From: a virus
Taxonomy: Duplodnaviria > Caudoviricetes
Reading direction: 5' to 3' (one strand)
Virus record (IMG/VR): IMGVR_UViG_3300025654_000007
Location: 6,926-70,925 of that record
DNA: 64,000 nt
Position numbers and translations under genes: made by a program. Below are positions 1-64,000 of this stretch, piece by piece. The notes below the pieces were generated by a model. That model did not search any database. It was not told where the DNA came from and was given only the letters and a program-made list of their open reading frames with translations. Within the stretch, counting starts at the first letter, position 1, and each line of letters starts with the position of its first letter.

Positions 1-2
1 CG

Positions 3-866
3 TCTACTGAAGGTAGTTCTGGCAAAAAATCATATGGTGATGACCGCTTCTGGAAGCCAACACGTGATAAAGCAGGTAATGGTTATGCAGTAATCCGTTT
101 CCTACCAGCCAAAGAAGGTGAAGATCTTCCTTGGGTAAAATACTTTGATCATGGTTTTAAAGGACCAACTGGTCAATGGTATATCGAAAACTCTCTAACT
201 TCAATTGGTCAAGATGATCCAGTAACAGAAGCTAATTCTGTTCTATGGAATACTGGTCGAGAAGAAGATAAACAAACTGCTCGTGATCGTAAACGCCGTT
301 TGCATTATGTATCTAATATCTTAGTAGTATCTGATCCATCTAATCCTGAAAATGAAGGCAAAGTAATGCTTTACAAATTCGGTAAAAAGATCTTTGATAA
401 GGTTATGGATGTAATGCAACCTGAGTTTCAAGACGAAGAACCAGTAAACCCTTACGATTTCTGGGAAGGTGCTGACTTTAAGATTAAGATTCGTAAAGTC
501 GACGGTTGGGTATCATATGACAAGTCTGAGTTCTCTAAACCTGAAGGTCTATTCGATGGTGATGATGAACGTTTAGAAGAAATCTATAATAAGCTTTATT
601 CTTTGCAAGACTTTATTGATCCTAAGAACTATAAGTCATACGCTGATCTAAAAGCAAAACTAAACAAAGTATTAGGTGTTCAAGCTGGTCATGATGCTGC
701 CGCTCCTTCTACTCTTCCTGAAAATACTGCTGCTCCAACGATTGCTGCGACAGCTCCATCTGCTCTAGCTGAGCCTGAAGCGGACGCTTCTCCAGCACCA
801 TCAGCTGCAGACGATGAGGAAGATACTTTGTCTTATTTTGCTAAATTAGCACAGAAGGATGATTAA
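3..866 (+). CDS. gp32: Single-stranded DNA-binding protein (5'-truncated; frame open from position 3)
   Basis: Frame upstream of the listed Met reads SYGDDRFWKPTRDKAGNGYAVIRFLPAKEGEDLPWVKYFDHGFKGPTGQWYIENSLT; acidic C-terminus ending SYFAKLAQKDD. Confidence 0.97.
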   Translation, partial: STEGSSGKKSYGDDRFWKPTRDKAGNGYAVIRFLPAKEGEDLPWVKYFDHGFKGPTGQWYIENSLTSIGQDDPVTEANSVLWNTGREEDKQTARDRKRRLHYVSNILVVSDPSNPENEGKVMLYKFGKKIFDKVMDVMQPEFQDEEPVNPYDFWEGADFKIKIRKVDGWVSYDKSEFSKPEGLFDGDDERLEEIYNKLYSLQDFIDPKNYKSYADLKAKLNKVLGVQAGHDAAAPSTLPENTAAPTIAATAPSALAEPEADASPAPSAADDEEDTLSYFAKLAQKDD

Positions 867-870
867 TTCT

Positions 871-878
871 TATAAATA
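871..878 (+). promoter_or_regulatory. T4-type late promoter TATAAATA
   Basis: Exact gp55 consensus right after the gp32 stop. Confidence 0.6.
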
Positions 879-916
879 ATACTATAAGAATAAATATAAT
901 ATAACAATAAGCTTAT

Positions 917-942
917 AAGCCCTCTTCGGAGGGCTTTTCTTT
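917..942 (+). terminator. Rho-independent terminator with C(UUCG)G tetraloop
   Basis: AAGCCCTC-TTCG-GAGGGCTT followed by TTCTTT. Confidence 0.92.
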
Positions 943-954
943 GCCTGACAGCTT

Positions 955-962
955 TATAAATA
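955..962 (+). promoter_or_regulatory. Late promoter for gp4
   Basis: TATAAATA; GGAG at 981-984 lies 8 nt before ATG 993. Confidence 0.85.
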
Positions 963-992
963 ATACTAATAAGATAAGTTGGAGATGCACAG

Positions 993-1439
993 ATGGCATG
1001 GGGCAAGACATATAGTGGTAGATATAAGGTAAAGAATACCAGTAAGTATATCGGAGACTATAAGAATGTAGTATATCGATCATCATGGGAGAAGGTAGCA
1101 TTCAAATGGTGTGACTCTCAGAGTTCAGTCGAGGCTTGGAACAGCGAGGAAGTTGTTGTACCATATTACAGCGAGATTGATGGCAAGCGGCATCGTTACT
1201 TTATTGATCTACAGATCAAAATGAATGGCAAAGTGTATCTAGTTGAGATTAAGCCTAAGAATCAGACGCGACCACCTAAGACGCGTCGTAAGACCAAGAA
1301 GTACATAACTGAAGTTACTACATATGTAACCAATACGTGTAAATGGAAGGCAGCCAATGAATATGCTAAGGATCGTGGCTGGAAGTTCGAGATTTGGACT
1401 GAAGATACACTTAAATCAATGGGTATGAAGATAATCTAA
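993..1439 (+). CDS. gp4: Head completion nuclease (TnsA-like PD-(D/E)xK)
   Basis: VYRSSWE, HRYFIDL, LVEIKP motifs; adjacent to gp2. Confidence 0.93.
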   Translation: MAWGKTYSGRYKVKNTSKYIGDYKNVVYRSSWEKVAFKWCDSQSSVEAWNSEEVVVPYYSEIDGKRHRYFIDLQIKMNGKVYLVEIKPKNQTRPPKTRRKTKKYITEVTTYVTNTCKWKAANEYAKDRGWKFEIWTEDTLKSMGMKII

Positions 1440-1456
1440 TCAGCGCTGACGTAAGG

Positions 1457-1464
1457 TATAAATA
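1457..1464 (+). promoter_or_regulatory. Late promoter for gp2
   Basis: TATAAATA 5 nt before ATG 1470. Confidence 0.85.
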
Positions 1465-1469
1465 GTATT

Positions 1470-2060
1470 ATGAGTTCATTATTCACAAAGCTAAACAAGG
1501 GAGCCGGTAAGGCTGGTATTCAAAAGAATACAAAGCAGGCTCAGACTTGGTTTAAGAAGCAGATTAAAAACTTAGGTTCTGTTACTCCTAGTAAGATACT
1601 AAAGGATGACGGACTTTCTAAGGCAAGTACACCTATATCTGGTCAAATGTATCACTATGTGTATGATCCAAAGCATAAGGATACATTGCCTCATTATGAT
1701 AGGTTTCCATTAACTATCTTTATTGAGCCAGCTAAGGGCGGCTTCTACGGTCTCAATCTTCACTATTTAGCGCCAGGTGTTCGTGCTCGATTCTTAGATG
1801 AGCTGATGGATACTGCACCTAAGCGCATAACCGATACTTCTAGGCTCAAAATCTCGTACGAGTTACTTAAAGGCGTACAAAAATATAAAGAGTTCCAACC
1901 ATGTTTTAAGCACTATTTGACAAGTCATATAAAATCGAATATAGTTAGAGTTCCTATGACTGAATGGGATATTGCTATATTCTTACCAACTGAACAGTTT
2001 GAAGGTGCTAAAGCTCAGTCAGTATGGCGATATTCAAGAAAAAAGTATACAGGTAAATAA
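1470..2060 (+). CDS. gp2: DNA end protector protein
   Basis: YDPKHKDTLPHYDRFPL, GLNLHYL, FKHYL motifs. Confidence 0.93.
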   Translation: MSSLFTKLNKGAGKAGIQKNTKQAQTWFKKQIKNLGSVTPSKILKDDGLSKASTPISGQMYHYVYDPKHKDTLPHYDRFPLTIFIEPAKGGFYGLNLHYLAPGVRARFLDELMDTAPKRITDTSRLKISYELLKGVQKYKEFQPCFKHYLTSHIKSNIVRVPMTEWDIAIFLPTEQFEGAKAQSVWRYSRKKYTGK

Positions 2061-2063
2061 TAG

Positions 2064-2708
2064 ATGTCAACAATTGATAATTTTAAAGCAACGCTAAGTA
2101 AACGCGGTGGACTAGCGCAACAAAACAGATTTCAGATTATTTTTACTCCACCTGGTCAGTCGCTATTAAACATAAATGCGTCAACCTTGGTTGGAGCTCT
2201 ACGTGGTAAAACGTCAGTAAAATCACTTATCAATGACCCACGGGATATAAGCATGCTATGTGAATCGGCGACGTTACCAGGTAGACAGATAACTTCAATG
2301 GATTATACATCAAATAAGAACACCGTAAAGGTTCCTTATTCTCTGATTAATGAAGATGTTACTCTAAGCTTTTTGTTAACTAATGATTATTACATTAAAA
2401 CTATGATGGATGACTGGCTGGCTAGCATCGTAGACATGGATATATATAGAGTAGGGTACAAAAAAGATTTCTCAGTTGATGTAGTAATACAACAGCTAGA
2501 TAGTAATAACGTACCGATTTATGGCGTTAGATTAGAGAACGCGTTTCCAACAACAGTTAGTAGTGTAGTTCTTGATAATAACTCAGAAAATACACCTCAA
2601 AAGCTTAGTGTAACATTGAGCTTTGATAATTATGTACCAGAAGGACCGCTAAGTAGCACAGGATCTGCTATTCGTGAAGCAGTTAGAGGCATCACGAACT
2701 TATTTTAA
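2064..2708 (+). CDS. gp54: Baseplate tail-tube initiator (gp54/gp19-like fold)
   Basis: GGLAQQNRF, LCESATLPG, VTLSF and AFPTTV tube-protein motifs; position before gp26. Confidence 0.75.
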   Translation: MSTIDNFKATLSKRGGLAQQNRFQIIFTPPGQSLLNINASTLVGALRGKTSVKSLINDPRDISMLCESATLPGRQITSMDYTSNKNTVKVPYSLINEDVTLSFLLTNDYYIKTMMDDWLASIVDMDIYRVGYKKDFSVDVVIQQLDSNNVPIYGVRLENAFPTTVSSVVLDNNSENTPQKLSVTLSFDNYVPEGPLSSTGSAIREAVRGITNLF

Positions 2709-2728
2709 ACTTTTAGGAGTAGCATATT

Positions 2729-3436
2729 ATGGCTTTGCCAACAATGACAAGTTCCAAATATAAGGTAACTATACCTTCTACTGGAGAAACAGTGGACTAT
2801 AGACCTTATTTAGTAAAAGAAGAAAAGATCCTAATGATTGCTTTAGAGTCTCAAGATCAAAAGCAAATACTTACAGCAATACAGAACGTTATAGGTGAAT
2901 GTATAGACCAGGATATTGACGTTGATAGTTTAGCAATGTTTGATATTGAGGCGTTGTTCTTAGCTCTTCGATCTAAATCGGTAGGCGAACGTATAGAACT
3001 AATGGCAGCCTGCTCGAAATGTGAAAACAAAACAGAAATTGAAGTATTACTTGATGATGTTAAATGTGCTGAGTTTGATAAAGGCAGTAGAGTTATTGAA
3101 CTATCAAGCGATGTTGGTGTCACTATGAACTTTCCATCTCCTGTCGTTATGAATTCTTTTAAAGAAGGAGAATTAGAATCAATTGAAGGCGTACTCAAAC
3201 TAATCGCGCTAAGTATTGAATCTATTTACGATGAATCTAATGTATATCCAGCAGGTGATGAAACTGAAAAGTCACTAAGCGCATTTATTGAAAGCTTAAA
3301 CAATAGTCAACTAACCAAGATTACTGATTTCTTTGAAGACATGCCATCGTTAGAACATACAGTAGAGTTTAAGTGTTCGGCATGCGATACTGATAACACA
3401 CTAGAATTAAAAGGCCTACAAGCTTTTTTTACATAA
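2729..3436 (+). CDS. gp26: Baseplate hub subunit / tail assembly chaperone
   Basis: YRPYLVKEEKILMIALES, LRSKSVGE, CSKC/CSAC zinc motifs, ends LKGLQAFFT. Confidence 0.9.
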   Translation: MALPTMTSSKYKVTIPSTGETVDYRPYLVKEEKILMIALESQDQKQILTAIQNVIGECIDQDIDVDSLAMFDIEALFLALRSKSVGERIELMAACSKCENKTEIEVLLDDVKCAEFDKGSRVIELSSDVGVTMNFPSPVVMNSFKEGELESIEGVLKLIALSIESIYDESNVYPAGDETEKSLSAFIESLNNSQLTKITDFFEDMPSLEHTVEFKCSACDTDNTLELKGLQAFFT

Positions 3437-3621
3437 GCCTCTCTCATGACTCGCTAATAAATCATTATCAGACTAATTTTGCGTTAATGCAACATCATAG
3501 TTATTCATTAACTGAATTAGATCATATGGTTCCATGGGAAAGGGAAATATACATTGCTATGTTACAAGAACACATCAGAGAAGAGAACGAACGCATTAAA
3601 AAAGAGAATAATAAAACGTGA
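3424..3621 (+). CDS. gp51: gp51-like hub assembly ORF (missing from ORF track); probably expressed as a -1 frameshift extension of gp26
   Basis: Open -1 frame FFYISLSHDSLINHYQTNFALMQHHSYSLTELDHMVPWEREIYIAMLQEHIREENERIKKENNKT*; MQHH-YSL-E-M-PWER-IY is typical of the short gp51-like proteins of marine T4-like phages; first ATG (3487) has no SD. Confidence 0.85.
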   Translation, partial: FFYISLSHDSLINHYQTNFALMQHHSYSLTELDHMVPWEREIYIAMLQEHIREENERIKKENNKT

Positions 3622-3920
3622 ATGATGAAAACTGGACAAAGAAGGTACAAGTAGAGGTTGAAGTTGGTGCTATCGAAAAGCTACCAAATAGATTCTCTAA
3701 AATTATCGATTTAGCAGAAGCCTTCGATTCGTGGCGTGTCTTTCCGCGTTTATTCATATGCTTCTACCTAGTTTTACTATATAATACTACAAATTGGTTT
3801 ATAGCATTAGAAGACCCCACGATGCCGCAGGCTGGTTTAATATCAACCGTCATAGGCGCGGGAGCAGCCTGGTTTGGACTGTATGTTAATACAGGTTCAA
3901 GTAACAACAAAGGGAAGTAA
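3618..3920 (+). CDS. Small two-TM membrane protein (holin-like or ejection-associated)
   Basis: Hydrophobic segments VFPRLFICFYLVLLY and AGLISTVIGAGAAWFGLYV; basic C-terminus; GTG start. Confidence 0.75.
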   Translation: MNDENWTKKVQVEVEVGAIEKLPNRFSKIIDLAEAFDSWRVFPRLFICFYLVLLYNTTNWFIALEDPTMPQAGLISTVIGAGAAWFGLYVNTGSSNNKGK

Positions 3921-3926
3921 TAATAG

Positions 3927-5612
3927 ATGGATGACGATAACAAACCAAATCAGAAAATTTCAGATAATTTAGCTAGGCTTACTGAGCAGATGGCTCAAGC
4001 CAATGCGCTAAACGAAACAACAGAATTATCAAGTCAACTAAACAATACATTAGAGAACAAACAGTTAAACCTTTCTAGCGGACAGACTGAAGTATTACAA
4101 GATTTAGTCGAAACACTTACTGGTAATACGTTATCAGAACTAGAAGATCGACAAGAAGCTAATAAGATCGCGAAAGAAACTCTTGATAAACTAACAGGTA
4201 TTGAAAATAACACAAAAGCAAAAAAAGATGTTGCACCAATTGAGTTTGCTGGTGGACTAATAGCTAGCCTTATTACATTACCTGCGATATTAAGTGCTGG
4301 ATTATTACTTGGTATATCTGATGCGACTAAGTCTTATGCTAAGTTTCTCAAAAAAGTACCATTAGTTAAATACCCAGTCATAGGAATAGAAAAATCAATT
4401 AAGTTCTTAGGCAAACTTTCCAATAGTGTTTTAGATGACATTAAGAAATTAGGTTCTGCTCTTAAAGGTCTATTTAAGGGTGGACCAATTGGTCGATTTA
4501 TAATGTCATCTAAGCAAGTGTTTGCTATCTTTAGTGCCCAAGCGAAAGGTCTTCTTTCATTTAGGAACTTAGCCACAGGACAACTAAGAAGCTTCGACAA
4601 GACTCTTAAATCGGCTAAAGGTCTATCTAAGGTAGCAATTGGAATGGCCATAACAATGGGCAAGATAGCTAATTCGGTTAGAGCTATGAACAGTGGCACA
4701 TTTACGCCAATATTAGAGTCGGTAAAAGCGGTTAAAAGCGCGTTTGGTGCTGTCGAAATCCCAAAATTTGGAAATCTTGGAAAGATAATTGAACCTATAA
4801 CTAAAACTGTAAAAGGAATTTTTAAAGTTTTTGGCAGTATTAATAAAGCATTCTTTGCTATAGGTAGAGTTTTTGGTAGATTATTTGCACCTTTAGCTGT
4901 AATCTTAGCTGTAGTAGATACTGTAAAGGGTGCTATTGCTGGATTCACTAGTCAAGAAGGTGGCTTTGTTAAGAAATTGGTAAGTGGCTTTGTTGGTGGA
5001 ATTACTGGTCTCTTTAAAGGCTTTATTGCTCTTCCCTTAGACCTATTGAAAAACATAATAAGTTGGGTAGCTGGTAAACTAGGATTTGAGAATTTTGCAA
5101 AAGTACTTGATGGTTTTAGCTTTGCTGCTCTATTCGACAAGCTCGGCGGAGCTTATAATGATGCTCTTCAGTTTATTATCGATACTGTTGTTGACTTCGT
5201 TAAGGGAATACCCGAAACCCTTAAATCTGGACTAGATGTAATGGGTTCTAAATTAAAATCTATAGGTGAAAGCATAGGAACCTTTGTTACTAAACTCGCA
5301 TCCGCGGGAGCCGCGGCGCTAAGAGCCATTGCTCCTGGTGGATTAAGCCCATTGGAAGCATTTAGTCAAGCTATGGCTACCGATAAAGTTCCATCTGGAG
5401 TTGAAGCCAAGGACTTGACTACTGGTTCTGAGATATCCGACGCATCTGCCGATAACGAGATGAATAAGTCACAATTGATGAAAGATGTAAGCTCACCAAT
5501 TACCGTTGTTAACAATCAAGGCGATGTTAACCAAAAATCTACAACAACAATAGGCGCTTCTCGTAGACAGCGTCGTGGTTTTAATAATGATACAGGTTTG
5601 GCTCATAACTAA
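3927..5612 (+). CDS. Tail tape measure protein (gp29-like)
   Basis: Long helical, amphipathic Ala/Gly/Lys-rich protein between the chaperone genes and gp48. Confidence 0.8.
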   Translation: MDDDNKPNQKISDNLARLTEQMAQANALNETTELSSQLNNTLENKQLNLSSGQTEVLQDLVETLTGNTLSELEDRQEANKIAKETLDKLTGIENNTKAKKDVAPIEFAGGLIASLITLPAILSAGLLLGISDATKSYAKFLKKVPLVKYPVIGIEKSIKFLGKLSNSVLDDIKKLGSALKGLFKGGPIGRFIMSSKQVFAIFSAQAKGLLSFRNLATGQLRSFDKTLKSAKGLSKVAIGMAITMGKIANSVRAMNSGTFTPILESVKAVKSAFGAVEIPKFGNLGKIIEPITKTVKGIFKVFGSINKAFFAIGRVFGRLFAPLAVILAVVDTVKGAIAGFTSQEGGFVKKLVSGFVGGITGLFKGFIALPLDLLKNIISWVAGKLGFENFAKVLDGFSFAALFDKLGGAYNDALQFIIDTVVDFVKGIPETLKSGLDVMGSKLKSIGESIGTFVTKLASAGAAALRAIAPGGLSPLEAFSQAMATDKVPSGVEAKDLTTGSEISDASADNEMNKSQLMKDVSSPITVVNNQGDVNQKSTTTIGASRRQRRGFNNDTGLAHN

Positions 5613-5631
5613 TAACCATCCTGGCTGGCCT

Positions 5632-5639
5632 TATAAATA
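5632..5639 (+). promoter_or_regulatory. Late promoter for gp48
   Basis: TATAAATA intergenic; AAGGA SD downstream. Confidence 0.85.
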
Positions 5640-5672
5640 ATAGTAGATTACTAATATTATAAGGATTAATTC

Positions 5673-6560
5673 ATGTCGGTGTATCATTTTCCATTAGACC
5701 TTCGAGCAAGCTTAGAGTCTGCATCCCAACAAGGTGCAGGCTATCCTTGTGTTCAGTTCGTAACAATACCTGATGCTAAATCTACCGAGCTTCCAATAAA
5801 TATCTGGATGTACACTCCTCCTGGCTTTGCACTCGGTGATGTAGTTAACTATGATACTGTTGACTTCGGGCTTCAAGGCGGCGCTCAGTTAGACGTTTTT
5901 GGAGGAGCTGGCTTAACGCTTGATGGTACTGCTGATATGAAACAAGCGGCTGCCCAGGTTGCATCTAGTATGGTCGGAACTATTGGTAAGCAAGGAGAAA
6001 TAACAAAGTTTCAAAATAAAGCAACAAATCCCTTCAGAGCTACTTCGTTTAATTCATCTGGTATTCGAACATTTGGATTCACGTTCAAATTCATATCGCA
6101 ATCTGCTGAAGAAGCAGTAATGGCCCGTAAGATCGAAAACGCGTTTAGAAAGTTCATGATGCCTGATGGTCAGTTAGATTCTGCCACTGTTATATATCCA
6201 CCAGTATGGGAAATCAGATTCATGGACGGTGAAAGTGTTAATCCATTTATGCCAAAACTAATACAATCGTACTGTACTGGCTTAACTGCGTCATATAACG
6301 CGACTAATAGTTCCTATCATGCTGATGGATCTCCGGTAGAAATAGATCTAACAGTTAACTTTCAAGAAGTTAGAGCAACGATTAGAAGTGATTTATACGA
6401 TGCTGACAGTTTAGAAGCTACTCCACTACAAAGACCATCAGGTATAGCTGGAATTAAGAGTGCAGTGAGTAGTAAAGTATCTTCAATTCAAAGCGGAGTA
6501 GCATCTAAGGTATCGTCAGCTGCTTCAAAAACTTCATCGATTATTAAGGGTATACGATAA
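5673..6560 (+). CDS. gp48: Baseplate tail-tube cap
   Basis: NPF...F.SSGIRTFGFTFKF, YPPVWEIRF, CTGLTASY, PVEIDLTVNFQE motifs. Confidence 0.85.
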   Translation: MSVYHFPLDLRASLESASQQGAGYPCVQFVTIPDAKSTELPINIWMYTPPGFALGDVVNYDTVDFGLQGGAQLDVFGGAGLTLDGTADMKQAAAQVASSMVGTIGKQGEITKFQNKATNPFRATSFNSSGIRTFGFTFKFISQSAEEAVMARKIENAFRKFMMPDGQLDSATVIYPPVWEIRFMDGESVNPFMPKLIQSYCTGLTASYNATNSSYHADGSPVEIDLTVNFQEVRATIRSDLYDADSLEATPLQRPSGIAGIKSAVSSKVSSIQSGVASKVSSAASKTSSIIKGIR

Positions 6561-7351
6561 TGGCTGGTTTCTTCAGTATGTTTCCAAAGGTTTCATATAA
6601 CTTTAAACCCTTAGGTATAAATCAGAACGTAGTAGATATATTTAGATCTGCTCGTAACCAAGGTAACTTTATCGATAACCCATCTGCTTATGGTAAATAT
6701 AACATAAGTAATGGCGATAGACCTGACATAGTTTCACAGAAACTGTATGGTACAAGCGATCACTATTGGACATTCTTTCTTATTAATGATTTTCTAAACG
6801 AAGGTCATACAGCATGGCCAATGAGTCAAGAATCCCTTAATGAATACATTGCTAAATATTTCAATGGCACTACGGTTGAAACTAGACCTCTGCTAATACT
6901 TGACACTGATGGCTTAGTAACTGAATATCGAAACTCTCTGTCTGGTCGGTTTCAATTAAACGAAATAGTAACAGGTACTCTTAGTGGAGCAACAGGTAAA
7001 GTCAAATCAAAGAACGCAGACTTATCTCAATTGACTATTAGCGATGTTAATGGTACATTCCAAGAAAACGAAAGCATTCTTGGTTCTGTTAGTGGTGATA
7101 TAGTAACAGCGTTTAAAGTTTATCCAGAAGATATATCTCCAACATATTGGTATAAAACAGGTGATGCAAATCGAAGGCCAGTTACTCCAGATACTATAAT
7201 TCCCGATGGTGTTGCTCGTCATTTGTGTTCATATGTTAGTACCCACGAACAGATTGTAGAAACTAATGACGAACGGTCTGCTATTCGAGTAATAGATCCA
7301 GCATATATTGGTGATTTTATAAAACAATTTAAGGACATAATTAATGTCTAA
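6560..7351 (+). CDS. gp53: Baseplate wedge subunit with LysM-like motif
   Basis: YNISNGDRPDIVSQKLYGTSDHYWTFFLIN; ends with NDERSAIRVIDP. Confidence 0.9.
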   Translation: MAGFFSMFPKVSYNFKPLGINQNVVDIFRSARNQGNFIDNPSAYGKYNISNGDRPDIVSQKLYGTSDHYWTFFLINDFLNEGHTAWPMSQESLNEYIAKYFNGTTVETRPLLILDTDGLVTEYRNSLSGRFQLNEIVTGTLSGATGKVKSKNADLSQLTISDVNGTFQENESILGSVSGDIVTAFKVYPEDISPTYWYKTGDANRRPVTPDTIIPDGVARHLCSYVSTHEQIVETNDERSAIRVIDPAYIGDFIKQFKDIINV

Positions 7352-8651
7352 ACAATTCAACAGCGCGATGGGCAGAGACGGTCGCATGATAAGTCCAGGC
7401 GGATATACTACAAAGCACGTTCTGCTTTATACAAACGCGCCTGGTGCTGATGGCGTCATAGATATAACAAATCTTGTCACCGAGATTATAGTCAACGAAG
7501 GCATTTTTAAGTCTTCTATTGAGGTTGAACTCACTATAGTCGATGCTATAAACCTATTAGAAGACGGTAGAGTTTCAGGATCTGAACGAATACAGATTCT
7601 TATTGATAGAACTGAACCTTCAGGCGAATATAAAAGCTGGGACATAGAAACACACATCGCGTCTATTGATAGTTTTGCTCGGCTTAAGCCTGGATTTGAA
7701 ACATATGTTTTTAGATGTGTTAGTTATCATTCATATGTTAACCAGACTAAAAGCATTTCTAGATCATTTGCTGGATCGATATCAAAACTAATTAGTAATA
7801 TAGTTACTAAGGATTTAAGTTCTGAGCTTGGAATATACAATGGCAATTCGAAAGGAAGCATACGAGGTATATATCCAAATCTTAGACCATTAGATTGTAT
7901 AACGTGGTTACTTAGAAATGCAAGTGATAATTCTACGCCATTTTATTTCTATGAATCATTAAATAACGGTTTAGAGTTAGACTCATATGAATCTATGGTT
8001 AACCAAGATGTATATAGGGAGTATAATTACTTATCTACTCCTGATGCTGGATTATTACCTGGCTCTCAAGGATACTTTGAAGTATTATTAAATTCAATAA
8101 GGAAACTATCCTCTGATCTTGACATATCGCAATTTCATCAACTTGGAGATGGCGCATATGGCGGTACTGTAAACTCACTAGATTACGCTAATAAGTCGTA
8201 CACGTCTAAGACATACACATATGGCGATAATAATACCAAACTAAATAAGTATAAACCCTTTACAAGTACTGCTAAGATAAACGGACAGGCGTATAATGAG
8301 ATAACAAAGGGGAAAGACTATTACTTATCAACGAACTCAAAGGCATTTAAAGCTGATAGCTATCATGATATAGCTAATCCAACAATATTAAAGAAACAAG
8401 CACATTATAAGGGACTTGGATATATGTCTCATGACATCGTCGTTCATGGTGATTTTGATATGAGTCCAGGTAAAAAGATATCGATAGCTATAGATAAAGC
8501 AGGCGATATAGAAGAAGGAACATTTAAAAGAAATCAGTACTTTTCAGGTAATTATATAGTGACTGAGATTACTCACGTTTTTACTAGTGAAGAATATACA
8601 ATGGATATGGCAATTAGAAAAGATTCACTGGAGACAGACTTTGATGAATAG
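7344..8651 (+). CDS. Baseplate hub (gp27 / late control D-like)
   Basis: Position between gp53 and gp5; FYFYES and SGNYIVTEITHVF motifs. Confidence 0.75.
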   Translation: MSKQFNSAMGRDGRMISPGGYTTKHVLLYTNAPGADGVIDITNLVTEIIVNEGIFKSSIEVELTIVDAINLLEDGRVSGSERIQILIDRTEPSGEYKSWDIETHIASIDSFARLKPGFETYVFRCVSYHSYVNQTKSISRSFAGSISKLISNIVTKDLSSELGIYNGNSKGSIRGIYPNLRPLDCITWLLRNASDNSTPFYFYESLNNGLELDSYESMVNQDVYREYNYLSTPDAGLLPGSQGYFEVLLNSIRKLSSDLDISQFHQLGDGAYGGTVNSLDYANKSYTSKTYTYGDNNTKLNKYKPFTSTAKINGQAYNEITKGKDYYLSTNSKAFKADSYHDIANPTILKKQAHYKGLGYMSHDIVVHGDFDMSPGKKISIAIDKAGDIEEGTFKRNQYFSGNYIVTEITHVFTSEEYTMDMAIRKDSLETDFDE

Positions 8652-9534
8652 ACTATCTGATAATTTTGTTGGTGGTAACTTTGTATGGTTCACTGGTGTC
8701 GTTGAGGACGTTAATGATCCAGAGATGTTAGGACGAGTTAGAGCTCGGTGCTTTGGTTTTCATGATTCTAATAAGGGTTTAGTTGCGACTGAATCTTTAC
8801 CATGGTCTACTGTAATGGGACCAACAAACTCTGCTCACGTTTCTGGTATCGGCAGTACAGTTCATGGTTTAGTACAAGGAACATGGGTTGTTGGTTTCTT
8901 TAGAGATGGACCTTCAGCTCAAGACCCTGTTATAATGGGTACTATTGGATCTACATACGATAAAGCACCAAGCAGCATATCTGGTTTCTCAGATCCAGAT
9001 GAACAGTATCCAACTAAGCAACAAGGCGACGAAGGATATATTGATACTAACGCGTTATCACGCGGTGTGAATACCGTATCAAGAACTGTAGATACTACAA
9101 TCAACGAACCTGAAAGCGCATTTGCTGCTAGCTATCCTCATAATAAAGTTACTGAAACGACAAGCGGCCATTTAATTGAGATAGATGATACGCCAGGAGC
9201 TGAACGAATTAGAGTTCGTCATACTTCTGGTACATTTGTTGAGATCCATCCCAATGGTGACCTGGTATCTTCAGCGTCTAACCGCTACACAGTAACCCAA
9301 GGTAATGATTCTATACACGTAACGGGTACAGTAAATATATTCGTAGATGGTACTACAAACCTTACCTGTCCGACTACTAACGTTAACGGTGACGTAAACA
9401 TAACAGGCGATTTGACCATAAGTGGTACATCAACGGCGCAAGGTGATCATATCTCAGCCGGTATCTCAGGTAAAGGTCATACACATACTGATACTCCTGG
9501 AATTGGCGCTGGTACTACTAGCCCACCTAAATAA
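8644..9534 (+). CDS. gp5: Baseplate central spike, gp5 OB-fold without lysozyme domain (start probably ATG 8644)
   Basis: FVWFTGVVEDVNDPEMLGRVRARCFG, WVVGFFRDG, YPHNKVTETTSGHLIEIDDTPGAERI; C-terminal GHTH. Confidence 0.92.
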   Translation: MNRLSDNFVGGNFVWFTGVVEDVNDPEMLGRVRARCFGFHDSNKGLVATESLPWSTVMGPTNSAHVSGIGSTVHGLVQGTWVVGFFRDGPSAQDPVIMGTIGSTYDKAPSSISGFSDPDEQYPTKQQGDEGYIDTNALSRGVNTVSRTVDTTINEPESAFAASYPHNKVTETTSGHLIEIDDTPGAERIRVRHTSGTFVEIHPNGDLVSSASNRYTVTQGNDSIHVTGTVNIFVDGTTNLTCPTTNVNGDVNITGDLTISGTSTAQGDHISAGISGKGHTHTDTPGIGAGTTSPPK

Positions 9535-9543
9535 AGGATAAAC

Positions 9544-9834
9544 ATGACTTCTACATTTATACCAAACGCGTCAGACGAGACAATTGACATTGATCCTAAC
9601 AATAGTTACAGTTTAGGAGTTGCCGGTCTTAAGGTCAATAGTGCTCAATCTTCGACTGACGAAGACGGCAAGATACAACTTGGAACATATTCAATTGAAC
9701 TTGATACTACATCATTCGTTATTAAACAATCGAGCGTTGAAGTATTCAGAATTACAAGCGATGGCAATCTCACAGTATTAGGAACAGGTCCTGATAGTGA
9801 GCTTGCAGCAGAAATAGATGGTGGTACATACTAA
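9544..9834 (+). CDS. Small baseplate-associated protein
   Basis: AAGGA SD; beta-rich; ends EIDGGTY like other virion adaptor proteins. Confidence 0.65.
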   Translation: MTSTFIPNASDETIDIDPNNSYSLGVAGLKVNSAQSSTDEDGKIQLGTYSIELDTTSFVIKQSSVEVFRITSDGNLTVLGTGPDSELAAEIDGGTY

Positions 9835-9850
9835 CCACCCCCAGGAAGGT

Positions 9851-9858
9851 TATAAATA
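9851..9858 (+). promoter_or_regulatory. Late promoter for gp25
   Basis: TATAAATA 5 nt before ATG 9864. Confidence 0.85.
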
Positions 9859-9863
9859 CTAAT

Positions 9864-10301
9864 ATGAGTTATACAAAGAATCTATCAGACAAAACAGGCG
9901 TTGTATCTACTACAGCTCGAAGTAAGCCGTACTCAGATCTCAATCTGAAACTGACACTACATCCAGTTCGTAAAGATATAATGTCGTTAAAAGACGATGC
10001 CGCGATCAAAAATTCAGTTAAAAATCTTCTTTTGACAAACTTCTTTGAAAGGCCGTTCCAACCTGACCTTGGAGCTAATTTAAGAGCTTTACTATTCGAG
10101 CCAGCCGATGTTATTACTCGAGTAGCTTTACGTGATACTATAAAGAACGTGCTAAACGAAAGAGAACCTAGAATATCAGATGTGACCGTTTTAGTTGAAA
10201 ATGAAGATGCTAAAAACGCATACAGAGTCACAGTAGGTTTTAATATAAAACAGATTGAAAAAACAGAAACAGTTGAAATTATACTTAAAAGGCTAAGATA
10301 A
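9864..10301 (+). CDS. gp25: Baseplate wedge / sheath initiator
   Basis: YSDLNL, IKNSVKNLLLTNFFERPFQPDLG, EPRI motifs. Confidence 0.95.
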   Translation: MSYTKNLSDKTGVVSTTARSKPYSDLNLKLTLHPVRKDIMSLKDDAAIKNSVKNLLLTNFFERPFQPDLGANLRALLFEPADVITRVALRDTIKNVLNEREPRISDVTVLVENEDAKNAYRVTVGFNIKQIEKTETVEIILKRLR

Positions 10302-10303
10302 CA

Positions 10304-12142
10304 ATGGCAAACCTAAACGTAACCGAATTAGATTTTGAACAGATCAAGGCTAATTTAAAAAACTATCTTAAAACTCAAAGTGAGTTTAATGATTATGATT
10401 TAGAGGGCTCTGGTATGAGTATTCTTCTAGATGTGTTATCATATAATACTCACTATAACGCTATGGCGGCTCACTATGCTTTGAATGAGGCATTTCTAGA
10501 TTCAGCACAACTTAGAGGTAATGTTGTGTCGCGAGCAAACATGCTAGGTTATACACCTAGATCTAGGCTTGCCTCGCGTGCTGTTGTTGATATTACTGTT
10601 GATGGAAGTGAGATAGCTAGCCCAGTTCCTATTTTAGAGTTACAACGAGGAACTAAGTTAATATCTACTGTTGACGGCGAAGAATATAACTTTGTAGTTT
10701 TAGAATCACAAAGCATTGCATACAATGAAACATTACAAACTTATAACTTTACAAACGTTACTATATCTCAAGGCTCTTATCGTACTGCGTTATTTAGAGT
10801 AGACAATGATATCGAAAATCAAAAATTCCAGTTAGGTGATTCTGAGGCTGACACTACTTCGTTACGAGTACGAGTTCAGCTTAACCAAGAATCATCGGCT
10901 TATGACATATACACACAATTTGAAACGTTAAATACACTTGATTCAACGAGTCAGGTTTATTTCTTACAAGAAAATGCTAGTAGTTTCTATGAAGTTTATT
11001 TCGGTGATGGTGTTATTGGTAAGAGACCATCTGATAATAATATAGTAACATTAGATTATGTTATTACAGATGCAGAAGAAGCTAATGGCGCATCTATATT
11101 TACATTGTCTGATACTATTAACGGATATGACGTTGCTGCTGTTTCGACAGTACAATCGTCTGGTGGTGGTGTAGCTCAAGAAACAACGGAATCAGTTAGA
11201 TACAATGCACCATTAACATTCATTACGCAGAATAGAGCAGTAACAGCTGATGACTATCGTGCTATTATTGGTAAATCTTTCTCTAATATTGAATCTATCT
11301 CTACATGGGGTGGAGAAGACAATGATGTTCCTGATTTTGGGTCAGTCTTCATTAGTGTTAAACCTGTCAATGGTGATGTATTAACAATTGATGAGAAGTC
11401 GCAAATAAAGGATATTTTAAAAGGAAAGAATGTAGTATCAATAACTCCTACTCTCGTTGATGCTGATTTTACTAAAATTGAGTTAGATGTCTTGTTTAAA
11501 TACAATTCTAACTTAACTGATAGATCTCCGGTTGAAATGTCATCTCTAGTAAAAGACGTAATTCAGGAATACAACTTTAATAACTTAAACAAGTTTGATG
11601 GAGTATTTAGACATTCTGAGCTCATTACTCAAATTGGAGAATCTGATACCTCTATTACTAGTGCTACTATTCGTCCATTCATGTTTAAAGATATAACTCC
11701 AAATGTTGGAACAAATAACTTTGATCTTAAGTTTGCTGGTTCTATTTTTGATCAAGGTGGTAATGTTTTCCACGTGTCAAGTACTCCTTTCCTAATTAAT
11801 GGAGTTGAACACTACTTTGGTGATAAAGCAGTATCAAATGATGCAACTAAGCGGACAGTTATAATATATAAAGTAGAATCTAATAATAATGTCACTGTTA
11901 TTAATGACGCAGGACTTATTGATCTAAGTGAAGGTATTGTAACACTCAATAACTTTATACCAGATAATGCTGATAATATACGTATTACTGTTACTCCTGA
12001 TTCATTAGATATTGCACCAAAACGTGAAGCTTTGTTGTCAATTGATTCTTCTAGAATCTTCGTAACTGGTCAAGTGGATAAGATCGCTCTGGTTGGTGCA
12101 TCTGGTACGATTGACTATACAACAAACTCGAGAATGAGATAA
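10304..12142 (+). CDS. gp6: Baseplate wedge subunit
   Basis: LDFEQIKANLKNYL, LLDVLSYNTHYN, QNRAVTADDY motifs. Confidence 0.96.
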   Translation: MANLNVTELDFEQIKANLKNYLKTQSEFNDYDLEGSGMSILLDVLSYNTHYNAMAAHYALNEAFLDSAQLRGNVVSRANMLGYTPRSRLASRAVVDITVDGSEIASPVPILELQRGTKLISTVDGEEYNFVVLESQSIAYNETLQTYNFTNVTISQGSYRTALFRVDNDIENQKFQLGDSEADTTSLRVRVQLNQESSAYDIYTQFETLNTLDSTSQVYFLQENASSFYEVYFGDGVIGKRPSDNNIVTLDYVITDAEEANGASIFTLSDTINGYDVAAVSTVQSSGGGVAQETTESVRYNAPLTFITQNRAVTADDYRAIIGKSFSNIESISTWGGEDNDVPDFGSVFISVKPVNGDVLTIDEKSQIKDILKGKNVVSITPTLVDADFTKIELDVLFKYNSNLTDRSPVEMSSLVKDVIQEYNFNNLNKFDGVFRHSELITQIGESDTSITSATIRPFMFKDITPNVGTNNFDLKFAGSIFDQGGNVFHVSSTPFLINGVEHYFGDKAVSNDATKRTVIIYKVESNNNVTVINDAGLIDLSEGIVTLNNFIPDNADNIRITVTPDSLDIAPKREALLSIDSSRIFVTGQVDKIALVGASGTIDYTTNSRMR

Positions 12143-12143
12143 T

Positions 12144-14558
12144 ATGTCAGACGATAAATTTACTAAAGGTTATATCGAAACGGGTGCTAGCACTCGACGT
12201 CGATCTAAGGAAGATATACGAGTACAGGAGCTAATACCATCACAAATACTGCAAGATGCAAGTGATGATGGTCCTACTTCTCGAGGTATTGAAACTCTTC
12301 TAGATGCGTACTATAGGTTTATGAATCTTGATGAATTCACATTCTTGCAAGATGAGACATACACTGCTTTAGTATTAGACGATAACACTGCTAACTTTAG
12401 AATTTCTGATCCTGAACTAAACAATGACAAATTCTTTAGTGAAAGTCAGGTCGATGAACAAACTATAATTGATCAGAATGGTTCTGTTGTAGTTTCTACT
12501 CTTATGGTTTGGTCTAACGGTAATAATATACCTAAACTTTTAGAAGATGGGTTTAATAAAGGTAAATCTCTAACCTTATATGGTATATCATCATCACTAG
12601 TTGGCAAAATAATAACGCTTACAACTCAAACTATAAACTATCGCAAAGAAGGTCCATCATCAGTTCTCAACACTATCAATGATGCTTTGAACATTGATAA
12701 AGCAGATGAAGATTTCTTAGATATGATGCAAAAAGAAATCGCAGCTCATATTCCTAAGAATCTAACAGCAAACAAACGAAACTTATATAAGAAGATTATT
12801 GAGTACTATAAAATTCGTGGCTCTTCTGATTCAGTTCAGACATTCTTTAGGTTACTATACAATGATGAAGTAGAAGTTGAATATCCATATGAGTCTACTT
12901 TAATTCCGTCTTCTGGTAATTATGATGAATCTCAGGATTTATACTTAGACACTAAAGGCTTTTTGTCAGATAATATTAAACTACATGATTCATATTTTTA
13001 TCAGAAGTTTTCGTATGTTATTAAGACTGGTCGAAACATTGAAGAGTGGGAAGATATATTTACGCGCTTAGTTCATCCAGCTGGATTTATATTCTTTGGA
13101 GAGATCTTAATAGTAACTCAACTAGTACGTAACATATTAGGAGACAACATTAGAGATGACAATGGTCTGTATCCGCGGACTAATAGATTAACATTGTCAT
13201 CTATGCCAGGAACACAGCCAGGATTAATTGGTATTGAAGATCTTGCGTTAATCATAGAGCTTCTTGCTCCTACATTTGGCCGAGCTATAACTGCAAAAAA
13301 CACACCATCAAATACAGTTGGTGCAATTAATCCAGTAGACTTATCTGTTACTATGACAATAGGCAATATAGCTATTGACGATGGTGGAGCTGGTCTTACT
13401 GCAGTTGGCAGCATAGATTCAAGATCAGAAGATTTCTTAACTGACACGTATCCAGCAATTCAAGGAGTAACAAGTGTTAGTACAAAACCAATTGATACTT
13501 CTTGGGGTGCAACAAATATAGTAAATGGTTACTTCTCTGGTTTCATATACTACCCATATAGCGATGTTGCTCAGATTATTATAGCTGATACGTTGCTAGA
13601 TACTAATAGCAAATATGATAATGAAACGTATGTTGCTCCAGATGTGCCTAAACTTGGTTTCGATTATCTTTCGATTTCTGTTAATGGTGTTGAAACTATA
13701 ATAACAACGAATGAATTAACTAAATCGATAAAGCCGTATGTTACTTATATTCATAATAGCACTGATACCATATTCGAAATCGACACACTAAACCCACAGG
13801 AATCTCTTGTAGCTTATCCTGGTATATCAAATGATGTGATACTTGAATTAGCAGTTGGTGCACTTCCAACAATAAGCAGCGGAGATACTGTAGTTATAAA
13901 GGTTGGAGGCTATGGTGAGTTTTCTAAGAACACAGCAAAGTATAGAGCTAATCCCCATTATCGTGTATCCGCACCCTTACAAGGCGGTCAGCAAGCTACA
14001 ATAAGAACAATAATGGCCGCAACTTCAATTGCACAAATTGATGTTAAAGTACCAGGCGGACCTAGAGCGACATATTCAACTCCACCTGTAGTAACAATTG
14101 GTGGACCGCAGGTTGGCTCAAATGGAGCAATAGCAACTTCAGTACTCGATTCTAATGGTCATGTTACAGGCATAACGCTAGAGTCAGGCGGTGCAGGATA
14201 TCAAGAATTGCCAACTGTATCCATAGCAGGCGAAACAGACATTACGTTTACTCCATTCTTTGTTCCAACATCGGTAGAATATGCATATTTTGACAACTCT
14301 GGTACTGAGTACTACTCTGAACCAAATATTAGACGTCTAACGTCATACAGAGATGAAGTTTTAGCATATGGTGATTCTGTCGTCAAAACATTTGTACATG
14401 GCAGCAACATAGATTATCACAACAGAAAGGGTGACTCGATTCGCAATAGACCATACAATATGAATATTCCAATTCATCAAATTGGTGATATATTAATTGA
14501 AAACTTCGGGTCGGACGATATAAATAATATAAACACAAATACATTTATCACAATATAA
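12144..14558 (+). CDS. gp7: Baseplate wedge initiator (gp7-like)
   Basis: YKIRGSSDSVQTFFRLLY, YFYQKFSYVIK, RLVHPAGF; between gp6 and gp8. Confidence 0.8.
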   Translation: MSDDKFTKGYIETGASTRRRSKEDIRVQELIPSQILQDASDDGPTSRGIETLLDAYYRFMNLDEFTFLQDETYTALVLDDNTANFRISDPELNNDKFFSESQVDEQTIIDQNGSVVVSTLMVWSNGNNIPKLLEDGFNKGKSLTLYGISSSLVGKIITLTTQTINYRKEGPSSVLNTINDALNIDKADEDFLDMMQKEIAAHIPKNLTANKRNLYKKIIEYYKIRGSSDSVQTFFRLLYNDEVEVEYPYESTLIPSSGNYDESQDLYLDTKGFLSDNIKLHDSYFYQKFSYVIKTGRNIEEWEDIFTRLVHPAGFIFFGEILIVTQLVRNILGDNIRDDNGLYPRTNRLTLSSMPGTQPGLIGIEDLALIIELLAPTFGRAITAKNTPSNTVGAINPVDLSVTMTIGNIAIDDGGAGLTAVGSIDSRSEDFLTDTYPAIQGVTSVSTKPIDTSWGATNIVNGYFSGFIYYPYSDVAQIIIADTLLDTNSKYDNETYVAPDVPKLGFDYLSISVNGVETIITTNELTKSIKPYVTYIHNSTDTIFEIDTLNPQESLVAYPGISNDVILELAVGALPTISSGDTVVIKVGGYGEFSKNTAKYRANPHYRVSAPLQGGQQATIRTIMAATSIAQIDVKVPGGPRATYSTPPVVTIGGPQVGSNGAIATSVLDSNGHVTGITLESGGAGYQELPTVSIAGETDITFTPFFVPTSVEYAYFDNSGTEYYSEPNIRRLTSYRDEVLAYGDSVVKTFVHGSNIDYHNRKGDSIRNRPYNMNIPIHQIGDILIENFGSDDINNINTNTFITI
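14519..14526 (+). promoter_or_regulatory. Late promoter for gp8 (inside the gp7 3' end)
   Basis: TATAAATA 57 nt before ATG 14583. Confidence 0.65.
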
Positions 14559-14582
14559 TAGTTCTTATTAAAGGAAATCACC

Positions 14583-15938
14583 ATGGCAGCAATAGTAACT
14601 TCAAACTTCAGATTTCTGAATGCTGAGAATTTCAAATCTGATATATCAGCAAACAACATGTATATCGGAATAGGCAAAACTGATGCCTGGTCTGATTCAA
14701 CGTCAGATGTAACTGATAGCGCTCCTCCAGTACCTCGTGATACAATTGACGAGATTAACGAAGCGTATGAACAGCTTGTAGGTATAACTAAAGTTGCAGG
14801 TGGTTCTGTTTCTAATGTAGTTCCTCGTCATAACTGGACGGCTGGTTCAACATATGTTCCTTGGGATTCAAGTGATAGCTTGATATACGATAGAGTTTTC
14901 TATGTAATCACTTCAGAATTTAAAATATACAAGTTAGTTGGTGTATCATCAACAGCGACTACTAGTACTATTCAACCAACACATACTGATGCTTCTCCTT
15001 CGTCTGATTCAGACGGCTATAACTGGAAGTATATGTATACGTTAGGTACTACCGACGTTACTAACTTTTTAACTACTTCTTATATGCCGGTCAAGACATT
15101 AGATATATCAACCACAGCAGCAAGTCAAGGTCTAGATGCGTTTGATACTGCACAGCATGGAGCGCAAGACGCTTCTGGCGCTTTGGCTGGAGCTCAAGGC
15201 GTTCAGCATATTAAGGTTACTGAAGTTGGTTCTGGTTATACTTCAGCTACGATTGGTATTACTGGAGATGGAACTGGAGCAACAGCCACCGCTAATATCG
15301 TAGGTGGACAAATAACAAGTATTACTGTTAATACGATTGGTGCTAACTATACTCAAACTGATGTAGTTATTACAGGTGATGGTACCGGCGCTGAAGCCGT
15401 TGCGATTATCGAACCTGGTGCTGGTCACGGTACTGACCCAGTTAAAGAACTCGGTGGTTTCTTTGTATCTCTACGTGCTGTTCTAGATGGAGCTTCTGGC
15501 GACATTACTGTTGCTAATGATTTTAGACAGATTTGTTTAATTAAGAATCCAACCTTTAGTAGTTCATTGATTACTGCTGATACTGTTCAAACTTTAAAGG
15601 CTGTTAGTTACTCTGGTAACGCTCCTTCAGGTACCTTTGTAAAAGATGAGGTACTTACAGGTGGAACAAGTGGAGCTCAAGCGTTCATCGCTTATGTTGA
15701 TACTCCAGGTGGTCTTATATACTATACACAAAATGATAAAACTGGTTACGAAGAATTCGATGCATCTGAAACAGTAACATCAACTGGCGGTGCAACGGTC
15801 GGATTGATTAGTGTATCACATGCGATTGCTCCTAGTTTTGATGATAATTCTGGAAAAATGATATTCTTAGAAAACAGAGATCCGATCAGTCGATCAGCAT
15901 CACAGATTGAAGACATTAAGCTAATTATTGAATTCTAG
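14583..15938 (+). CDS. gp8: Baseplate wedge subunit
   Basis: MAAIVTSNFRFLNAENF, DGYNWKYMY, NDFRQICLIKNP, ends EDIKLIIEF. Confidence 0.92.
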   Translation: MAAIVTSNFRFLNAENFKSDISANNMYIGIGKTDAWSDSTSDVTDSAPPVPRDTIDEINEAYEQLVGITKVAGGSVSNVVPRHNWTAGSTYVPWDSSDSLIYDRVFYVITSEFKIYKLVGVSSTATTSTIQPTHTDASPSSDSDGYNWKYMYTLGTTDVTNFLTTSYMPVKTLDISTTAASQGLDAFDTAQHGAQDASGALAGAQGVQHIKVTEVGSGYTSATIGITGDGTGATATANIVGGQITSITVNTIGANYTQTDVVITGDGTGAEAVAIIEPGAGHGTDPVKELGGFFVSLRAVLDGASGDITVANDFRQICLIKNPTFSSSLITADTVQTLKAVSYSGNAPSGTFVKDEVLTGGTSGAQAFIAYVDTPGGLIYYTQNDKTGYEEFDASETVTSTGGATVGLISVSHAIAPSFDDNSGKMIFLENRDPISRSASQIEDIKLIIEF

Positions 15939-15945
15939 GAGCTGT

Positions 15946-15953
15946 TATAAATA
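15946..15953 (+). promoter_or_regulatory. Late promoter
   Basis: TATAAATA intergenic before ATG 15993. Confidence 0.85.
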
Positions 15954-15992
15954 ATAACATAGATATTCAATAACCCATTTTAGAGAGACAAA

Positions 15993-18900
15993 ATGAGTAT
16001 AACTAAAGTAAAAAATTACAATATTAGCCCATACTATGACGACTTTGATGAAACTGATAACTATCATCGAATCTTGTTTCGTCCTGGTAAATCAGTTCAG
16101 GTTAGAGAACTTACGCAAATGCAAACTGCATTGCAATCTCAGATCGACCGATTTGGTCAATATAACTTTAATGATGGTTCTAGAGTTGTTGCCGGTAAGG
16201 TTTCAATTAACACATCATATGATTATATTAAGGTTGAAGCGGCAGCTAATTCATATTTAAGTGAATTTGTTGGTACTACTGTTACAGGTGGAACTAATGG
16301 AGTTAGTGCTTTAGTATTACATGTAGTCCAATCTGAAAATTCAGATGCTGATACATTATTTGTACAATACACGAGCTCAGGTACTTCAAATACTCAAAAG
16401 GTATTTATTGCGGGCGAAGTATTAACAAGCGATGATGCTGAAACTCCACGTACTGCTACAGTTGGCGGCGCTGGTGGATCTACAATAGCTGATCCTATTG
16501 GGCAAGGTAGTTTAGCCTCTATTGAAGAAGGTATCTACTTCATATCTGGTACTTTCGTTTATGTTCCTCAATCTACTTTAGTCTTAGATAAGTATTCAAA
16601 TACTCCAAGCTATATCGTTGGTCTTCAGGTTACTGAGTCTCTAGTATCTTCAGCAGAAGATACCAACCTACTTGATAACGCAGCCGGAGTTCCTAACTCT
16701 GCAGCTCCTGGTGCAAATAGATATAAGATTGAAACTTCGCTAATAAAGGAATCTTTAGATCTTACTGCACGTACTGTTAATGACTATGTAGTGTTACTCA
16801 GAATTAATTCTGGTATCATTCAGTCGCAAGTAACTGAAAAAATAGATACTGAACTTACTGATCGTTTAGCCAGACGTACATTCGAAGAGTCAGGTGATTA
16901 TGTAGTTAGACCATATGTTTTAGATATGCGTGAGCATTTAAACAACGAAGCCGGAAATGGTGGTTATTTAACCGCTGCGGAAGGTGGAGATGTTCTAAAG
17001 ATTGCTATTGGAGTTGAGCCTTCTGTTGCATACGTAAAAGGTTTTAGGGTTGAAAATTTAGCTACTCGTTATGTTGAAGTCGATAAGACTCGTAGTAGTG
17101 AAGACCAAAAAACAACAAACGGTGTCGTAAGTTCTACTGGCTTTGGTAACTATGTTAAACTTACAGGTGTTAGTGGTACTCCTGATATTGATAACTATAC
17201 AGTCATTAATTTAGAAGACGTAGGTAACGCTGTTATAGGTACATGTCGAGCTCGTGGTTTTGAAATCACAGGCGGCGAGTATCGCATGTATATCTTTGAC
17301 TTATCTATGAATGCAGGAAAAACCTTTTCTCAAGTTCATGAATTTGTGCAGTCTTCTACTGGTTTCGACGGTAACTTCCTTGGTGGTAATGTTACGTTAT
17401 ACGAAACAGGCGAAAATACATTAGTTTATAAACTACCAGCTGATGCCATTCAAACGCTAAAAACAGGTGCTAATCATACTGCAGATTACATTGCGCGTGT
17501 TCGAATTCAATCTACTGGTAACATCACAGCTAATCAAGCTACCTTTAATATGCCAGCAGGAACAACTTTAGCTAATAATGATGATGTCATTATTGTTGAT
17601 GACAATGGAGCTACGGTACCAGTTGAAATGGCTGATTCGAATGTAGCAGGCGTTGGTTCATCTACAGTCACTGTTAGTGGTATTACATCAAATGGTAGTG
17701 GTTTAGCCCAAGGCATATTTAATGTTCAAGTTACTAATGGTTCTGCAAAATCTAAGGTGTTGCAATCAGATGTAGCTGATGTTATTACTTACGTTGGTGG
17801 TACTCAGACTTACGCATTAAGCGAAGTTGATATTGTATCGTTAACGTCGATTGTAGATTCACAAGGCACTGATGTTACTGATAAGTTCATATTAGACAAT
17901 GGTCAACGTTCAAACTTTTACACTAACGGTGCAGTTACTCTTAAAGGTGGTCAAACATTACCAGCTGGTACCTTCACTGTAACATATAATGCATTTCAAC
18001 ATTCGGCAGCAGGTGGTGATTATTTCTCAGTTGATTCATATCCAGCCTTTGAAGATATTCCACAGTTTGGTGGATTAGAACTTCGTGATTGCATCGACTT
18101 TAGACCTACTAAGGCACGAAGCGGAGCAACTGTAGGTAGTGAATTCTCTACTGGTACTGGTACATCTTCGGCTAATGCAATTCAGCCAGTTGGAACAGTT
18201 TCTACAGATATTACATTCTACTTATCTCGAATTGATAAACTTGCATTGACCACGAGCGGTGAGTTTAAAATTGTTAAAGGTATCTCAGATGTTAATCCTA
18301 GAGAGCCAGAGAATATACAAGATTCGATTACACTATATACAATTAGAGTTAACCCATACGTATTTAATGAGACAGATATTCTTCCTAAAATGGTAGATAA
18401 TCGTAGATACTCAATGAACGATATCGGTAAACTAGAGAAAAGAATTAACACTCTTGAATATTACACTTCGTTATCTTTATTAGAAAAGTCAGCATCAGAA
18501 GCGCAAATCTTTGATAGTGCTACAGGTGATATGCGTTTTAAGAATGGTTTTATCACTGATGCATTCTATGGTCATAACGTTGGTAATTCTGCTAATGAAG
18601 ATTACGCTGTTTCAGTTGATAAAAGTAATGGTATTCTTCGTCCAATGTTTGACGAGCGATCGGTTAACCTAGTACGTAAAGTTGGAGATACTGGTACGTG
18701 TACTAAACATGCTGGAGGTATAGTAACATTACCAATCACTGCTAATGTTTCTGAAGTTAACCAACCATATTCAACATATGCTCAATTAGTTAATCCATAT
18801 TCTGTTGCTGTATGGGAAGGTACTATTAAGCTTTCCCCTGAATCAGACGAATGGAAAGAAGTCGAACGTCGTCCAGATGTTATTATCGACGATAATGGCA

Positions 18901-21236
18901 TATATGACCAATTTGTACAGATGAGTGAAGAAAGCGGTGTTTTTGGTACAGTCTGGAATGAATGGGAAAATAACTGGACAGGTAGCGATTTAACAAGTAC
19001 ATCATCTAATTCCAAAACCAAAGTGTCAAAAAATGAAGCAAAGCAAGCAAGGAACCAAGGCATACCGGTATCCAGTGCAGGTTTAATTCGCGTTGATAAA
19101 ACAACAATCACAGCTGGAACCCTTACTGGTACTGCGAATCGTACTGGTATAGAATCATACGTTACTTCTGATATTGAAACTAAAGTATTAGATGATAAAA
19201 TATTAGAAATTAACTTTATTCCCTTTATGCGATCTCGTAAAGTATACTTTCATGCTCAACTGCTTAAACCTGATACTCAAGTTTTTCCTTACTTCTCGGG
19301 TACAAATATTTCTGCTTACGCTAGATCAGAAGCTGCTTTTGTTGAATTCTCTGATCAAACTGCGGTTGAAACGTATGAAGGCGAAACAGCTCATCCAGAT
19401 GGAACAACTTCTATTATAACTGATTCAACTGGTAGTGTTAAAGGTTCGTTTATTATTCCACGTAATGATCTACTACAGTTTAAGACAGGTACACGTGAAT
19501 TTAAACTCATAGATAATGCAAATAATAGTGATGATGACGCAACCACGAAAGCATCTGAATCATTCTTTGCTCAGGGATTACTTGAAACAGTAGAGAAAAC
19601 AATAGTAAATACAAAGATTCCACGTATAGCTACTCGTGAAGTATCAGATAGTAAAGCAGTTACTGAGTCTGTATACGAAGTAAAAACAGAAATTGTTAAA
19701 TACTACGATCCACTTGCTCAAACGTTTGTTATCGACAAGCCAGGTGGAGTATACGTTACCGAATTAGATTTATTCTTTGCTACAATTGATACATCTATAC
19801 CAGTTTCTGTATCTATTCGTACTGCTGAAAATGGAATACCAACTCAGAAGATTATTCCTGGTACTGAAGTAGTCATTTACCCAAATACAATTACAACTTC
19901 GGCTGATGCCTCAGTAGCTAAGACAATATCATTCGATTATCCAGTTCATCTTCAAACTGGATCAGAATATGCTATCGTTATAGTGTCTAACTCTGACATA
20001 TATAAAGTATTCGTATCTGAAACAGGTGGATATGATCTAACTAATGCTGATTTTAGAGTAATCAAACAACCGTATAATGGTGTATTCTTTACTTCGGCTA
20101 ACGCTTCAACTTGGTCTCCAGAGCAAAATAAAGATCTTAAGTTTAACCTTAAGCGTGCAGTGTTCGATACATCACCTCAGACTGTAACTTTAGTTAATGA
20201 TGTGTTGCCTCTTAAGAAGTTGACAAATAATCCATTATCTGGAACTAATGATTCTTCAAACGTTAAAGTTAAAGTACAACATAGAAATCATGGTATGTAT
20301 TCAACAACAGATGCAACTCACCAAGTAACAATAAGCGGTGTTAGTGGAACTGTTAATGGTATTCCTGCTGCTAGTTTAAATGGAACGCATGATGTAAAAA
20401 CATCTGAATTAGATTCCTATGTTATCGAAATAGCTGGTCAAAATGTAACTACTGAAGATTCTCAGTTTGGTGGTAACGTAGTTAAAGCTACTGAAAATCA
20501 AACAATGGATGTATTCAAACCATCTGTACAGTCAATTGAATTTAAAGAAGCAACTATTACATATTCACTTCAGGCAACTCAAGCTGCATCTGTTGATTCT
20601 AACAGTCAAGCTAACTATAGTGTAGATACATTTAATCAGATTGCTGCTAATACTAATACTTATTTTGATCGTCCGTATATGGTAGCATCACAGCCAAACG
20701 AAAATCTACGTTTATCAGGTGGTAAGTCATTCTCAGTAACAGCAACATTAACAAATAGTGGCATTGATAATATAACACCCGTACTTGATTTAAACAGAGC
20801 TTCTGTTATTGCTGTTCAGAATAGAATCAATGATAATACTGATAATAAATATTCAGTGAATGGTACATTAGTTGCTGATACTGAAACAACAGGTACTACT
20901 TCAGCTGCTAAGTATATAACAAAGCAAGTCGATCTTAGTAGTGAAGCTGATCAGTTAGACATTTATATGTCACTGAATAAGCCATCAGAAGCAGATATTA
21001 AGGTTTTCTATAAGGCAGTATCTGAAGATCAAGTAGCGTTTGACGACGTAGCTTGGACTGAAATTACACCAGTTACTCCACTACAAACTAATGATGGTGA
21101 TGTATATAGTGATTCGCATTTCAGCGTTGATAATGGAAGTGGTTTTAAATCGTTCGCTGTTAAAATTGTATTAAAATCTCAGAACTCATCTTCAGTACCT
21201 ACAGTAAGAGACTTTAGAGCTATCGCAACTATTTAA
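15993..21236 (+). CDS. Large baseplate/virion structural protein (DUF4815 / VrlC-like)
   Basis: YNISPYYDDFD, ILFRPGKSVQVRELTQMQ, LARRTFEESGDY, RYSMNDIGKLEKRINTLEYYTSLSLLE, ends VRDFRAIATI. Confidence 0.88.
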   Translation: MSITKVKNYNISPYYDDFDETDNYHRILFRPGKSVQVRELTQMQTALQSQIDRFGQYNFNDGSRVVAGKVSINTSYDYIKVEAAANSYLSEFVGTTVTGGTNGVSALVLHVVQSENSDADTLFVQYTSSGTSNTQKVFIAGEVLTSDDAETPRTATVGGAGGSTIADPIGQGSLASIEEGIYFISGTFVYVPQSTLVLDKYSNTPSYIVGLQVTESLVSSAEDTNLLDNAAGVPNSAAPGANRYKIETSLIKESLDLTARTVNDYVVLLRINSGIIQSQVTEKIDTELTDRLARRTFEESGDYVVRPYVLDMREHLNNEAGNGGYLTAAEGGDVLKIAIGVEPSVAYVKGFRVENLATRYVEVDKTRSSEDQKTTNGVVSSTGFGNYVKLTGVSGTPDIDNYTVINLEDVGNAVIGTCRARGFEITGGEYRMYIFDLSMNAGKTFSQVHEFVQSSTGFDGNFLGGNVTLYETGENTLVYKLPADAIQTLKTGANHTADYIARVRIQSTGNITANQATFNMPAGTTLANNDDVIIVDDNGATVPVEMADSNVAGVGSSTVTVSGITSNGSGLAQGIFNVQVTNGSAKSKVLQSDVADVITYVGGTQTYALSEVDIVSLTSIVDSQGTDVTDKFILDNGQRSNFYTNGAVTLKGGQTLPAGTFTVTYNAFQHSAAGGDYFSVDSYPAFEDIPQFGGLELRDCIDFRPTKARSGATVGSEFSTGTGTSSANAIQPVGTVSTDITFYLSRIDKLALTTSGEFKIVKGISDVNPREPENIQDSITLYTIRVNPYVFNETDILPKMVDNRRYSMNDIGKLEKRINTLEYYTSLSLLEKSASEAQIFDSATGDMRFKNGFITDAFYGHNVGNSANEDYAVSVDKSNGILRPMFDERSVNLVRKVGDTGTCTKHAGGIVTLPITANVSEVNQPYSTYAQLVNPYSVAVWEGTIKLSPESDEWKEVERRPDVIIDDNGIYDQFVQMSEESGVFGTVWNEWENNWTGSDLTSTSSNSKTKVSKNEAKQARNQGIPVSSAGLIRVDKTTITAGTLTGTANRTGIESYVTSDIETKVLDDKILEINFIPFMRSRKVYFHAQLLKPDTQVFPYFSGTNISAYARSEAAFVEFSDQTAVETYEGETAHPDGTTSIITDSTGSVKGSFIIPRNDLLQFKTGTREFKLIDNANNSDDDATTKASESFFAQGLLETVEKTIVNTKIPRIATREVSDSKAVTESVYEVKTEIVKYYDPLAQTFVIDKPGGVYVTELDLFFATIDTSIPVSVSIRTAENGIPTQKIIPGTEVVIYPNTITTSADASVAKTISFDYPVHLQTGSEYAIVIVSNSDIYKVFVSETGGYDLTNADFRVIKQPYNGVFFTSANASTWSPEQNKDLKFNLKRAVFDTSPQTVTLVNDVLPLKKLTNNPLSGTNDSSNVKVKVQHRNHGMYSTTDATHQVTISGVSGTVNGIPAASLNGTHDVKTSELDSYVIEIAGQNVTTEDSQFGGNVVKATENQTMDVFKPSVQSIEFKEATITYSLQATQAASVDSNSQANYSVDTFNQIAANTNTYFDRPYMVASQPNENLRLSGGKSFSVTATLTNSGIDNITPVLDLNRASVIAVQNRINDNTDNKYSVNGTLVADTETTGTTSAAKYITKQVDLSSEADQLDIYMSLNKPSEADIKVFYKAVSEDQVAFDDVAWTEITPVTPLQTNDGDVYSDSHFSVDNGSGFKSFAVKIVLKSQNSSSVPTVRDFRAIATI

Positions 21237-21245
21237 TAGGTAAAA

Positions 21246-21467
21246 ATGAAAAAGACAGGTAAGGCTATCGTTGAGGACAATCCTAATTTAAAAAGGGATC
21301 TGTCCTCGACTGCTATTATAAATACTAATAACGATGCTTATTCTCAAAGGTTAGCTCAGAAGTCTGCCAGAAGTGTTGGGCGGGATGAGATAAATAACTT
21401 AAAGAATGAAGTACAAGAACTAAAGAATCTAATACATAAGTTGATTGAGGTCAATAATGACAAATAA
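21246..21467 (+). CDS. Small coiled-coil structural-module protein
   Basis: NPNLKRDLSSTAIINTN then coiled coil; typical small gene after the DUF4815 gene. Confidence 0.75.
   Translation: MKKTGKAIVEDNPNLKRDLSSTAIINTNNDAYSQRLAQKSARSVGRDEINNLKNEVQELKNLIHKLIEVNNDK
21317..21324 (+). promoter_or_regulatory. Possible late promoter for the long tail fibre (inside ORF 21246)
   Basis: Exact TATAAATA, but it also encodes IINT. Confidence 0.4.
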
Positions 21468-24400
21468 GACTACACAAGTTGTAACATCTAATTCTGTTGA
21501 AGAACTACGACAAAAGCTAAATGATATATCGTTAGATGTTGGCGCTAATTCAGAATTAGTATCTACATTTACCGATGCTGTTACTGAAGTTGGAACTACT
21601 CGTAGTGCAGGTAACCATGCCTTTGCCACAACAACAAACTTCAATCTAAACTCTGAAACGGTCTATGATTCGGTTGGCGACAATTCGGTTACTGTTGGTA
21701 GCTATGATAAGGGCAATGTTTTAGTATCTTCTAATTCAGTCGACTTGGTTCAAGGTGTCGATGCTGGTAACTATTATGTTCCTCATCAGACGTTTGTCAT
21801 TAATCATAATGCTCCTCAAGATTGGAGTACACATATTGGTGAAGATATTACCCAGTCTGGTTCAACTTGGGCTGGTGGTAAACTTGTATATGTTGACGAT
21901 TCAATTATAGTTGTATTTGGTTCTTCTACTAACTTTACAACTACTAATCAGCTTCAGTTAGCCGGCGCTACTAGTATCAATGGCATAAGTCTGTTATCAA
22001 CTGAAGAGTTATCAGGACAGGCTCGTGCTGTTCGATTAGTTACAGCAGCTGGTGTAGCTGATGATATTCAACTAGCAAATTACGATGCGGTTGTTGCATT
22101 AAACGAATTAATGATAGACATTGGTGATATAACATTACTAAATGTTGATATTACTGATAAGACTGATTTGGTATCTGCTATTAACGCAGAAGAGGTTGAA
22201 TTAAACACAGCACAAGAAGAGATACAAGTTCTTGAAAATCGACTAGGTCTTGGTTACATTGCCGATGAAAATGCATTAGATACTGCTGCAGTAACCGTCA
22301 CAGGTGCAATTAGCGAACTACACACTGACCAAGAAACAATACAAAGTAGAATTGGTGCAGGTTTCATCGCAGACGATAGTGTTTTATCGATTGCAGACAC
22401 TACGTTATCAGATGCGGTGAACTCATTGTTACTTCGTACTGGTGTTGGAGAAACTGCAGGTGTAAGAGACCAAACACTAGATACTACATCAACGAATAAC
22501 GTTGGTGCTATTAACGAATTACATACTGAAATTAACGCGTTGGGTACTGATAAACTAGACTTAACAAGTGCAACATCTCAAACATTAGCTAGTGATGTAA
22601 CAGTTCCAAACGGTAAAACAATAACGATTAATGGATCATTAGATGTTAGTGGTGGTACATTTATAAGTGGCGGTGGTGCTGGAGAAATAACATTTGCCAA
22701 TAGATTCATATCACTAGGTGATGATACAGAAATAACACCTAATGCTGCTGGTGGCGGATTAGAAATAGATCGTGGCGTTGGTAGTAATGCAGTACAAGTA
22801 CGATGGAACGAGACTGATGATGATTGGCAGATGTCACTTGCAGACGGTACCTTTTATGATGTTATTCATAAGGGTAATCTAGCTGATGTATTCGATGGCG
22901 GTACCGAATCTGGTATTTCAATAGCGTATAATTCTAGTACAGATGGTGTTGATATTGCGCTAGACACTCAGTCTGCTTATACTGCTGGCGAGTTTGGTAG
23001 TTCAAGTGCTATTCCTGTCTTTACAGTTAATGATAAAGGTATTGTTACAGCCATATCGACTAGTAACATATCAACTACGTTATCTATGAAGAATACAGGT
23101 GGTTCAACTTTTACTACTGCATTAGGTAGCGATACTCTAATCATAGACGGAACAGCAAATGAAGTTGAAGTAACTATTGCAGACGACAATGTAACAATTG
23201 GGTTACCGGATGATGTTACAATAGCTGGTGATCTTTTCGTTAATGACTATGCTCGAATCGATGCACTAAGAATTGGCACAACTAGTACTGATCCAGGTGA
23301 TGGAAATCTTCATGTCGAAGGCGACGCATATATTGGTGGAAACTTAGACGTAGACGGTACAATTAACTTCGTCGATAGTACTACTGTTAACATTGGTGAT
23401 AATAATATTGTACTAAATGCTGATGTTGTCGGCGTTCCTCCAGTTGTTCAATCAGGTATTTCAATTGAACGAGGAGACGAAGCAAATGCTGAACTTGTAT
23501 TTGATGAAAGTACTGATACATGGCAAGTTAATCCAGGTACTGGAAGTTACGTTAGACTATTAACTGCTAATTCTACAATATCAAATGCTGTCGCTCCTAT
23601 AGATGCATCTTCGATTAATGCAGATATGGATATAGCGTTCCTTGATTCTAATGGTAATATTAATGATCATGCAGCTAACTTAACATATAATCCTACAGTA
23701 AACGGCGGTACCCTTACTGCTGGAACATTTATTGGTGAACTTAACGGTAATGCTGCTACGGTTACTGAGTTAGCAAATGGACGAAATATTACAGTTAACT
23801 CTGTTGACCATTACTTTAATGGTACTGCAAACGTTGATCTAACAGAGGCAATCTATGACGCTGTTGGAGCTATGGTTTCAGGTGGTAGTAAGAGCGGTAT
23901 AACTATCACACATCAAGATGGATCAGATGATATTGATTTCTCGGTCACTGATGTTCATGGTTTTGGTGTAATTACTAATGATGGTACTACTGTATCTGCT
24001 GCAAATGGAGACGACTCTATTGCAATTGTGGGTGGTGATGATATCACTATTAGTGGTAATAATACTAGTAAGACATTGACAGTTGATCATGATGATATTG
24101 CTCGCGTTGATAGTGCTGATGCTTCTCCCGATGGTACTGCAATTACTGCAATTACATCTAATGCTAGAGGTCATATCACTGCTGTTGAATCATATGACTT
24201 TGATAATAGATACCTACAGAACTATTCTGCTAGTGGTGATGTTGCAATAACAACAGCTGGAGTTTCTACAATAGGAGCTCGTAAAGTTCTAACATCAATG
24301 TTACCTTCAGTTGCGACTGATACGTTTTTCGGTAGAACAGCGGTCGGTTCAGGTAGCATGTCAGCGTTATCAGTGACTGAAGCTAAAGAAATGCTTGATA

Positions 24401-25260
24401 TAACAGGTGTTGAGAATGATGCTAATCATTATGCTATAAAGACTGGTCATGATGGAGGCACTGGTGCTGATCTTGACGATGGTGGTACAATTAACATTAG
24501 CGGTTCAGGTGCAACGTCAATATCAAGAACAGGCAGTTCATATACTATCTCGTCAAGTAATACAACGTATTCAGTCGGTGCTAATTTAGATCTTGTTGCT
24601 AATCAGATTAGGCTTGAACCTGGTAATATAGTTGATGCTTCAGTTGATGGTGATGTATTAAGTCTAACGAGACAAACAAACACAGGTGGTTCAGAAGAGA
24701 TTATCACATTTACTGGTGGTGAATCATATACAAGTGAAGCATTCGGCGGTCTTAGCCTCAACTCGACTACGAACGCGTTTAAGTTGAAAGACGATCACCG
24801 ATTAACCACATCCCAGGCAGTATCAGGCTCAAATAATAGTTATAACATATTCGAAGATACAATAATTACAACGCGAGTTGCAAACTCTACCGAAATGGCT
24901 ATCGATAGTGATGGCTTACGGGTCAAAGGTGATATTGTTGCATTTAGTACTTCACTTTCGTCTGATAGAAAACTAAAAGAAAATATCACTAATGTCAAAG
25001 ACGCGTTAGGTAAAGTATGTCAACTTAACGGAGTTGAGTTCGACTGGAAAAATGGTCGTGGCAAATCAGCAGGTGTTATTGCACAGGACGTTGAAAAAGT
25101 ATTACCTCAGGCCGTAAAGCAGACTGAAGATTTTGAAGGTAACGACTACAAAGCAGTTGACTATAACCAATTATCTTCTCTCATGATTGAGGCTATAAAA
25201 GAACTTAAAGAAGAAAACAAAGAACTTCGATTAATGATTGAAGAATTAAAAGGAAAATAA
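21457..25260 (+). CDS. Long tail fibre with C-terminal peptidase S74 intramolecular chaperone
   Basis: Repeated VGAINEL-type coiled segments, GLEIDRG/GISIERG modules, C-terminal SDRKLKENI...GVIAQDVEKVLP...VDYNQL; start probably ATG 21457. Confidence 0.88.
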   Translation: MTNKTTQVVTSNSVEELRQKLNDISLDVGANSELVSTFTDAVTEVGTTRSAGNHAFATTTNFNLNSETVYDSVGDNSVTVGSYDKGNVLVSSNSVDLVQGVDAGNYYVPHQTFVINHNAPQDWSTHIGEDITQSGSTWAGGKLVYVDDSIIVVFGSSTNFTTTNQLQLAGATSINGISLLSTEELSGQARAVRLVTAAGVADDIQLANYDAVVALNELMIDIGDITLLNVDITDKTDLVSAINAEEVELNTAQEEIQVLENRLGLGYIADENALDTAAVTVTGAISELHTDQETIQSRIGAGFIADDSVLSIADTTLSDAVNSLLLRTGVGETAGVRDQTLDTTSTNNVGAINELHTEINALGTDKLDLTSATSQTLASDVTVPNGKTITINGSLDVSGGTFISGGGAGEITFANRFISLGDDTEITPNAAGGGLEIDRGVGSNAVQVRWNETDDDWQMSLADGTFYDVIHKGNLADVFDGGTESGISIAYNSSTDGVDIALDTQSAYTAGEFGSSSAIPVFTVNDKGIVTAISTSNISTTLSMKNTGGSTFTTALGSDTLIIDGTANEVEVTIADDNVTIGLPDDVTIAGDLFVNDYARIDALRIGTTSTDPGDGNLHVEGDAYIGGNLDVDGTINFVDSTTVNIGDNNIVLNADVVGVPPVVQSGISIERGDEANAELVFDESTDTWQVNPGTGSYVRLLTANSTISNAVAPIDASSINADMDIAFLDSNGNINDHAANLTYNPTVNGGTLTAGTFIGELNGNAATVTELANGRNITVNSVDHYFNGTANVDLTEAIYDAVGAMVSGGSKSGITITHQDGSDDIDFSVTDVHGFGVITNDGTTVSAANGDDSIAIVGGDDITISGNNTSKTLTVDHDDIARVDSADASPDGTAITAITSNARGHITAVESYDFDNRYLQNYSASGDVAITTAGVSTIGARKVLTSMLPSVATDTFFGRTAVGSGSMSALSVTEAKEMLDITGVENDANHYAIKTGHDGGTGADLDDGGTINISGSGATSISRTGSSYTISSSNTTYSVGANLDLVANQIRLEPGNIVDASVDGDVLSLTRQTNTGGSEEIITFTGGESYTSEAFGGLSLNSTTNAFKLKDDHRLTTSQAVSGSNNSYNIFEDTIITTRVANSTEMAIDSDGLRVKGDIVAFSTSLSSDRKLKENITNVKDALGKVCQLNGVEFDWKNGRGKSAGVIAQDVEKVLPQAVKQTEDFEGNDYKAVDYNQLSSLMIEAIKELKEENKELRLMIEELKGK

Positions 25261-25262
25261 GA

Positions 25263-25595
25263 ATGGCGGTTTATTCTAAGCTAACAGCAGATCAAGGTAG
25301 CGATTTTGCAGCTAAGGTTCAATTAGTGGATGCTACAGATTCCAATATAGACTTAACTGGTTATACTATTACTGCATCGATTAAGAAATCATATGCGGCA
25401 ACCACAGTATATCCTGTGACTGTAAATTTGATTGATATAACTGGCGGTGTTATATCAATCAACGTAGCAAATACTGTGACTGCTTCAATGAAAGCAGGAA
25501 GATATGTCTATGATGTTGTTGCTGTAGCCAGTGGTGGAACACGAACACGAGTATTAGAAGGTCAATTTGAAATTACAGCAGGAGTTACATCTTAA
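25263..25595 (+). CDS. Small virion structural / fibre adaptor protein
   Basis: DQGSDF, DLTGYT, GRYVYDV, TRVLEGQFEITAGVT motifs common in phage baseplate-upper-like proteins. Confidence 0.75.
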   Translation: MAVYSKLTADQGSDFAAKVQLVDATDSNIDLTGYTITASIKKSYAATTVYPVTVNLIDITGGVISINVANTVTASMKAGRYVYDVVAVASGGTRTRVLEGQFEITAGVTS

Positions 25596-26521
25596 TGTCA
25601 CGTAGAAATGAAATCACGGCAAAGGTTGTTTCTATACAAGCCTCTGGTAGTATAGGCGATATCAGCGATATTGTTAATGTAAATCTTGCTGATGGTGGTA
25701 TGATTAAATACGATATCACTACTCAAAAGTATCACGTCACATCAGAGCTATTAGATCCTTCTCTTACTATTTCGGGTGGAGATTATGTGTCTAATAAAGG
25801 AACAACTATTAATGTTACTACTACCAGTTCTTCGTCTGATCCAACTAGTCTAGCTGTAGGCGAGTTAGCATATAACTCACAGAGTAGTAAATTATTTGTT
25901 GGTGATAGTGTTGATGGTGTTAGTGTCGTTGGTGGTAGTGCATATATAAATCTAATTGATCATGTAGCAGGAATAAATACGTTAGATAGCGCGATGATTG
26001 TCGATGCTAATAACCATATTGATGTCGTTAAAACTGCTTCATTTGTAATTGATGCAAGTGGTGGATCTGTTACTCCTATTACATCAATTGAGACTGTAAT
26101 TACTGATGCTGCTACTGATGCTCAATTTACTACTGCACTTGCCACTGAAAACAGAATACACGAAGTTGTTGGAGCAGATACTCATAAGACATTAGCTAAT
26201 AATTCAGGTGCTCTTCGTAACCTAAGCGATGTTATAACTACACATGGTAATGGTAATACTTTAATATTAGACGATGTTCAAGTAGGCGATGGTATAACAT
26301 TAGATTCCAGTGATCTAGGTTTAGAGTATGCTATAGTCAATATTAGTACTGAACAGTTAATTATTAGTCCTGGTGCGGGTGGTTCATTGTCATTCGCTGG
26401 AGGAACCGGTACAGTACCGCTAGGTGCTAGACTATTAGCTTCAGGCGGGGTAGCTTCGGTATTAAGGACTACTGTAGCAGGAAATCCTCATTGGGTTATT
26501 TTTGGCAATGGGTTATCATAA
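25595..26521 (+). CDS. Short fibre / tropism-type structural protein (probably two-part, internal GTG at 25787)
   Basis: Small N-terminal module ending ISGGDY, then LAVGELAYN (Mtd-N/hyaluronidase-like motif); ends WVIFGNGLS. Confidence 0.7.
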   Translation: MSRRNEITAKVVSIQASGSIGDISDIVNVNLADGGMIKYDITTQKYHVTSELLDPSLTISGGDYVSNKGTTINVTTTSSSSDPTSLAVGELAYNSQSSKLFVGDSVDGVSVVGGSAYINLIDHVAGINTLDSAMIVDANNHIDVVKTASFVIDASGGSVTPITSIETVITDAATDAQFTTALATENRIHEVVGADTHKTLANNSGALRNLSDVITTHGNGNTLILDDVQVGDGITLDSSDLGLEYAIVNISTEQLIISPGAGGSLSFAGGTGTVPLGARLLASGGVASVLRTTVAGNPHWVIFGNGLS

Positions 26522-27093
26522 TGATTAATGTTTCACAACTTGGCATGGTGGCAGCCGCTGGTTCTGATGTCAATCCCTTAGTAGCTAATGTAGGTGTTTA
26601 CACGTTTAATATTAGTCTCTATCAAAATAAAATAGCAGACGTATGGGGTTACGATCGTAGGTTAGGTGATGATCCAATAACAAATGTAACTGATCCTAGG
26701 TATGGACAATATGACAACTGGTACTTGACACAGACTGAGACCTTCGGCGAAGTTGATAATGAATATGTATTAATACGCGGAACACAGTATAGGATTACAA
26801 GTTTTGAACATTCAAGTATATCTGGCATTAAATTATCGTTGCATGATCCAAATAGTGATCTTCTCGAGAGCGATATAGTATCAATAACGCATAACGCTGC
26901 AACATCAACGGTGTTTGCTTTCGCGAATAATCAAAGCGGATGGGATATAGATTTCGATGAGGACGGTGTAGCGGATTCAAACACTGCAGCTGACAATTAT
27001 AATAGTGTCTGGACCTTTGGGAATTCTGGGCAATATTGGGCCAATCCGACTATTGATGGAACCAACCTGGTAATAATTAGGACAGCGATATAA
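26521..27093 (+). CDS. Putative fibre tip / adhesin (start probably ATG 26521)
   Basis: TAATG overlap with upstream stop; N-terminal LGMVAAAG; Trp/Tyr/Asp-rich. Confidence 0.6.
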   Translation: MINVSQLGMVAAAGSDVNPLVANVGVYTFNISLYQNKIADVWGYDRRLGDDPITNVTDPRYGQYDNWYLTQTETFGEVDNEYVLIRGTQYRITSFEHSSISGIKLSLHDPNSDLLESDIVSITHNAATSTVFAFANNQSGWDIDFDEDGVADSNTAADNYNSVWTFGNSGQYWANPTIDGTNLVIIRTAI

Positions 27094-27539
27094 TGTATAA
27101 TATTAGAGAATCATACAGCATAGATAAAGATCAATTTGTTAAAGTATACGAATCTCATAAGGAACGTATCGATTTAAACAGTAAGTTTTCTGATATTGAT
27201 ACTCTACTTAGTCGTTTTGATGGTGACTACAAATTAATATTAGAAATATATATTGAAGAAACAGATGAAATCGTTGGATATGTAACTGGTGTAGTGTTTA
27301 AAGATAACAAATACCAAATAACTAATATGATATCGACAAACTCAGATGTTTTAAAAACAACATCAGCAGAATCGTTTCATACGCTTCTTAAATCTAAAGA
27401 CATAGAATCTCTTATGTTATACTGTCATCCAAAGACTCCAGTTAAATATTGGGTAATGTCTAGAATGGGCAGACCTGACTTATATAGTCTCAATAAAGAA
27501 TCGATAAGATCACATCTTGTTGAGCTTAAACTTAAATAA
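27093..27539 (+). CDS. Hypothetical protein, possibly GNAT-like fold
   Basis: TAATG coupling; pattern LILEIY..E.DEIVGYVTGVV..YQITNM resembles a GNAT beta-core. Confidence 0.55.
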   Translation: MYNIRESYSIDKDQFVKVYESHKERIDLNSKFSDIDTLLSRFDGDYKLILEIYIEETDEIVGYVTGVVFKDNKYQITNMISTNSDVLKTTSAESFHTLLKSKDIESLMLYCHPKTPVKYWVMSRMGRPDLYSLNKESIRSHLVELKLK

Positions 27540-27554
27540 GACCTTTCTGACTGA

Positions 27555-27562
27555 TATAAATA
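27555..27562 (+). promoter_or_regulatory. Late promoter
   Basis: TATAAATA intergenic before ATG 27593. Confidence 0.85.
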
Positions 27563-27592
27563 ACCTTAAGATACTATAATTATAGGTAACAT

Positions 27593-28822
27593 ATGTCACA
27601 AATTATAAAAATCAAGCGTTCTAGTACTCCGGGCGCTGTTCCTCTTATAACTGACCTTACTGCTGGCGAGCTGGCTCTTAATACCCATGATGGTAATCTC
27701 TATGCCTTAAATGCAGCTGGAGATGCTGTTGATACCCTTGGGGGAGTTCATGACGCTGCAATAAGCGTAGATGGTAATACACTCACCATAGATAAAACAG
27801 ACGGAAGCACTCTTACATTTTCTCCTTTTACCGATATCAGTGGTGGTTTAGAGTTAAATGGCGATTTAGAGTTAAACGGTAATCTAGAGCTAAAATCAAC
27901 AGTAGACAATCAGAACTATTTGCCTGAAATAAAGATGACACGGGATCAAGGCATTGGTGCGGTTAGCGATGAATTAGGAGCTATAGTATGGGAAGGAGAT
28001 AACTATCTTGGTGATCAAAAAGTCTACAGCCGCATAGCTTCGACAATAAAAGATACAGGTAGTACAAATTCTGGCGTAGTAAAGGGAGAAATTACATTCT
28101 CTGTTGCTGATGGTACGACAGCAGATGAAGGTCGTGATGATAACAATGCTGTATTAGAAAAGGTAACAGTTAGTATAGATAGTGATGGCATTCACTTACC
28201 TCAGGCATCGACCAATTTTGTTAATTTCGGTAGGGCGGTGAATCAAGGATTAAAATATTGGCAGAGTGGCGGCGGAGGTTTTAGCAGCGAAGTCAAAGCT
28301 CTAACGCCAACGCAAGATAACACACTATATGTTCCTAATACAAGTGGCACATTATTAACAGCTTCACTGGCCGGTGGTTCTCTTAATGGAGGTAATGGTC
28401 TTACTGGTACTCCTAGGTCGACATGGGATCTTAGCCAAGCTACAGGTAATCAAAATACAACATATTACCATTATCAAGCAGCTGGCACAACAACAGATCT
28501 TGTTGTATCTCTTCCGTATCCCGTGTATGACGCCATAGAAGTTGGTACGTCTTGGAAGTATGTAAATATATCGGCTGATGCGTCTTCTGATATAATAATA
28601 GACGTTGATAGTTATCTTGCCGGCAGCGCAAATTACACTGGGCCAGTTTATTATGTTTTGCTTACCTATACCGGTGCAGCTCCCGTTTTATCTACTTCAA
28701 TTAATATCGGCACAGGTTACGATAATTTTAGTGTTGCACCTGGTGGACATATAATACTAACAGCAATAGATACATTTGTTTACTCTGTAGAAGGCACGGG
28801 CATAACTATGGTTAGCCCATAG
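27593..28822 (+). CDS. Second fibre / tropism-type structural protein
   Basis: MSQIIKIKRSSTPGAVP..DLTAGELALNTHDGNLY Mtd-N-like start; LYVPNTSGTL fibre motif. Confidence 0.75.
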   Translation: MSQIIKIKRSSTPGAVPLITDLTAGELALNTHDGNLYALNAAGDAVDTLGGVHDAAISVDGNTLTIDKTDGSTLTFSPFTDISGGLELNGDLELNGNLELKSTVDNQNYLPEIKMTRDQGIGAVSDELGAIVWEGDNYLGDQKVYSRIASTIKDTGSTNSGVVKGEITFSVADGTTADEGRDDNNAVLEKVTVSIDSDGIHLPQASTNFVNFGRAVNQGLKYWQSGGGGFSSEVKALTPTQDNTLYVPNTSGTLLTASLAGGSLNGGNGLTGTPRSTWDLSQATGNQNTTYYHYQAAGTTTDLVVSLPYPVYDAIEVGTSWKYVNISADASSDIIIDVDSYLAGSANYTGPVYYVLLTYTGAAPVLSTSINIGTGYDNFSVAPGGHIILTAIDTFVYSVEGTGITMVSP

Positions 28823-28837
28823 TGTTCTTCTGGAGCA

Positions 28838-28845
28838 TATAAATA
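28838..28845 (+). promoter_or_regulatory. Late promoter for gp13
   Basis: TATAAATA intergenic; GAGGA SD downstream. Confidence 0.87.
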
Positions 28846-28876
28846 ATACAATAAGTAATTAATATAAGAGGATAGT

Positions 28877-29626
28877 ATGGCAAAGCCAACTTCAAAAGCA
28901 ACGCTAATAGACTATTGTCTACGCAATCTCGGTGCACCCGTTATTGAAGTGAACGTAGACGACGATCAGATTGACGATCGAATAGATGAAGCACTACAGT
29001 TCTATCAAGAGTATCATTCTGATGCCGTTGAACGAGTGTATCTTAAACACCAGGTTACGGCTGATGATATAACTAATGGTTATATTAGTCTCACTGATCA
29101 TATTCAAAACATCATGCGAGTATTTCCGCTTAATGATAACTCAAATGGTACTAGCATGTTTAGTGTTAAATACCAAATGCATATGAATGATTTGTTTAAT
29201 GTAAACTTTGGTGGTGGCTTACTAGACTATGAAATGAGAATGCAACATATGTCTCTCATGGGTCAAGTTATAGACGATGGTGTTAAACATATTGAATGGA
29301 ATCGTCATCGAAATACATTACGCATTGATATGAATTGGGTAACTGAAGTTGAAGTTGATGATTATATCATTATTGAATGCGACAGAGTTATGGATCCTGA
29401 TACCTACGTTGATGTCTATAATGATTACTACTTAAAGAAATACGCGACAGCGTTAATAAAACGACAATGGGGAGTTAACCTCAAGAAGTTCGAAGGAATG
29501 GTTATGCCAGGTGGTGTAACTTTTAATGGTCAACAAATGTTCGACGAAGCTACTGAAGAGTTAAAAGAACTCCAAGAAGAAGCTCGTCTAAATTGGGAAC
29601 TGCCTGTTGACTTCTTCTCTGGATAA
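28877..29626 (+). CDS. gp13: Neck protein
   Basis: LIDYCLRNLGAPVIEVNVDDDQIDDRIDEALQ; YATALIKRQWGVNLKKF..MPGGVTFNG. Confidence 0.96.
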   Translation: MAKPTSKATLIDYCLRNLGAPVIEVNVDDDQIDDRIDEALQFYQEYHSDAVERVYLKHQVTADDITNGYISLTDHIQNIMRVFPLNDNSNGTSMFSVKYQMHMNDLFNVNFGGGLLDYEMRMQHMSLMGQVIDDGVKHIEWNRHRNTLRIDMNWVTEVEVDDYIIIECDRVMDPDTYVDVYNDYYLKKYATALIKRQWGVNLKKFEGMVMPGGVTFNGQQMFDEATEELKELQEEARLNWELPVDFFSG

Positions 29627-29631
29627 AAATT

Positions 29632-30576
29632 ATGCCACGTAATACATACATATCGCAATCAGTTGAAAGCGAACAACATCTATATGAAGATCTTATCATT
29701 GAATCCTTACGGATCTTTGGTCAAGATGTTTATTATCTCCCACGAACATTAATTGGACGTGATAATATTTTAGGTGAAGATATAGCGTCTAAGTTTGATG
29801 ATGCATATATGATTGAAGCTTACATCGAAAATACAGATGGTTTCGATGGACAAGGTGATCTACTTAGTAAATTTGGTTTAGAGATACGTGATGAGGCTAC
29901 GTTCATATTATCGCGTCGACGATGGAATCAATTTGTTGGTATTTGGAATAATGAGATAGTAGAATCTACGCCAGAAGAAGGTGATATACTATACTTGCCA
30001 ATGTCTGCTAAATTCTTCGAGATCAGCCATGTTGAACATGAGCAGCCTTTCTATCAGCTTTCTGATCTTCCAGTTTATAAGTTACGATGTTCGTTATACG
30101 AATATAATGAAGAACAGTTTGATACTAATGTCGGTGAAATTGACAATTGGCAAAAAGAGGTATCATATCAGGTTGGTCTAGATGTAACAATCAATGATAT
30201 TATCTTTCCTCATGTTGGTGAACAGATTAGACAATACACAGTGTTACCTACATTAGAAGGTTCTGCTGGTGTGTATGTCTATGGCGAAGTACAAAAAGTA
30301 GAGAAGCTAACAGATACTACTGCGACAATATATGTTTCTAATATTGGTGTTGAAGGTACGGATAAGGCTAGAGACTTCTATGTATCATCTGATAACAGTG
30401 CACGAGGTCAAGAAACAGACTCAGATTTAACTATAACTAAAGTTTATGGTATAGTTGATGATGAAAGCTTTAGCTCAGACAAGCAAGCACGCAATGTAGA
30501 TTTTGAAATAGAAGCAGATAACATAATCGACTTCTCTGAATCTAACCCGTTCGGCGATCCATCGGAGACTTTCTAA
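29632..30576 (+). CDS. gp14: Neck protein
   Basis: EQHLYEDLIIESLRIFGQDVYYLPR, SKFGLEIRDE, PEEGDILY, ends FSESNPFG. Confidence 0.96.
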   Translation: MPRNTYISQSVESEQHLYEDLIIESLRIFGQDVYYLPRTLIGRDNILGEDIASKFDDAYMIEAYIENTDGFDGQGDLLSKFGLEIRDEATFILSRRRWNQFVGIWNNEIVESTPEEGDILYLPMSAKFFEISHVEHEQPFYQLSDLPVYKLRCSLYEYNEEQFDTNVGEIDNWQKEVSYQVGLDVTINDIIFPHVGEQIRQYTVLPTLEGSAGVYVYGEVQKVEKLTDTTATIYVSNIGVEGTDKARDFYVSSDNSARGQETDSDLTITKVYGIVDDESFSSDKQARNVDFEIEADNIIDFSESNPFGDPSETF

Positions 30577-31347
30577 ATGTTTGGTTCACATTTCTATCAT
30601 GCTACAATGAGAAAGACTGTTGCTGTCTTTGGTACACTGTTTAATAACCTTACTATCATTCGCAAGAACGGCGCTGGTGGTGTATTAAATCAGATCAAGG
30701 TACCTTTGGCTTATGGTCCTAAACAGAAGTTTTTAGCTAGAATTGACCAACAGCTAGATGACGACTCATCGATGGCGATCAAATTGCCTCGTATGTCATT
30801 TGAGATTACGTCACTCGACTTAGACACTAATCAAAAGCTACAGAAGGGCTTATCTTCTGCTTGTTCAGAAAGCAGCGATGATCCAACTAAGGTTAAAACT
30901 ATCAGACATGCGGTTGCATATAACATTGGAATGCAGCTGAATATAATGGCTAAAAACCAAGACGATGGTTTACAGGTATTAGAACAAATCGTTCCTTACT
31001 TTCAACCTGAATATACCATTGCTATTAATCCTATTGACGATATGACGTTTTCACAAGATGTTCCAATAGTACTAAACTCAGTAGCAATTGCCGATGACTA
31101 TGAAGGTGAAATTGCTGAACGTAGAGTATTAGTGTATACATTAGATTTTACAATGAAAATGAAGTTTTATGGTCCAACGAATGAGACAGGCATTATAAAA
31201 TCTATTGATGTTAACTTTGCTAGTAACCCTGGTTTATCAGATATGTTAGTGGCTATGGGCGTTGAGATCAATCCGACTACTGCTGGCATTGTTGATGACT
31301 ATACTATAGTTACCACAATATCAGATCCAGACAACACAGGTACTTAA
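30577..31347 (+). CDS. gp15: Tail sheath stabilizer / tail terminator
   Basis: HFYHATMRK, VPLAYGPKQKF, LPRMSFEI, EQIVPYFQPEY. Confidence 0.96.
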   Translation: MFGSHFYHATMRKTVAVFGTLFNNLTIIRKNGAGGVLNQIKVPLAYGPKQKFLARIDQQLDDDSSMAIKLPRMSFEITSLDLDTNQKLQKGLSSACSESSDDPTKVKTIRHAVAYNIGMQLNIMAKNQDDGLQVLEQIVPYFQPEYTIAINPIDDMTFSQDVPIVLNSVAIADDYEGEIAERRVLVYTLDFTMKMKFYGPTNETGIIKSIDVNFASNPGLSDMLVAMGVEINPTTAGIVDDYTIVTTISDPDNTGT

Positions 31348-31821
31348 ATGTTTGACGATGGCGATAAAAAAGCTCTTATGGCTAAAAGCCTAGAAGCTCA
31401 GATGAAAAAGGCTGAAGTGCAATCTGAGAATTTACCAGATGATCCAATTGATAGGATAGAAGCTGAGGTGGACGAAGATTACCTTTTAGCTCGACAGACT
31501 TATAAAGAATTAATGCTAACTGGCACAAAGGCTATTAATAGTCTATCAGAGATAGCTAAAGAAACAGAACATCCGAGAGCTTTTGAGGTATTATCTAAAG
31601 CTATAACAGATGTCGGCAATGTTGCTGATAAACTAATGAAGTTGCAGAAAGAAAAAGCAGCAGTTAAGGGTGAAAAAGTACAGGCTAGAGCAGTAACAAA
31701 TAACAATGTATTCGTTGGTAGTACTAGTGATCTACAAAGAATGTTATTAGATGCTAAGAAGCAAGAAAAAGAAGAAGAAGCTGAAAGCGGAATTGTTATT
31801 GATCAGGATAAGGATGATTAA
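31348..31821 (+). CDS. gp16: Terminase small subunit
   Basis: DYLLARQTY, EHPRAFEV, NNNVFVGSTSDLQRML. Confidence 0.95.
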   Translation: MFDDGDKKALMAKSLEAQMKKAEVQSENLPDDPIDRIEAEVDEDYLLARQTYKELMLTGTKAINSLSEIAKETEHPRAFEVLSKAITDVGNVADKLMKLQKEKAAVKGEKVQARAVTNNNVFVGSTSDLQRMLLDAKKQEKEEEAESGIVIDQDKDD

Positions 31822-33425
31822 TGCAAACTAAGAATGGCGATTTAGGATATTTAGGTAACCCTAACGTTAAACGTGACGGAGTTGAACAGGATTTTACACT
31901 TGATGAGGTACAAGAATATCAAGCGTGCATGGATGATCCTGGTTATTTTGCGTGTAAGTACGCTAAGGTAATCAATCTAGATGATGGCTTAGTACCATTT
32001 AAGTTATATCCGTATCAGGAGAAAATGTTTAAGCATTTTAAAGAGAATAGATTCTCTGTAGTTCTTGCATGTAGACAATCTGGTAAATCGATTTCTTCTG
32101 TTATATACCTATTATGGTATGCAATATTCCATCCTGAAAAAACAATAGCTATCTTAGCTAACAAAGGCTCAACAGCTAGAGAGATGCTTTCTCGTATAAC
32201 ATTAGCCCTAGAAAATCTTCCATTTTTCTTACAACCTGGCTGTAAGGCATTAAACAAAGGCTCTATTGAATTTTCAAATCACTCTAAGATAGTGGCGGCT
32301 GCTACCTCCGGATCATCTATTCGTGGTATGTCTATCAACCTTTTATTCTTAGACGAATTTGCGTTTATTGATAATGATGCTGAGTTCTATACGTCAACAT
32401 ATCCTGTTGTATCGTCTGGTAAAGAAACACAGATCATAATAGCATCCACAGCTAACGGTATAGGCAATGTATATCATCAGATATGGGAGGGAGCTAATTC
32501 AGGTTCAAACGATTATGCTCCTTTTAGAGTAGATTGGTTTGATGTACCTGGTCGAGATGAAGCATGGAAAAAACAAACAATAGCTAATACTTCTGCTCTG
32601 CAGTTTGACCAAGAATTTGGTAACCATTTTATAGGAAGAGGCAATAGTCTTATAGCGTCTGACGCATTAATGGGATTATTATCATCTGAGCCAAAACATA
32701 TAATTGATAATACGTTCATTTATCAGATACCTAAAGAAGGTCACGAATACGTCATGATGGTTGATGTATCTAAAGGACGAGGTCAAGATTATTCGACATT
32801 CAATATAATCGACGTGACGTGTAGACCATTTGAGCAGGTTGCTATATTTAGAGATAACAACATATCTCCGATGCTGTTACCAGATGTTATATATAAATAT
32901 GCAACAACGTATAACGAAGCATATGTCATTATAGAGTCTAACGACCAGGGTTCTATAGTTTGTAATGGTATGTGGCACGAACTCGAATATGAGAATATGT
33001 TTGTAGAATCAACAGTTAAAGCAGGAATGCTTGGTGCGACTATGACTAAGAAAGTCAAGCGTATTGGTTGTTCTACTATTAAGGACTTTATTGAGCAAGG
33101 CCAGCTCATTATACATGATATACATACAATCCAGGAGCTCACTACTTTTGCCATAAAAGGTACAAGTTATGCAGCTACTGGCAATAATCATGATGATTTA
33201 GTGATGAACTTAGTTATGTTTGGTTGGTTTGCTACAACTGACATATTTGAAGGAATGACTAATATTGAAATGAAAGATATGCTCTACAGGGAACAGCTAG
33301 CTGCTATTCAAGAAGACGTGTTACCATTTGGTCTTATTGGTAGTCAGGATGCCCCCATAGAGAAAGAAACATATGAAACTCCAGCTGGCACTACCTGGCA
33401 GGTTGATAACGATTTCAGTTTCTAG
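31821..33425 (+). CDS. gp17: Terminase large subunit
   Basis: YLGNPNVK, ACRQSGKS Walker A, LFLDEFAF Walker B, DVSKGRGQDYS, HDDLVM. Confidence 0.98.
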   Translation: MQTKNGDLGYLGNPNVKRDGVEQDFTLDEVQEYQACMDDPGYFACKYAKVINLDDGLVPFKLYPYQEKMFKHFKENRFSVVLACRQSGKSISSVIYLLWYAIFHPEKTIAILANKGSTAREMLSRITLALENLPFFLQPGCKALNKGSIEFSNHSKIVAAATSGSSIRGMSINLLFLDEFAFIDNDAEFYTSTYPVVSSGKETQIIIASTANGIGNVYHQIWEGANSGSNDYAPFRVDWFDVPGRDEAWKKQTIANTSALQFDQEFGNHFIGRGNSLIASDALMGLLSSEPKHIIDNTFIYQIPKEGHEYVMMVDVSKGRGQDYSTFNIIDVTCRPFEQVAIFRDNNISPMLLPDVIYKYATTYNEAYVIIESNDQGSIVCNGMWHELEYENMFVESTVKAGMLGATMTKKVKRIGCSTIKDFIEQGQLIIHDIHTIQELTTFAIKGTSYAATGNNHDDLVMNLVMFGWFATTDIFEGMTNIEMKDMLYREQLAAIQEDVLPFGLIGSQDAPIEKETYETPAGTTWQVDNDFSF

Positions 33426-33438
33426 AAATCCGGTATAT

Positions 33439-33446
33439 TATAAATA
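33439..33446 (+). promoter_or_regulatory. Late promoter for gp18
   Basis: TATAAATA intergenic. Confidence 0.87.
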
Positions 33447-33509
33447 TATGTAGTTGAAGAATAACCTTATTATGAACTCATACTATAAACTATTGACGAG
33501 GAAAACACA

Positions 33510-35207
33510 ATGGCTTTTCAATTATCGCCGGGTGTCAATGTAAAAGAGATTGACGCTACAAACGTTGTTCCTGCTGTTTCATCATCTATTGGTGGTACTG
33601 TTGGTGCATTTAATTGGGGTCCCGTTGCTGAAATTACTACTGTTGGTTCTGAAAAAGAATTAGCATCTGTGTTTGGGCAACCTTCAGACCTTACCGCAAA
33701 ATACTTTCTACCTGCTGCTGGCTTTTTGCTATATGGTTCTGCATTAAAAGTTGTTCGTATCGCTGACGCGAGTCATGTTAACGCTAATGCTGCTGGTACT
33801 GCTACCCTTACTATCAACAATGAATCTGCGTACGACTTAGCTGGTCATGCAACTACTGACCTTGCTACTTGGGGTTCTTGGGCCGCTAAATATCCAGGTG
33901 CATTAGGTAATGGACTACAGGTTCATTTAGCTTCTGGTGGTCTTACAGCTGCATGGGATACTTGGGCATATAAGAGTCAGTTCTCTGCTAAGCCTGCTAC
34001 TTCTGAATATGCTGAGCAAGTTGGCGCGCCAACTGCGGGTGATGAAATTCATGTCGTTGTAGTTGATGGTGCTGGTGTATTCACTGGTACGGCTGGTACA
34101 GTTCTTGAAACTTATGAGTTCCTATCTCAAGCATCTAATGCTAAAAAATCTGATGGTTCTAGTAACTACTATGCAGATGTCGTCAATAAGTTATCTAAGT
34201 ACGTTTGGTTCATGGATCATGATTCATCGTTAAGTGATGCTGGATCTTTGCTTGATGGTGATTCAACATTTACAGGTGATGTAGTAACTAGTGATACTAT
34301 GACTACAGGTGCTGATGATCATTCACCATCTGATGGCGAATTACAATTAGCTTTAGACTTATTTGCAGATGCCGAAAGTGTTGATGTAAACCTATTATTT
34401 GGTGGTTTAGATACAGCGGCTGGAACATTTACTAACTCAAAATATATTATCGATCTTGCAACAACTCGCAAGGACGTTATGGCTTTTGTTTCTCCTCCTA
34501 CAATAGATACTGTTGGTGCTACTTCAGCTGCTAATGTTATTGCTTGGGCCAACGGTCTAACTAGTACTTCGTACGGCGTTGCTGATAGCTCAGCTCTTTA
34601 TGTTTATGACAAATACAATGACGTTTATCGTAACATTCCTGCATATGGACATGTTGCTGGTCTTTGTGCAAACACAGATAACGTTGCTGATACTTGGTTC
34701 TCTCCAGCTGGTCAGACTCGTGGTGCTGTATTAGGTGTAACCAAACTAGCTTTTAATCCAACTGGTGCTCAGCGTGATGAATTATATCAAGCTCGTGTTA
34801 ATCCATTAGTTGCTTTTGCTGGTGAAGGTATTCAATTGTTTGGTGATAAGACGTTACTAGCTCGTCCATCAGCATTTGATCGTATCAATGTTCGTCGCTT
34901 ATTCATCGTAATGGAAAAAGCTATTGCTAAAGCAGCAAGAGCTCAACTATTCGAGTTCAATGATGAATTCACACAGGCTCAATTCCGTAATATGGTTGAA
35001 CCTTTCCTTCGTGATATTAAAGGTCGTCGTGGTGTTACTGATTTCGCAGTTATATGTGATTCTACTAACAATACTGGTGAAGTAGTTGATGGTAACCGTT
35101 TCGTTGCTGACATCTATGTTAAACCTGCGCGTTCTATTAACTTTATCACTCTTAACTTTATCGCAACTAGAACTGGTGTGGATTTCTCTGAAATCTCCGG
35201 TTCTTAA
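33510..35207 (+). CDS. gp18: Tail sheath protein
   Basis: MAFQLSPGVNVKEID, WFSPAG..RG, FDRINVRRLF, KPARSINFITLNF. Confidence 0.98.
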   Translation: MAFQLSPGVNVKEIDATNVVPAVSSSIGGTVGAFNWGPVAEITTVGSEKELASVFGQPSDLTAKYFLPAAGFLLYGSALKVVRIADASHVNANAAGTATLTINNESAYDLAGHATTDLATWGSWAAKYPGALGNGLQVHLASGGLTAAWDTWAYKSQFSAKPATSEYAEQVGAPTAGDEIHVVVVDGAGVFTGTAGTVLETYEFLSQASNAKKSDGSSNYYADVVNKLSKYVWFMDHDSSLSDAGSLLDGDSTFTGDVVTSDTMTTGADDHSPSDGELQLALDLFADAESVDVNLLFGGLDTAAGTFTNSKYIIDLATTRKDVMAFVSPPTIDTVGATSAANVIAWANGLTSTSYGVADSSALYVYDKYNDVYRNIPAYGHVAGLCANTDNVADTWFSPAGQTRGAVLGVTKLAFNPTGAQRDELYQARVNPLVAFAGEGIQLFGDKTLLARPSAFDRINVRRLFIVMEKAIAKAARAQLFEFNDEFTQAQFRNMVEPFLRDIKGRRGVTDFAVICDSTNNTGEVVDGNRFVADIYVKPARSINFITLNFIATRTGVDFSEISGS

Positions 35208-35224
35208 TTAGAGGATATTAAAAA

Positions 35225-35755
35225 ATGGCTATTTTAGGCGTAGATGATTTCAAATCAAAATTAACAGGCGGTGGTGCCCGTGCTAACATGTTTAAAGTTA
35301 TTTGTAACTTTCCAGGTTATGCTCAGGGTGATGTTGAACTAACATCTTTCTTATGTAAAGGTGCTCAGCTTCCTTCATCTGTTATCGCTCCAATTACTAT
35401 TCCATTCCGTGGTCGTCAGCTTCAGATTGCTGGTGATCGTACTTTCGAACCATTAACTCTTACAGTTATCAATGATGTAGAATTTAGTGTTCGAAATGCT
35501 TTTGAGCGTTGGATGAATGGTATTAATGAGCATCAAAATAATACTGGACTTACTGATCCAACTGCGTACCAAGCAGATATGACAGTTCAACAGTTAGCTA
35601 AAGACGGTACAGTGGTTAAGTCTTATGACTTCCGTGGTACTTTCCCAACTAACTTAGGAGCTATTGATCTTAGCTATGATTCTGAGAACACTATCGAAGA
35701 ATTTACAGTTGAGCTTCAAGTACAATACTGGGAAGCGACCGGAGTCACTTCGTAG
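35225..35755 (+). CDS. gp19: Tail tube protein
   Basis: GGGARANMF, IPFRGRQLQIAGDRTFE, FPTNLGAIDLSYD. Confidence 0.98.
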   Translation: MAILGVDDFKSKLTGGGARANMFKVICNFPGYAQGDVELTSFLCKGAQLPSSVIAPITIPFRGRQLQIAGDRTFEPLTLTVINDVEFSVRNAFERWMNGINEHQNNTGLTDPTAYQADMTVQQLAKDGTVVKSYDFRGTFPTNLGAIDLSYDSENTIEEFTVELQVQYWEATGVTS

Positions 35756-35760
35756 GGTTG

Positions 35761-35768
35761 TATAAATA
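35761..35768 (+). promoter_or_regulatory. Late promoter for portal
   Basis: TATAAATA after the gp19 stop. Confidence 0.85.
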
Positions 35769-35820
35769 ATTTAGTACAGAGGGTTAGAATCGTCTAGCCC
35801 TCTTGCTAATGGAGATTACA

Positions 35821-37305
35821 ATGGCAACATTTTTTGGCTTCGATATAAAACGTAAAGGTGATAAGGAAAAGGATATTGCATCCTTTGTTCCTAAGACAGA
35901 AGAAGATGCTACTGGTACTATTGTCGGTGGTGGTTCTCATTTTGGTTCTTACGTTGACTTAGACGGAGATAAGGCTAAATCTGATCGCGATATGATTCGT
36001 AAATATCGTGACATTGCTATGCATCCTGAATGTGATGGAGCAATAGAAGATATAGTTAATGAATCAATTGTAGGTGATAAAGATCAACCTGTAAATATCG
36101 TACTTGATGCGGTAGACGTCTCAGATAAAATCAAAAAGATTATCAGACAAGAATTTGATACAGTATTGGAGTTAATGGACTTCAATCTGTTTGGTCACGA
36201 TATATTCCGTAAATGGTATGTCGATGGTCGCTTACCATATCATATTATGATAGACGATGCTAATCAGAAAGCTGGCATTAAAGAGTTACGGTATATTGAT
36301 CCGACTAAACTCAGCAAGGTAAAAGAAGTTACTGAAGAAAATGATCCTAAGACTGGTGCTAAAGTATACGTAGACAATAATGACTACTACATCTATAAAG
36401 ATTCACCAGAAGCTAAAGAAGGATTAAAGATTAAGAAAGACGCGATTGCTTATTGTACTTCAGGTGTTACTGATGCTAGTCGCAAACGCACTCTTTCGTA
36501 TTTACATAAGGCAGTTAAACCAGTAAATCAGCTTCGTATGATGGAAGATTCATTAGTAATCTATCGTATATCACGAGCACCAGAACGTCGTATATTCTAT
36601 ATTGATGTTGGTAACTTACAGAAAGGTAAGGCTGAAGAATATTTACGTGGTATTATGAACCAGTATCGTAACAAACTAGTATATGATGCGAACACTGGCG
36701 AAATGCAGAATGATAAGAAACATATGTCTATGTTAGAAGATTTCTTCTTACCAAGACGAGAAGGTGGTAGAGGTACTGAGATTTCTACACTACCTGGTGG
36801 TGAAAACCTAGGACAAATAGATGATATTGTCTATTTCCAGAAGCGATTGTATAGATCTTTAAATGTTCCGGTTAGTCGCATGGAACAAGATTCTACGTTT
36901 GCATTAGGTCGAGCATCAGAGATAAACAGAGACGAAGTTAAATTCAAGAAGTTTGTTGATAGACTACGCACTCGTTTTTCTAGTATATTCTTGCAGTTAC
37001 TGAAAACACAGCTGTTACTTAAAGGTGTTATCACAGAAAAAGATTGGAAAGAATTTAGGTCTAACATTAATTTTAACTTTATTGAAGATAACCACTTCGC
37101 TGAACTTAAGACTAACGAGATTCGTAGAGAGCGATTCGAAATGCTTGCAACTTTAGATGAATATGTTGGTCAGTACGTTTCTAGAGATTGGGTTCGTAAG
37201 AACGTACTTCAACAGAGCGATGATGAAATCGAAGTAATGAATGCTCAAATGGAAAAAGAAAAGGCCGAAGAACCAGAAGACGATCTAGATGATCTGGACG
37301 TCTAG
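35821..37305 (+). CDS. gp20: Portal protein (start probably ATG 35821 after GGAG)
   Basis: FRKWYVDGR, MMEDSLVIYRISRAPERRIFYIDVGNL, EDFFLPRREGGRGTEISTLPGGENLG. Confidence 0.98.
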   Translation: MATFFGFDIKRKGDKEKDIASFVPKTEEDATGTIVGGGSHFGSYVDLDGDKAKSDRDMIRKYRDIAMHPECDGAIEDIVNESIVGDKDQPVNIVLDAVDVSDKIKKIIRQEFDTVLELMDFNLFGHDIFRKWYVDGRLPYHIMIDDANQKAGIKELRYIDPTKLSKVKEVTEENDPKTGAKVYVDNNDYYIYKDSPEAKEGLKIKKDAIAYCTSGVTDASRKRTLSYLHKAVKPVNQLRMMEDSLVIYRISRAPERRIFYIDVGNLQKGKAEEYLRGIMNQYRNKLVYDANTGEMQNDKKHMSMLEDFFLPRREGGRGTEISTLPGGENLGQIDDIVYFQKRLYRSLNVPVSRMEQDSTFALGRASEINRDEVKFKKFVDRLRTRFSSIFLQLLKTQLLLKGVITEKDWKEFRSNINFNFIEDNHFAELKTNEIRRERFEMLATLDEYVGQYVSRDWVRKNVLQQSDDEIEVMNAQMEKEKAEEPEDDLDDLDV

Positions 37306-37313
37306 TATAAATA
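37306..37313 (+). promoter_or_regulatory. Late promoter for prohead core genes
   Basis: TATAAATA directly after the portal stop. Confidence 0.85.
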
Positions 37314-37331
37314 AATATAACGAGGTAACGT

Positions 37332-37505
37332 ATGTCTATTGAAAATCTTATTAACGATTTAGCTAATGGTGATACTGCCAAGGCTAAAGCTAGTTTTGAT
37401 CTAGCTCTTGGTGATAAAGTATCTGGTGCATTAGATGCGCAAAAGATCGAAATCGCTAGTAATATGTATGGTAATACTGAAGCCGAAATAGACAAGGAAC
37501 TGTAA
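37332..37505 (+). CDS. Small prohead core protein (gp67-like; missing from ORF track)
   Basis: GAGG SD; MSIENLINDLANGDTAKAKASFDLALGDKVSGALDAQKIEIASNMYGNTEAEIDKEL*; position right after portal. Confidence 0.8.
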   Translation: MSIENLINDLANGDTAKAKASFDLALGDKVSGALDAQKIEIASNMYGNTEAEIDKEL

Positions 37506-37888
37506 TGAAGTCATTTAAAGATTTACGTGAATCTGCTAAACCTCAAGCTGTTGAGCTCGAAGAAGGCAAAAAAGTATTAACAACAAAGAAGCTTGTTGAT
37601 ACTATTAAGAAAGTAGATACTGCGTCAGGTGTTAATGAAATTCAAGATGCAATTGCTGCGTTGGCTGACTTTCCTAACCATTCATTTAAACCTGATGATC
37701 CAGCTAAAAATAAAAAGATGGTTTCTCATATTAAGAGCGTTAGCAAGAAAAGAGACCTTGCAGTGAAAGCGTACTCTGATGCTATTAAGGAATTAACAGT
37801 AGCGAGATCTGCTGTTAGAGCCGCAACTACTGAGATTATGAATGGTCCAGTATTTGTTCAGTCTGAGTCTACTGACGTTGAAGATTAA
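37505..37888 (+). CDS. Prohead core protein (gp68-like position)
   Basis: TAATG coupling; MKSFKDLRE start; L-x-E-type gp21 cleavage motifs. Confidence 0.65.
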   Translation: MKSFKDLRESAKPQAVELEEGKKVLTTKKLVDTIKKVDTASGVNEIQDAIAALADFPNHSFKPDDPAKNKKMVSHIKSVSKKRDLAVKAYSDAIKELTVARSAVRAATTEIMNGPVFVQSESTDVED

Positions 37889-37906
37889 GGATAAGGAATA
37901 ATAATA

Positions 37907-38563
37907 ATGAAGATGATATCGGAATTCGTTGAAAGTGATTATAACGTACTCACTGAAGACACAGATGCTGGCAAGTCATATGCTATTGAAGGCGTATTCA
38001 TGCAAGCAGATAAAAAGAATCGTAATGGTCGTATTTATGAAAGCGAAGTAATGAAATCCGCTGTTCAAAAATACATTACAACTCAAGTTATGACAGGACG
38101 AGCTGTTGGTGAATTAAATCACCCAGAAGGTCCTTCAATTAACTTGGATAAAGTTTCACATAAGATCACTGACCTGTATTTTGATGGTAGTGATATTATA
38201 GGAAAAGCATCAATTCTTAAAACTCCTATGGGCCGGATCGTTGAAGGTCTTCTTGAAGGTGGTGTTAAGCTTGGTGTATCAAGTCGTGGTATGGGTAGTC
38301 TTGAGCGTCGTAAGGATGGTAACACATATGTTGGTAAGGATTTTCATCTTGCCACTATAGACATTGTACAAGATCCGTCAGCACCAGAAGCTTTTGTTAA
38401 TGGTATAATGGAAGGTGTAGATTGGATCTGGGATAATGGTATCCTTAAACCTCAAGAAATTGAATTAATTGAGACTGAAATTAAAAATGCTCCAGCTGGT
38501 CATTCGACCGAGACTGAGATTAAAGCATTTCAAACTTTCCTCTCTAAACTTAAAAACTCTTAG
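37907..38563 (+). CDS. gp21: Prohead protease
   Basis: IEGVFMQADKKNRNGRIY, GELNHPEGP, LGVSSRGMGS, DIVQDPSAP. Confidence 0.98.
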   Translation: MKMISEFVESDYNVLTEDTDAGKSYAIEGVFMQADKKNRNGRIYESEVMKSAVQKYITTQVMTGRAVGELNHPEGPSINLDKVSHKITDLYFDGSDIIGKASILKTPMGRIVEGLLEGGVKLGVSSRGMGSLERRKDGNTYVGKDFHLATIDIVQDPSAPEAFVNGIMEGVDWIWDNGILKPQEIELIETEIKNAPAGHSTETEIKAFQTFLSKLKNS

Positions 38564-38572
38564 GAGAGTTAT

Positions 38573-39703
38573 ATGTCTGATTTAGAAAATAAAGACATCG
38601 AAGCTGTTGAGACCGATCTGGTTGAAGCTGTAGAGACAGAAGTAGTCGTTGCAGAAGATACTGTTGAAGTTGAAGCTGAAGTTACTGAAGAAACTGTATC
38701 GGAAGATACTGTTGAAGACGTAGCCGAAGAAGTTGCTGAGACTCCTGCCGAGGAAATGGTTGCAGAAGAAATCGAAGAAGTTGCCGAAGTTGAAGTCGTA
38801 TCTGAAGCGTCTGATAAAGACGAAGATGATGAAGAAGACGAAGACGAAGATGAAGTCGATGAAGATGCAGTACCATCAACCAAAGCTGGTATCTTAAACG
38901 CCGCAGTTAACATGTTAAAGAAAGCAAATACTGATGAAGCTAAGAAAATTTATGCTTCAATGGTAAGAAAGGAAGACGTAGCAGTTGAAGCTGAGTCAGT
39001 TGTATCTGAAGATACTATTGAATCTGCTATCGATGATGACGAAGTTCTTTCAGAAGAATTCAAAGAGAAAGCAGCTGAAATTTTCAACGCTGAGTTAACT
39101 GAAGAAGTTGCTCGTATTGAAGCTGAAAGCGCTGTCCAACTTGAAGAAGAAGTTGCATCATTCAAAACTGACCTCGTAGAAAAAGTAGATGCTTACTTAA
39201 GCTATGCGGTTGATACTTGGATGACTGAAAATGCTTTGGCTATTGAAGGTGGTTTACGCACTGAGATTGCTGAAGACTTTATGACTTCATTACAAACTGT
39301 GTTTAAAGAGCATTATGTTTCTGTACCTGAAGGTAAAGTTGACTTAGTTGATGAATTAACTGACCAAGTCAATGAGCTAGAAGAACAGTTAAATAAAACC
39401 ACAGAAGATAACGTAGCATTATTTGGTCAAGTACAAGAAAGTACTCGTTCAGATATCGTTCGTCGTCAATCTGAAGGTCTAGCCACAACAGAAGCCGAAA
39501 AACTAGCTTCTTTATTAGAAGATGTAGATTACTCTGACGCTGAATCTTTCGAAATGAAAGCTAAGACAGTTAAAGAATCGTTCTTCGCTGGCGATAATTC
39601 AACAACATCTGAAGTTGAATTGATCTCAGAAGACGTAGCAGACGTAGTTACAGTATCTGGTGATATGGCTCGATACATGACAGCAATGTCAAAGACTAAG
39701 TAG
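38573..39703 (+). CDS. gp22: Prohead scaffold
   Basis: Highly acidic N-terminus; LSEEFKEKAAEIF, LVEKVDAYLSY, GGLRTEIAEDF. Confidence 0.95.
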   Translation: MSDLENKDIEAVETDLVEAVETEVVVAEDTVEVEAEVTEETVSEDTVEDVAEEVAETPAEEMVAEEIEEVAEVEVVSEASDKDEDDEEDEDEDEVDEDAVPSTKAGILNAAVNMLKKANTDEAKKIYASMVRKEDVAVEAESVVSEDTIESAIDDDEVLSEEFKEKAAEIFNAELTEEVARIEAESAVQLEEEVASFKTDLVEKVDAYLSYAVDTWMTENALAIEGGLRTEIAEDFMTSLQTVFKEHYVSVPEGKVDLVDELTDQVNELEEQLNKTTEDNVALFGQVQESTRSDIVRRQSEGLATTEAEKLASLLEDVDYSDAESFEMKAKTVKESFFAGDNSTTSEVELISEDVADVVTVSGDMARYMTAMSKTK

Positions 39704-39704
39704 G

Positions 39705-39712
39705 TATAAATA
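39705..39712 (+). promoter_or_regulatory. Late promoter for major capsid gene
   Basis: TATAAATA after the gp22 stop; AGGAG SD before 39770. Confidence 0.88.
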
Positions 39713-39769
39713 TACCTGTTAGTCGACAAACTTAACAATTTAATTAAATATTCCTATTAGGAGAACATT

Positions 39770-41074
39770 ATGTTCGGTGGAAATCAAAACTTAACTGAAA
39801 AATGGGCACCAGTCCTTGATCATGGCGACGCACCTGCGATTGCTGATAAATACAAAAAATCTGTAACTGCAAAGTTATTAGAAAACCAAGAAATCGCTCT
39901 TAAAGAAAGCAATTCTCATGGTTCATTTTCTTTAAACGAAGATACAGTATCTGCTGACTCTTCACCTAGCCAAGCTACTGGTGGATTTGATCCAGTACTT
40001 ATCTCTTTAGTACGACGTGCAATGCCTAACCTTATCGCTTATGATATTGCTGGCGTTCAACCAATGAGTGGTCCTACTGGTCTTATCTTCGCTATGAAGT
40101 CTGAGTACCAAACTACTGATTCTGGCGTTACTGATGGTGATGAAGCATTATTCAACGAAGCTGATACTGGTTTCTCTGGTGATACTGCTGTGGCACACGG
40201 TGGAGATGATCCATTCGGTGGTACTGATACTACTCCAGCTGACGGCATCAATGATGCATTTGTTACTGGTCAAGGTATGGCAACAGCAACTGGCGAAGCA
40301 GTTAACCCTAACGAAATGGGTTTCAGCATCGACAAGACTACTGTAACTGCTACTACTCGTGCTCTTAAAGCTGAATACACTATGGAATTAGCTCAAGATC
40401 TTAAAGCTGTTCATGGTTTAGACGCTGAAGCTGAATTAGCAAATATCTTATCTGCTGAAATTCTTTCTGAAATCAACCGTGAAATCGTTCGCGATATCAA
40501 TGTTCAAGCTGTTCTTGGTGCTACTGGCGCTAACACTGCTGCAAACGGTACTTTCGATCTTTCAACTGATGCTGATGGTCGCTGGTCTGCAGAGAAATTC
40601 AAAGCATTAATCATGCAAATTGAAACTGAAGCTAACGCTATCGCTAAAGCAACTCGTCGTGGTAAAGGTAACTTCGTTATCGTTTCTTCTGATGTTGCTT
40701 CTGCTCTTGCTGCTTCAGGCGTATTAGACTACACACCTGCTATGGGTAATGAGTTACAAGTAGATGTTACTGGTAACACTTTCGCTGGTCTTCTTAACGG
40801 TCGTATTAAAGTATATGTTGATCCATATGCTGGTATCGATTATGTTACTGTTGGCTATCGTGGTACTAACCCATACGATGCTGGTTACTTCTACTGCCCT
40901 TACGTTCCATTAACTATGGTTCGTGCAGTTGATCCTTCGACCTTCCAACCAAAAATTGGTTTCAAGACTCGTTACGGTAAAGTTGCTAACCCATTCGTAT
41001 CTGGTGCGGTTCGTCAAAATACTTACTTCCGTTCTTTCAAAGTTGCTAACATCCTTTCTGTATCGGGTGCGTAA
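39770..41074 (+). CDS. gp23: Major capsid protein
   Basis: EKWAPVLD, LISLVRRAMPNLIAYDIAGVQPMSGPTGLIFAM, RALKAEYTMELAQDLKAVHGLDAE, FQPKIGFKTRYG. Confidence 0.99.
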   Translation: MFGGNQNLTEKWAPVLDHGDAPAIADKYKKSVTAKLLENQEIALKESNSHGSFSLNEDTVSADSSPSQATGGFDPVLISLVRRAMPNLIAYDIAGVQPMSGPTGLIFAMKSEYQTTDSGVTDGDEALFNEADTGFSGDTAVAHGGDDPFGGTDTTPADGINDAFVTGQGMATATGEAVNPNEMGFSIDKTTVTATTRALKAEYTMELAQDLKAVHGLDAEAELANILSAEILSEINREIVRDINVQAVLGATGANTAANGTFDLSTDADGRWSAEKFKALIMQIETEANAIAKATRRGKGNFVIVSSDVASALAASGVLDYTPAMGNELQVDVTGNTFAGLLNGRIKVYVDPYAGIDYVTVGYRGTNPYDAGYFYCPYVPLTMVRAVDPSTFQPKIGFKTRYGKVANPFVSGAVRQNTYFRSFKVANILSVSGA

Positions 41075-41109
41075 TTTCGAAATTACTTAATAAGTAATAG
41101 TTACATAAA

Positions 41110-41138
41110 GAAGGGTAGCTTCGGCTGCCCTTTCTTTT
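41110..41138 (+). terminator. Rho-independent terminator with C(UUCG)G tetraloop after gp23
   Basis: GAAGGGTAGC-TTCG-GCTGCCCTTT followed by CTTTT. Confidence 0.93.
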
Positions 41139-41152
41139 GCCTCGGATCCGTG

Positions 41153-41160
41153 TATAAATA
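41153..41160 (+). promoter_or_regulatory. Late promoter for gp3
   Basis: TATAAATA downstream of the gp23 terminator. Confidence 0.85.
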
Positions 41161-41190
41161 ATAATGAACTAATACATAACGGTGATTACA

Positions 41191-41652
41191 ATGTCAACAA
41201 CACTTACATGCAATAAGAATCTATTGAGTCCTGTTGGATTTAGATTAAAAGTTGCAAATTATCCAAATTTAGAGTACTTTGCCAATGCTGTAACTCTTCC
41301 AAGTCTTTCGCTATCTGAAGCTGCAAGTTCATATAAGTCTGTTAACTACGCAGAACCAGGCGATCGCATCAATTTTGATACACTGAGCATTCGTTTTAGT
41401 GTAACTGAAGATATGGATAACTACTTAGAAGTCTTTAATTGGATGCACTCGTTAGCTCAATCAGACGATGATTTGAGATCTGATGCGACTTTGCATATAC
41501 TTACAAGTCATAATAATTCATCAAAGACTGTTAGATTTACTGGATTATTTCCAACTAATTTAGATGCTTTAGAGTTTGATGCTGGCACAAGCGATGTTGA
41601 ATATCTACAGGCAACAGCCACGTTCAAATTCACATATTTTGAAGTGATATAA
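41191..41652 (+). CDS. gp3: Tail completion / tube terminator protein
   Basis: NLLSPVGFRL, LEYFANAVTLP, PGDRINFDTL, FPTNLDALEF, ATATFKFTYFEV. Confidence 0.9.
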   Translation: MSTTLTCNKNLLSPVGFRLKVANYPNLEYFANAVTLPSLSLSEAASSYKSVNYAEPGDRINFDTLSIRFSVTEDMDNYLEVFNWMHSLAQSDDDLRSDATLHILTSHNNSSKTVRFTGLFPTNLDALEFDAGTSDVEYLQATATFKFTYFEVI

Positions 41653-41655
41653 ATA
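41648..41655 (+). promoter_or_regulatory. Late promoter for uvsY-uvsW
   Basis: TATAAATA overlapping the gp3 stop. Confidence 0.75.
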
Positions 41656-41685
41656 ATATTATAATCTACTTATTGAGGAACATAT

Positions 41686-42141
41686 ATGGCAAACCCACTT
41701 GATTTAGAACAGATCTTAGAAATGTGGAAGAGAGATAGTAAGATTGATGAGATGAATTATGATGAAGCTTCTCGAGATTCTGCTAAACTGCATGGAAAAT
41801 ATTTAGAGATCTATACTTTGGCTAAGCTTAGGTATAAGAAGTCTGATAACGAGATGAAGGTTCTGCTTAAAAACAAGTGGCTGCATTATAATGGTAAACT
41901 ATCAAAAGAAGAGATCGATGATCTTGGTTGGCCATATGATCCATTGAATGGTTTATCAGTTCTTAAGGGTGATATGAATCGTATGTACGATGCTGATCCT
42001 CATATTCAAGAACTAGATTCTAAAATGGAGTATCTCAAACTAATTGTCGAGACACTTAAAGAAATTATGGAATCAATAAAGTGGCGGCATCAGAGTATTA
42101 GAAATGCTGTTGACTGGGTTAAATTCACTAGTGGTGCTTAA
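41686..42141 (+). CDS. uvsY: Recombination mediator protein
   Basis: WKRDSKID, LHGKYL, HYNGK, YDADPHI, IKWRHQSIRNAVDW.KF.SG. Confidence 0.93.
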   Translation: MANPLDLEQILEMWKRDSKIDEMNYDEASRDSAKLHGKYLEIYTLAKLRYKKSDNEMKVLLKNKWLHYNGKLSKEEIDDLGWPYDPLNGLSVLKGDMNRMYDADPHIQELDSKMEYLKLIVETLKEIMESIKWRHQSIRNAVDWVKFTSGA

Positions 42142-43649
42142 TGGATAAAATTATTGTAAAGAAAAAGAATCATGTATTCTTAGAAATAGAGACCGACTCC
42201 GGTATCCAGATGGAACTGTCTGAGCATTTTTGTTTCTACGTTGATGGTTACAAATTTATGCCAGCATATCGCAATAAGATGTGGGATGGTAAGATTAGAT
42301 TATTCGATACTAGAGCTAAAACAATATATGCTGGTCTCTTTAAGTATATAAAAGAGTTTGCAGATGTTCGTCAGTACGATCTCGTCGTAGAAGATAACTC
42401 ATTCTATGGTCGTCCAGACACTGAAGAAGTGTTTGATATTGATAACTTATTGAGCGAAATTGCACTAACTGCTCAAGGAACAGTGATAGAACCTAGAGAT
42501 TATCAGCAAGTAGCAGTTACTCATGCTATGGAACAGAAGCAATCTTTGCTATTATCACCAACAGCATCAGGTAAATCATTAATCATTTATCTATGTATGA
42601 GAGAATTCTTAGCTGCAAATGATGGCAATGTGTTATTGATAGTACCTACAACATCTCTTGTAGAACAAATGTACAGTGACTTTGCTGACTATTCGGCAAC
42701 TGACTCAGGATGGAATGTTGAAGATCAATGCTATAAGATATACGGCGGTAAAGATAAATATAATATCAAGAATAGAGTTATTATAAGCACATGGCAGTCT
42801 ATCTACAAAGAAAGAACTCCATGGTTTGAAGACTTTGGTATGGTTATCGGTGATGAAGCCCATAACTTTAAAGCAAAATCTCTTACCTCTATATTGGAAA
42901 AATGTCATAATGCTAAGTATCGCATTGGTACGACTGGTACGTTAGATGGCGCACAGATTAATCAATTAGTACTAGAAGGTTTGTTTGGACCTGTATATAA
43001 GGTAACTACAACTAAGAAATTGATGGATGATCATGCGTTAGCTGATTTAGATATCAGCGTATTGCTTCTTAAGTACGATGATGAGTACTGTAGAGAAGTA
43101 TCAAAAATGAAGTACCAACAAGAGCTGGACTTTATAGTACAATATGAACCGCGTAATCAGTTTATAACAAATTTAGCATTAGATCAAGAAGGCAATACTC
43201 TTATTCTTTTTAATTACGTTGAGAAGCATGGTAAACCATTACATGAAATGCTTAAAACAAAATTAGAAGGTATGAATACTAGGAAGAAAGTGTACTATGT
43301 ATCTGGTGAGACTGACGTAGAGACTAGAGAAGCTATACGAGCAATAACAGAAGAATCAGATGGAGCGATCATAGTTGCCTCGGTAGGCACTTTCTCGACA
43401 GGTATAAATATTCGTAGATTGCATAACATTATATTTGCAAGTCCATCTAAATCTCAAGTTCGTGTTTTACAGAGTATTGGACGTGGTTTACGGAAATCTG
43501 ATGATGGTCGTGATACTCAGGTATTTGATATAGCTGATGATCTACATTGGAAATCGACAAAGAACTATACACTTAAACATGCAGGGAAACGCATTCAGAT
43601 ATATACTACGGAACAGTTCAAATATAAGATTTTTGAGATTAAAATATGA
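42141..43649 (+). CDS. uvsW: SF2 RNA-DNA/DNA helicase
   Basis: YKFMPAYRNKMWDGKIRLF, PRDYQ, SPTASGKS, DEAH, STGINI, LQSIGRGLR. Confidence 0.97.
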   Translation: MDKIIVKKKNHVFLEIETDSGIQMELSEHFCFYVDGYKFMPAYRNKMWDGKIRLFDTRAKTIYAGLFKYIKEFADVRQYDLVVEDNSFYGRPDTEEVFDIDNLLSEIALTAQGTVIEPRDYQQVAVTHAMEQKQSLLLSPTASGKSLIIYLCMREFLAANDGNVLLIVPTTSLVEQMYSDFADYSATDSGWNVEDQCYKIYGGKDKYNIKNRVIISTWQSIYKERTPWFEDFGMVIGDEAHNFKAKSLTSILEKCHNAKYRIGTTGTLDGAQINQLVLEGLFGPVYKVTTTKKLMDDHALADLDISVLLLKYDDEYCREVSKMKYQQELDFIVQYEPRNQFITNLALDQEGNTLILFNYVEKHGKPLHEMLKTKLEGMNTRKKVYYVSGETDVETREAIRAITEESDGAIIVASVGTFSTGINIRRLHNIIFASPSKSQVRVLQSIGRGLRKSDDGRDTQVFDIADDLHWKSTKNYTLKHAGKRIQIYTTEQFKYKIFEIKI

Positions 43650-44005
43650 ACGAAGTAGATATTAGACATTTTAAGCTGATTAGCTGTGAAGAGATCATAT
43701 GTCACGTAGTAAGTGATAACGATGGCAATTATATGATTGAAAGACCATACACTTTAATACCTAAAATGAACGCAGAGAACGAGTTAGAGTATTCATTAGA
43801 AGAATGGTTTGGATTTGGTAGTGGTAAGCTTTTTACGATACCAAGAGAATCAGTAATTTGTCACTGTGAAGTTGACGAGAACGTTAAGAATACTTACTTA
43901 GGATACTCTGTAGAATATGGTAAACATAAGAGTACATTAGTAAATAATAGTCGTACAGAGTATGATGCTTTAAGTACGTGCTCAGCTAACGATACGGTGC
44001 ATTGA
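43646..44005 (+). CDS. Conserved hypothetical protein after uvsW (Sm-like beta fold likely)
   Basis: FKLISCEEIIC start, typical of the gene between uvsW and gp55 in marine T4-like phages. Confidence 0.7.
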   Translation: MNEVDIRHFKLISCEEIICHVVSDNDGNYMIERPYTLIPKMNAENELEYSLEEWFGFGSGKLFTIPRESVICHCEVDENVKNTYLGYSVEYGKHKSTLVNNSRTEYDALSTCSANDTVH

Positions 44006-44224
44006 TAAATAATATTGTCGCTGCATAACATATGATACTACAGTAACCTATACTCTTGCAGCTACGCTGCAATACAGCTATGCTGTATGTACTGATATAT
44101 GTAACTACTGTATCCGGTATTACATCCATCTACCACCACCATTCCCTCCTTCAAGATAAAGCATGATAGGTTCAATACTAACTGATCATGGACATAATCA
44201 ATCAGTATTAAGATCAAGAAATCT

Positions 44225-44254
44225 ATTATAACATAGTTACCCTCCTTTGTAAAC
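44225..44254 (-). promoter_or_regulatory. Minus-strand sigma70-type early promoter
   Basis: Reverse complement reads GTTTACA-aaggagggtaactatgt(17)-TATAAT with extended -10 TGn and A-rich UP element. Confidence 0.85.
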
Positions 44255-44361
44255 GTTTATTTTCACTTATTTTCATTAACTTTATGTAATACTAACAATC
44301 ATTACACCGAAAACGCAAAACGGCTATCGGTCAAATTAATTCACCACATTTCACTCTTTTT

Positions 44362-44391
44362 GTTTACATTTCCGTACCAGTATGATATAAT
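44362..44391 (+). promoter_or_regulatory. Early promoter for gp55
   Basis: GTTTACA-N17-TATAAT with TGn. Confidence 0.9.
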
Positions 44392-44425
44392 ATACATTAA
44401 TTCAATATATAGTGAAAACTAAAAT

Positions 44426-45082
44426 ATGGGCGATAAACTTAAACCACGTGAAAAACCACATTACGTCAACAACAGAGATTTCTCTTATGCTGTTGTAGAT
44501 TACGTAGCTTCAATGAATGATGCGATATCAAAAGGTGAAGAAGCCCCAGTCGTAACTCGATACATTGCTGAATGTTTTCTTAAGATCTCTAATGGTCTAT
44601 CACATAAGCCAAACTTTATACGATACACTTACAAAGAAGAAATGGTTATGGATGGTGTTGAAAACTGTCTAAAGGCTATTGGTAACTACAATATAGAAGC
44701 AGCTACTCGTACAGGTAAGCCTAATGCATTTGCTTACTTTACTCAGATATGCTATTTCGCGTTTATTCGTCGAATCACTAAAGAGAAGAAGCAGTCTGAT
44801 CTAAAGTGGGAATATATTGATCAAGTCGGCATTGACAAGTTTATTGAATATAGTGAAATGGGTGAAGATATGGATAATGACACCCAAGCATATATCGATA
44901 TTCTGAAAGAAAGAATTAGTGCAATACGAGCAAATGATACAATCATTAAAGACTATGCAGATTCTAAGAAGGGTAAGCCACCAGCTAAGAAGATGCGTTT
45001 AGAAGAGTTTATGAGTTTTGACGATTTTGATAACTTAGATGACTTAGATGAATCTGAGGATTTTGGACTTAAACGAGACTAA
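44426..45082 (+). CDS. gp55: Late transcription sigma factor
   Basis: HYVNNRDF, YIAECFLKISNGLSHKPNF..Y.Y.EEMVMDG.ENC, NAFAYFTQICY.AF.RRI. Confidence 0.97.
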   Translation: MGDKLKPREKPHYVNNRDFSYAVVDYVASMNDAISKGEEAPVVTRYIAECFLKISNGLSHKPNFIRYTYKEEMVMDGVENCLKAIGNYNIEAATRTGKPNAFAYFTQICYFAFIRRITKEKKQSDLKWEYIDQVGIDKFIEYSEMGEDMDNDTQAYIDILKERISAIRANDTIIKDYADSKKGKPPAKKMRLEEFMSFDDFDNLDDLDESEDFGLKRD

Positions 45083-45085
45083 ATC

Positions 45086-46147
45086 ATGAAAGTAGCTATT
45101 ATTTCTGATACACATTGTGGTGCACGTAATTCAAGCGATATATTCCTTGATTACCAAGAGCAATTTTATAGTGAGATCTTCTTTCCGTATTTGAAAGAAA
45201 ATAATATCACTAACATCTTGCATCTAGGTGACTATTACGAGCATCGCAAATTTGTTAATTTTAAAGCATTGAATCATAACCGTAAAGTATTCTTAGAGCC
45301 ATTACGTGATAATGGTATCTCTATGGATATTATTCCTGGTAACCATGATGTGTTTTACAAGAATACTAATGACTTATGTGCACTTAAAGAACTCCTTGGT
45401 CATTTTAAGAACAATGTAAACATCATCATGAAGCCAACAGTCTTAGATTACGATGGTCTAAGCGTTGCTGCTGTTCCGTGGATTAATAACGAGAACTATA
45501 AAGAATACACTGACTTTATAAAGAAATGTAAAGCACCATTTCTTGGAGCTCATTTAGAGCTTATGGGTTTTGACTTATATCCTGGTATGCCGAATCCTCA
45601 TGGCATGACTACAGAGATATTTAAACGATTTGAGACTGTAATGTCAGGTCACTTTCATACTAAGTCGAGCAATGGTAACATTCACTATCTCGGTGCTCAG
45701 ATGGAGTTTACTTGGAATGATGTCGATGATCCTAAGTACTTTCACGTACTTGATACTGAGACTCGTGTAGTTACTCCAGTACTAAACCCAATTACTATAT
45801 TTAAAAAGTTCTATTGGGATGACGTAAACAATGATTATAGCAAAGTAGATCTTACTCAGTTTGATCACAAGTTTGTTAAACTAATTGTAGTAAATAAGAA
45901 AGACCTATATGGTTTTGATAAGTTTGTTGATGGTATCCAGTCTCGTCCAATACACGAGCTTAAGATTGCTGAGAACTTTGAAGAATATGCAGGCGAAAAT
46001 ATACAAGATAACAAGGTTTCATTAGAAGATACAAAAGAGCTATTAGATACATATGTCGATGCTGTGTCGACTGACTTAGATAGCGATAGTTTAAAGGCTA
46101 AACTTAGAGAGCTTTATACTGAAGCTCAAAACTTAGAACTAGTATAG
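45086..46147 (+). CDS. gp47: Recombination nuclease (Mre11/SbcD-like)
   Basis: ISDTHCG, HLGD, PGNHD, SGHFH motifs. Confidence 0.97.
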   Translation: MKVAIISDTHCGARNSSDIFLDYQEQFYSEIFFPYLKENNITNILHLGDYYEHRKFVNFKALNHNRKVFLEPLRDNGISMDIIPGNHDVFYKNTNDLCALKELLGHFKNNVNIIMKPTVLDYDGLSVAAVPWINNENYKEYTDFIKKCKAPFLGAHLELMGFDLYPGMPNPHGMTTEIFKRFETVMSGHFHTKSSNGNIHYLGAQMEFTWNDVDDPKYFHVLDTETRVVTPVLNPITIFKKFYWDDVNNDYSKVDLTQFDHKFVKLIVVNKKDLYGFDKFVDGIQSRPIHELKIAENFEEYAGENIQDNKVSLEDTKELLDTYVDAVSTDLDSDSLKAKLRELYTEAQNLELV

Positions 46148-46157
46148 GTAACTTAAA

Positions 46158-47873
46158 TTGATTATCTTTAAATCTGTTAAATGGCGCAACTTTCTGTCTA
46201 CTGGTGATAAGTTTACCACCGTTAGATTAGACAAATCTCCTACAACTTTAATCGTAGGCCAAAACGGTGCAGGTAAATCGACACTACTAGACGCTTTGTC
46301 GTTTGGTTTGTTTGGTAAACCTCACCGCGACATTAAGAAAGATCAATTAGTTAACTCTATCAATAAGAAACGATGTGAAGTTGAAGTAGAATTCCACGTT
46401 GGTAATGTTGACTTTAGAATCTATCGTTCAATTAAACCAGGCAAGTTTGAAATCTACCAAGCTGGACAGTTAGTTAATCAGTCGTCTAGCGTTAAAGATT
46501 ACCAAAAGTATTTAGAACAAAATATCCTTAAGTTAAACCATAAGTCATTCCACCAAGTTGTTGTATTGGGATCTAGTTCGTTTATTCCCTTTATGGCATT
46601 ACGTGCTGGTGAAAGACGTGAAGTTATTGAAGATCTATTAGATATTAATATATTCACTAAGATGAAAGGTTTACTTAAAGAACGACAAACTCGTACTAAC
46701 GAACAAATTCAATCATTAACACATCAGATTGAACTATTGAATACTAAAATCGATGCTCAGAAGAAGTATATCACAAACATTGAGTTGATGAATGCAGATC
46801 AAATCGATCAAAAACAAGAGAATATTGAATCTAGCAGAACAGAAATTGAAGTACTTATTTCTGAATCCACAAAACTTGGTGAGAATTTAGATGAGTTGCT
46901 TGCTTCAGAAGAATCTAATCTTAACAGCAATCAGATAAAGGTAGCTGAATTAAATACGTTTGACAATCAGTTTAACAAGAAGGCAAAGGACTTAGTTAAA
47001 CAAAGTAGATTCTACGAAGAAAATAATGAATGTCCAACATGTGATCAAGAAATATGCCAAGATACTAAACACTCTAAGGTTTCTGAGATCAAAGATTCAG
47101 CTCAAGAGATTCAATTAGCTAAGCAAGGATTAACAAAGGAGCTAAATAAGCTTACAAATCTTAATGGTACTATTCAGTTTAAGTTAGCTAAACTTAAAGA
47201 ATCTCAATCATTAATCTTAGCTAATAACCAAAAAGTATCCCTTCTTCAAGAACAGATTGGTCGTACACAAGAAGAGATTTCTATTTTATCTAATCAGTCT
47301 GACGATATGTCAGAAGCTCAAGGCGACTATGATGAACTACGTAGCGACAAGAACGATACACTCGAACGCAAGCTTAAACAGCTAGAAGATAGAGCTTATA
47401 ATGATGCTTTGGCCGAGATGCTTAAAGATACTGGTATTAAGACTAAAGTTATTAAGCAATATTTGCCTGTTATGAATCAATTGGTTAATCAATATCTACA
47501 AGTATTAGACTTCTTCGTTGCATTTAACTTAGATGAAAGCTTTAACGAAACAATCAAATCTCGACACAGAGATATGTTTAACTATTCATCTTTCTCTGAA
47601 GGTGAGAAACAACGTATCGATCTATCTCTATTGTTTACTTGGAGAAAGATTGCTCAGATGAAGAACAGTGCTAACACAAACCTTCTTATTCTAGATGAGA
47701 CGTTTGACTCTAGTCTAGATGTTGAAGGTGTTGAGAATCTAACCAAAATCTTAGCTACTCTCGAAGATGGTTCTAACGTGTTCATTATATCACATAAAGG
47801 CGATATATTAGAGAACAAGTTCAGATCTAAAATTGAGTTTGTTAAGGATCAAAACTTCTCTAGACTTAAGTGA
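46158..47873 (+). CDS. gp46: Recombination ATPase (Rad50/SbcC-like), TTG start
   Basis: WRNFLSTG, GQNGAGKS, CPTC hook, SFSEGEKQRIDL, LILDETFDSSLD. Confidence 0.97.
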   Translation: MIIFKSVKWRNFLSTGDKFTTVRLDKSPTTLIVGQNGAGKSTLLDALSFGLFGKPHRDIKKDQLVNSINKKRCEVEVEFHVGNVDFRIYRSIKPGKFEIYQAGQLVNQSSSVKDYQKYLEQNILKLNHKSFHQVVVLGSSSFIPFMALRAGERREVIEDLLDINIFTKMKGLLKERQTRTNEQIQSLTHQIELLNTKIDAQKKYITNIELMNADQIDQKQENIESSRTEIEVLISESTKLGENLDELLASEESNLNSNQIKVAELNTFDNQFNKKAKDLVKQSRFYEENNECPTCDQEICQDTKHSKVSEIKDSAQEIQLAKQGLTKELNKLTNLNGTIQFKLAKLKESQSLILANNQKVSLLQEQIGRTQEEISILSNQSDDMSEAQGDYDELRSDKNDTLERKLKQLEDRAYNDALAEMLKDTGIKTKVIKQYLPVMNQLVNQYLQVLDFFVAFNLDESFNETIKSRHRDMFNYSSFSEGEKQRIDLSLLFTWRKIAQMKNSANTNLLILDETFDSSLDVEGVENLTKILATLEDGSNVFIISHKGDILENKFRSKIEFVKDQNFSRLK

Positions 47874-48163
47874 TCCTGATATTCACGCCTGGTCAAAGCA
47901 ATATGTATACTCAAATCAAATACTCCGGTGCACAGGCGTGCACATCTGGTAAATATCTAACCGATTCAATAACATATACACTAAAATGAGTGAAATATGT
48001 CACCCTGGTCACCATATTTGACAATATATCATACAATTACTCACTCCGGATGGCAATTCTACTGTTAAGATTTAGCTCTGTTACTGTGCTAAACTCATAT
48101 TCCCTAAGGTTATATAGACATCAGTTAATATACCTAAATGATCTCACTATAATCAAAATAATT

Positions 48164-48193
48164 GTTTACATCACGTGATAGATGGTTTATAAT
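48164..48193 (+). promoter_or_regulatory. Early promoter
   Basis: GTTTACA-N17-TATAAT. Confidence 0.9.
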
Positions 48194-48223
48194 TATCTTA
48201 TTAAATCAACATGAGAATCTAAT

Positions 48224-50569
48224 ATGTCATATAAAGTTAACCCACTCCTTGCTAAACTACTAGCTAAAGAGGACATTACCATTCAGAGTGGTAACTACTC
48301 ATCTGCTTGGTTTGACGTAAAGCATAGAGTATTAGGTCTACCCAATTGGAAAGATATGGGTAAAAACGTATATGATCTTTTGGTTGGTCATGAGGTTGGT
48401 CATGCATTATACACTCCAGAAGAAGGCTTCCATGCAAATAACGAAATGGTAAAAGGCTGTCCTAAGCCTTATTTGAACGTTATTGAAGATGCTCGTATCG
48501 AACGATTTATTCAGCGAGACTATCCAGGTTTGGTAAGTTGCTTTTCTAAAGGTTATACTTCGTTATTTCATGACGGAGTATTTGGAGATATAGATCCTGC
48601 TATGGTTCCTTCAATGAAACTTATTGATCGAATGAATCTTAAAGCTAAATTAGGAAGTCGACTTGATGTTCCATTCAACGACGAAGAGCAAATTCTATTT
48701 AATAGATCATTAACTAATCAAACATGGGAAGACGTATGTAATTTAGTTAGAGATGTAGTTGCATATGAAGATGAAGATAAGAATGAACAAGATGACCCTG
48801 AAGATAGCGAAGAACAGACTGATGGTAGTGGCGAACTAGAAAGCAGTGATCAACAAGAAGGCGATAGCGATCAAGATAAGGATCAAGATTCAGATGATTC
48901 TGGAGAAAGTCAACCTGAAGAAGAACAAGAAAATGAAGATGATGGCGACAGTCAGGGAATGAGCGTCGACGAACGCGAAGGTCAAGGTCAAGGTCAAGTT
49001 GGTTCAAATGGGACAGATGGTTCAACAACTGGTTACGGTGACTTAGATGGAGAAGAGAAATCATATGAGTCGTTAACAGACGCTAATTTTAGAAATAATG
49101 AAGACAAATTTATAAATACCGACAAAGCAGGCAACATGATATTTGCCTTCGAAGACTATAACAAAAACGATTTAACTAAAATCATAGTACCATATTCTGA
49201 AATTAAACAGGCTCGACTTGAACAAGAAGCTAACGCTAATAAGCCATTCAGAGTTACAGAGATAAAGTCATGTTTGAAGCAATACACGAAGACTAAACTT
49301 AAAGAATATAATAAGAATGTGCAACCTGCGGTTAGGGAATTTGAAGCACGAAAAGCAGCATATGAATATCAGCGATCAGCGACTGCTAATAGAGGAACCC
49401 TTGACGTTAATAAGTTGTTTTCATATCGATATAACGAGGACATATTCTCGTCATTAAACATAAAGGCAGATGCTAAGAATCATGGCTTGTTTATGCTTTT
49501 AGATCTATCTGGTTCAATGCAGCAAATACTATCTGAGGTTATTGAACAAACATTAACTCTAATTTGCTTTTGTCGAGCAACTAATATTCCTTTTAAACTA
49601 TACGGATTTACAACTGGTAATGACACAGAGCGCCATGAAGTATCAGTATTAAGTCCTGATACTATGTCATGTTCTTTAGTCGAATTAGCAAGTTCAGATC
49701 TTAACTCTAAAGACATGGCCTCTGCACTTGAATATATTGCATATAAGGGTGTAGTTTATACCTATACTACACATGATAAGGCTGAGGCTGATACTTCGGG
49801 TCTTATACACAAAGTAAGAGAACTAAGATACATTGCTAATTCTATAGTTCCACACAAGGAAAGTCTTGGTGCTACTCCGTTTAACCAAGCTCTTATGGCT
49901 TCTAGAAGCCTTATGATTAATTTTAAAGCTAAACACAGAATACAGAAACTAACATTGGTTACATTATGTGACGGCGACGCTGCTCAGCTTAGCTCAATGT
50001 GGTGTTATGATCGAGATGATAATTCTTCAGCAGAAACAGCAGCAACGATTGCACAGAAATATAACAGCACTGATATAATACTTAAAGTCGGAAGTGATGA
50101 AATTAAAACATATGGTGATGTTACAACTCGTGGTCCTAGACAATCGATCTTTGCTTCTATTAAAGACAGAAAACTAACAACTAAGATCTTAGAATCAATT
50201 AAAACACAAATTGGAATCGAATCCTTAGGATTCTTTGTTTCAACTGGTAGTAGTAATTTTAACTACCGTGTTGTTGGTGCTATGCATAGTAAAGATTCTA
50301 AACTATCATGGGATCATGGTACTAATGATCAAATTAAGAAGAAAGCATCTAAGGAGTATAACAAGAAGAAATGCGTAACTATTACTAAGTGCTACGGTTA
50401 TGATAACTACTTCATAGTGAAAAGTGGAACCGCGTTATCAGTAGAATCAAACTTTGAGGTAGAGACAGATGCAAAGCCAGGCCAGATCAAAAATGCCTTT
50501 GGAAAGTATGCAAAGGGTAAGAAAACAAACAAAGTACTATTAGAAAGCTTCGCCAGAGCCATATGTTAA
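48224..50569 (+). CDS. HExxH metallopeptidase-like N-domain, acidic linker and VWA (MIDAS) domain protein (CobT-like partner)
   Basis: LLVGHEVGHALYT; NVIEDARIE; D/E/Q-rich linker; LLDLSGSM MIDAS; TLCDGD. Confidence 0.85.
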   Translation: MSYKVNPLLAKLLAKEDITIQSGNYSSAWFDVKHRVLGLPNWKDMGKNVYDLLVGHEVGHALYTPEEGFHANNEMVKGCPKPYLNVIEDARIERFIQRDYPGLVSCFSKGYTSLFHDGVFGDIDPAMVPSMKLIDRMNLKAKLGSRLDVPFNDEEQILFNRSLTNQTWEDVCNLVRDVVAYEDEDKNEQDDPEDSEEQTDGSGELESSDQQEGDSDQDKDQDSDDSGESQPEEEQENEDDGDSQGMSVDEREGQGQGQVGSNGTDGSTTGYGDLDGEEKSYESLTDANFRNNEDKFINTDKAGNMIFAFEDYNKNDLTKIIVPYSEIKQARLEQEANANKPFRVTEIKSCLKQYTKTKLKEYNKNVQPAVREFEARKAAYEYQRSATANRGTLDVNKLFSYRYNEDIFSSLNIKADAKNHGLFMLLDLSGSMQQILSEVIEQTLTLICFCRATNIPFKLYGFTTGNDTERHEVSVLSPDTMSCSLVELASSDLNSKDMASALEYIAYKGVVYTYTTHDKAEADTSGLIHKVRELRYIANSIVPHKESLGATPFNQALMASRSLMINFKAKHRIQKLTLVTLCDGDAAQLSSMWCYDRDDNSSAETAATIAQKYNSTDIILKVGSDEIKTYGDVTTRGPRQSIFASIKDRKLTTKILESIKTQIGIESLGFFVSTGSSNFNYRVVGAMHSKDSKLSWDHGTNDQIKKKASKEYNKKKCVTITKCYGYDNYFIVKSGTALSVESNFEVETDAKPGQIKNAFGKYAKGKKTNKVLLESFARAIC

Positions 50570-50596
50570 TATTTACAAAAAATAATGCAAATAATC

Positions 50597-50626
50597 GTTT
50601 ACAAAGCTTCGGTTTTGTGTTATAAT
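50597..50626 (+). promoter_or_regulatory. Early promoter
   Basis: GTTTACA-N17-TATAAT with TGn. Confidence 0.9.
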
Positions 50627-50645
50627 TACCCTATCTTAAAATGAA

Positions 50646-51863
50646 ATGAGAAACTACATTATGGTACTATCATCAAGCAGTCAAGCTATTGTTAATGAGC
50701 TACAATCTCGCTATCCAGATCAATTAGAATTTCGTAAAGGTATAATTGAACAATGTGCGCATGATATGGGACTTGGTGGTAAAGATTGGGGTCCAATCTG
50801 TTGCTCTGAACTGCGCGTCCGAAAGGGTACTTACAGCTTGTCAAGTTTATTTTCAACATCTGATGGTAAAAGTCAGAACGCTGTAGTATCTAATTCAACG
50901 TCTGATGTTGTATCACCAGCATCAGAAGTCCAGACTCAAAATGTGATGAGAATGGTTAGTTCTGTATCTTCAAATACTGTGAACATTGCTCAAGTAGATA
51001 GCAACTATGTACCATTTGGTGCATTTAAAGATGTGTTGTCTATTATTAAAACTGAAATGTTCTTTCCTACATTCATATCTGGTCTATCTGGTAATGGTAA
51101 AACATTTATGGTAGAACAAGCTTGCGCTAAAGCTAAGAGAGAATGCTTACGAGTACAAATTAATCCAGAGACTGATGAAGACGATTTAATCGGTGGATTT
51201 CGTTTAGTTGCTGGTGAAACTGTATTTGCTAAAGGTCCAGTAATCAAGGCTATGGAGTCAGGTTCAGTGCTTCTCCTTGATGAGATTGATCGAGCAACTA
51301 ATAAGATTATGTGTCTACAGGGAGTCTTAGAAGGTAAGCCAGTCTTGATTAAAAAGACAGGCGAATTGATCCAACCAGCTGATGGTTTTACTATTATCGC
51401 GACAGCTAATACTAAAGGCAAAGGTTCAGAAGATGGTCGATTCGTTGCTGCCACTGTTATTGATGATGCGTTCTTAGAACGATTCACTATTACTATTGAT
51501 CAAGAGTATCCATCTAAAGCAACTGAAAAGAAGATTTTGATCAAACATATGGACACATTTGGACATACTGACGAAGAGTTTGCTGATAAGCTAGTTATTT
51601 GGAGCGAAATTATTCGTAAGACATTTCAAGATGACGGTGTTGATGAACTTATCTCTACTCGACGATTATGTCATATTGCAAAAACCTATTCTATCTTTAA
51701 AGATAGAGCAAAGTCTATCGATTTGTGTATCGCTAGATTTGATGACGATACCCGCGAAGCATTCTTAGATTTGTACACTAAGATCGATGCTGACGCTAAT
51801 ATGGAAACAACTGGTGAAGAGGAAATTGTTATCCCATTCGCTGATAGCGAAGCCCCGTTCTAG
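50646..51863 (+). CDS. cobS: MoxR/CobS-like AAA+ ATPase
   Basis: GLSGNGKT, ETDEDDLIGGF, LLLDEID, ATANTKGKG, AFLERF, ISTRRL. Confidence 0.9.
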   Translation: MRNYIMVLSSSSQAIVNELQSRYPDQLEFRKGIIEQCAHDMGLGGKDWGPICCSELRVRKGTYSLSSLFSTSDGKSQNAVVSNSTSDVVSPASEVQTQNVMRMVSSVSSNTVNIAQVDSNYVPFGAFKDVLSIIKTEMFFPTFISGLSGNGKTFMVEQACAKAKRECLRVQINPETDEDDLIGGFRLVAGETVFAKGPVIKAMESGSVLLLDEIDRATNKIMCLQGVLEGKPVLIKKTGELIQPADGFTIIATANTKGKGSEDGRFVAATVIDDAFLERFTITIDQEYPSKATEKKILIKHMDTFGHTDEEFADKLVIWSEIIRKTFQDDGVDELISTRRLCHIAKTYSIFKDRAKSIDLCIARFDDDTREAFLDLYTKIDADANMETTGEEEIVIPFADSEAPF

Positions 51864-51893
51864 AAACAATTAATTATTATATAGGAGTCAGTT

Positions 51894-52466
51894 ATGACTG
51901 ATAAGAGAAAGACGTTAAATGATGCTAGCCCAAAAGAATGGGATGAAGCAAGTGAACAGCATAACGCTGATCGCAAATGGGCGTTAACTTTAGAAAACGA
52001 AGTAGTACAAGTTGCAAATCAGGCAATGGCAAAAACATTAGCGAATCCAGAAGATGATCCTGGTTTTCCAGTTATGGATGGCATAGGTGAGTTGACTTAT
52101 AATACTTCTGAACTTCGCGATAAGCTCGGTTGGGATGAATTCTTTAAATCTACTGGCGCTTCATATGACACCTTTCCCGACCGCGATCTCGTACGAGTAC
52201 CATATAAGTTTAACGAAGGTCCACTAATTGCAGAGTTTAAAGACTATATTGATTCAACCTATAGTGGTCATTACTCTAAGAATAAATTCCAATCAACTGA
52301 GTTCATCATTGATTGCGACCATGGCTTAGGGTTTACATTAGGCAATGTCCTCAAGTACACTCAGCGATATGGTAAGAAAGAAGGTCATAACCGTAAAGAT
52401 CTATTAAAGATATTACATTATGCTTTAATCGCATTAAGTATTCACGATGATAACTTTGAAAAGTAG
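51894..52466 (+). CDS. DUF3310/SaV-like protein with N-terminal extension
   Basis: YSGHYS, GFTLGNVLKYTQRYGKK, DLLKILHYA. Confidence 0.75.
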   Translation: MTDKRKTLNDASPKEWDEASEQHNADRKWALTLENEVVQVANQAMAKTLANPEDDPGFPVMDGIGELTYNTSELRDKLGWDEFFKSTGASYDTFPDRDLVRVPYKFNEGPLIAEFKDYIDSTYSGHYSKNKFQSTEFIIDCDHGLGFTLGNVLKYTQRYGKKEGHNRKDLLKILHYALIALSIHDDNFEK

Positions 52467-52495
52467 TTTACATTTAACCCAAAATATGTTATAAT
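52466..52495 (+). promoter_or_regulatory. Early promoter for gp45
   Basis: GTTTACA-N17-TATAAT with TGn. Confidence 0.9.
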
Positions 52496-52526
52496 ATATA
52501 ACACTAAACTAATAGGTAACTTTATA

Positions 52527-53222
52527 ATGAGCATTAGCATTTCAGATCAGACAATAGCAGTTCTTAGAAACTTTGCAACAATTAACCCAAACGTAGTATT
52601 ACGTCCAGGTGGCGTAGTCAAAACTATCGCCGAAGCTAAGAATATCCTTGCTTCAGCCACTATCGCAGAAGACTTTCCTTCTGAAATGGGTATCTACGAC
52701 TTGAATGAATTTCTTTCAGTTCTAAACTTAGTAGCATCTCCACAGATTGAATTTGATCAAAACTCTGCTATTATTTCTAGCATTGGTGGTAGTTCAAAAA
52801 TCCGATACTTCTTTTCGGATCCTTCAATCCTAACTGCTCCTCAGAAAGACATCACCATGCCTTCTTCTGACGTCAAGCTATCGTTATCTGATACAGATCT
52901 TGGTGCTATTCGTAAAGCAGCCGCAGTTCTTGGCCATACTGAGTTATCAATCATTGGTCAAGATGGTAAAGTAACCCTTCGAGTATTAGATACCAAAGAT
53001 TCATCTGCTAATACCTTTGATTACGATACTGGCCGTAGTACGACAGAAGAGTTTAACTTTGTTGTTAATATTCCTAATCTTAAGCTAATGACTGCTGATT
53101 ACGATATTGAGATTAGTAAGAAATTGATCTCTAAGTGGACTGCTTCAACTGGTATTGAATACTTTATTGCATTGGAAAAGAGCTCAACCTTCGGTGAAGC
53201 ATCAGATGGAGTTGCGCTATAA
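52527..53222 (+). CDS. gp45: Sliding clamp
   Basis: LRNFATINPN, AKNILASATI.EDFP..MGIYDLNEFL, YFIALE. Confidence 0.96.
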   Translation: MSISISDQTIAVLRNFATINPNVVLRPGGVVKTIAEAKNILASATIAEDFPSEMGIYDLNEFLSVLNLVASPQIEFDQNSAIISSIGGSSKIRYFFSDPSILTAPQKDITMPSSDVKLSLSDTDLGAIRKAAAVLGHTELSIIGQDGKVTLRVLDTKDSSANTFDYDTGRSTTEEFNFVVNIPNLKLMTADYDIEISKKLISKWTASTGIEYFIALEKSSTFGEASDGVAL

Positions 53223-53521
53223 TGGAAACATACTTCGTTATGTCTATAATAGTCTTAGTGTTGTTACTCATGGGGTTCTTTGCGTATAGCGCTGGTTCCT
53301 CAGAGTACAAAAGCAAGATTAACAGTGATGGTGTTTACAGAAGAGAATTAGCAAGTATGCTAACCGATATCCGTCGTGATATTCATCATATGGAAGTAAA
53401 CGCAAAGGGCATTTCAGACAAAAAGGTAAAAGACTGTCTAGAAAAGAATATAGTTTTAATCGACAAGAAAGTTGACTATATTGATGAACTTAACAAAAGA
53501 ACAATTAACGGTAATTTATAA
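53222..53521 (+). CDS. Hypothetical protein with N-terminal TM anchor
   Basis: Hydrophobic residues 4-22 followed by a coiled-coil; TAATG coupling at both ends. Confidence 0.65.
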   Translation: METYFVMSIIVLVLLLMGFFAYSAGSSEYKSKINSDGVYRRELASMLTDIRRDIHHMEVNAKGISDKKVKDCLEKNIVLIDKKVDYIDELNKRTINGNL

Positions 53522-53802
53522 TGAGCAACGACAACATGCAAGAAGTAGCAGAACTATCGGTACCATTACAACGACTGTATTTAGCATTAGAAAAAGGTAT
53601 TGTTAAGGTTACCTTTAATAAAGTTAACGGCGATCAAAGAGTAATGGATTCTACGTTAAATCCAGCAATATTAGCCGAGCATGGATATGATACACCACCT
53701 GAAAAAAGAACAACTCAGTCTGACGCGATTGCTGTATTTGACGTAAACGCAAAAGGTTGGAGATCATTTAAGTGGTCGAAAGTAGTAGAGCTAGATTGTT
53801 AA
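53521..53802 (+). CDS. WYL_2 / Sm-like SH3 protein (DUF2693-like)
   Basis: VKVTFNKVNGDQRVM..TL ... AVFDV.AKGWRSF. Confidence 0.8.
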   Translation: MSNDNMQEVAELSVPLQRLYLALEKGIVKVTFNKVNGDQRVMDSTLNPAILAEHGYDTPPEKRTTQSDAIAVFDVNAKGWRSFKWSKVVELDC

Positions 53803-53810
53803 TAATAACA

Positions 53811-53840
53811 GTTTACATTTATTGCCCCTTATTATATAAT
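53811..53840 (+). promoter_or_regulatory. Early promoter for gp44
   Basis: GTTTACA-N17-TATAAT. Confidence 0.9.
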
Positions 53841-53870
53841 TATCATATCTTGAATTGAAAAGGTTATATT

Positions 53871-54809
53871 ATGTCAAATGAATTTCTATGGGTCGAGAAG
53901 TATCGACCAGCTAAAGTATCTGATGCTATTTTACCAAAGCAACTTAAAACAACCTTTCTTGAAATCGTCAAATCTGGCGAAATCCCAAACCTTCTATTTA
54001 CTGGTACTGCTGGTGTTGGTAAGACTACAATCGCTAAAGCACTTTGTAACGAATTAGAACTTGATTATTTAATAGTCAATGGCTCTGAAGAAGGTAACAT
54101 TGATACTCTTCGTACTAAAATCAAACACTTTGCTTCGTCTATCTCGTTACAAGGTGGTTATAAAGTAGTCATATTAGATGAAGCTGATTATCTCAATGCT
54201 CAATCTACTCAACCTGCCCTTCGTGGCTTTATTGAAGAATTCTCTTCTAACTGTCGTTTTATTCTAACATGCAACTATAAGAACAGAATCATCGAGCCAT
54301 TACATTCTCGATGCTCGACTGTCGAGTTTAGTTTAAGCAAGAAAGATATGCCTGGTCTTATGGCTAAGTTTATGAATAGAGCTGAAAACATATTAGATAA
54401 CGAAAACGTTAAATACGACAAGCAAGTTCTAGCTGAACTCATTATGCAATATTGTCCAGATTGGCGTAGAGTCTTAAATGAACTTCAGCGCTATTCAGTC
54501 TCTGGTACAATCGATTCTGGTATATTAGTAACGTTGAATAGCGTATCTCTCGATGGTCTTATGTCTGCTTTAAAAGCCAAAGACTTTAAGAAAATGCGAC
54601 AATGGGTTGCTAATAACATTGACCAAGAACCAACAGCATTATTCAGAAAGATATATGATACTATGGGTGAATATATCGAACCATCATCTATTCCTCAAAC
54701 AGTTCTTATTTTAGCTGATTATCAATACAAGAACGCATTCGTGGCAGACGCTGAACTTAACTTCGTAGCTTGCTTAACAGAAATCATGGCTGGAGTTAAC
54801 TTTAAATGA
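53871..54809 (+). CDS. gp44: Clamp loader large subunit
   Basis: FLWVEKYRP, GTAGVGKT, ILDEAD, SRC, EINFVAC-like C-terminus. Confidence 0.97.
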   Translation: MSNEFLWVEKYRPAKVSDAILPKQLKTTFLEIVKSGEIPNLLFTGTAGVGKTTIAKALCNELELDYLIVNGSEEGNIDTLRTKIKHFASSISLQGGYKVVILDEADYLNAQSTQPALRGFIEEFSSNCRFILTCNYKNRIIEPLHSRCSTVEFSLSKKDMPGLMAKFMNRAENILDNENVKYDKQVLAELIMQYCPDWRRVLNELQRYSVSGTIDSGILVTLNSVSLDGLMSALKAKDFKKMRQWVANNIDQEPTALFRKIYDTMGEYIEPSSIPQTVLILADYQYKNAFVADAELNFVACLTEIMAGVNFK

Positions 54810-55378
54810 GTCAATGTTTAATATACGATTATGAGACATTAGGTCAAAATCCTAATACCGCACCTATTCTTTCAATTGCTCTTTATGCATTTGATGACCA
54901 GAAGCTTAGTGAACTTACTCTTGAAGACATAGTATCTAATTGCAGTATGTATAAATTTGATGTTGCTGAACAGATTACTAAATACAATAAAGTAGTTTGC
55001 CCAGGCACAGTCGAATGGTGGTCAAAGCAGTCTAAATCGGCTCAAGCTGTACTCGATCCTTCTGAAGATGATGTATCTATTGAAGAGCTACCTAATATGT
55101 TTCAGCGCATGATGAACGTTCCACCTGAACGCGTTTACACGAGAGGTAATACATTCGACCCTATCTTCACTTCGCAGGTATGTAGAGATATTGATGCCGC
55201 CGAACCTTATCCATGGTGGACCATCAGAGACACTAGATCACTAATCGAAGGTATGTCTTATGGATCTAACATTAGAAACACATTCATGCCACCATCGGTA
55301 AAAGAATCAGATGTTGTATTACATGACCCACGATACGATATCGCACTTGACGTTTTACGAATTGCAGCATTAACTTAA
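54806..55378 (+). CDS. dexA: DEDDh 3'-5' exonuclease (DexA-like)
   Basis: IYDYETLG, TVEWW, RGNTFD, WTIRDTR, HDPRYD. Confidence 0.85.
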   Translation: MSQCLIYDYETLGQNPNTAPILSIALYAFDDQKLSELTLEDIVSNCSMYKFDVAEQITKYNKVVCPGTVEWWSKQSKSAQAVLDPSEDDVSIEELPNMFQRMMNVPPERVYTRGNTFDPIFTSQVCRDIDAAEPYPWWTIRDTRSLIEGMSYGSNIRNTFMPPSVKESDVVLHDPRYDIALDVLRIAALT

Positions 55379-55389
55379 TAGGATATATC

Positions 55390-55563
55390 ATGGAAAACAC
55401 ATTAAGCAACTCAGATGTTTGGGCAACACATTACGAAGACGATATTATATGCTTTCGTGCTGTAATTATTTCTCCTTTAGGCACCGTTGCTGAAGATCTT
55501 GGACTATATGAGCTAGAATCAGATGCTTGGATTGCAATTGAAAACTATGAGTCTATGCAATGA
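55390..55563 (+). CDS. Small acidic hypothetical protein, 57 aa (missing from ORF track)
   Basis: AGGA SD; MENTLSNSDVWATHYEDDIICFRAVIISPLGTVAEDLGLYELESDAWIAIENYESMQ*; ATGA overlap with gp62. Confidence 0.65.
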   Translation: MENTLSNSDVWATHYEDDIICFRAVIISPLGTVAEDLGLYELESDAWIAIENYESMQ

Positions 55564-55946
55564 ATCCATTTGACTACTTAAATGCAATCAACGCGACTAA
55601 AGAAGATGTCATGGTTGATGACGTGGCTGAATCAAAGTACAATGCATTTTTAATAAATCGTGGACTGTCATATTTCGTTGACACTGTACTTTATGCTAAC
55701 GAGATGAACCTTCATAATCATATAGATAAACGTATGCAGTTTGATTTTCTTCAATCTAGTATTCGTAAGAGAAAACGTTTTTCAAAATGGGCAAAGGCAG
55801 AGAAGGTAACGGACTTAGAAGTAGTAAAGGAATATTATGGCTATAGTAATGAAAAAGCTAAAGCTATCTTACCACTCTTAAATGATGAACAATTAGATCA
55901 ATTAAAACTTAAATTGAATAAAGGTGGAAAAAGTGGACGGAAATAA
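55560..55946 (+). CDS. gp62: Clamp loader small subunit
   Basis: MNPFDYLNAI, YNAFLINRGLSYFVDTVLYANEMN, RKRKRFSKW. Confidence 0.95.
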   Translation: MNPFDYLNAINATKEDVMVDDVAESKYNAFLINRGLSYFVDTVLYANEMNLHNHIDKRMQFDFLQSSIRKRKRFSKWAKAEKVTDLEVVKEYYGYSNEKAKAILPLLNDEQLDQLKLKLNKGGKSGRK

Positions 55947-56343
55947 CGAAGTAAACACATGGTCACCAAGCGATATGCTTGAGGTTACAATCAACGAACC
56001 AGATGATTTTCTAAAAATTAGAGAAACTCTTACTCGTATTGGCGTAGCGACTAAAGACAAAACAATTATACAGTCATGCCATATACTACATAAGCAGGGG
56101 AGATACTTCATTGTTCACTTTAAAGAGCTTTTTCTATTAGACGGTAAGCCATCTAATTTAATTGAAAATGACGTACAGCGACGTAACACTATTGCTACTC
56201 TCTTAGGTGATTGGGGTCTGATCAATATTAACGAGCCGCAGTTAGCTACTAATGTTGCTCCTCTTAGACAAATTAAGATCATACCTCACAAGGACAAGTC
56301 AGAATGGACACTGAAGTCTAAATACAACATCGGAAATAGTTAA
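55924..56343 (+). CDS. regA: Translational repressor
   Basis: PDDFLKIRETLTRIGVA, QSCHILHKQGRYFIVHFKELFLLDG. Confidence 0.97.
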   Translation: MEKVDGNNEVNTWSPSDMLEVTINEPDDFLKIRETLTRIGVATKDKTIIQSCHILHKQGRYFIVHFKELFLLDGKPSNLIENDVQRRNTIATLLGDWGLININEPQLATNVAPLRQIKIIPHKDKSEWTLKSKYNIGNS

Positions 56344-56351
56344 TAATAACA

Positions 56352-56381
56352 GTTTACATTAGTGACATATTGTGTTATAAT
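56352..56381 (+). promoter_or_regulatory. Early promoter for clpX
   Basis: GTTTACA-N17-TATAAT with TGn; GAGG SD downstream. Confidence 0.9.
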
Positions 56382-56419
56382 AGTATTATCAAAACGAAAA
56401 ACCTAAGAGGTAGTAATCT

Positions 56420-57841
56420 ATGAGTACAAATTATGGTAATGGCAGTGGCTACTGGAGTGGTGGTAGCAATAATATTCAATGTTCATGCTGTGGTCTAAGT
56501 AAGGACAAAGTAGAAGCAATGATCGAAGTGCCTACTGGGTTTATATGTAATGGTTGTATCGATATGGCCAAAGCAATGTCTGACGATGAGGTGTCATACC
56601 AACAAAAAATGACTTCTTTAAAACAAAGTAACAGCACATCAAAGCAACCGCCGATCGGTACAGAGGGAGAAGAAGATCTATCATTAGAAGATATTCTTAA
56701 TCTATACTCGATGGCAAGTACTTTAGCAGACGATGGCACAGTCACTAGCTTTGAACATCCCAACTCAGATGATGTTACTCAATTCGAAACAACTGGAAAA
56801 CCAGTCGTGTTTCCTCGTCCTAAAGAAATCGTAAAAGAACTAAATGATTATATCATTGGTCAAGATTCGGCTAAAAAAGCTTTGGCTGTCGCAGTGTATA
56901 GTCACTTCAAACGAATCAATAACAAGAAAACTGATGTTGAGTTACCTAAAAGCAATATCATGTTGATTGGTCCTACAGGTAGTGGTAAGACTTTATTCGC
57001 TCAAACATTAGCTAAACAACTTTCTGTTCCATTAGCAATCGCTGACGCTACTTCATTAACTGAAGCTGGTTATGTTGGTGATGATGTTGAGAGTATTCTT
57101 ACTAAGTTACTTTCATCTGCTGATGGCGACCTTCAAAAAGCTGAACACGGTATCGTATACATCGATGAGATCGACAAGATATGTGCTAAGTCTGGCGTTA
57201 ACGGTGGTCGCGATGTTTCAGGTGAAGGTGTTCAGCAAGCTTTACTTAAACTAGTTGAAGGTACTACTGCAAACGTTAAAGTCAAACCTGGTCGCAAAAG
57301 TCCTGCTGATGAAGTAGTTACTATTGATACTAAGAACATATTGTTCATCGTTGGTGGTGCGTTCGCTGGAATCGATAAGATTGTAGCTAAACGTGAAAAT
57401 GCAGCTGGAGCTGGTATTGGATTCCATGCTAATGTATCAAAAGGTGAAGATAAATCGTTAACTGAGAATATCTCTAATGTAAGTGCAGATGATATTGTCA
57501 AGTTCGGTCTGATTCCTGAGTTCGTTGGTCGAATTCCTGTAGTTGCTACATTACAAGAATTAGATCGAAGTGCTTTAGTATCTATCTTAACCGAGCCAAA
57601 GAACGCAATCACTAAGCAATATGCAGAACTTGTTGCAATGGACGAATCAGTTCTTAAGTTTGATAAGACAGCCTTAGAAGCAGTCGCTGATATCGCTATC
57701 ACACGTAAGACTGGAGCTAGAGGATTACAAACAGTTCTCGAAAACCAATTGCAAGAGATTATGTTTAATGCAGAACCAAATAAGACTATGACATTAATTC
57801 ATGCTGAAGGTGAGTTTAAAACAGTTTACACCGAAGCATAA
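56420..57841 (+). CDS. clpX: Phage-encoded ClpX AAA+ unfoldase
   Basis: C4 zinc finger (CSCCG...ICNGC), [12 protein letters not shown] pore-1, [22 protein letters not shown] loop, PEFVGR, TGARGL. Confidence 0.96.
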
Positions 57842-57853
57842 TTGTTATATAAT
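57824..57853 (+). promoter_or_regulatory. Early promoter for gp43, overlapping the clpX 3' end
   Basis: GTTTACA-N17-TATAAT; the -35 lies in clpX codons T-V-Y-T. Confidence 0.85.
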
Positions 57854-57884
57854 ATACGTTCTTTAATTGATATGAGTTTTATAT

Positions 57885-60404
57885 ATGTCTGAATTTTACA
57901 CTTCGGTATCCCGGTATGGTAATCAACTACTATATCGCGGATACCAGGATGGTAAGCGTGTTCAACGCAAAATCAAATACTGTCCTACTTACTTTGTATC
58001 TACTAATAAGCCAACAAATTGGCACGCTCTAGACGGCACTCCTGTTGCTCCTTTGCAAATGGATTCTATGCGTGATGCTAAAGATTGGGTTGAAACTAAT
58101 CGTGGTGTTGTTGGTAGACATATCTTCGGTAATGATCGACACGTTGCTACTTACTTAAATGAAAAGTTTCCTGGTAATATCGAATTCGATCCAAGCCTTA
58201 TTAACATAACAGCTATCGATATCGAGGTTGCTTCTGATGATGGTTTTCCCCATCCAGAAGAAGCTGCTCGTGAAGTTATCTCTATTGCTTTAATTAACAA
58301 TATTGATAACACTTACTATGTATGGGGTCTAGATGACTTCGACGTAGAATCTAGCTATATGCAAGACAATCGTGTAATATACAAACAGTTTTCTACTGAA
58401 TCAGAATTGATGATGGACTTCATTAACTTTTGGTCTAATCCAATTCATACACCTGATATTGTAACTGGTTGGAATAGTGAATTCTTTGATATTCCATATC
58501 TATTAAACAGAACGCTGCGTCTTTTTGGTGAAGATACAGCAAAGCGATTTTCTCCATGGAATAAAGTCGACCGCAAAGATGTTACCATTATGGGTCGTAA
58601 CCAAATGACATTTAACATAACTGGCATCATAAGTGTCGATTATCTTGAAGCATTTAAAAAGTTTGGTTATTCATATGGTGCACAGGAATCCTATAAACTA
58701 GATCACATTGCGAGTGTAGTGCTTGGCGAAAAGAAACTATCATACGAAGAGCATGGTAATCTATTTACGCTGTACAAACAAGATCACCAAAAGTTCATTG
58801 ACTATAATATTCGAGATGTAGAACTTATTCGTAGATTCGAAGACAAAATGGGTCTTATTCAGCTTTGTATGACTATTGCATATAAAGCTGGTGTTAACTA
58901 TGGTGAAACGTTCGGTACTACTTCAATCTGGGATACTATCATATATCGTGAACTACATGCTAATAATGTTATAGTGCCATTCGCTGATGAGAAGATCAAA
59001 ACGCCATATCCTGGCGGCTATGTTAAAGAACCACAAGTTGGTATGCATGACTGGGTACTCTCATTCGATTTAGCATCGCTATATCCATCAATCATTATGC
59101 AATATAACATGTCACCTGAAACAATATCTGAAGGTGAAACAGTACCATTTGATCTTAATAAAGTTCTAAATCGTGAACAAGAAATCGATAATCGTGGCAA
59201 GTCTTTAGCTGCCTCTGGTCAATACTTTGAAACTGAAAAGCAAGGTGTATTACCATCTATTATCGGTGGTATGTACGACGAACGTGTTCTTGTTAAACGA
59301 CAAATGCTAGATTCGCAGCAGGAATTGCAGCATGTTGATAAGGCAAACAAACAAGAAATATACCGAATCGAACGCGATATTAGTAAAGCTGAAAATAGTC
59401 AAATGGCTATTAAGATCTTACTTAACTCCTTATATGGTGCTTTAGGTAATAAGTACTTTAGATTCTTTGATCAGCGCATCGCCGAATCTATTACATATAC
59501 TGGACAATTAACAATACAATGGGCTGAAAAGGCAATCAACTCATGGATGAATGATGTTCTTAAACCTGAAAATACCGAAGATTATGTAATAGCAATCGAT
59601 ACAGATTCTGTTTATGTAAATCTTGGACCATTAGTCAATAAGGTTAAACCTAAGAATCCAGTTAACTTCCTTGATACTGCTGCTAAAGAAGTAATTGAAC
59701 CACTTCTCGCTAAAGCATATGATGAGTTATTCAGTACTCTTGGTGGTTATGAAAACAGAATGGCAATGGATCGTGAAGTAATTGCTGATCGCGGTATTTG
59801 GACAGCTAAAAAGCGATATATACTAAACGTACACGATAATGAAGGTGTTCGTTACGCTGAACCTAAAATGAAGATTATGGGTATCGAAGCTATTAAGTCT
59901 TCTACACCAGCACCATGTCGTGTTGCTCTGACTGAACTCTTTAAGCTTATATTGGCAAGTGATGAAGATACAACTCAGAAAGCTATTGCCACCTTTAAGT
60001 CTCATTTTAATACTTTACCAGCTAATGAAATCGCGTTCCCTCGTGGAGTTACTGATATTAATAAATGGAAAGATCCATACACTGTTTATAAGAAGTCGAC
60101 TCCTCAGCACGTACGAGCTAGCCTAACACACAACAAAATGATCGATGATTTGAATCTAAATCGACAATATCAACCAATTGCAGGTGGTAATAAGATTCGC
60201 TTTGTGGCTCTTAAACTTCCAAACCCAGCTAAACAGGACGTAATCGCATTTTCTGATTACCTTCCTAAAGAGTTTGGTTTAGATGAGTTTGTTAACTATG
60301 ATCTACAGTTCCATAAGTCCTTTATCAAACCAATCGAACCAGTATTGGCTGCAATCGGCTGGTCAGTCGAACCAAGATCTGATCTTAGTGATTTCTTTTC
60401 ATAA
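57885..60404 (+). CDS. gp43: B-family DNA polymerase
   Basis: DIEV exo I, FDIPY, YNIRD, SFDLASLYPSII, KILLNSLYGALG, IDTDSVY. Confidence 0.99.
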   Translation: MSEFYTSVSRYGNQLLYRGYQDGKRVQRKIKYCPTYFVSTNKPTNWHALDGTPVAPLQMDSMRDAKDWVETNRGVVGRHIFGNDRHVATYLNEKFPGNIEFDPSLINITAIDIEVASDDGFPHPEEAAREVISIALINNIDNTYYVWGLDDFDVESSYMQDNRVIYKQFSTESELMMDFINFWSNPIHTPDIVTGWNSEFFDIPYLLNRTLRLFGEDTAKRFSPWNKVDRKDVTIMGRNQMTFNITGIISVDYLEAFKKFGYSYGAQESYKLDHIASVVLGEKKLSYEEHGNLFTLYKQDHQKFIDYNIRDVELIRRFEDKMGLIQLCMTIAYKAGVNYGETFGTTSIWDTIIYRELHANNVIVPFADEKIKTPYPGGYVKEPQVGMHDWVLSFDLASLYPSIIMQYNMSPETISEGETVPFDLNKVLNREQEIDNRGKSLAASGQYFETEKQGVLPSIIGGMYDERVLVKRQMLDSQQELQHVDKANKQEIYRIERDISKAENSQMAIKILLNSLYGALGNKYFRFFDQRIAESITYTGQLTIQWAEKAINSWMNDVLKPENTEDYVIAIDTDSVYVNLGPLVNKVKPKNPVNFLDTAAKEVIEPLLAKAYDELFSTLGGYENRMAMDREVIADRGIWTAKKRYILNVHDNEGVRYAEPKMKIMGIEAIKSSTPAPCRVALTELFKLILASDEDTTQKAIATFKSHFNTLPANEIAFPRGVTDINKWKDPYTVYKKSTPQHVRASLTHNKMIDDLNLNRQYQPIAGGNKIRFVALKLPNPAKQDVIAFSDYLPKEFGLDEFVNYDLQFHKSFIKPIEPVLAAIGWSVEPRSDLSDFFS

Positions 60405-60418
60405 TTATGTAACAAACA

Positions 60419-60448
60419 GTTTACAAATCAATCTAAATGTGTTATAAT
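60419..60448 (+). promoter_or_regulatory. Early promoter
   Basis: GTTTACA-N17-TATAAT with TGn. Confidence 0.9.
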
Positions 60449-60477
60449 ATACAAATATTAATCAAGGAAATAACAAT

Positions 60478-60765
60478 ATGTCAAACGCAAAACTAGTTAG
60501 AATCTTTTCTGGCGAAGAAATTCTAGCAAAAGTAACAACTAATGAAGCTGGTGATGTTACACTAGAAGAACCAATCTTAATTATGCCTGCTGGCGAAGGT
60601 CGTATTGGTTTTGCTCCATACTGTCCTTTTACTGAAGAGGATATTACTATTCGAGCTAACCACGTAGTTTTCATTGTAGAACCTACAAAGGCATTAGCTG
60701 ATAATTACCGCCAAGCAACAACTGGCATTCATGTTCCTGACAACGGTGGAATAATCTTATCATGA
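60478..60765 (+). CDS. Small Sm-like hypothetical protein
   Basis: KLVRIFSGEEILAKV...GFAPYCPF; AAGGA SD. Confidence 0.75.
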   Translation: MSNAKLVRIFSGEEILAKVTTNEAGDVTLEEPILIMPAGEGRIGFAPYCPFTEEDITIRANHVVFIVEPTKALADNYRQATTGIHVPDNGGIILS

Positions 60766-61199
60766 GTAAGAATTGGGTTCAAGACGTAGCTGAAATGCAG
60801 GGCAAATACCATACCCGTAAATGGGTATCAGAAAACCCTACTAAACTAAAAGAATTCTTAAAGTTTAGACTTGAGTTCTTAAATGAAGAATTAGCTGAAA
60901 CATGGAAAGCATTTGATGAAAGTGATGCAGACGAATTAGTCGATGGTCTTATTGATTTAGCTGTAATTGCAATTGGTACATTAGACGCATTTGATGTTAA
61001 TGCATATAAAGCATGGGACGCAGTCCTTAAGGCTAATACATCTAAAGAGATCGGTCAAAAACCATCCCGTCCTAATCCACTAGGTGTACCTGATCTTATT
61101 AAACCCGAAGGTTGGACTGCTCCTAGTCACCTAGACAATTGTGGATTATTCAATGATGTTTTCGGCGTTCAAGCTGGACAAATGGATCTTTTTAAATGA
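60762..61199 (+). CDS. MazG-like / PRA-PH-like all-alpha NTP pyrophosphohydrolase
   Basis: EELAE..ELVDGLIDL..; ANTSK; DLIKPEGW.AP. Confidence 0.85.
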   Translation: MSKNWVQDVAEMQGKYHTRKWVSENPTKLKEFLKFRLEFLNEELAETWKAFDESDADELVDGLIDLAVIAIGTLDAFDVNAYKAWDAVLKANTSKEIGQKPSRPNPLGVPDLIKPEGWTAPSHLDNCGLFNDVFGVQAGQMDLFK

Positions 61200-62113
61200 T
61201 ACAACTGACAATATTTGATTCAATATACGATAATAAGACTCATAAGCAAATGGACTTCCGTTCCTTTGTTGAGTTTGAGTCTATGTTGTACAAGTTGTCT
61301 GAGTCTAAAAAATATAAGACTAAGAAGGATGCACCACTGATCTCTCCTGCTGTTTATACTGAAGGAACTACTAGATCAAATACTAACGTTGAATATTGGG
61401 GTGGCTTTGCTATTGTCGACGTTGATGACTATGAAGGTGATATGAAAGATATTGAACAAGCATATGCTGACTATCAGTACGTGTGCTATTCAACAGCATC
61501 TTCAACAGTAGAGCATCCCAAGTTTAGATTGGTATTCCCTATAAGCCAAGTTATAGACCATGACGATATAAAGCATTTCTGGTATGCATTGAATAAAGAA
61601 ATCGGCGGAATAGCTGATGTACAAACCAAAGATATGTCTCGTATGTACTATGTTCCATCTTCGTATGAAGGTGCACATAATTTTATCTTTACTCATGAAG
61701 GTAGGGTTATGTGTCCTAGAGTAATAATGGAAAAACACAAATGGGTTAAGCCAGCAGAATCCTTCCTTGATAAACTACCAGAATCGATTCGTAAAGGCTT
61801 AATAGAACATAAGAAGAATAGCTTAACAAATACAAGTTATAGTTGGACTGGATATTTAGATTGTCCATTCATTAATAAGAAACAGGTTGAAGAGTTTAAG
61901 ACCATTAATGGATCTGGCTGGTACCATAAATTATATACTATGATGGTAACTACAGCTGGTAACGCAATGGCTAAAGGTTATCCAATCACAGCCAAAGAGA
62001 TTGAATATTTGATGCGTGATTTGGACACAGATACTGGTGGATGGTACGCAAAACGTCCAATCAGTAAAGAAGCAGAGCGAGCCATAGAGTTCGTATTTAG
62101 AAACAATTTTTAA
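61196..62113 (+). CDS. Archaeo-eukaryotic primase (AEP/Prim-Pol)-like protein
   Basis: ISPAVY, AIVDVDD (DxD), YSTASS, PKFRLVFP, helical C-terminal domain. Confidence 0.7.
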   Translation: MIQLTIFDSIYDNKTHKQMDFRSFVEFESMLYKLSESKKYKTKKDAPLISPAVYTEGTTRSNTNVEYWGGFAIVDVDDYEGDMKDIEQAYADYQYVCYSTASSTVEHPKFRLVFPISQVIDHDDIKHFWYALNKEIGGIADVQTKDMSRMYYVPSSYEGAHNFIFTHEGRVMCPRVIMEKHKWVKPAESFLDKLPESIRKGLIEHKKNSLTNTSYSWTGYLDCPFINKKQVEEFKTINGSGWYHKLYTMMVTTAGNAMAKGYPITAKEIEYLMRDLDTDTGGWYAKRPISKEAERAIEFVFRNNF

Positions 62114-62130
62114 ACAAGGAGCAATATATT

Positions 62131-62271
62131 ATGTCAAGCGCAATATGCAACATCTTGATTACTGGTGTTCTGTTATATACCCTCGTACTTTCTTTTGTTT
62201 TTGTTTATATAGCAATGAAGGATGCAGGTGTTAGAACTGACTTATGCAATCGTTGTCCACTTTTTAGACTA
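62131..62271 (+). CDS. Small single-TM protein, 46 aa (missing from ORF track)
   Basis: AAGGAG SD; MSSAICNILITGVLLYTLVLSFVFVYIAMKDAGVRTDLCNRCPLLD*. Confidence 0.65.
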
Positions 62272-62296
62272 ATTAGAAAACTCAAAAAAAGAAAAG

Positions 62297-62494
62297 ATGT
62301 ATAGTAACTTAGAAAAAGTAATAGCTCGAGGCTTAGGATACGAAATCGGTCAATCAGACGACGATGATCCTAAGCTAGCAGTACTACCACAAAGATTAGC
62401 CAAGAGAGGACTATACGTTAGAATCACTCTCCAATTAGTCAATTGGTTAACATGTTTCTTCATTATAGCAGGAGTAATACGACATTGGAATTAG
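62297..62494 (+). CDS. Small membrane protein
   Basis: C-terminal hydrophobic helix LTCFFIIAGVIRHWN, an ending common in marine phage hypotheticals. Confidence 0.65.
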   Translation: MYSNLEKVIARGLGYEIGQSDDDDPKLAVLPQRLAKRGLYVRITLQLVNWLTCFFIIAGVIRHWN

Positions 62495-63096
62495 ATCCTA
62501 AGTTAGAACGATTCATTGCACACCTTAATGATTGCTTTAAACGAGCAGGAACTATCGTAGTCAAACCAGAAGAATGTATCGATCAGGCAATGGAAATAGT
62601 TAACAACGTCAAAAAGAACAATAACGTAAGAGATAGAGAAACACAAATCCGCAATGCAATGTCAGTCGCTCTTGAGTATGCAATTGATAAGGCAGTTCCT
62701 GGATCTAGATCAGACTATGAACCAGGTAAGATGGATCCATCAGATCCTCATACCTTTGCATATGACAATACAGTCGAGTTCGAAGGTACTGAATTCACAA
62801 TTGATGCTACTACTATCGATAGCCGCGGTTACCTTTCAGATACATTAGAACCAGCAGGTGTTAGTAGATCTAATGGTTACCGATGGGGTAAGTTTCAGAC
62901 TAAGAATCTTCATAAAAACCTAATAGATGTCATTGTCGCTGGTCACATAACGATCACCCCAGACGATCTTATTCTATGTGATTTTGATCTAATAGTAGAC
63001 ACTCAATCAATGTTTAACGCATCAAACTGGACAAGATCTCAGATACCAGGTAAGATGTTCCTTTCTCACGATGTTTGTAGAATAGTTACAAAATAA
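62485..63096 (+). CDS. Hypothetical protein (start probably TTG 62485 after AGGAG)
   Basis: Long open frame with phage-like composition; no family recognised. Confidence 0.6.
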   Translation: MELDPKLERFIAHLNDCFKRAGTIVVKPEECIDQAMEIVNNVKKNNNVRDRETQIRNAMSVALEYAIDKAVPGSRSDYEPGKMDPSDPHTFAYDNTVEFEGTEFTIDATTIDSRGYLSDTLEPAGVSRSNGYRWGKFQTKNLHKNLIDVIVAGHITITPDDLILCDFDLIVDTQSMFNASNWTRSQIPGKMFLSHDVCRIVTK

Positions 63097-63098
63097 CA

Positions 63099-63128
63099 GT
63101 TTACAAACGCATCAAAGTATGATATAAT
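63099..63128 (+). promoter_or_regulatory. Early promoter for the DNA-modification genes
   Basis: GTTTACA-N17-TATAAT with TGn. Confidence 0.9.
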
Positions 63129-63158
63129 TATCTTATAAATCAAACAGAGTGTGATGAC

Positions 63159-63563
63159 ATGTCAGATAAAGAATCAATCAAAGTACTAAATGAATGCGCT
63201 GATCTTCAGCTTAAAAAGTCAAATGACTACCAAAACCCCAATTCTCGTATTAAGCAGTCAGATTACTACCCTCAGGGTATATCGACTATCCTTGATATTA
63301 TGCAAGCTAAAGTATTACGAGCAAGATCTGTAATTGAAGCTATGGAAAATGATCCAAATTATGAACAAAACTTTGAATCTCTTGAAGATTCAGGTAAAGA
63401 CCTAATTAACTATTCATCATTCTTTGTTGCATATCTAAGAGATGGCATTGAAGGTCAAGACGGTACAACTGATATGTTTAATCGTCGTAAGCCTCAACCT
63501 GATGATATGATCAATGTAAGTGGTGTTCCATATAAAATTAGACGAGGCGATATCGATGCATAA
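63159..63563 (+). CDS. DUF1599 / nucleotide-modification-associated domain protein
   Basis: KKSNDY...AKVLRA...ESLEDSGKDLINY pattern; directly upstream of the hydroxymethylase. Confidence 0.65.
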   Translation: MSDKESIKVLNECADLQLKKSNDYQNPNSRIKQSDYYPQGISTILDIMQAKVLRARSVIEAMENDPNYEQNFESLEDSGKDLINYSSFFVAYLRDGIEGQDGTTDMFNRRKPQPDDMINVSGVPYKIRRGDIDA

Positions 63564-64000
63564 ACTAACAGTTGAAGACATTCGTCAATACTTTGTTGAT
63601 GAACTAGAAGCAGAAAACTTTACAACTGATCGTAATGGTGGTAAAACTATTGAGCTTATCGGTGCATCATTCATCGCTGACGAAAATGCAATCTTTGGTA
63701 CTGTAAATCCTGAATATGTTCAAGCTGAGTTAGATTGGTATGAATCACAATCATGTAATGTTAATGACATATATGGACCAGATCGTGCTCCACCTAAAGC
63801 TTGGCAGATGACCGCTAATCACAATGGTGAAGTGAATTCAAACTATGGTCATTTAATATACAGTGCAGGTCATTGGAATCAATATGAGTCTGCTCTTAAA
63901 ACCTTAGTCGAAAGTCCTGATACACGTAGAGCTATTATGGTCTACAATCGACCAAGCATTCAATTCGAACATAGTTGGAATGAAATTAATGACTTCATTT
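63556..64000 (+). CDS. gp42: dCMP hydroxymethylase-like protein (thymidylate synthase superfamily), 3'-truncated and missing from ORF track
   Basis: MHKLTVEDIR..KTIELIGASFIADENAIFG.VN.EYVQAELDWY..GEVNSNYG..QY...PDTRRAIMVYNRPSIQF..NDFI closely parallels T4 gp42 (TVEEIR, KTIEIIGASFVADE, EINSNYG, DSRRGIMIYTRPSMQF, DFMC). Confidence 0.9.
   Translation, partial: MHKLTVEDIRQYFVDELEAENFTTDRNGGKTIELIGASFIADENAIFGTVNPEYVQAELDWYESQSCNVNDIYGPDRAPPKAWQMTANHNGEVNSNYGHLIYSAGHWNQYESALKTLVESPDTRRAIMVYNRPSIQFEHSWNEINDFI

Follow-up and report, generated by a model that had tools for sequence, protein, structure and literature searches.

A putative -1 frameshift at the end of gene 26 would join gp26 to the gp51 C-terminal module in marine T4-like phages

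Gene 26 of an uncultured marine T4-like phage is likely a recoded gene of the lambda G/GT type, from which both a short and a long protein would be made; no protein, ribosome-profiling or reporter data are available for any member of the group. The gene lies in a 64-kb stretch of DNA (64,000 nucleotides), referred to here as the window. No report of a gp26-gp51 frameshift was found in the literature searched. The features around the proposed shift site are as follows.

2729-3436, + strand: gp26 homologue of 235 aa, the short product read in the zero frame (PF12322; baseplate hub / tail assembly chaperone)
3409-3411, + strand: TAA that ends the -1 reading frame shortly before the slip site
3411-3414, + strand: Shine-Dalgarno (SD)-like AAGG, 9 nt upstream of the heptamer, a possible dnaX-type stimulator (unproven)
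3424-3430, + strand: slippery heptamer T_TTT_TTT, in X_XXY_YYZ phase, the proposed -1 shift site
3430-3621, + strand: -1 frame extension of 63 codons and a stop, the gp51 C-terminal module
3434-3436, + strand: zero-frame stop TAA of gp26, one codon past the heptamer
3487-3489, + strand: first -1-frame ATG, where a gene caller would begin a 44-aa ORF

The gp26 ATG is preceded by an AGGAG Shine-Dalgarno sequence, and the 3′ end of the gene reads GCT (3422-3424), TTT (3425-3427), TTT (3428-3430), ACA and TAA (3434-3436). The initial annotation, made without database searches, had placed an in-phase T-TTT-TTT at this position in a gp26 ending GCT TTT TTT ACA TAA, and had described a -1 frame open from 3424 to 3621 whose first ATG (3487) has no SD. 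The heptamer, its phase, the end of the open frame and the absence of an SD all held; the start of the open frame is corrected, since after the TAA at 3409-3411 the frame is open from 3412. The -1 frame reading begins FFYISLSHDSLINHYQTNFALMQHH and ends with TGA at 3619-3621. No ATG, GTG or TTG is found between the upstream TAA and the heptamer, nor in the -1 frame ahead of codon 20. Apart from the run at 3424, the + strand of the window has no stretch of seven or more T. The predicted products are a short form of 235 aa and a long form of 297 aa, the latter composed of 234 residues encoded by 2729-3430 and 63 from the -1 frame. No SD-like 4-mer occurs at -20 to -4 of ATG 3487 (17 nt ending 4 nt before it), whereas 37 of the 54 + strand ORFs of at least 100 aa do have one. 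Judged from sequence alone, this ATG is probably not used for initiation.

The extension corresponds to the C-terminal part of gp51. It matched phrog_634, ‘baseplate hub assembly catalyst’ (7e-27), with the match beginning at the slip site, and BLASTP aligned it to residues 200-246 of T4 gp51 (E 3e-6), beginning exactly at the slip-site Phe. An AF2 model of the extension shows three predicted helices (pLDDT 78). A tblastn search with the module returned 525 GenBank phage records, where the matches overlap the end of the gp26 gene, and a search of representative proteins returned 968 protein clusters. Database gene calls for this ORF have inconsistent starts, and conservation runs from the Phe-Phe onward regardless of the called start; in several GenBank records the ORF is left uncalled. 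Two in-frame fusions (P0126 and P0162) appeared in the representative search, each a singleton on one contig. They are possible homopolymer sequencing errors and were given no weight as support.

T4 provides the closest comparison. T4 gp51 (249 aa) comprises a full gp26-like domain followed by a 48-aa tail: its residues 1-201 match PF12322 (E 4e-52), the family to which T4 gp26 and the window gene also belong, and phrog_150 is matched by both T4 gp26 and gp51, with gp51 additionally matching phrog_634. The predicted 297-aa fusion has this same gp51 architecture. T4 gp26 (208 aa) ends at the same Phe-Phe position as gp26 of the window. The gene arrangements differ, as the initial annotation had said. 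T4 genes 26 and 51 are separate, divergently transcribed paralogues, whereas one gene is proposed to yield both forms in the window. The junctions differ as well, with GAG TTC TTT and no canonical slippery heptamer in T4 vs. T_TTT_TTT in the window. Five phages that encode a full-length gp51 separately, namely T4, JSE, IME08, Acinetobacter fHyAci03 and Aeromonas 25, have no canonical heptamer in gp26; in one T4-like IMG/VR relative (L103) the junction is GAG TTT TTT, with G as the first heptamer base. In complete genomes, PF12322 genes number two in T4 and JSE and one in each of eight frameshift-type phages. The record that contains the window is only ~39% complete, which leaves a formal possibility of another PF12322 gene elsewhere in this phage. 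In an unrooted tree of PF12322 domains, the gp51 N-domains separate (100/100), as do the frameshift-type genes (99/99); the tree does not indicate which arrangement is ancestral.

Earlier reports bear on the same genes. Both gp26 and gp51 of T4 are tabulated as hub assembly chaperones (Leiman et al. 2010, PMC3004832, Table 2). The gp51 of cyanophages and marine vibriophages was described as being without its first ~200 aa (Sullivan et al. 2010, PMC3037559), and Aeh1 as seemingly without gp51 altogether (PMC3037559). Both the heptamer and the -1 ORF are present in the Aeh1-like phage AsFcp_1.

Alignment of 70 distinct junctions from Kyanoviridae, Schizotequatrovirus, Emmerichvirinae, Angelvirus and Sinorhizobium phages revealed an in-phase U-rich heptamer in every homologous junction examined, with T7 in 57, T6C in 12 and T6G in 1. 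A wobble T before the Phe-Phe and a TTT first Phe codon, in phase, were found in 70/70 junctions. The preceding codon is AGT, AAT, GAT, TCT or GCT, and its residue varies among Ala, Asp, Ser and Asn. In the rest of the gp26 ORFs, Phe is encoded by TTT in 71% of cases, and two-fold codons end in T at 75-81%. The slip site is kept beyond the protein requirement, as shown by 70/70 vs. this 71-81% background and by the loss of the canonical heptamer in the five separate-gp51 phages. The Phe-Phe residues are themselves conserved, and protein constraint explains part of the T run. The zero-frame stop lies one codon past the heptamer in all 80 IMG/VR relatives, and some members of the window's clade have eight T (FFF variants). 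Locus searches that used a single T4 gp26 or Vibrio D479 gp26 as the query recovered few loci.

The pattern of variation locates where the second frame begins to be constrained. Across 54 distinct clade sequences, entropy periodicity showed that the variable positions move from zero-frame wobble to -1-frame wobble at the heptamer, 20 codons ahead of the first ATG, and at offsets of +15 to +60 from the heptamer the variation sits on -1-frame wobble positions. Residues 3-20 of the extension are conserved, and the first ATG falls at codon 20-21 in 52/54 clade sequences; S-T4, P-HM1 and Vibrio D479 have Ile or Val in place of the Met encoded at 3487. The -1 frame is closed 0-11 codons upstream of the heptamer, with no start codon between, in 54/54 clade members. 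In four more distant phages, phiM9, phiM7, S-CRM01 and Vibrio TCU-VP04, an ATG overlaps the gp26 stop in the -1 frame (TAATG/TGATG) and coexists with the heptamer; the window's clade is without such an ATG. The initial annotation had expected amino-acid conservation upstream of the first Met and had named a conserved independent gp51 start as what would refute its reading. The former was found, with -1-frame conservation and periodicity beginning at the heptamer, and the latter was found in none of the 54 clade members. Its claim that the usual separate gp51 call is a mis-annotation is supported by the inconsistent starts and the lack of a conserved independent start.

The short product is a clear member of the gp26 family, matching PF12322 T4_baseplate (E 5e-58; 196.7 bits, above the gathering cut-off of 24.5 bits) and phrog_150 (9e-63). 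An NCBIfam search gave zero matches, and a sequence profile built from 21 gp26 proteins matched no solved structure. In structure comparisons with an AF2 model (pLDDT 87.5), three structures stood out for residues 1-94: 3fgx_B at Z 8.2, 3klu_A at Z 6.8 and, aligned over 84 residues with an rmsd of 4.1, the tail assembly chaperone of HK97 (2ob9_B, Z 7.0). All other matches were at Z ≤5.1. Foldseek with the same model against the PDB returned nothing at E ≤0.001, and its only match above probability 0.1 was 2ob9_A (probability 0.60). The predicted gp26 N-domain resembles the lambda-type tail assembly chaperone fold, on matches of moderate strength, as Z values of 7-8 may reflect only a common arrangement. 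Four Cys residues of gp26 (C95, C98, C216 and C219) are invariant, and could form a zinc ribbon.

We propose the following mechanism. The majority of ribosomes would read 2729-3436 and produce the 235-aa gp26, and a minority, with tRNA-Phe in the P and A sites on U_UUU_UUU (3424-3430), would slip back one base and go on in the -1 frame to 3621, producing the 297-aa protein. The long form would consist of gp26 and a 63-residue helical tail equivalent to the T4 gp51 C-terminal module, and the short/long pair would be the counterpart of T4 gp26 and gp51. The ratio of the two forms would be set by the heptamer, without a second promoter or start site. The presence and phase of the signal, the synonymous-site conservation, the -1 coding constraint upstream of possible starts, the gp51 domain match and the PF12322 copy number are shown; slippage on the ribosome, and its frequency, are inferred. 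By analogy with lambda gpG/gpGT, the shared part is inferred to bind a tape-measure/hub protein and the tail to recruit another tail component. The G/GT-type interpretation in the initial annotation is thus supported, and its predicted lengths of 235 and ~297 aa held; the fusion itself is supported by comparison, with no direct observation of the protein.

Transcriptional slippage, in which the polymerase would add one U on the T7 run and give rise to the same protein product, is unlikely but not excluded. In its favor are the T7 homopolymer at 3424-3430, the T8 of some clade members and the absence of downstream structure, which a polymerase would not need. Against it, 13/70 junctions have only T6C or T6G, and the base that varies is precisely Z, where a ribosomal slip imposes no constraint. 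For efficient slippage by bacterial polymerases, a run of six bases is short. The precedent for a tail chaperone pair, lambda G/GT, is reportedly ribosomal (Levin et al. 1993; Xu et al. 2004). The run is T7-T8 in the clade. Its length and phase are both fixed by the Phe-Phe codons, and no decision can be made from the sequence alone.

A second alternative is that no recoding occurs: the module would be made free from its own start (ATG 3487, giving 44 aa, or other starts elsewhere), and the T run would be merely the Phe-Phe end of gp26 in an AT-rich genome. Most database records do annotate a separate ORF, T-ending codons are favored (71-81%), and the TAATG/TGATG overlap of some distant relatives would allow termination-reinitiation or translational coupling. 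However, the conserved residues 3-20 ahead of ATG 3487 evolve as -1-frame codons, and a start codon for them is unavailable in any of the 54 clade members. The 3487 Met is replaced in three relatives and is not preceded by an SD-like sequence, and the wobble T and TTT are fixed across the 70 junctions but not in the separate-gp51 phages. In T4 gp51, moreover, the module is seen to function at the C-terminal end of a gp26-like domain. We consider this alternative very unlikely. Also very unlikely is a combination of both routes, in which the fusion would be the main long form, some lineages would also make the module alone by ATG coupling and the window's clade would use only the frameshift; the heptamer does occur together with TAATG/TGATG in the four phages named above and not in the window's clade, but there is no evidence that the overlapping ATG is used, and conservation starts upstream at the Phe-Phe there too.

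Under the frameshift reading, the closest known counterpart is lambda gpG/gpGT. Long-tailed phages are reported to share a conserved -1 frameshift in their tail assembly chaperone genes (Xu, Hendrix and Duda 2004, Mol Cell 16:11). The window gene and the lambda pair share two overlapping frames, with the short form stopping a few codons past an in-phase X_XXY_YYZ heptamer, a long form that has its whole N-terminal part in common with the short form, a second frame without its own start, and a position adjoining tail tube-like and long tape-measure-like genes, the last of these in the window only a candidate by position and size. In contrast, lambda gpG/gpT have no sequence similarity to the window proteins, and the window short form, at 235 aa, has about double the length, with an extra alpha/beta domain and the putative four-Cys zinc ribbon. 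A 100-aa ORF lies between the window pair and the candidate tape measure, unlike in lambda, and the window heptamer is U-rich vs. the G_GGA_AAG of lambda. The T4 counterparts of the window proteins are, in a further difference, known as baseplate hub assembly factors.

In the E. coli dnaX signal, A_AAA_AAG is preceded by an SD and followed by a hairpin. The window signal shares with it a -1 slip on a homopolymeric heptamer and an SD-like purine tract ~9-10 nt upstream. The dnaX shift truncates the protein, whereas the window shift would extend it; dnaX has a downstream stem-loop 5-9 nt past the heptamer, whereas the window has no conserved hairpin. The AAGG at 3411-3414, which the initial annotation had placed 9 nt upstream of the slip site, is present as described, and AGG/GAGG-like 4-mers occupy this place in 66/70 junctions. 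Its role is confounded: selection on RNA and on protein cannot be separated here because conserved (Lys/Arg/Glu)-Gly codons form the 4-mers.

Single-sequence folding covered the window and four relatives, and no structure was common to them. The window region folded no better than shuffled sequence (z -0.07 to -0.34), and P-HM1, as a single relative, showed a downstream structure (z -2.7). RNAalifold on 26 diverse junctions gave no consensus structure. Two candidate elements were rejected: a CCCTCT...AGAGGG hairpin of some cyanophages was only 33% paired across the alignment, the same as in shuffles, and a stem enclosing the heptamer (AGAGGNC with GNCCTCT) was 68% paired vs. 67% in shuffles and showed no covariation. 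Neither the window and the four relatives nor the 26 junctions yielded a conserved stimulatory RNA structure.

If the frameshift is real, the annotation of gene 51 would be corrected in hundreds of marine and freshwater T4-like phages. It would explain the stub gene 51, with its first ~200 residues missing, and the lack of gp51 in Aeh1, which have been open since 2010 (PMC3037559). It would also provide a functional model for T4 gp26/gp51 as a short/long chaperone pair akin in fold and logic to lambda G/GT, and the ecologically dominant phages of Prochlorococcus, Synechococcus, SAR11 and OM43 would join the users of programmed frameshifting. A bolder reading, which we regard as being as likely wrong as right, is that the one-gene frameshift is general across the T4 superfamily (cyanophages, pelagiphages, KVP40-like and Aeh1-like phages, and rhizobiophages) and that T4 genes 26 and 51 are its hard-wired version. 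If so, T4-like phages would have their missing tail assembly chaperones in gp26/gp51: the part common to both would hold a tape measure of the gp29 type or a hub protein, and the tail of gp51 would recruit the next tail component. All long-tailed phages would then use the G/GT mechanism, and the decades-old question of gp51 function would become testable.

The genes on either side of the pair are as follows.

2064-2708, directly upstream of gp26: tube-like gene (phrog_3629, phrog_45)
3618-3920, + strand: 100-aa ORF with hydrophobic segments, of unknown function (phrog_10198, unknown function, 9e-23)
3927-5612, + strand: 561-aa protein, possible tape measure (gp29 analogue), with phrog_27688 (unknown function) as its sole match
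5673-6560, after the 3927-5612 gene: gp48-like tail tube cap

The initial annotation had placed the tape measure gene at 3927, which held only in part: the 561-aa protein has no significant similarity to T4 gp29 by BLASTP (E 0.38), and its assignment, by position and size only, remains tentative and unproven. The 3618-3920 ORF has no similarity to T4 gp28. Its GTG start overlaps the stop of the -1 ORF (GTGA), and a similar small ORF is found downstream in Mosig, Melnitz, phiM9 and phiM7.

Comparative evidence strongly favours a -1 frameshift of the lambda G/GT kind that joins gp26 to the gp51 module; we consider it likely, although it is inferred from sequence, without reporter or proteomic data. 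The junction shares its logic and signal with lambda G/GT and the conserved tail-chaperone frameshift, and the window's proteins are members of the T4 gp26/gp51 family. The features concerned are as follows.

Features at the gp26-gp51 junction of the window
2729-3436, + strand, gp26 homologue of 235 aa (PF12322 T4_baseplate, E 5e-58; phrog_150, 9e-63)
3409-3411, + strand, TAA shutting the -1 frame upstream (sequence reading)
3424-3430, + strand, T_TTT_TTT heptamer in X_XXY_YYZ phase (sequence reading)
3619-3621, + strand, TGA ending the -1 frame, which is open from the TAA at 3409-3411
3618-3920, + strand, 100-aa ORF with two hydrophobic segments (phrog_10198, unknown function, 9e-23)

The gp26 start is preceded by AGGAG, and the ORF ends GCT TTT TTT ACA TAA, placing the heptamer in phase as the initial annotation had claimed; it is the only run of seven or more T on the + strand of the window. 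The earliest ATG, GTG or TTG in the -1 frame is the ATG at 3487, 20 codons beyond the heptamer. The claim that it has no Shine–Dalgarno (SD) sequence also held: no SD-like sequence was found there, vs. 37 of the 54 large + strand ORFs that have one. No promoter-like or terminator-like site was found between the two frames. A -1 slip is predicted to give a product of 234 + 63 = 297 aa, confirming the lengths first proposed (a 235-aa gp26 and a fusion of about 297 aa); production of both is inferred.

Junctions were compared in three sets: (1) thirteen GenBank phages, comprising Kyanoviridae (pelagiphage Mosig, Methylophilales phage Melnitz, S-T4, ACG-2014i/e, P-TIM40, Bellamy, P-HM1, and S-CRM01), Schizotequatrovirus vibriophages, and Sinorhizobium phages phiM9 and phiM7; (2) Vibrio vB_VmeM-32 and the Aeh1-like Aeromonas phage AsFcp_1; and (3) 80 IMG/VR contigs with gp26 45-100% identical to that of the window. 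All contain T_TTT_TT(T/C/G) in phase, 0-8 codons upstream of the zero-frame stop, with the gp51 module in the -1 frame downstream. Among 70 distinct junctions, the codon preceding Phe-Phe is AGT, AAT, GAT, TCT, or GCT, its wobble base being T in 70/70 despite the changing residue, and the first Phe codon is TTT in 70/70. Elsewhere in the same gp26 genes, TTT accounts for 71% of Phe codons, and T-ending codons for 75-81% of two-fold codons. Variation within the heptamer is confined to the Z position (T 57, C 12, G 1), so that the in-phase U7 whose conservation the initial annotation had proposed to check is kept in phase in every junction, and in full in 57/70.

Entropy was computed position by position for 54 distinct sequences from the clade of the window, and shows a change of coding frame. 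Upstream of the heptamer the variable sites are zero-frame wobble positions; from offset +15 to +60, a stretch preceding the first ATG, they are those of the -1 frame, in which entropy is close to zero at the first two codon positions and 0.4-1.8 bits at the third. Amino-acid conservation upstream of the first Met, a further proposed check, also held. A conserved independent gp51 start would have refuted the proposal; in 54/54 clade sequences the -1 frame is shut 0-11 codons before the heptamer with no intervening start codon. The first -1-frame ATG lies at codon 20-21 in 52/54, and Ile or Val replaces its Met in S-T4, P-HM1, and Vibrio D479.

The -1 ORF matches phrog_634 (“baseplate hub assembly catalyst”, gp51) at 7e-27 and, in addition, phrog_150, the profile of the gp26 family, over its final 50 positions; both alignments begin at the slip-site Phe-Phe. 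In T4, genes 26 (208 aa) and 51 (249 aa) are separate and divergently transcribed, in agreement with the initial remark that T4 arranges them differently. T4 gp51 consists of a whole PF12322 domain (residues 1-201, E 4e-52) followed by ~48 residues, of which 200-246 align with the window -1 ORF from its residue 1 (E 3e-6), and T4 gp26 ends at the same Phe-Phe position. T4 thus has a short form, gp26, and a paralogous long form, gp51, and the predicted frameshift product, itself inferred, matches the latter exactly in architecture. T4-type gp26 C-termini (T4 gene 26, L014:2803-3429; loci L106, L109, and L111) read F-F-E-L-L, F-L-K-I-L, F-V-E-V-L, or F-F-K-V-M, resembling the start of the gp51 tail (F-K-L-L-V) and not the zero-frame ends of frameshift-type gp26, a hint that T4 gp26 may have arisen from the long form by truncation.

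Phages with a stand-alone full-length gp51 serve as a natural negative control: they lack the canonical heptamer even where Phe-Phe or Phe-Leu remains.

Codons at the gp26 end in phages with a separate gp51
T4: GAG TTC TTT
IME08: GAG TTC TTT
JSE: AGT TTC CTT
Acinetobacter fHyAci03: GAA TTT GTT
Aeromonas 25: no Phe-Phe whatsoever

In these five phages the -1 frame enters gene 25. The T4-like IMG/VR relative L103 has GAG TTT TTT, which is not a canonical X_XXY_YYZ site because its first base is G. When complete genomes were searched in six frames, a single PF12322 gene was found in Mosig, Melnitz-1, S-T4, Vibrio D479, phiM9, vB_VmeM-32, AsFcp_1, and P-HM1, and two in T4 and JSE; the window's record has one, but is a 70.9-kb fragment, ~39% complete. 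The unrooted PF12322-domain tree did not resolve whether one gene became two or the reverse.

The module may additionally be made alone in some distant relatives, where an ATG overlaps the gp26 stop; the window's clade cannot do so. An identical protein would result if the polymerase slipped on the T run; this cannot be excluded from sequence alone, but is unlikely, the T6C/T6G members and the freedom of only the Z position to vary favouring the ribosomal model. For ribosomal frameshifting, no conserved RNA stimulator was found at the junction. The AAGG 9 nt upstream of the heptamer is formed by conserved (K/R/E)-G codons and so cannot be assessed separately as a signal. Some T_TTT_TTC cyanophages carry a GC-rich hairpin, CCCTCT...AGAGGG, ~6 nt past the heptamer (P-HM1, L013:1201-1225, z -2.7; also loci L004, L007, L096, and L097), which the window's T_TTT_TTT clade lacks; a trade-off between heptamer and stimulator is conceivable.

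We found no report of a gp26-gp51 frameshift in the full-text literature searched, and no slippage annotation in any GenBank record examined, several of which leave the -1 ORF uncalled; one already names gp26 “tape measure protein assembly chaperone”. Sullivan et al. 2010 (PMC3037559) noted, without explaining it, that gp51 is truncated in cyanophages and in marine vibriophages and seems to be missing from Aeh1. Leiman et al. 2010 (PMC3004832) place gp26 and gp51 alike among the hub assembly chaperones. Although Aeh1-like phages are reported to lack gp51, AsFcp_1 (Angelvirus; L110:1984-2200) and vB_VmeM-32 (L108) end gp26 with GAT TTT TTC or TTT and have a divergent gp51-like -1 module. Searching 1.8 billion representative proteins with HMMER gave matches to 968 clusters; nearly all of the best 150 are 45-100 aa, with called starts at query positions 1, 4-7, 12-17, or 20-21. 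Versions of 77-83 aa are unconserved over the 15 residues upstream of Phe-Phe and conserved from Phe-Phe onwards. In many relatives (alignment A4, database proteins P0121-P0266) the gp26 zinc-ribbon Lys-Cys codons yield a -1-frame ATG-TGG ~15 codons before the heptamer; its use by gene callers accounts for these “proteins” starting with MW and unconserved residues. Two database proteins encoded on metagenome contigs from ENA (174 and 192 kb), P0126 (99 aa) and P0162 (192 aa), have the gp26 C-terminus in frame with the gp51 module (e.g. ...EGATEFFRISMAHEDL...); both are singletons from one contig apiece, and are natural in-frame variants or else the result of sequencing errors in a homopolymer.

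The 3618-3920 ORF, whose GTG start overlaps the -1 ORF stop (GTGA), separates the gp51 module from the candidate tape measure. Mosig, Melnitz, phiM9, and phiM7 have a comparable small ORF in this position; the window's shows no similarity to T4 gp28. The initial assignment of the tape measure at 3927 remains unproven for the 561-aa ORF at 3927-5612.

An AF2 model of gp26 (pLDDT 87.5, pTM 0.80) has an N-terminal domain of residues 1-94, which we compared with 48,161 solved chains. The top match was 3fgx_B (Z 8.2); next came 2ob9_B, the tail assembly chaperone of HK97, with Z 7.0 and an rmsd of 4.1 over 84 residues, and then 3klu_A (YqbN; Z 6.8). The remaining matches were unrelated (Z ≤5.1), and 2ob9 was the sole Foldseek match with probability >0.1. 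These model-based matches lend moderate support to a G-like reading of gp26. The -1 module is modelled as three helices (pLDDT 78). Beyond the N-terminal domain, four Cys of gp26 (C95, C98, C216, and C219) are invariant in 21 homologues including T4-type ones, consistent with a zinc ribbon of the split CxxC...CxxC type. The name “ribosomal protein L44E”, which some JGI records give to gp26-family proteins, is probably due to this four-Cys motif.

Follow-up and report, generated by a model that had tools for sequence, protein, structure and literature searches.

A host-type early promoter lies backward at the 3' end of the late uvsW-o119 unit in about 150 of about 160 related marine T4-like loci, and in the lineage of the phage studied here it would direct transcription through a 213-nt leader that, judged from its sequence, is non-coding and under purifying selection. 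We tentatively favour the reading, at a probability of roughly 0.4, that this promoter makes an early non-coding antisense RNA which would control the late uvsW-o119 unit. New here are the anchoring of the promoter to o119, the clade-wide single-copy leader with its G cluster, and the purifying selection on the long, apparently non-coding leader of one lineage; a literature search found no published description of the backward promoter.

The backward promoter and the late/early module boundary

The window (the whole 64,000-nt stretch of DNA that was analysed) comes from a 70.9-kb IMG/VR viral record, judged 39% complete, of a marine T4-like myovirus whose gp55 shares 56% identity with its counterpart in phage C48C1 and 46% with the one in Pelagibacter phage HTVC008M. 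On the plus strand, the gene order is gp23, a gp3-like gene, uvsY, uvsW, o119, a 420-nt gap, gp55, gp47 and gp46 (Table 1). All 19 matches to the late-promoter motif TATAAATA in a scan of the window are on the plus strand, 18 of them to the left of 43.5 kb, and those at 41153, 41648 and 43403 serve the gp3-like gene, uvsY, uvsW and o119. By this pattern uvsW appears to be a late gene in the window phage, as it is in T4. The early promoters of the window, by contrast, all lie to the right of 44.3 kb. With late promoters on the left and early promoters on the right, the gap between o119 and gp55 is therefore the boundary between the late and early modules. A canonical GC-rich hairpin with a T run stands directly 3' of gp23 (41110-41133), followed by the TATAAATA late promoter at 41153; the phage therefore uses ordinary terminators where they are needed, and none is present between o119 and gp55.

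The small gene o119, which encodes 119 aa, always follows uvsW with a 4-nt overlap, and its product has a conserved C-terminal His (in the window and in homologues in L003-L205). Its PHROG match is labelled 'methylamine utilization', as is S-PM2p116, and it may be the counterpart of T4 uvsW.1. In one population variant (L175, 453-2004), uvsW was called as two ORFs of 249 and 263 aa, for which a frameshift or an assembly error is possible.

The strict early pattern GTTTAC-N15-TGNTATAAT occurs seven times in the window (zero expected), six times on the plus strand and once on the minus strand, at 44254-44225. A reading of the same DNA from its letters alone (hereafter the sequence-only reading) had claimed both this single minus-strand early promoter among plus-strand ones and a late/early module boundary beside it, and the two scans bear it out on each count. 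A looser pattern, TTTAC-N16-18-TATAAT, matches nine times on the plus strand and twice on the minus strand; the second minus-strand match (2329-2302) has neither the TG nor the upstream element and looks spurious. The copy at 44254-44225 combines GTTTACA, a 17-bp spacing between the hexamers, TGnTATAAT, and an upstream AATAA-NN-G element that it shares with nine plus-strand promoters. It thus reads as a full member of the early (sigma-70 type) promoter class of this phage, and it is probably a working early promoter for the host sigma-70 RNA polymerase. It is divergent from the gp55 promoter, at a distance of 108 nt, and is directed into the 219 nt that precede the o119 stop codon.

The tandem A-rich units just upstream of the -35 element could be an UP element or iteron-like. 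Their number varies, with two copies in the window, one in L167-type population variants (through an 11-nt deletion) and three in a more distant relative (L099). Another population variant (L171) carries a natural 40-nt deletion, equivalent to 44254-44293, which removes the region upstream of the backward -35 element together with part of the spacer between the two promoters and leaves both core promoters in place. AAGGAGG occurs twice in the 128 kb formed by both strands of the window, in both cases on the minus strand and within the gap: at 44151, where it heads the G-rich run described below, and at 44247, within the promoter spacer. The 8-mer AAGGAGGG is likewise found at 44238-44247, in the promoter spacer, and at 44144-44151, 96 nt apart, and nowhere else in the window; the same 11-mer (the AAGGAGGG region with TAA added) stands just ahead of the o119 stop codon in a relative (L009; noted for L009/L095).

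Table 1 Features at the o119-gp55 junction of the window, with positions counted from its first letter
Feature	Position	Strand	Basis and remarks
uvsW helicase, late gene (by sequence)	42141..43649	+	Pfam UvsW_N/DEAD/ResIII on identical proteins
o119, conserved small gene following uvsW, first putative antisense target	43646..44005	+	PHROG 527/471; syntenic in relatives
47-codon ORF, second frame, disfavoured peptide candidate	43986..44129	-	called by no gene caller
Linker, less constrained	44021..44054	-	7 of 9 window-versus-L197 differences within 43994-44153; mostly unpaired in the consensus fold
Twin abutting triloop hairpins, CAGC-N3-GCTG core	44056..44087	-	stems invariant; only two substitutions (L203), both in triloops
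26-codon ORF behind AAGGAGG, disfavoured peptide candidate	44062..44142	-	Shine-Dalgarno sequence 2 nt from ATG, not conserved as such
16-nt segment	44097..44113 (approximate ends)	-	present in window and L197 lineages, absent in L203/L204
Purine/G-rich run (G-run)	44126..44152	-	15 G and 0 C in 27 nt
5'-proximal hairpin, 18 bp, 4 G-U pairs	44172..44211	-	present in 5 of 6 sequences
Predicted transcription start zone (about 44218)	44215..44221	-	inferred, 7 +/- 3 nt after the -10 element
Extended -10 element TGTTATAAT	44225..44233	-	11 of 12 consensus matches, TG present; conserved in variants and lineages
Promoter spacer with first of two AAGGAGGG copies	44234..44247	-	purine-to-purine substitutions only, in variants
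-35 element GTTTACA	44248..44254	-	pattern match; unchanged among population variants and across lineages whose o119 is 60-85% identical (aa)
UP-like element, two tandem A-rich units of 10-11 nt just upstream of -35	44256..44276	-	one unit deleted in L167-type variants; three copies in L099
gp55 early promoter, divergent partner of the backward promoter	44362..44391	+	pattern match, upstream element
gp55	44426-45082	+	gene list of the window

Anchoring of the promoter and the G-cluster block in relatives

Relatives were taken from 160 loci with gp55 at 58-69% identity, IMG/VR loci being collected first and metagenome loci added to them. The backward promoter was found in 65 of the 79 IMG/VR loci and, once the metagenome loci had been added, in 146 of 157; in most of the apparent absences the promoter lies further upstream, immediately behind the o119-family gene. 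C48C1, HTVC008M, S-PM2 and Syn9 carry it as well, Syn9, S-PM2 and HTVC008M being cultured relatives, and the element spans the clade down to gp55 identities of about 40%. The outcomes that the sequence-only reading had named as counting against it included a promoter that is not conserved and an ordinary gene at this site in relatives; the promoter proved widely conserved, and no ordinary minus-strand gene was found at the site in the relatives examined. A distant-mode DNA search of the region against named phages gave no matches, and a metagenome scan with o119 peptides found nothing, close relatives being obtained by exact-protein look-up instead.

In several types of locus (L029, L036, L076 and L154), 0.4-2 kb of inserted genes precede gp55, and the promoter nevertheless stays at o119. 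It is therefore anchored to the 3' end of uvsW-o119 and not to the gp55 promoter. The same insertions rule out a supercoiling coupling with the gp55 promoter, since they separate the two promoters while the backward one keeps to o119.

Where o119 could be recognised (105 loci), no more than 50 nt separate the -10 element from its stop codon in 103 cases, and the usual leader of about 35 nt would be followed by transcription straight into o119 in antisense. This short leader carries a block made up of a G cluster and then a motif with GGTATAC at its end. The block is single copy, occurring once per locus and once per genome record of 40-113 kb, and it is found at a fixed distance from the minus-strand -10 element in about 140 loci; where 50 extra nucleotides are present (L099), it stays beside the promoter and not beside the stop codon. 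G makes up 31.8% of the first 35 transcribed nucleotides in relatives as against 16% for the gp55 promoter, and a GGG run follows the backward promoter in 66 of 72 unique sequences as against 0 of 72 for the gp55 promoter. RNAalifold returned no consensus structure for the relatives' block, and an NNCC/GGNN hairpin seen by eye was not supported. The idea of a Shine-Dalgarno-like stabiliser was weakened, as S-PM2, Syn9 and C48C1 have plain G runs without GGAG. A number of loci have the backward promoter without the G cluster (L084, which is HTVC008M, and the group of L030, L034, L037, L041, L043, L125, L133 and L143); at the HTVC008M transcript start, CCTCC within a palindrome takes the place of the G cluster.

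The 213-nt leader of the window's lineage

In the small lineage to which the window belongs, the usual short leader is replaced by one of 213 nt with a 5' hairpin, a G-run and twin hairpins. The G-rich, structured tract put forward by the sequence-only reading is present in the window, with the G-run exactly at the stated place and with real hairpins, but it is special to this lineage and not general. Relatives from the same lineage were obtained through exact-protein look-ups of o119 and form three sets: population variants at about 98% nucleotide identity (L167-L180), a lineage with o119 85% identical (L197-L202), and two lineages with o119 67% (L204) and 60% (L203) identical. All three sets have a gap of 352-420 nt with the same tract. 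Nucleotide identity of the tract to the window is 0.915 for L197 and, for L203/L204, 0.81-0.82 when a 16-nt indel is counted as mismatch or about 0.89 when the indel is set aside; the minus-strand promoter stands at 0.93. The corresponding values are 0.71-0.73 for the o119 gene (against L203/L204), 0.78-0.83 for the gp55 gene, 0.58-0.67 for the rest of the gap and 0.69-0.70 for the 4-fold degenerate sites of uvsW. The tract thus evolves about three times more slowly than neutral sites and is therefore functional, and the leader is under purifying selection.

No other 27-mer of the 64 kb, whichever the strand, combines 15 or more G with a complete lack of C, which makes the G-run the most extreme G-rich, C-free 27-mer of the window. 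From 44145 to 44121 it is invariant across lineages, and its Shine-Dalgarno-like 5' part varies only between G and A. An Rfam scan gave chance-level matches only, none of them in the tract, and a tRNA/tmRNA scan of the window found none. A profile of 30 relatives' blocks run with nhmmer did not match the window tract even at an E-value of 100, and local alignments of the tract with the relatives' block were no better than those of shuffled sequences, save for a weak 11-mer match to L009. Only one other lineage has a long tract in this position, with 135 nt from the promoter to the o119 stop codon (L053, 3037-3201); that tract holds many GTAC-containing repeats and has no sequence relationship to the one in the window.

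The 5' hairpin of the window has a folding energy of -18.4 kcal/mol as minus-strand RNA versus -5.7 as plus-strand RNA; in other lineages the values are -14 to -16 versus -10 to -12. A consensus fold is predicted to pair the G-run with a U-rich stretch around the o119 stop codon (44000-44030) and so to close a 145-nt domain. Two-sided compensatory change was seen at 1 of 66 predicted pairs, the sequences being too alike, and with a single compensatory pair the fold is therefore a proposal and not a result. For the whole tract, the folding z-score is only -2.2 and is equal on both strands. A stringent scan found no terminator-like site between the predicted start and o119 (and only two plus-strand sites in the whole window), and a stringent scan of 88 loci found, with one exception, no intrinsic terminator within 1.2 kb on the minus strand, which is weak evidence. 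The RNA would thus extend in antisense into o119 and uvsW.

The leader was also considered as an mRNA for a small protein. The sequence-only reading had noted no sizeable ORF and had offered a 26-codon minus-strand ORF as an alternative; that ORF exists, but a longer one of 47 codons had been missed. Translation of either, or of a fused 65-aa ORF in L203/L204, seems very improbable to us, even though a perfect AAGGAGG precedes an ATG, one minus-strand frame is open for at least 40 codons in all lineages, and the 16-nt indel joins two ORFs into a single 65-codon ORF in L203/L204, in whose frame both L203 loop substitutions are synonymous. The Shine-Dalgarno sequence lies 2 nt from the ATG, as opposed to short ones at 6-9 nt for real genes here, and in relatives it degrades to AAGAAGG or GAAGAGG through purine-to-purine changes only. 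Indels of 1 nt and 16 nt shift the start and the frame, so that 26 and 47 codons in the window correspond to 33 and 47 in L197 and to the fused 65 in L203/L204; because its length is not a multiple of three, the 16-nt segment shifts every reading frame. Differences from L197 in the 47-codon frame are distributed 6/2/1 over codon positions 1/2/3, compared with 8/5/48 in uvsW. No Pfam or PHROG match was obtained, the three ORF products are absent from a collection of 15 billion proteins, no gene was called in the gap on any contig, and in the roughly 150 distant relatives no ORF of any kind would fit. A small-protein gene would be marked by a conserved start, frame and ribosome site and by third-position substitutions, and these were not found; the 26-aa peptide is disfavoured in particular, with its frame broken by indels, its Shine-Dalgarno sequence not conserved and no family match. 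A further 51-aa ORF with a TTG start was rejected, as natural L167-type variants have a stop codon in it. By this evidence the leader appears to be non-coding, as is the case for cis-encoded antisense RNAs.

Readings of the transcript and comparison with known systems

In the antisense reading that we prefer, the RNA would start near 44218 and run leftward with its 213-nt leader, including the long-range helix of the G-run with the U-rich stretch, and without a recognisable terminator it would read on through o119 and uvsW in antisense. Acting in cis at the late/early boundary, this RNA and the polymerases that converge there would hold down or delay uvsW-o119 expression, through pairing with the sense RNA and through transcriptional interference. 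They would also separate the early from the late transcription units, and the control would fade once the early promoters lose to gp55-directed late transcription. Like a cis-antisense RNA, the predicted transcript has its promoter on the strand opposite to its target and, to the extent inferred, overlaps it, the promoter being 219 nt from the o119 stop codon in the window and about 35 nt from it in relatives. Convergence of an early transcript on a late unit also accounts for why the promoter is so strictly tied to the 3' end of uvsW-o119. Three points speak against the antisense reading. A pure antisense RNA needs no conserved leader outside its target gene; the G cluster after the promoter in most relatives is left unexplained; and, with late promoters silent early, there may be little sense RNA to oppose.

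The antisense reading and one in which the transcript primes replication are not mutually exclusive. The backward promoter and the G-rich start of its transcript would then be the primary R-loop origin of a very large marine T4-like clade (cyanophages, pelagiphage relatives and uncultured lineages), corresponding in position to T4 oriF and shut off by late uvsW transcription, an explanation that we regard as rather unlikely but as the main rival. The early transcript would stay hybridised to the C-rich template via its G-rich segment, be processed and prime the leftward leading strand, until late uvsW expression and late read-through remove the R-loop and replication switches to the recombination-dependent mode; the 213-nt leader of the window would be a lineage-specific elaboration of the primer RNA. 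The primer promoter of T4 oriF likewise fires towards the 3' end of uvsW, and oriF and oriG are each built from a promoter and a downstream element, with UvsW unwinding the R-loops that their transcripts form (PMC3016281). The G enrichment at the start of the relatives' transcripts compared with the gp55 promoter, the single copy of the block per genome, its fixed distance to the -10 element and not to the stop codon (L099) and the rank of the window's G-run as the top outlier of 64 kb all fit an origin. So does the predicted RNA, which has no coding ORF and no terminator. Untranslated antisense RNAs are prone to R-loops in E. coli (PMC5909445). Origin promoters of the T4 type are active before the late period, a property that the backward promoter has by its sequence class.

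Other observations disfavour the origin. Cumulative GC skew passes the junction without an inflection in five genomes (the window, C48C1, HTVC008M, Syn9 and S-PM2), which is weak evidence because gene orientation dominates the skew in these genomes. Beside the promoter, an A+T-rich unwinding element is missing from most relatives, whose transcripts would reach o119 within some 35 nt. In the window itself the initial 70 nt are slightly richer in A+T (28-32% GC versus 34-36% locally, a small difference) and form a hairpin. Past the leader, C is abundant and G scarce in the RNA (plus-strand skew of +0.2 to +0.6), which disfavours extension of an R-loop, and the window's G-run lies 67-93 nt from the start, behind the 18-bp hairpin, where it is predicted to pair. 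A G cluster is, moreover, absent from HTVC008M and the L030 group. Of the earlier proposal of a transcription-primed origin or an antisense RNA, the selected and apparently non-coding tract and the conserved promoter have held up, whereas the GC-skew check that came with it left the origin unsupported in five genomes.

Since the transcribed leader is under selection, the RNA or its DNA hybrid would matter, and not the mere act of transcription. It remains to weigh a role of the conserved element on the plus strand or as DNA, with the minus-strand promoter secondary: the C-rich 3' end of the late uvsW-o119 transcript could be a Rho loading site or a stability element, or the DNA could be a protein-binding boundary. 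The plus-strand copy of the G-run is indeed C-rich, G-free and similar to a Rho loading site, the stretch from o119 to gp55 is free of intrinsic terminators, and there are palindromes both in the relatives' block (GTATAC and CCGG) and in the window (CAGC-N3-GCTG). We nonetheless judge such a role improbable, given that the block keeps its distance from the minus-strand -10 element in about 140 loci and follows the promoter in L099, that the 5' hairpin is much weaker as plus-strand RNA, and that S-PM2 and Syn9 keep the arrangement although their hosts are cyanobacteria, which are not known to have Rho. Masking of the gp55 ribosome site by the C-rich plus-strand RNA was rejected for the window, where gp55 has no GGAG-type site.

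In the sea, the T4-like phages that infect cyanobacteria, SAR11 and other marine bacteria rank with the most abundant viruses, and they do without the T4 middle-mode system. A single-copy non-coding element at one syntenic spot throughout the clade is a candidate for control of the start of replication or of the early-late switch.

The classical 'anti-late' RNA of T4 is a phage RNA that lies opposite to genes and is made from a host-type promoter, as would be the case for the antisense RNA that we favour. The CfrI RNA of the T4-like cyanophage S-PM2 (PMC2984593) is comparable in that a host-type promoter drives a non-coding RNA opposite phage genes. With a length of about 225 nt, CfrI is a discrete species; it lies across from psbA and a homing endonuclease gene and is expressed together with both (PMC2984593). 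The RNA predicted for the window differs from CfrI in its target, which is uvsW-o119, in showing no evident terminator, and in having a conserved leader outside the target.

The plasmid ColE1 with its RNA II, and the mitochondrial light-strand promoter with conserved sequence block II, are transcript-primed origins of the G-rich kind. They resemble the present element in having a promoter followed by a conserved, transcribed G-rich block, in single copy and with no ORF; they differ from it in that the G clusters here are short (GGGG plus GG runs) and the hybrid is a candidate only. Among the T4 origins, oriF (uvsY) and oriG (Kreuzer and Brister 2010, PMC3016281) share with the backward promoter a position adjoining uvsW, firing towards its 3' end, a promoter active before the late period and a transcript proposed to act in cis. 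The T4 origin promoter is MotA-dependent, of the middle class, and its transcript is also the uvsY mRNA, whereas the promoter described here is of the early sigma-70 type and serves no gene. Downstream of the promoter, T4 has an A+T-rich unwinding element as the defining part, in place of which the relatives have the G cluster and the window has its structured 213-nt leader. The T4 origins are known origins, while the one considered here is a candidate drawn from sequence, on which GC skew is silent. In T4 and, by its promoters, in the window phage uvsW is a late gene, and its product removes R-loops.
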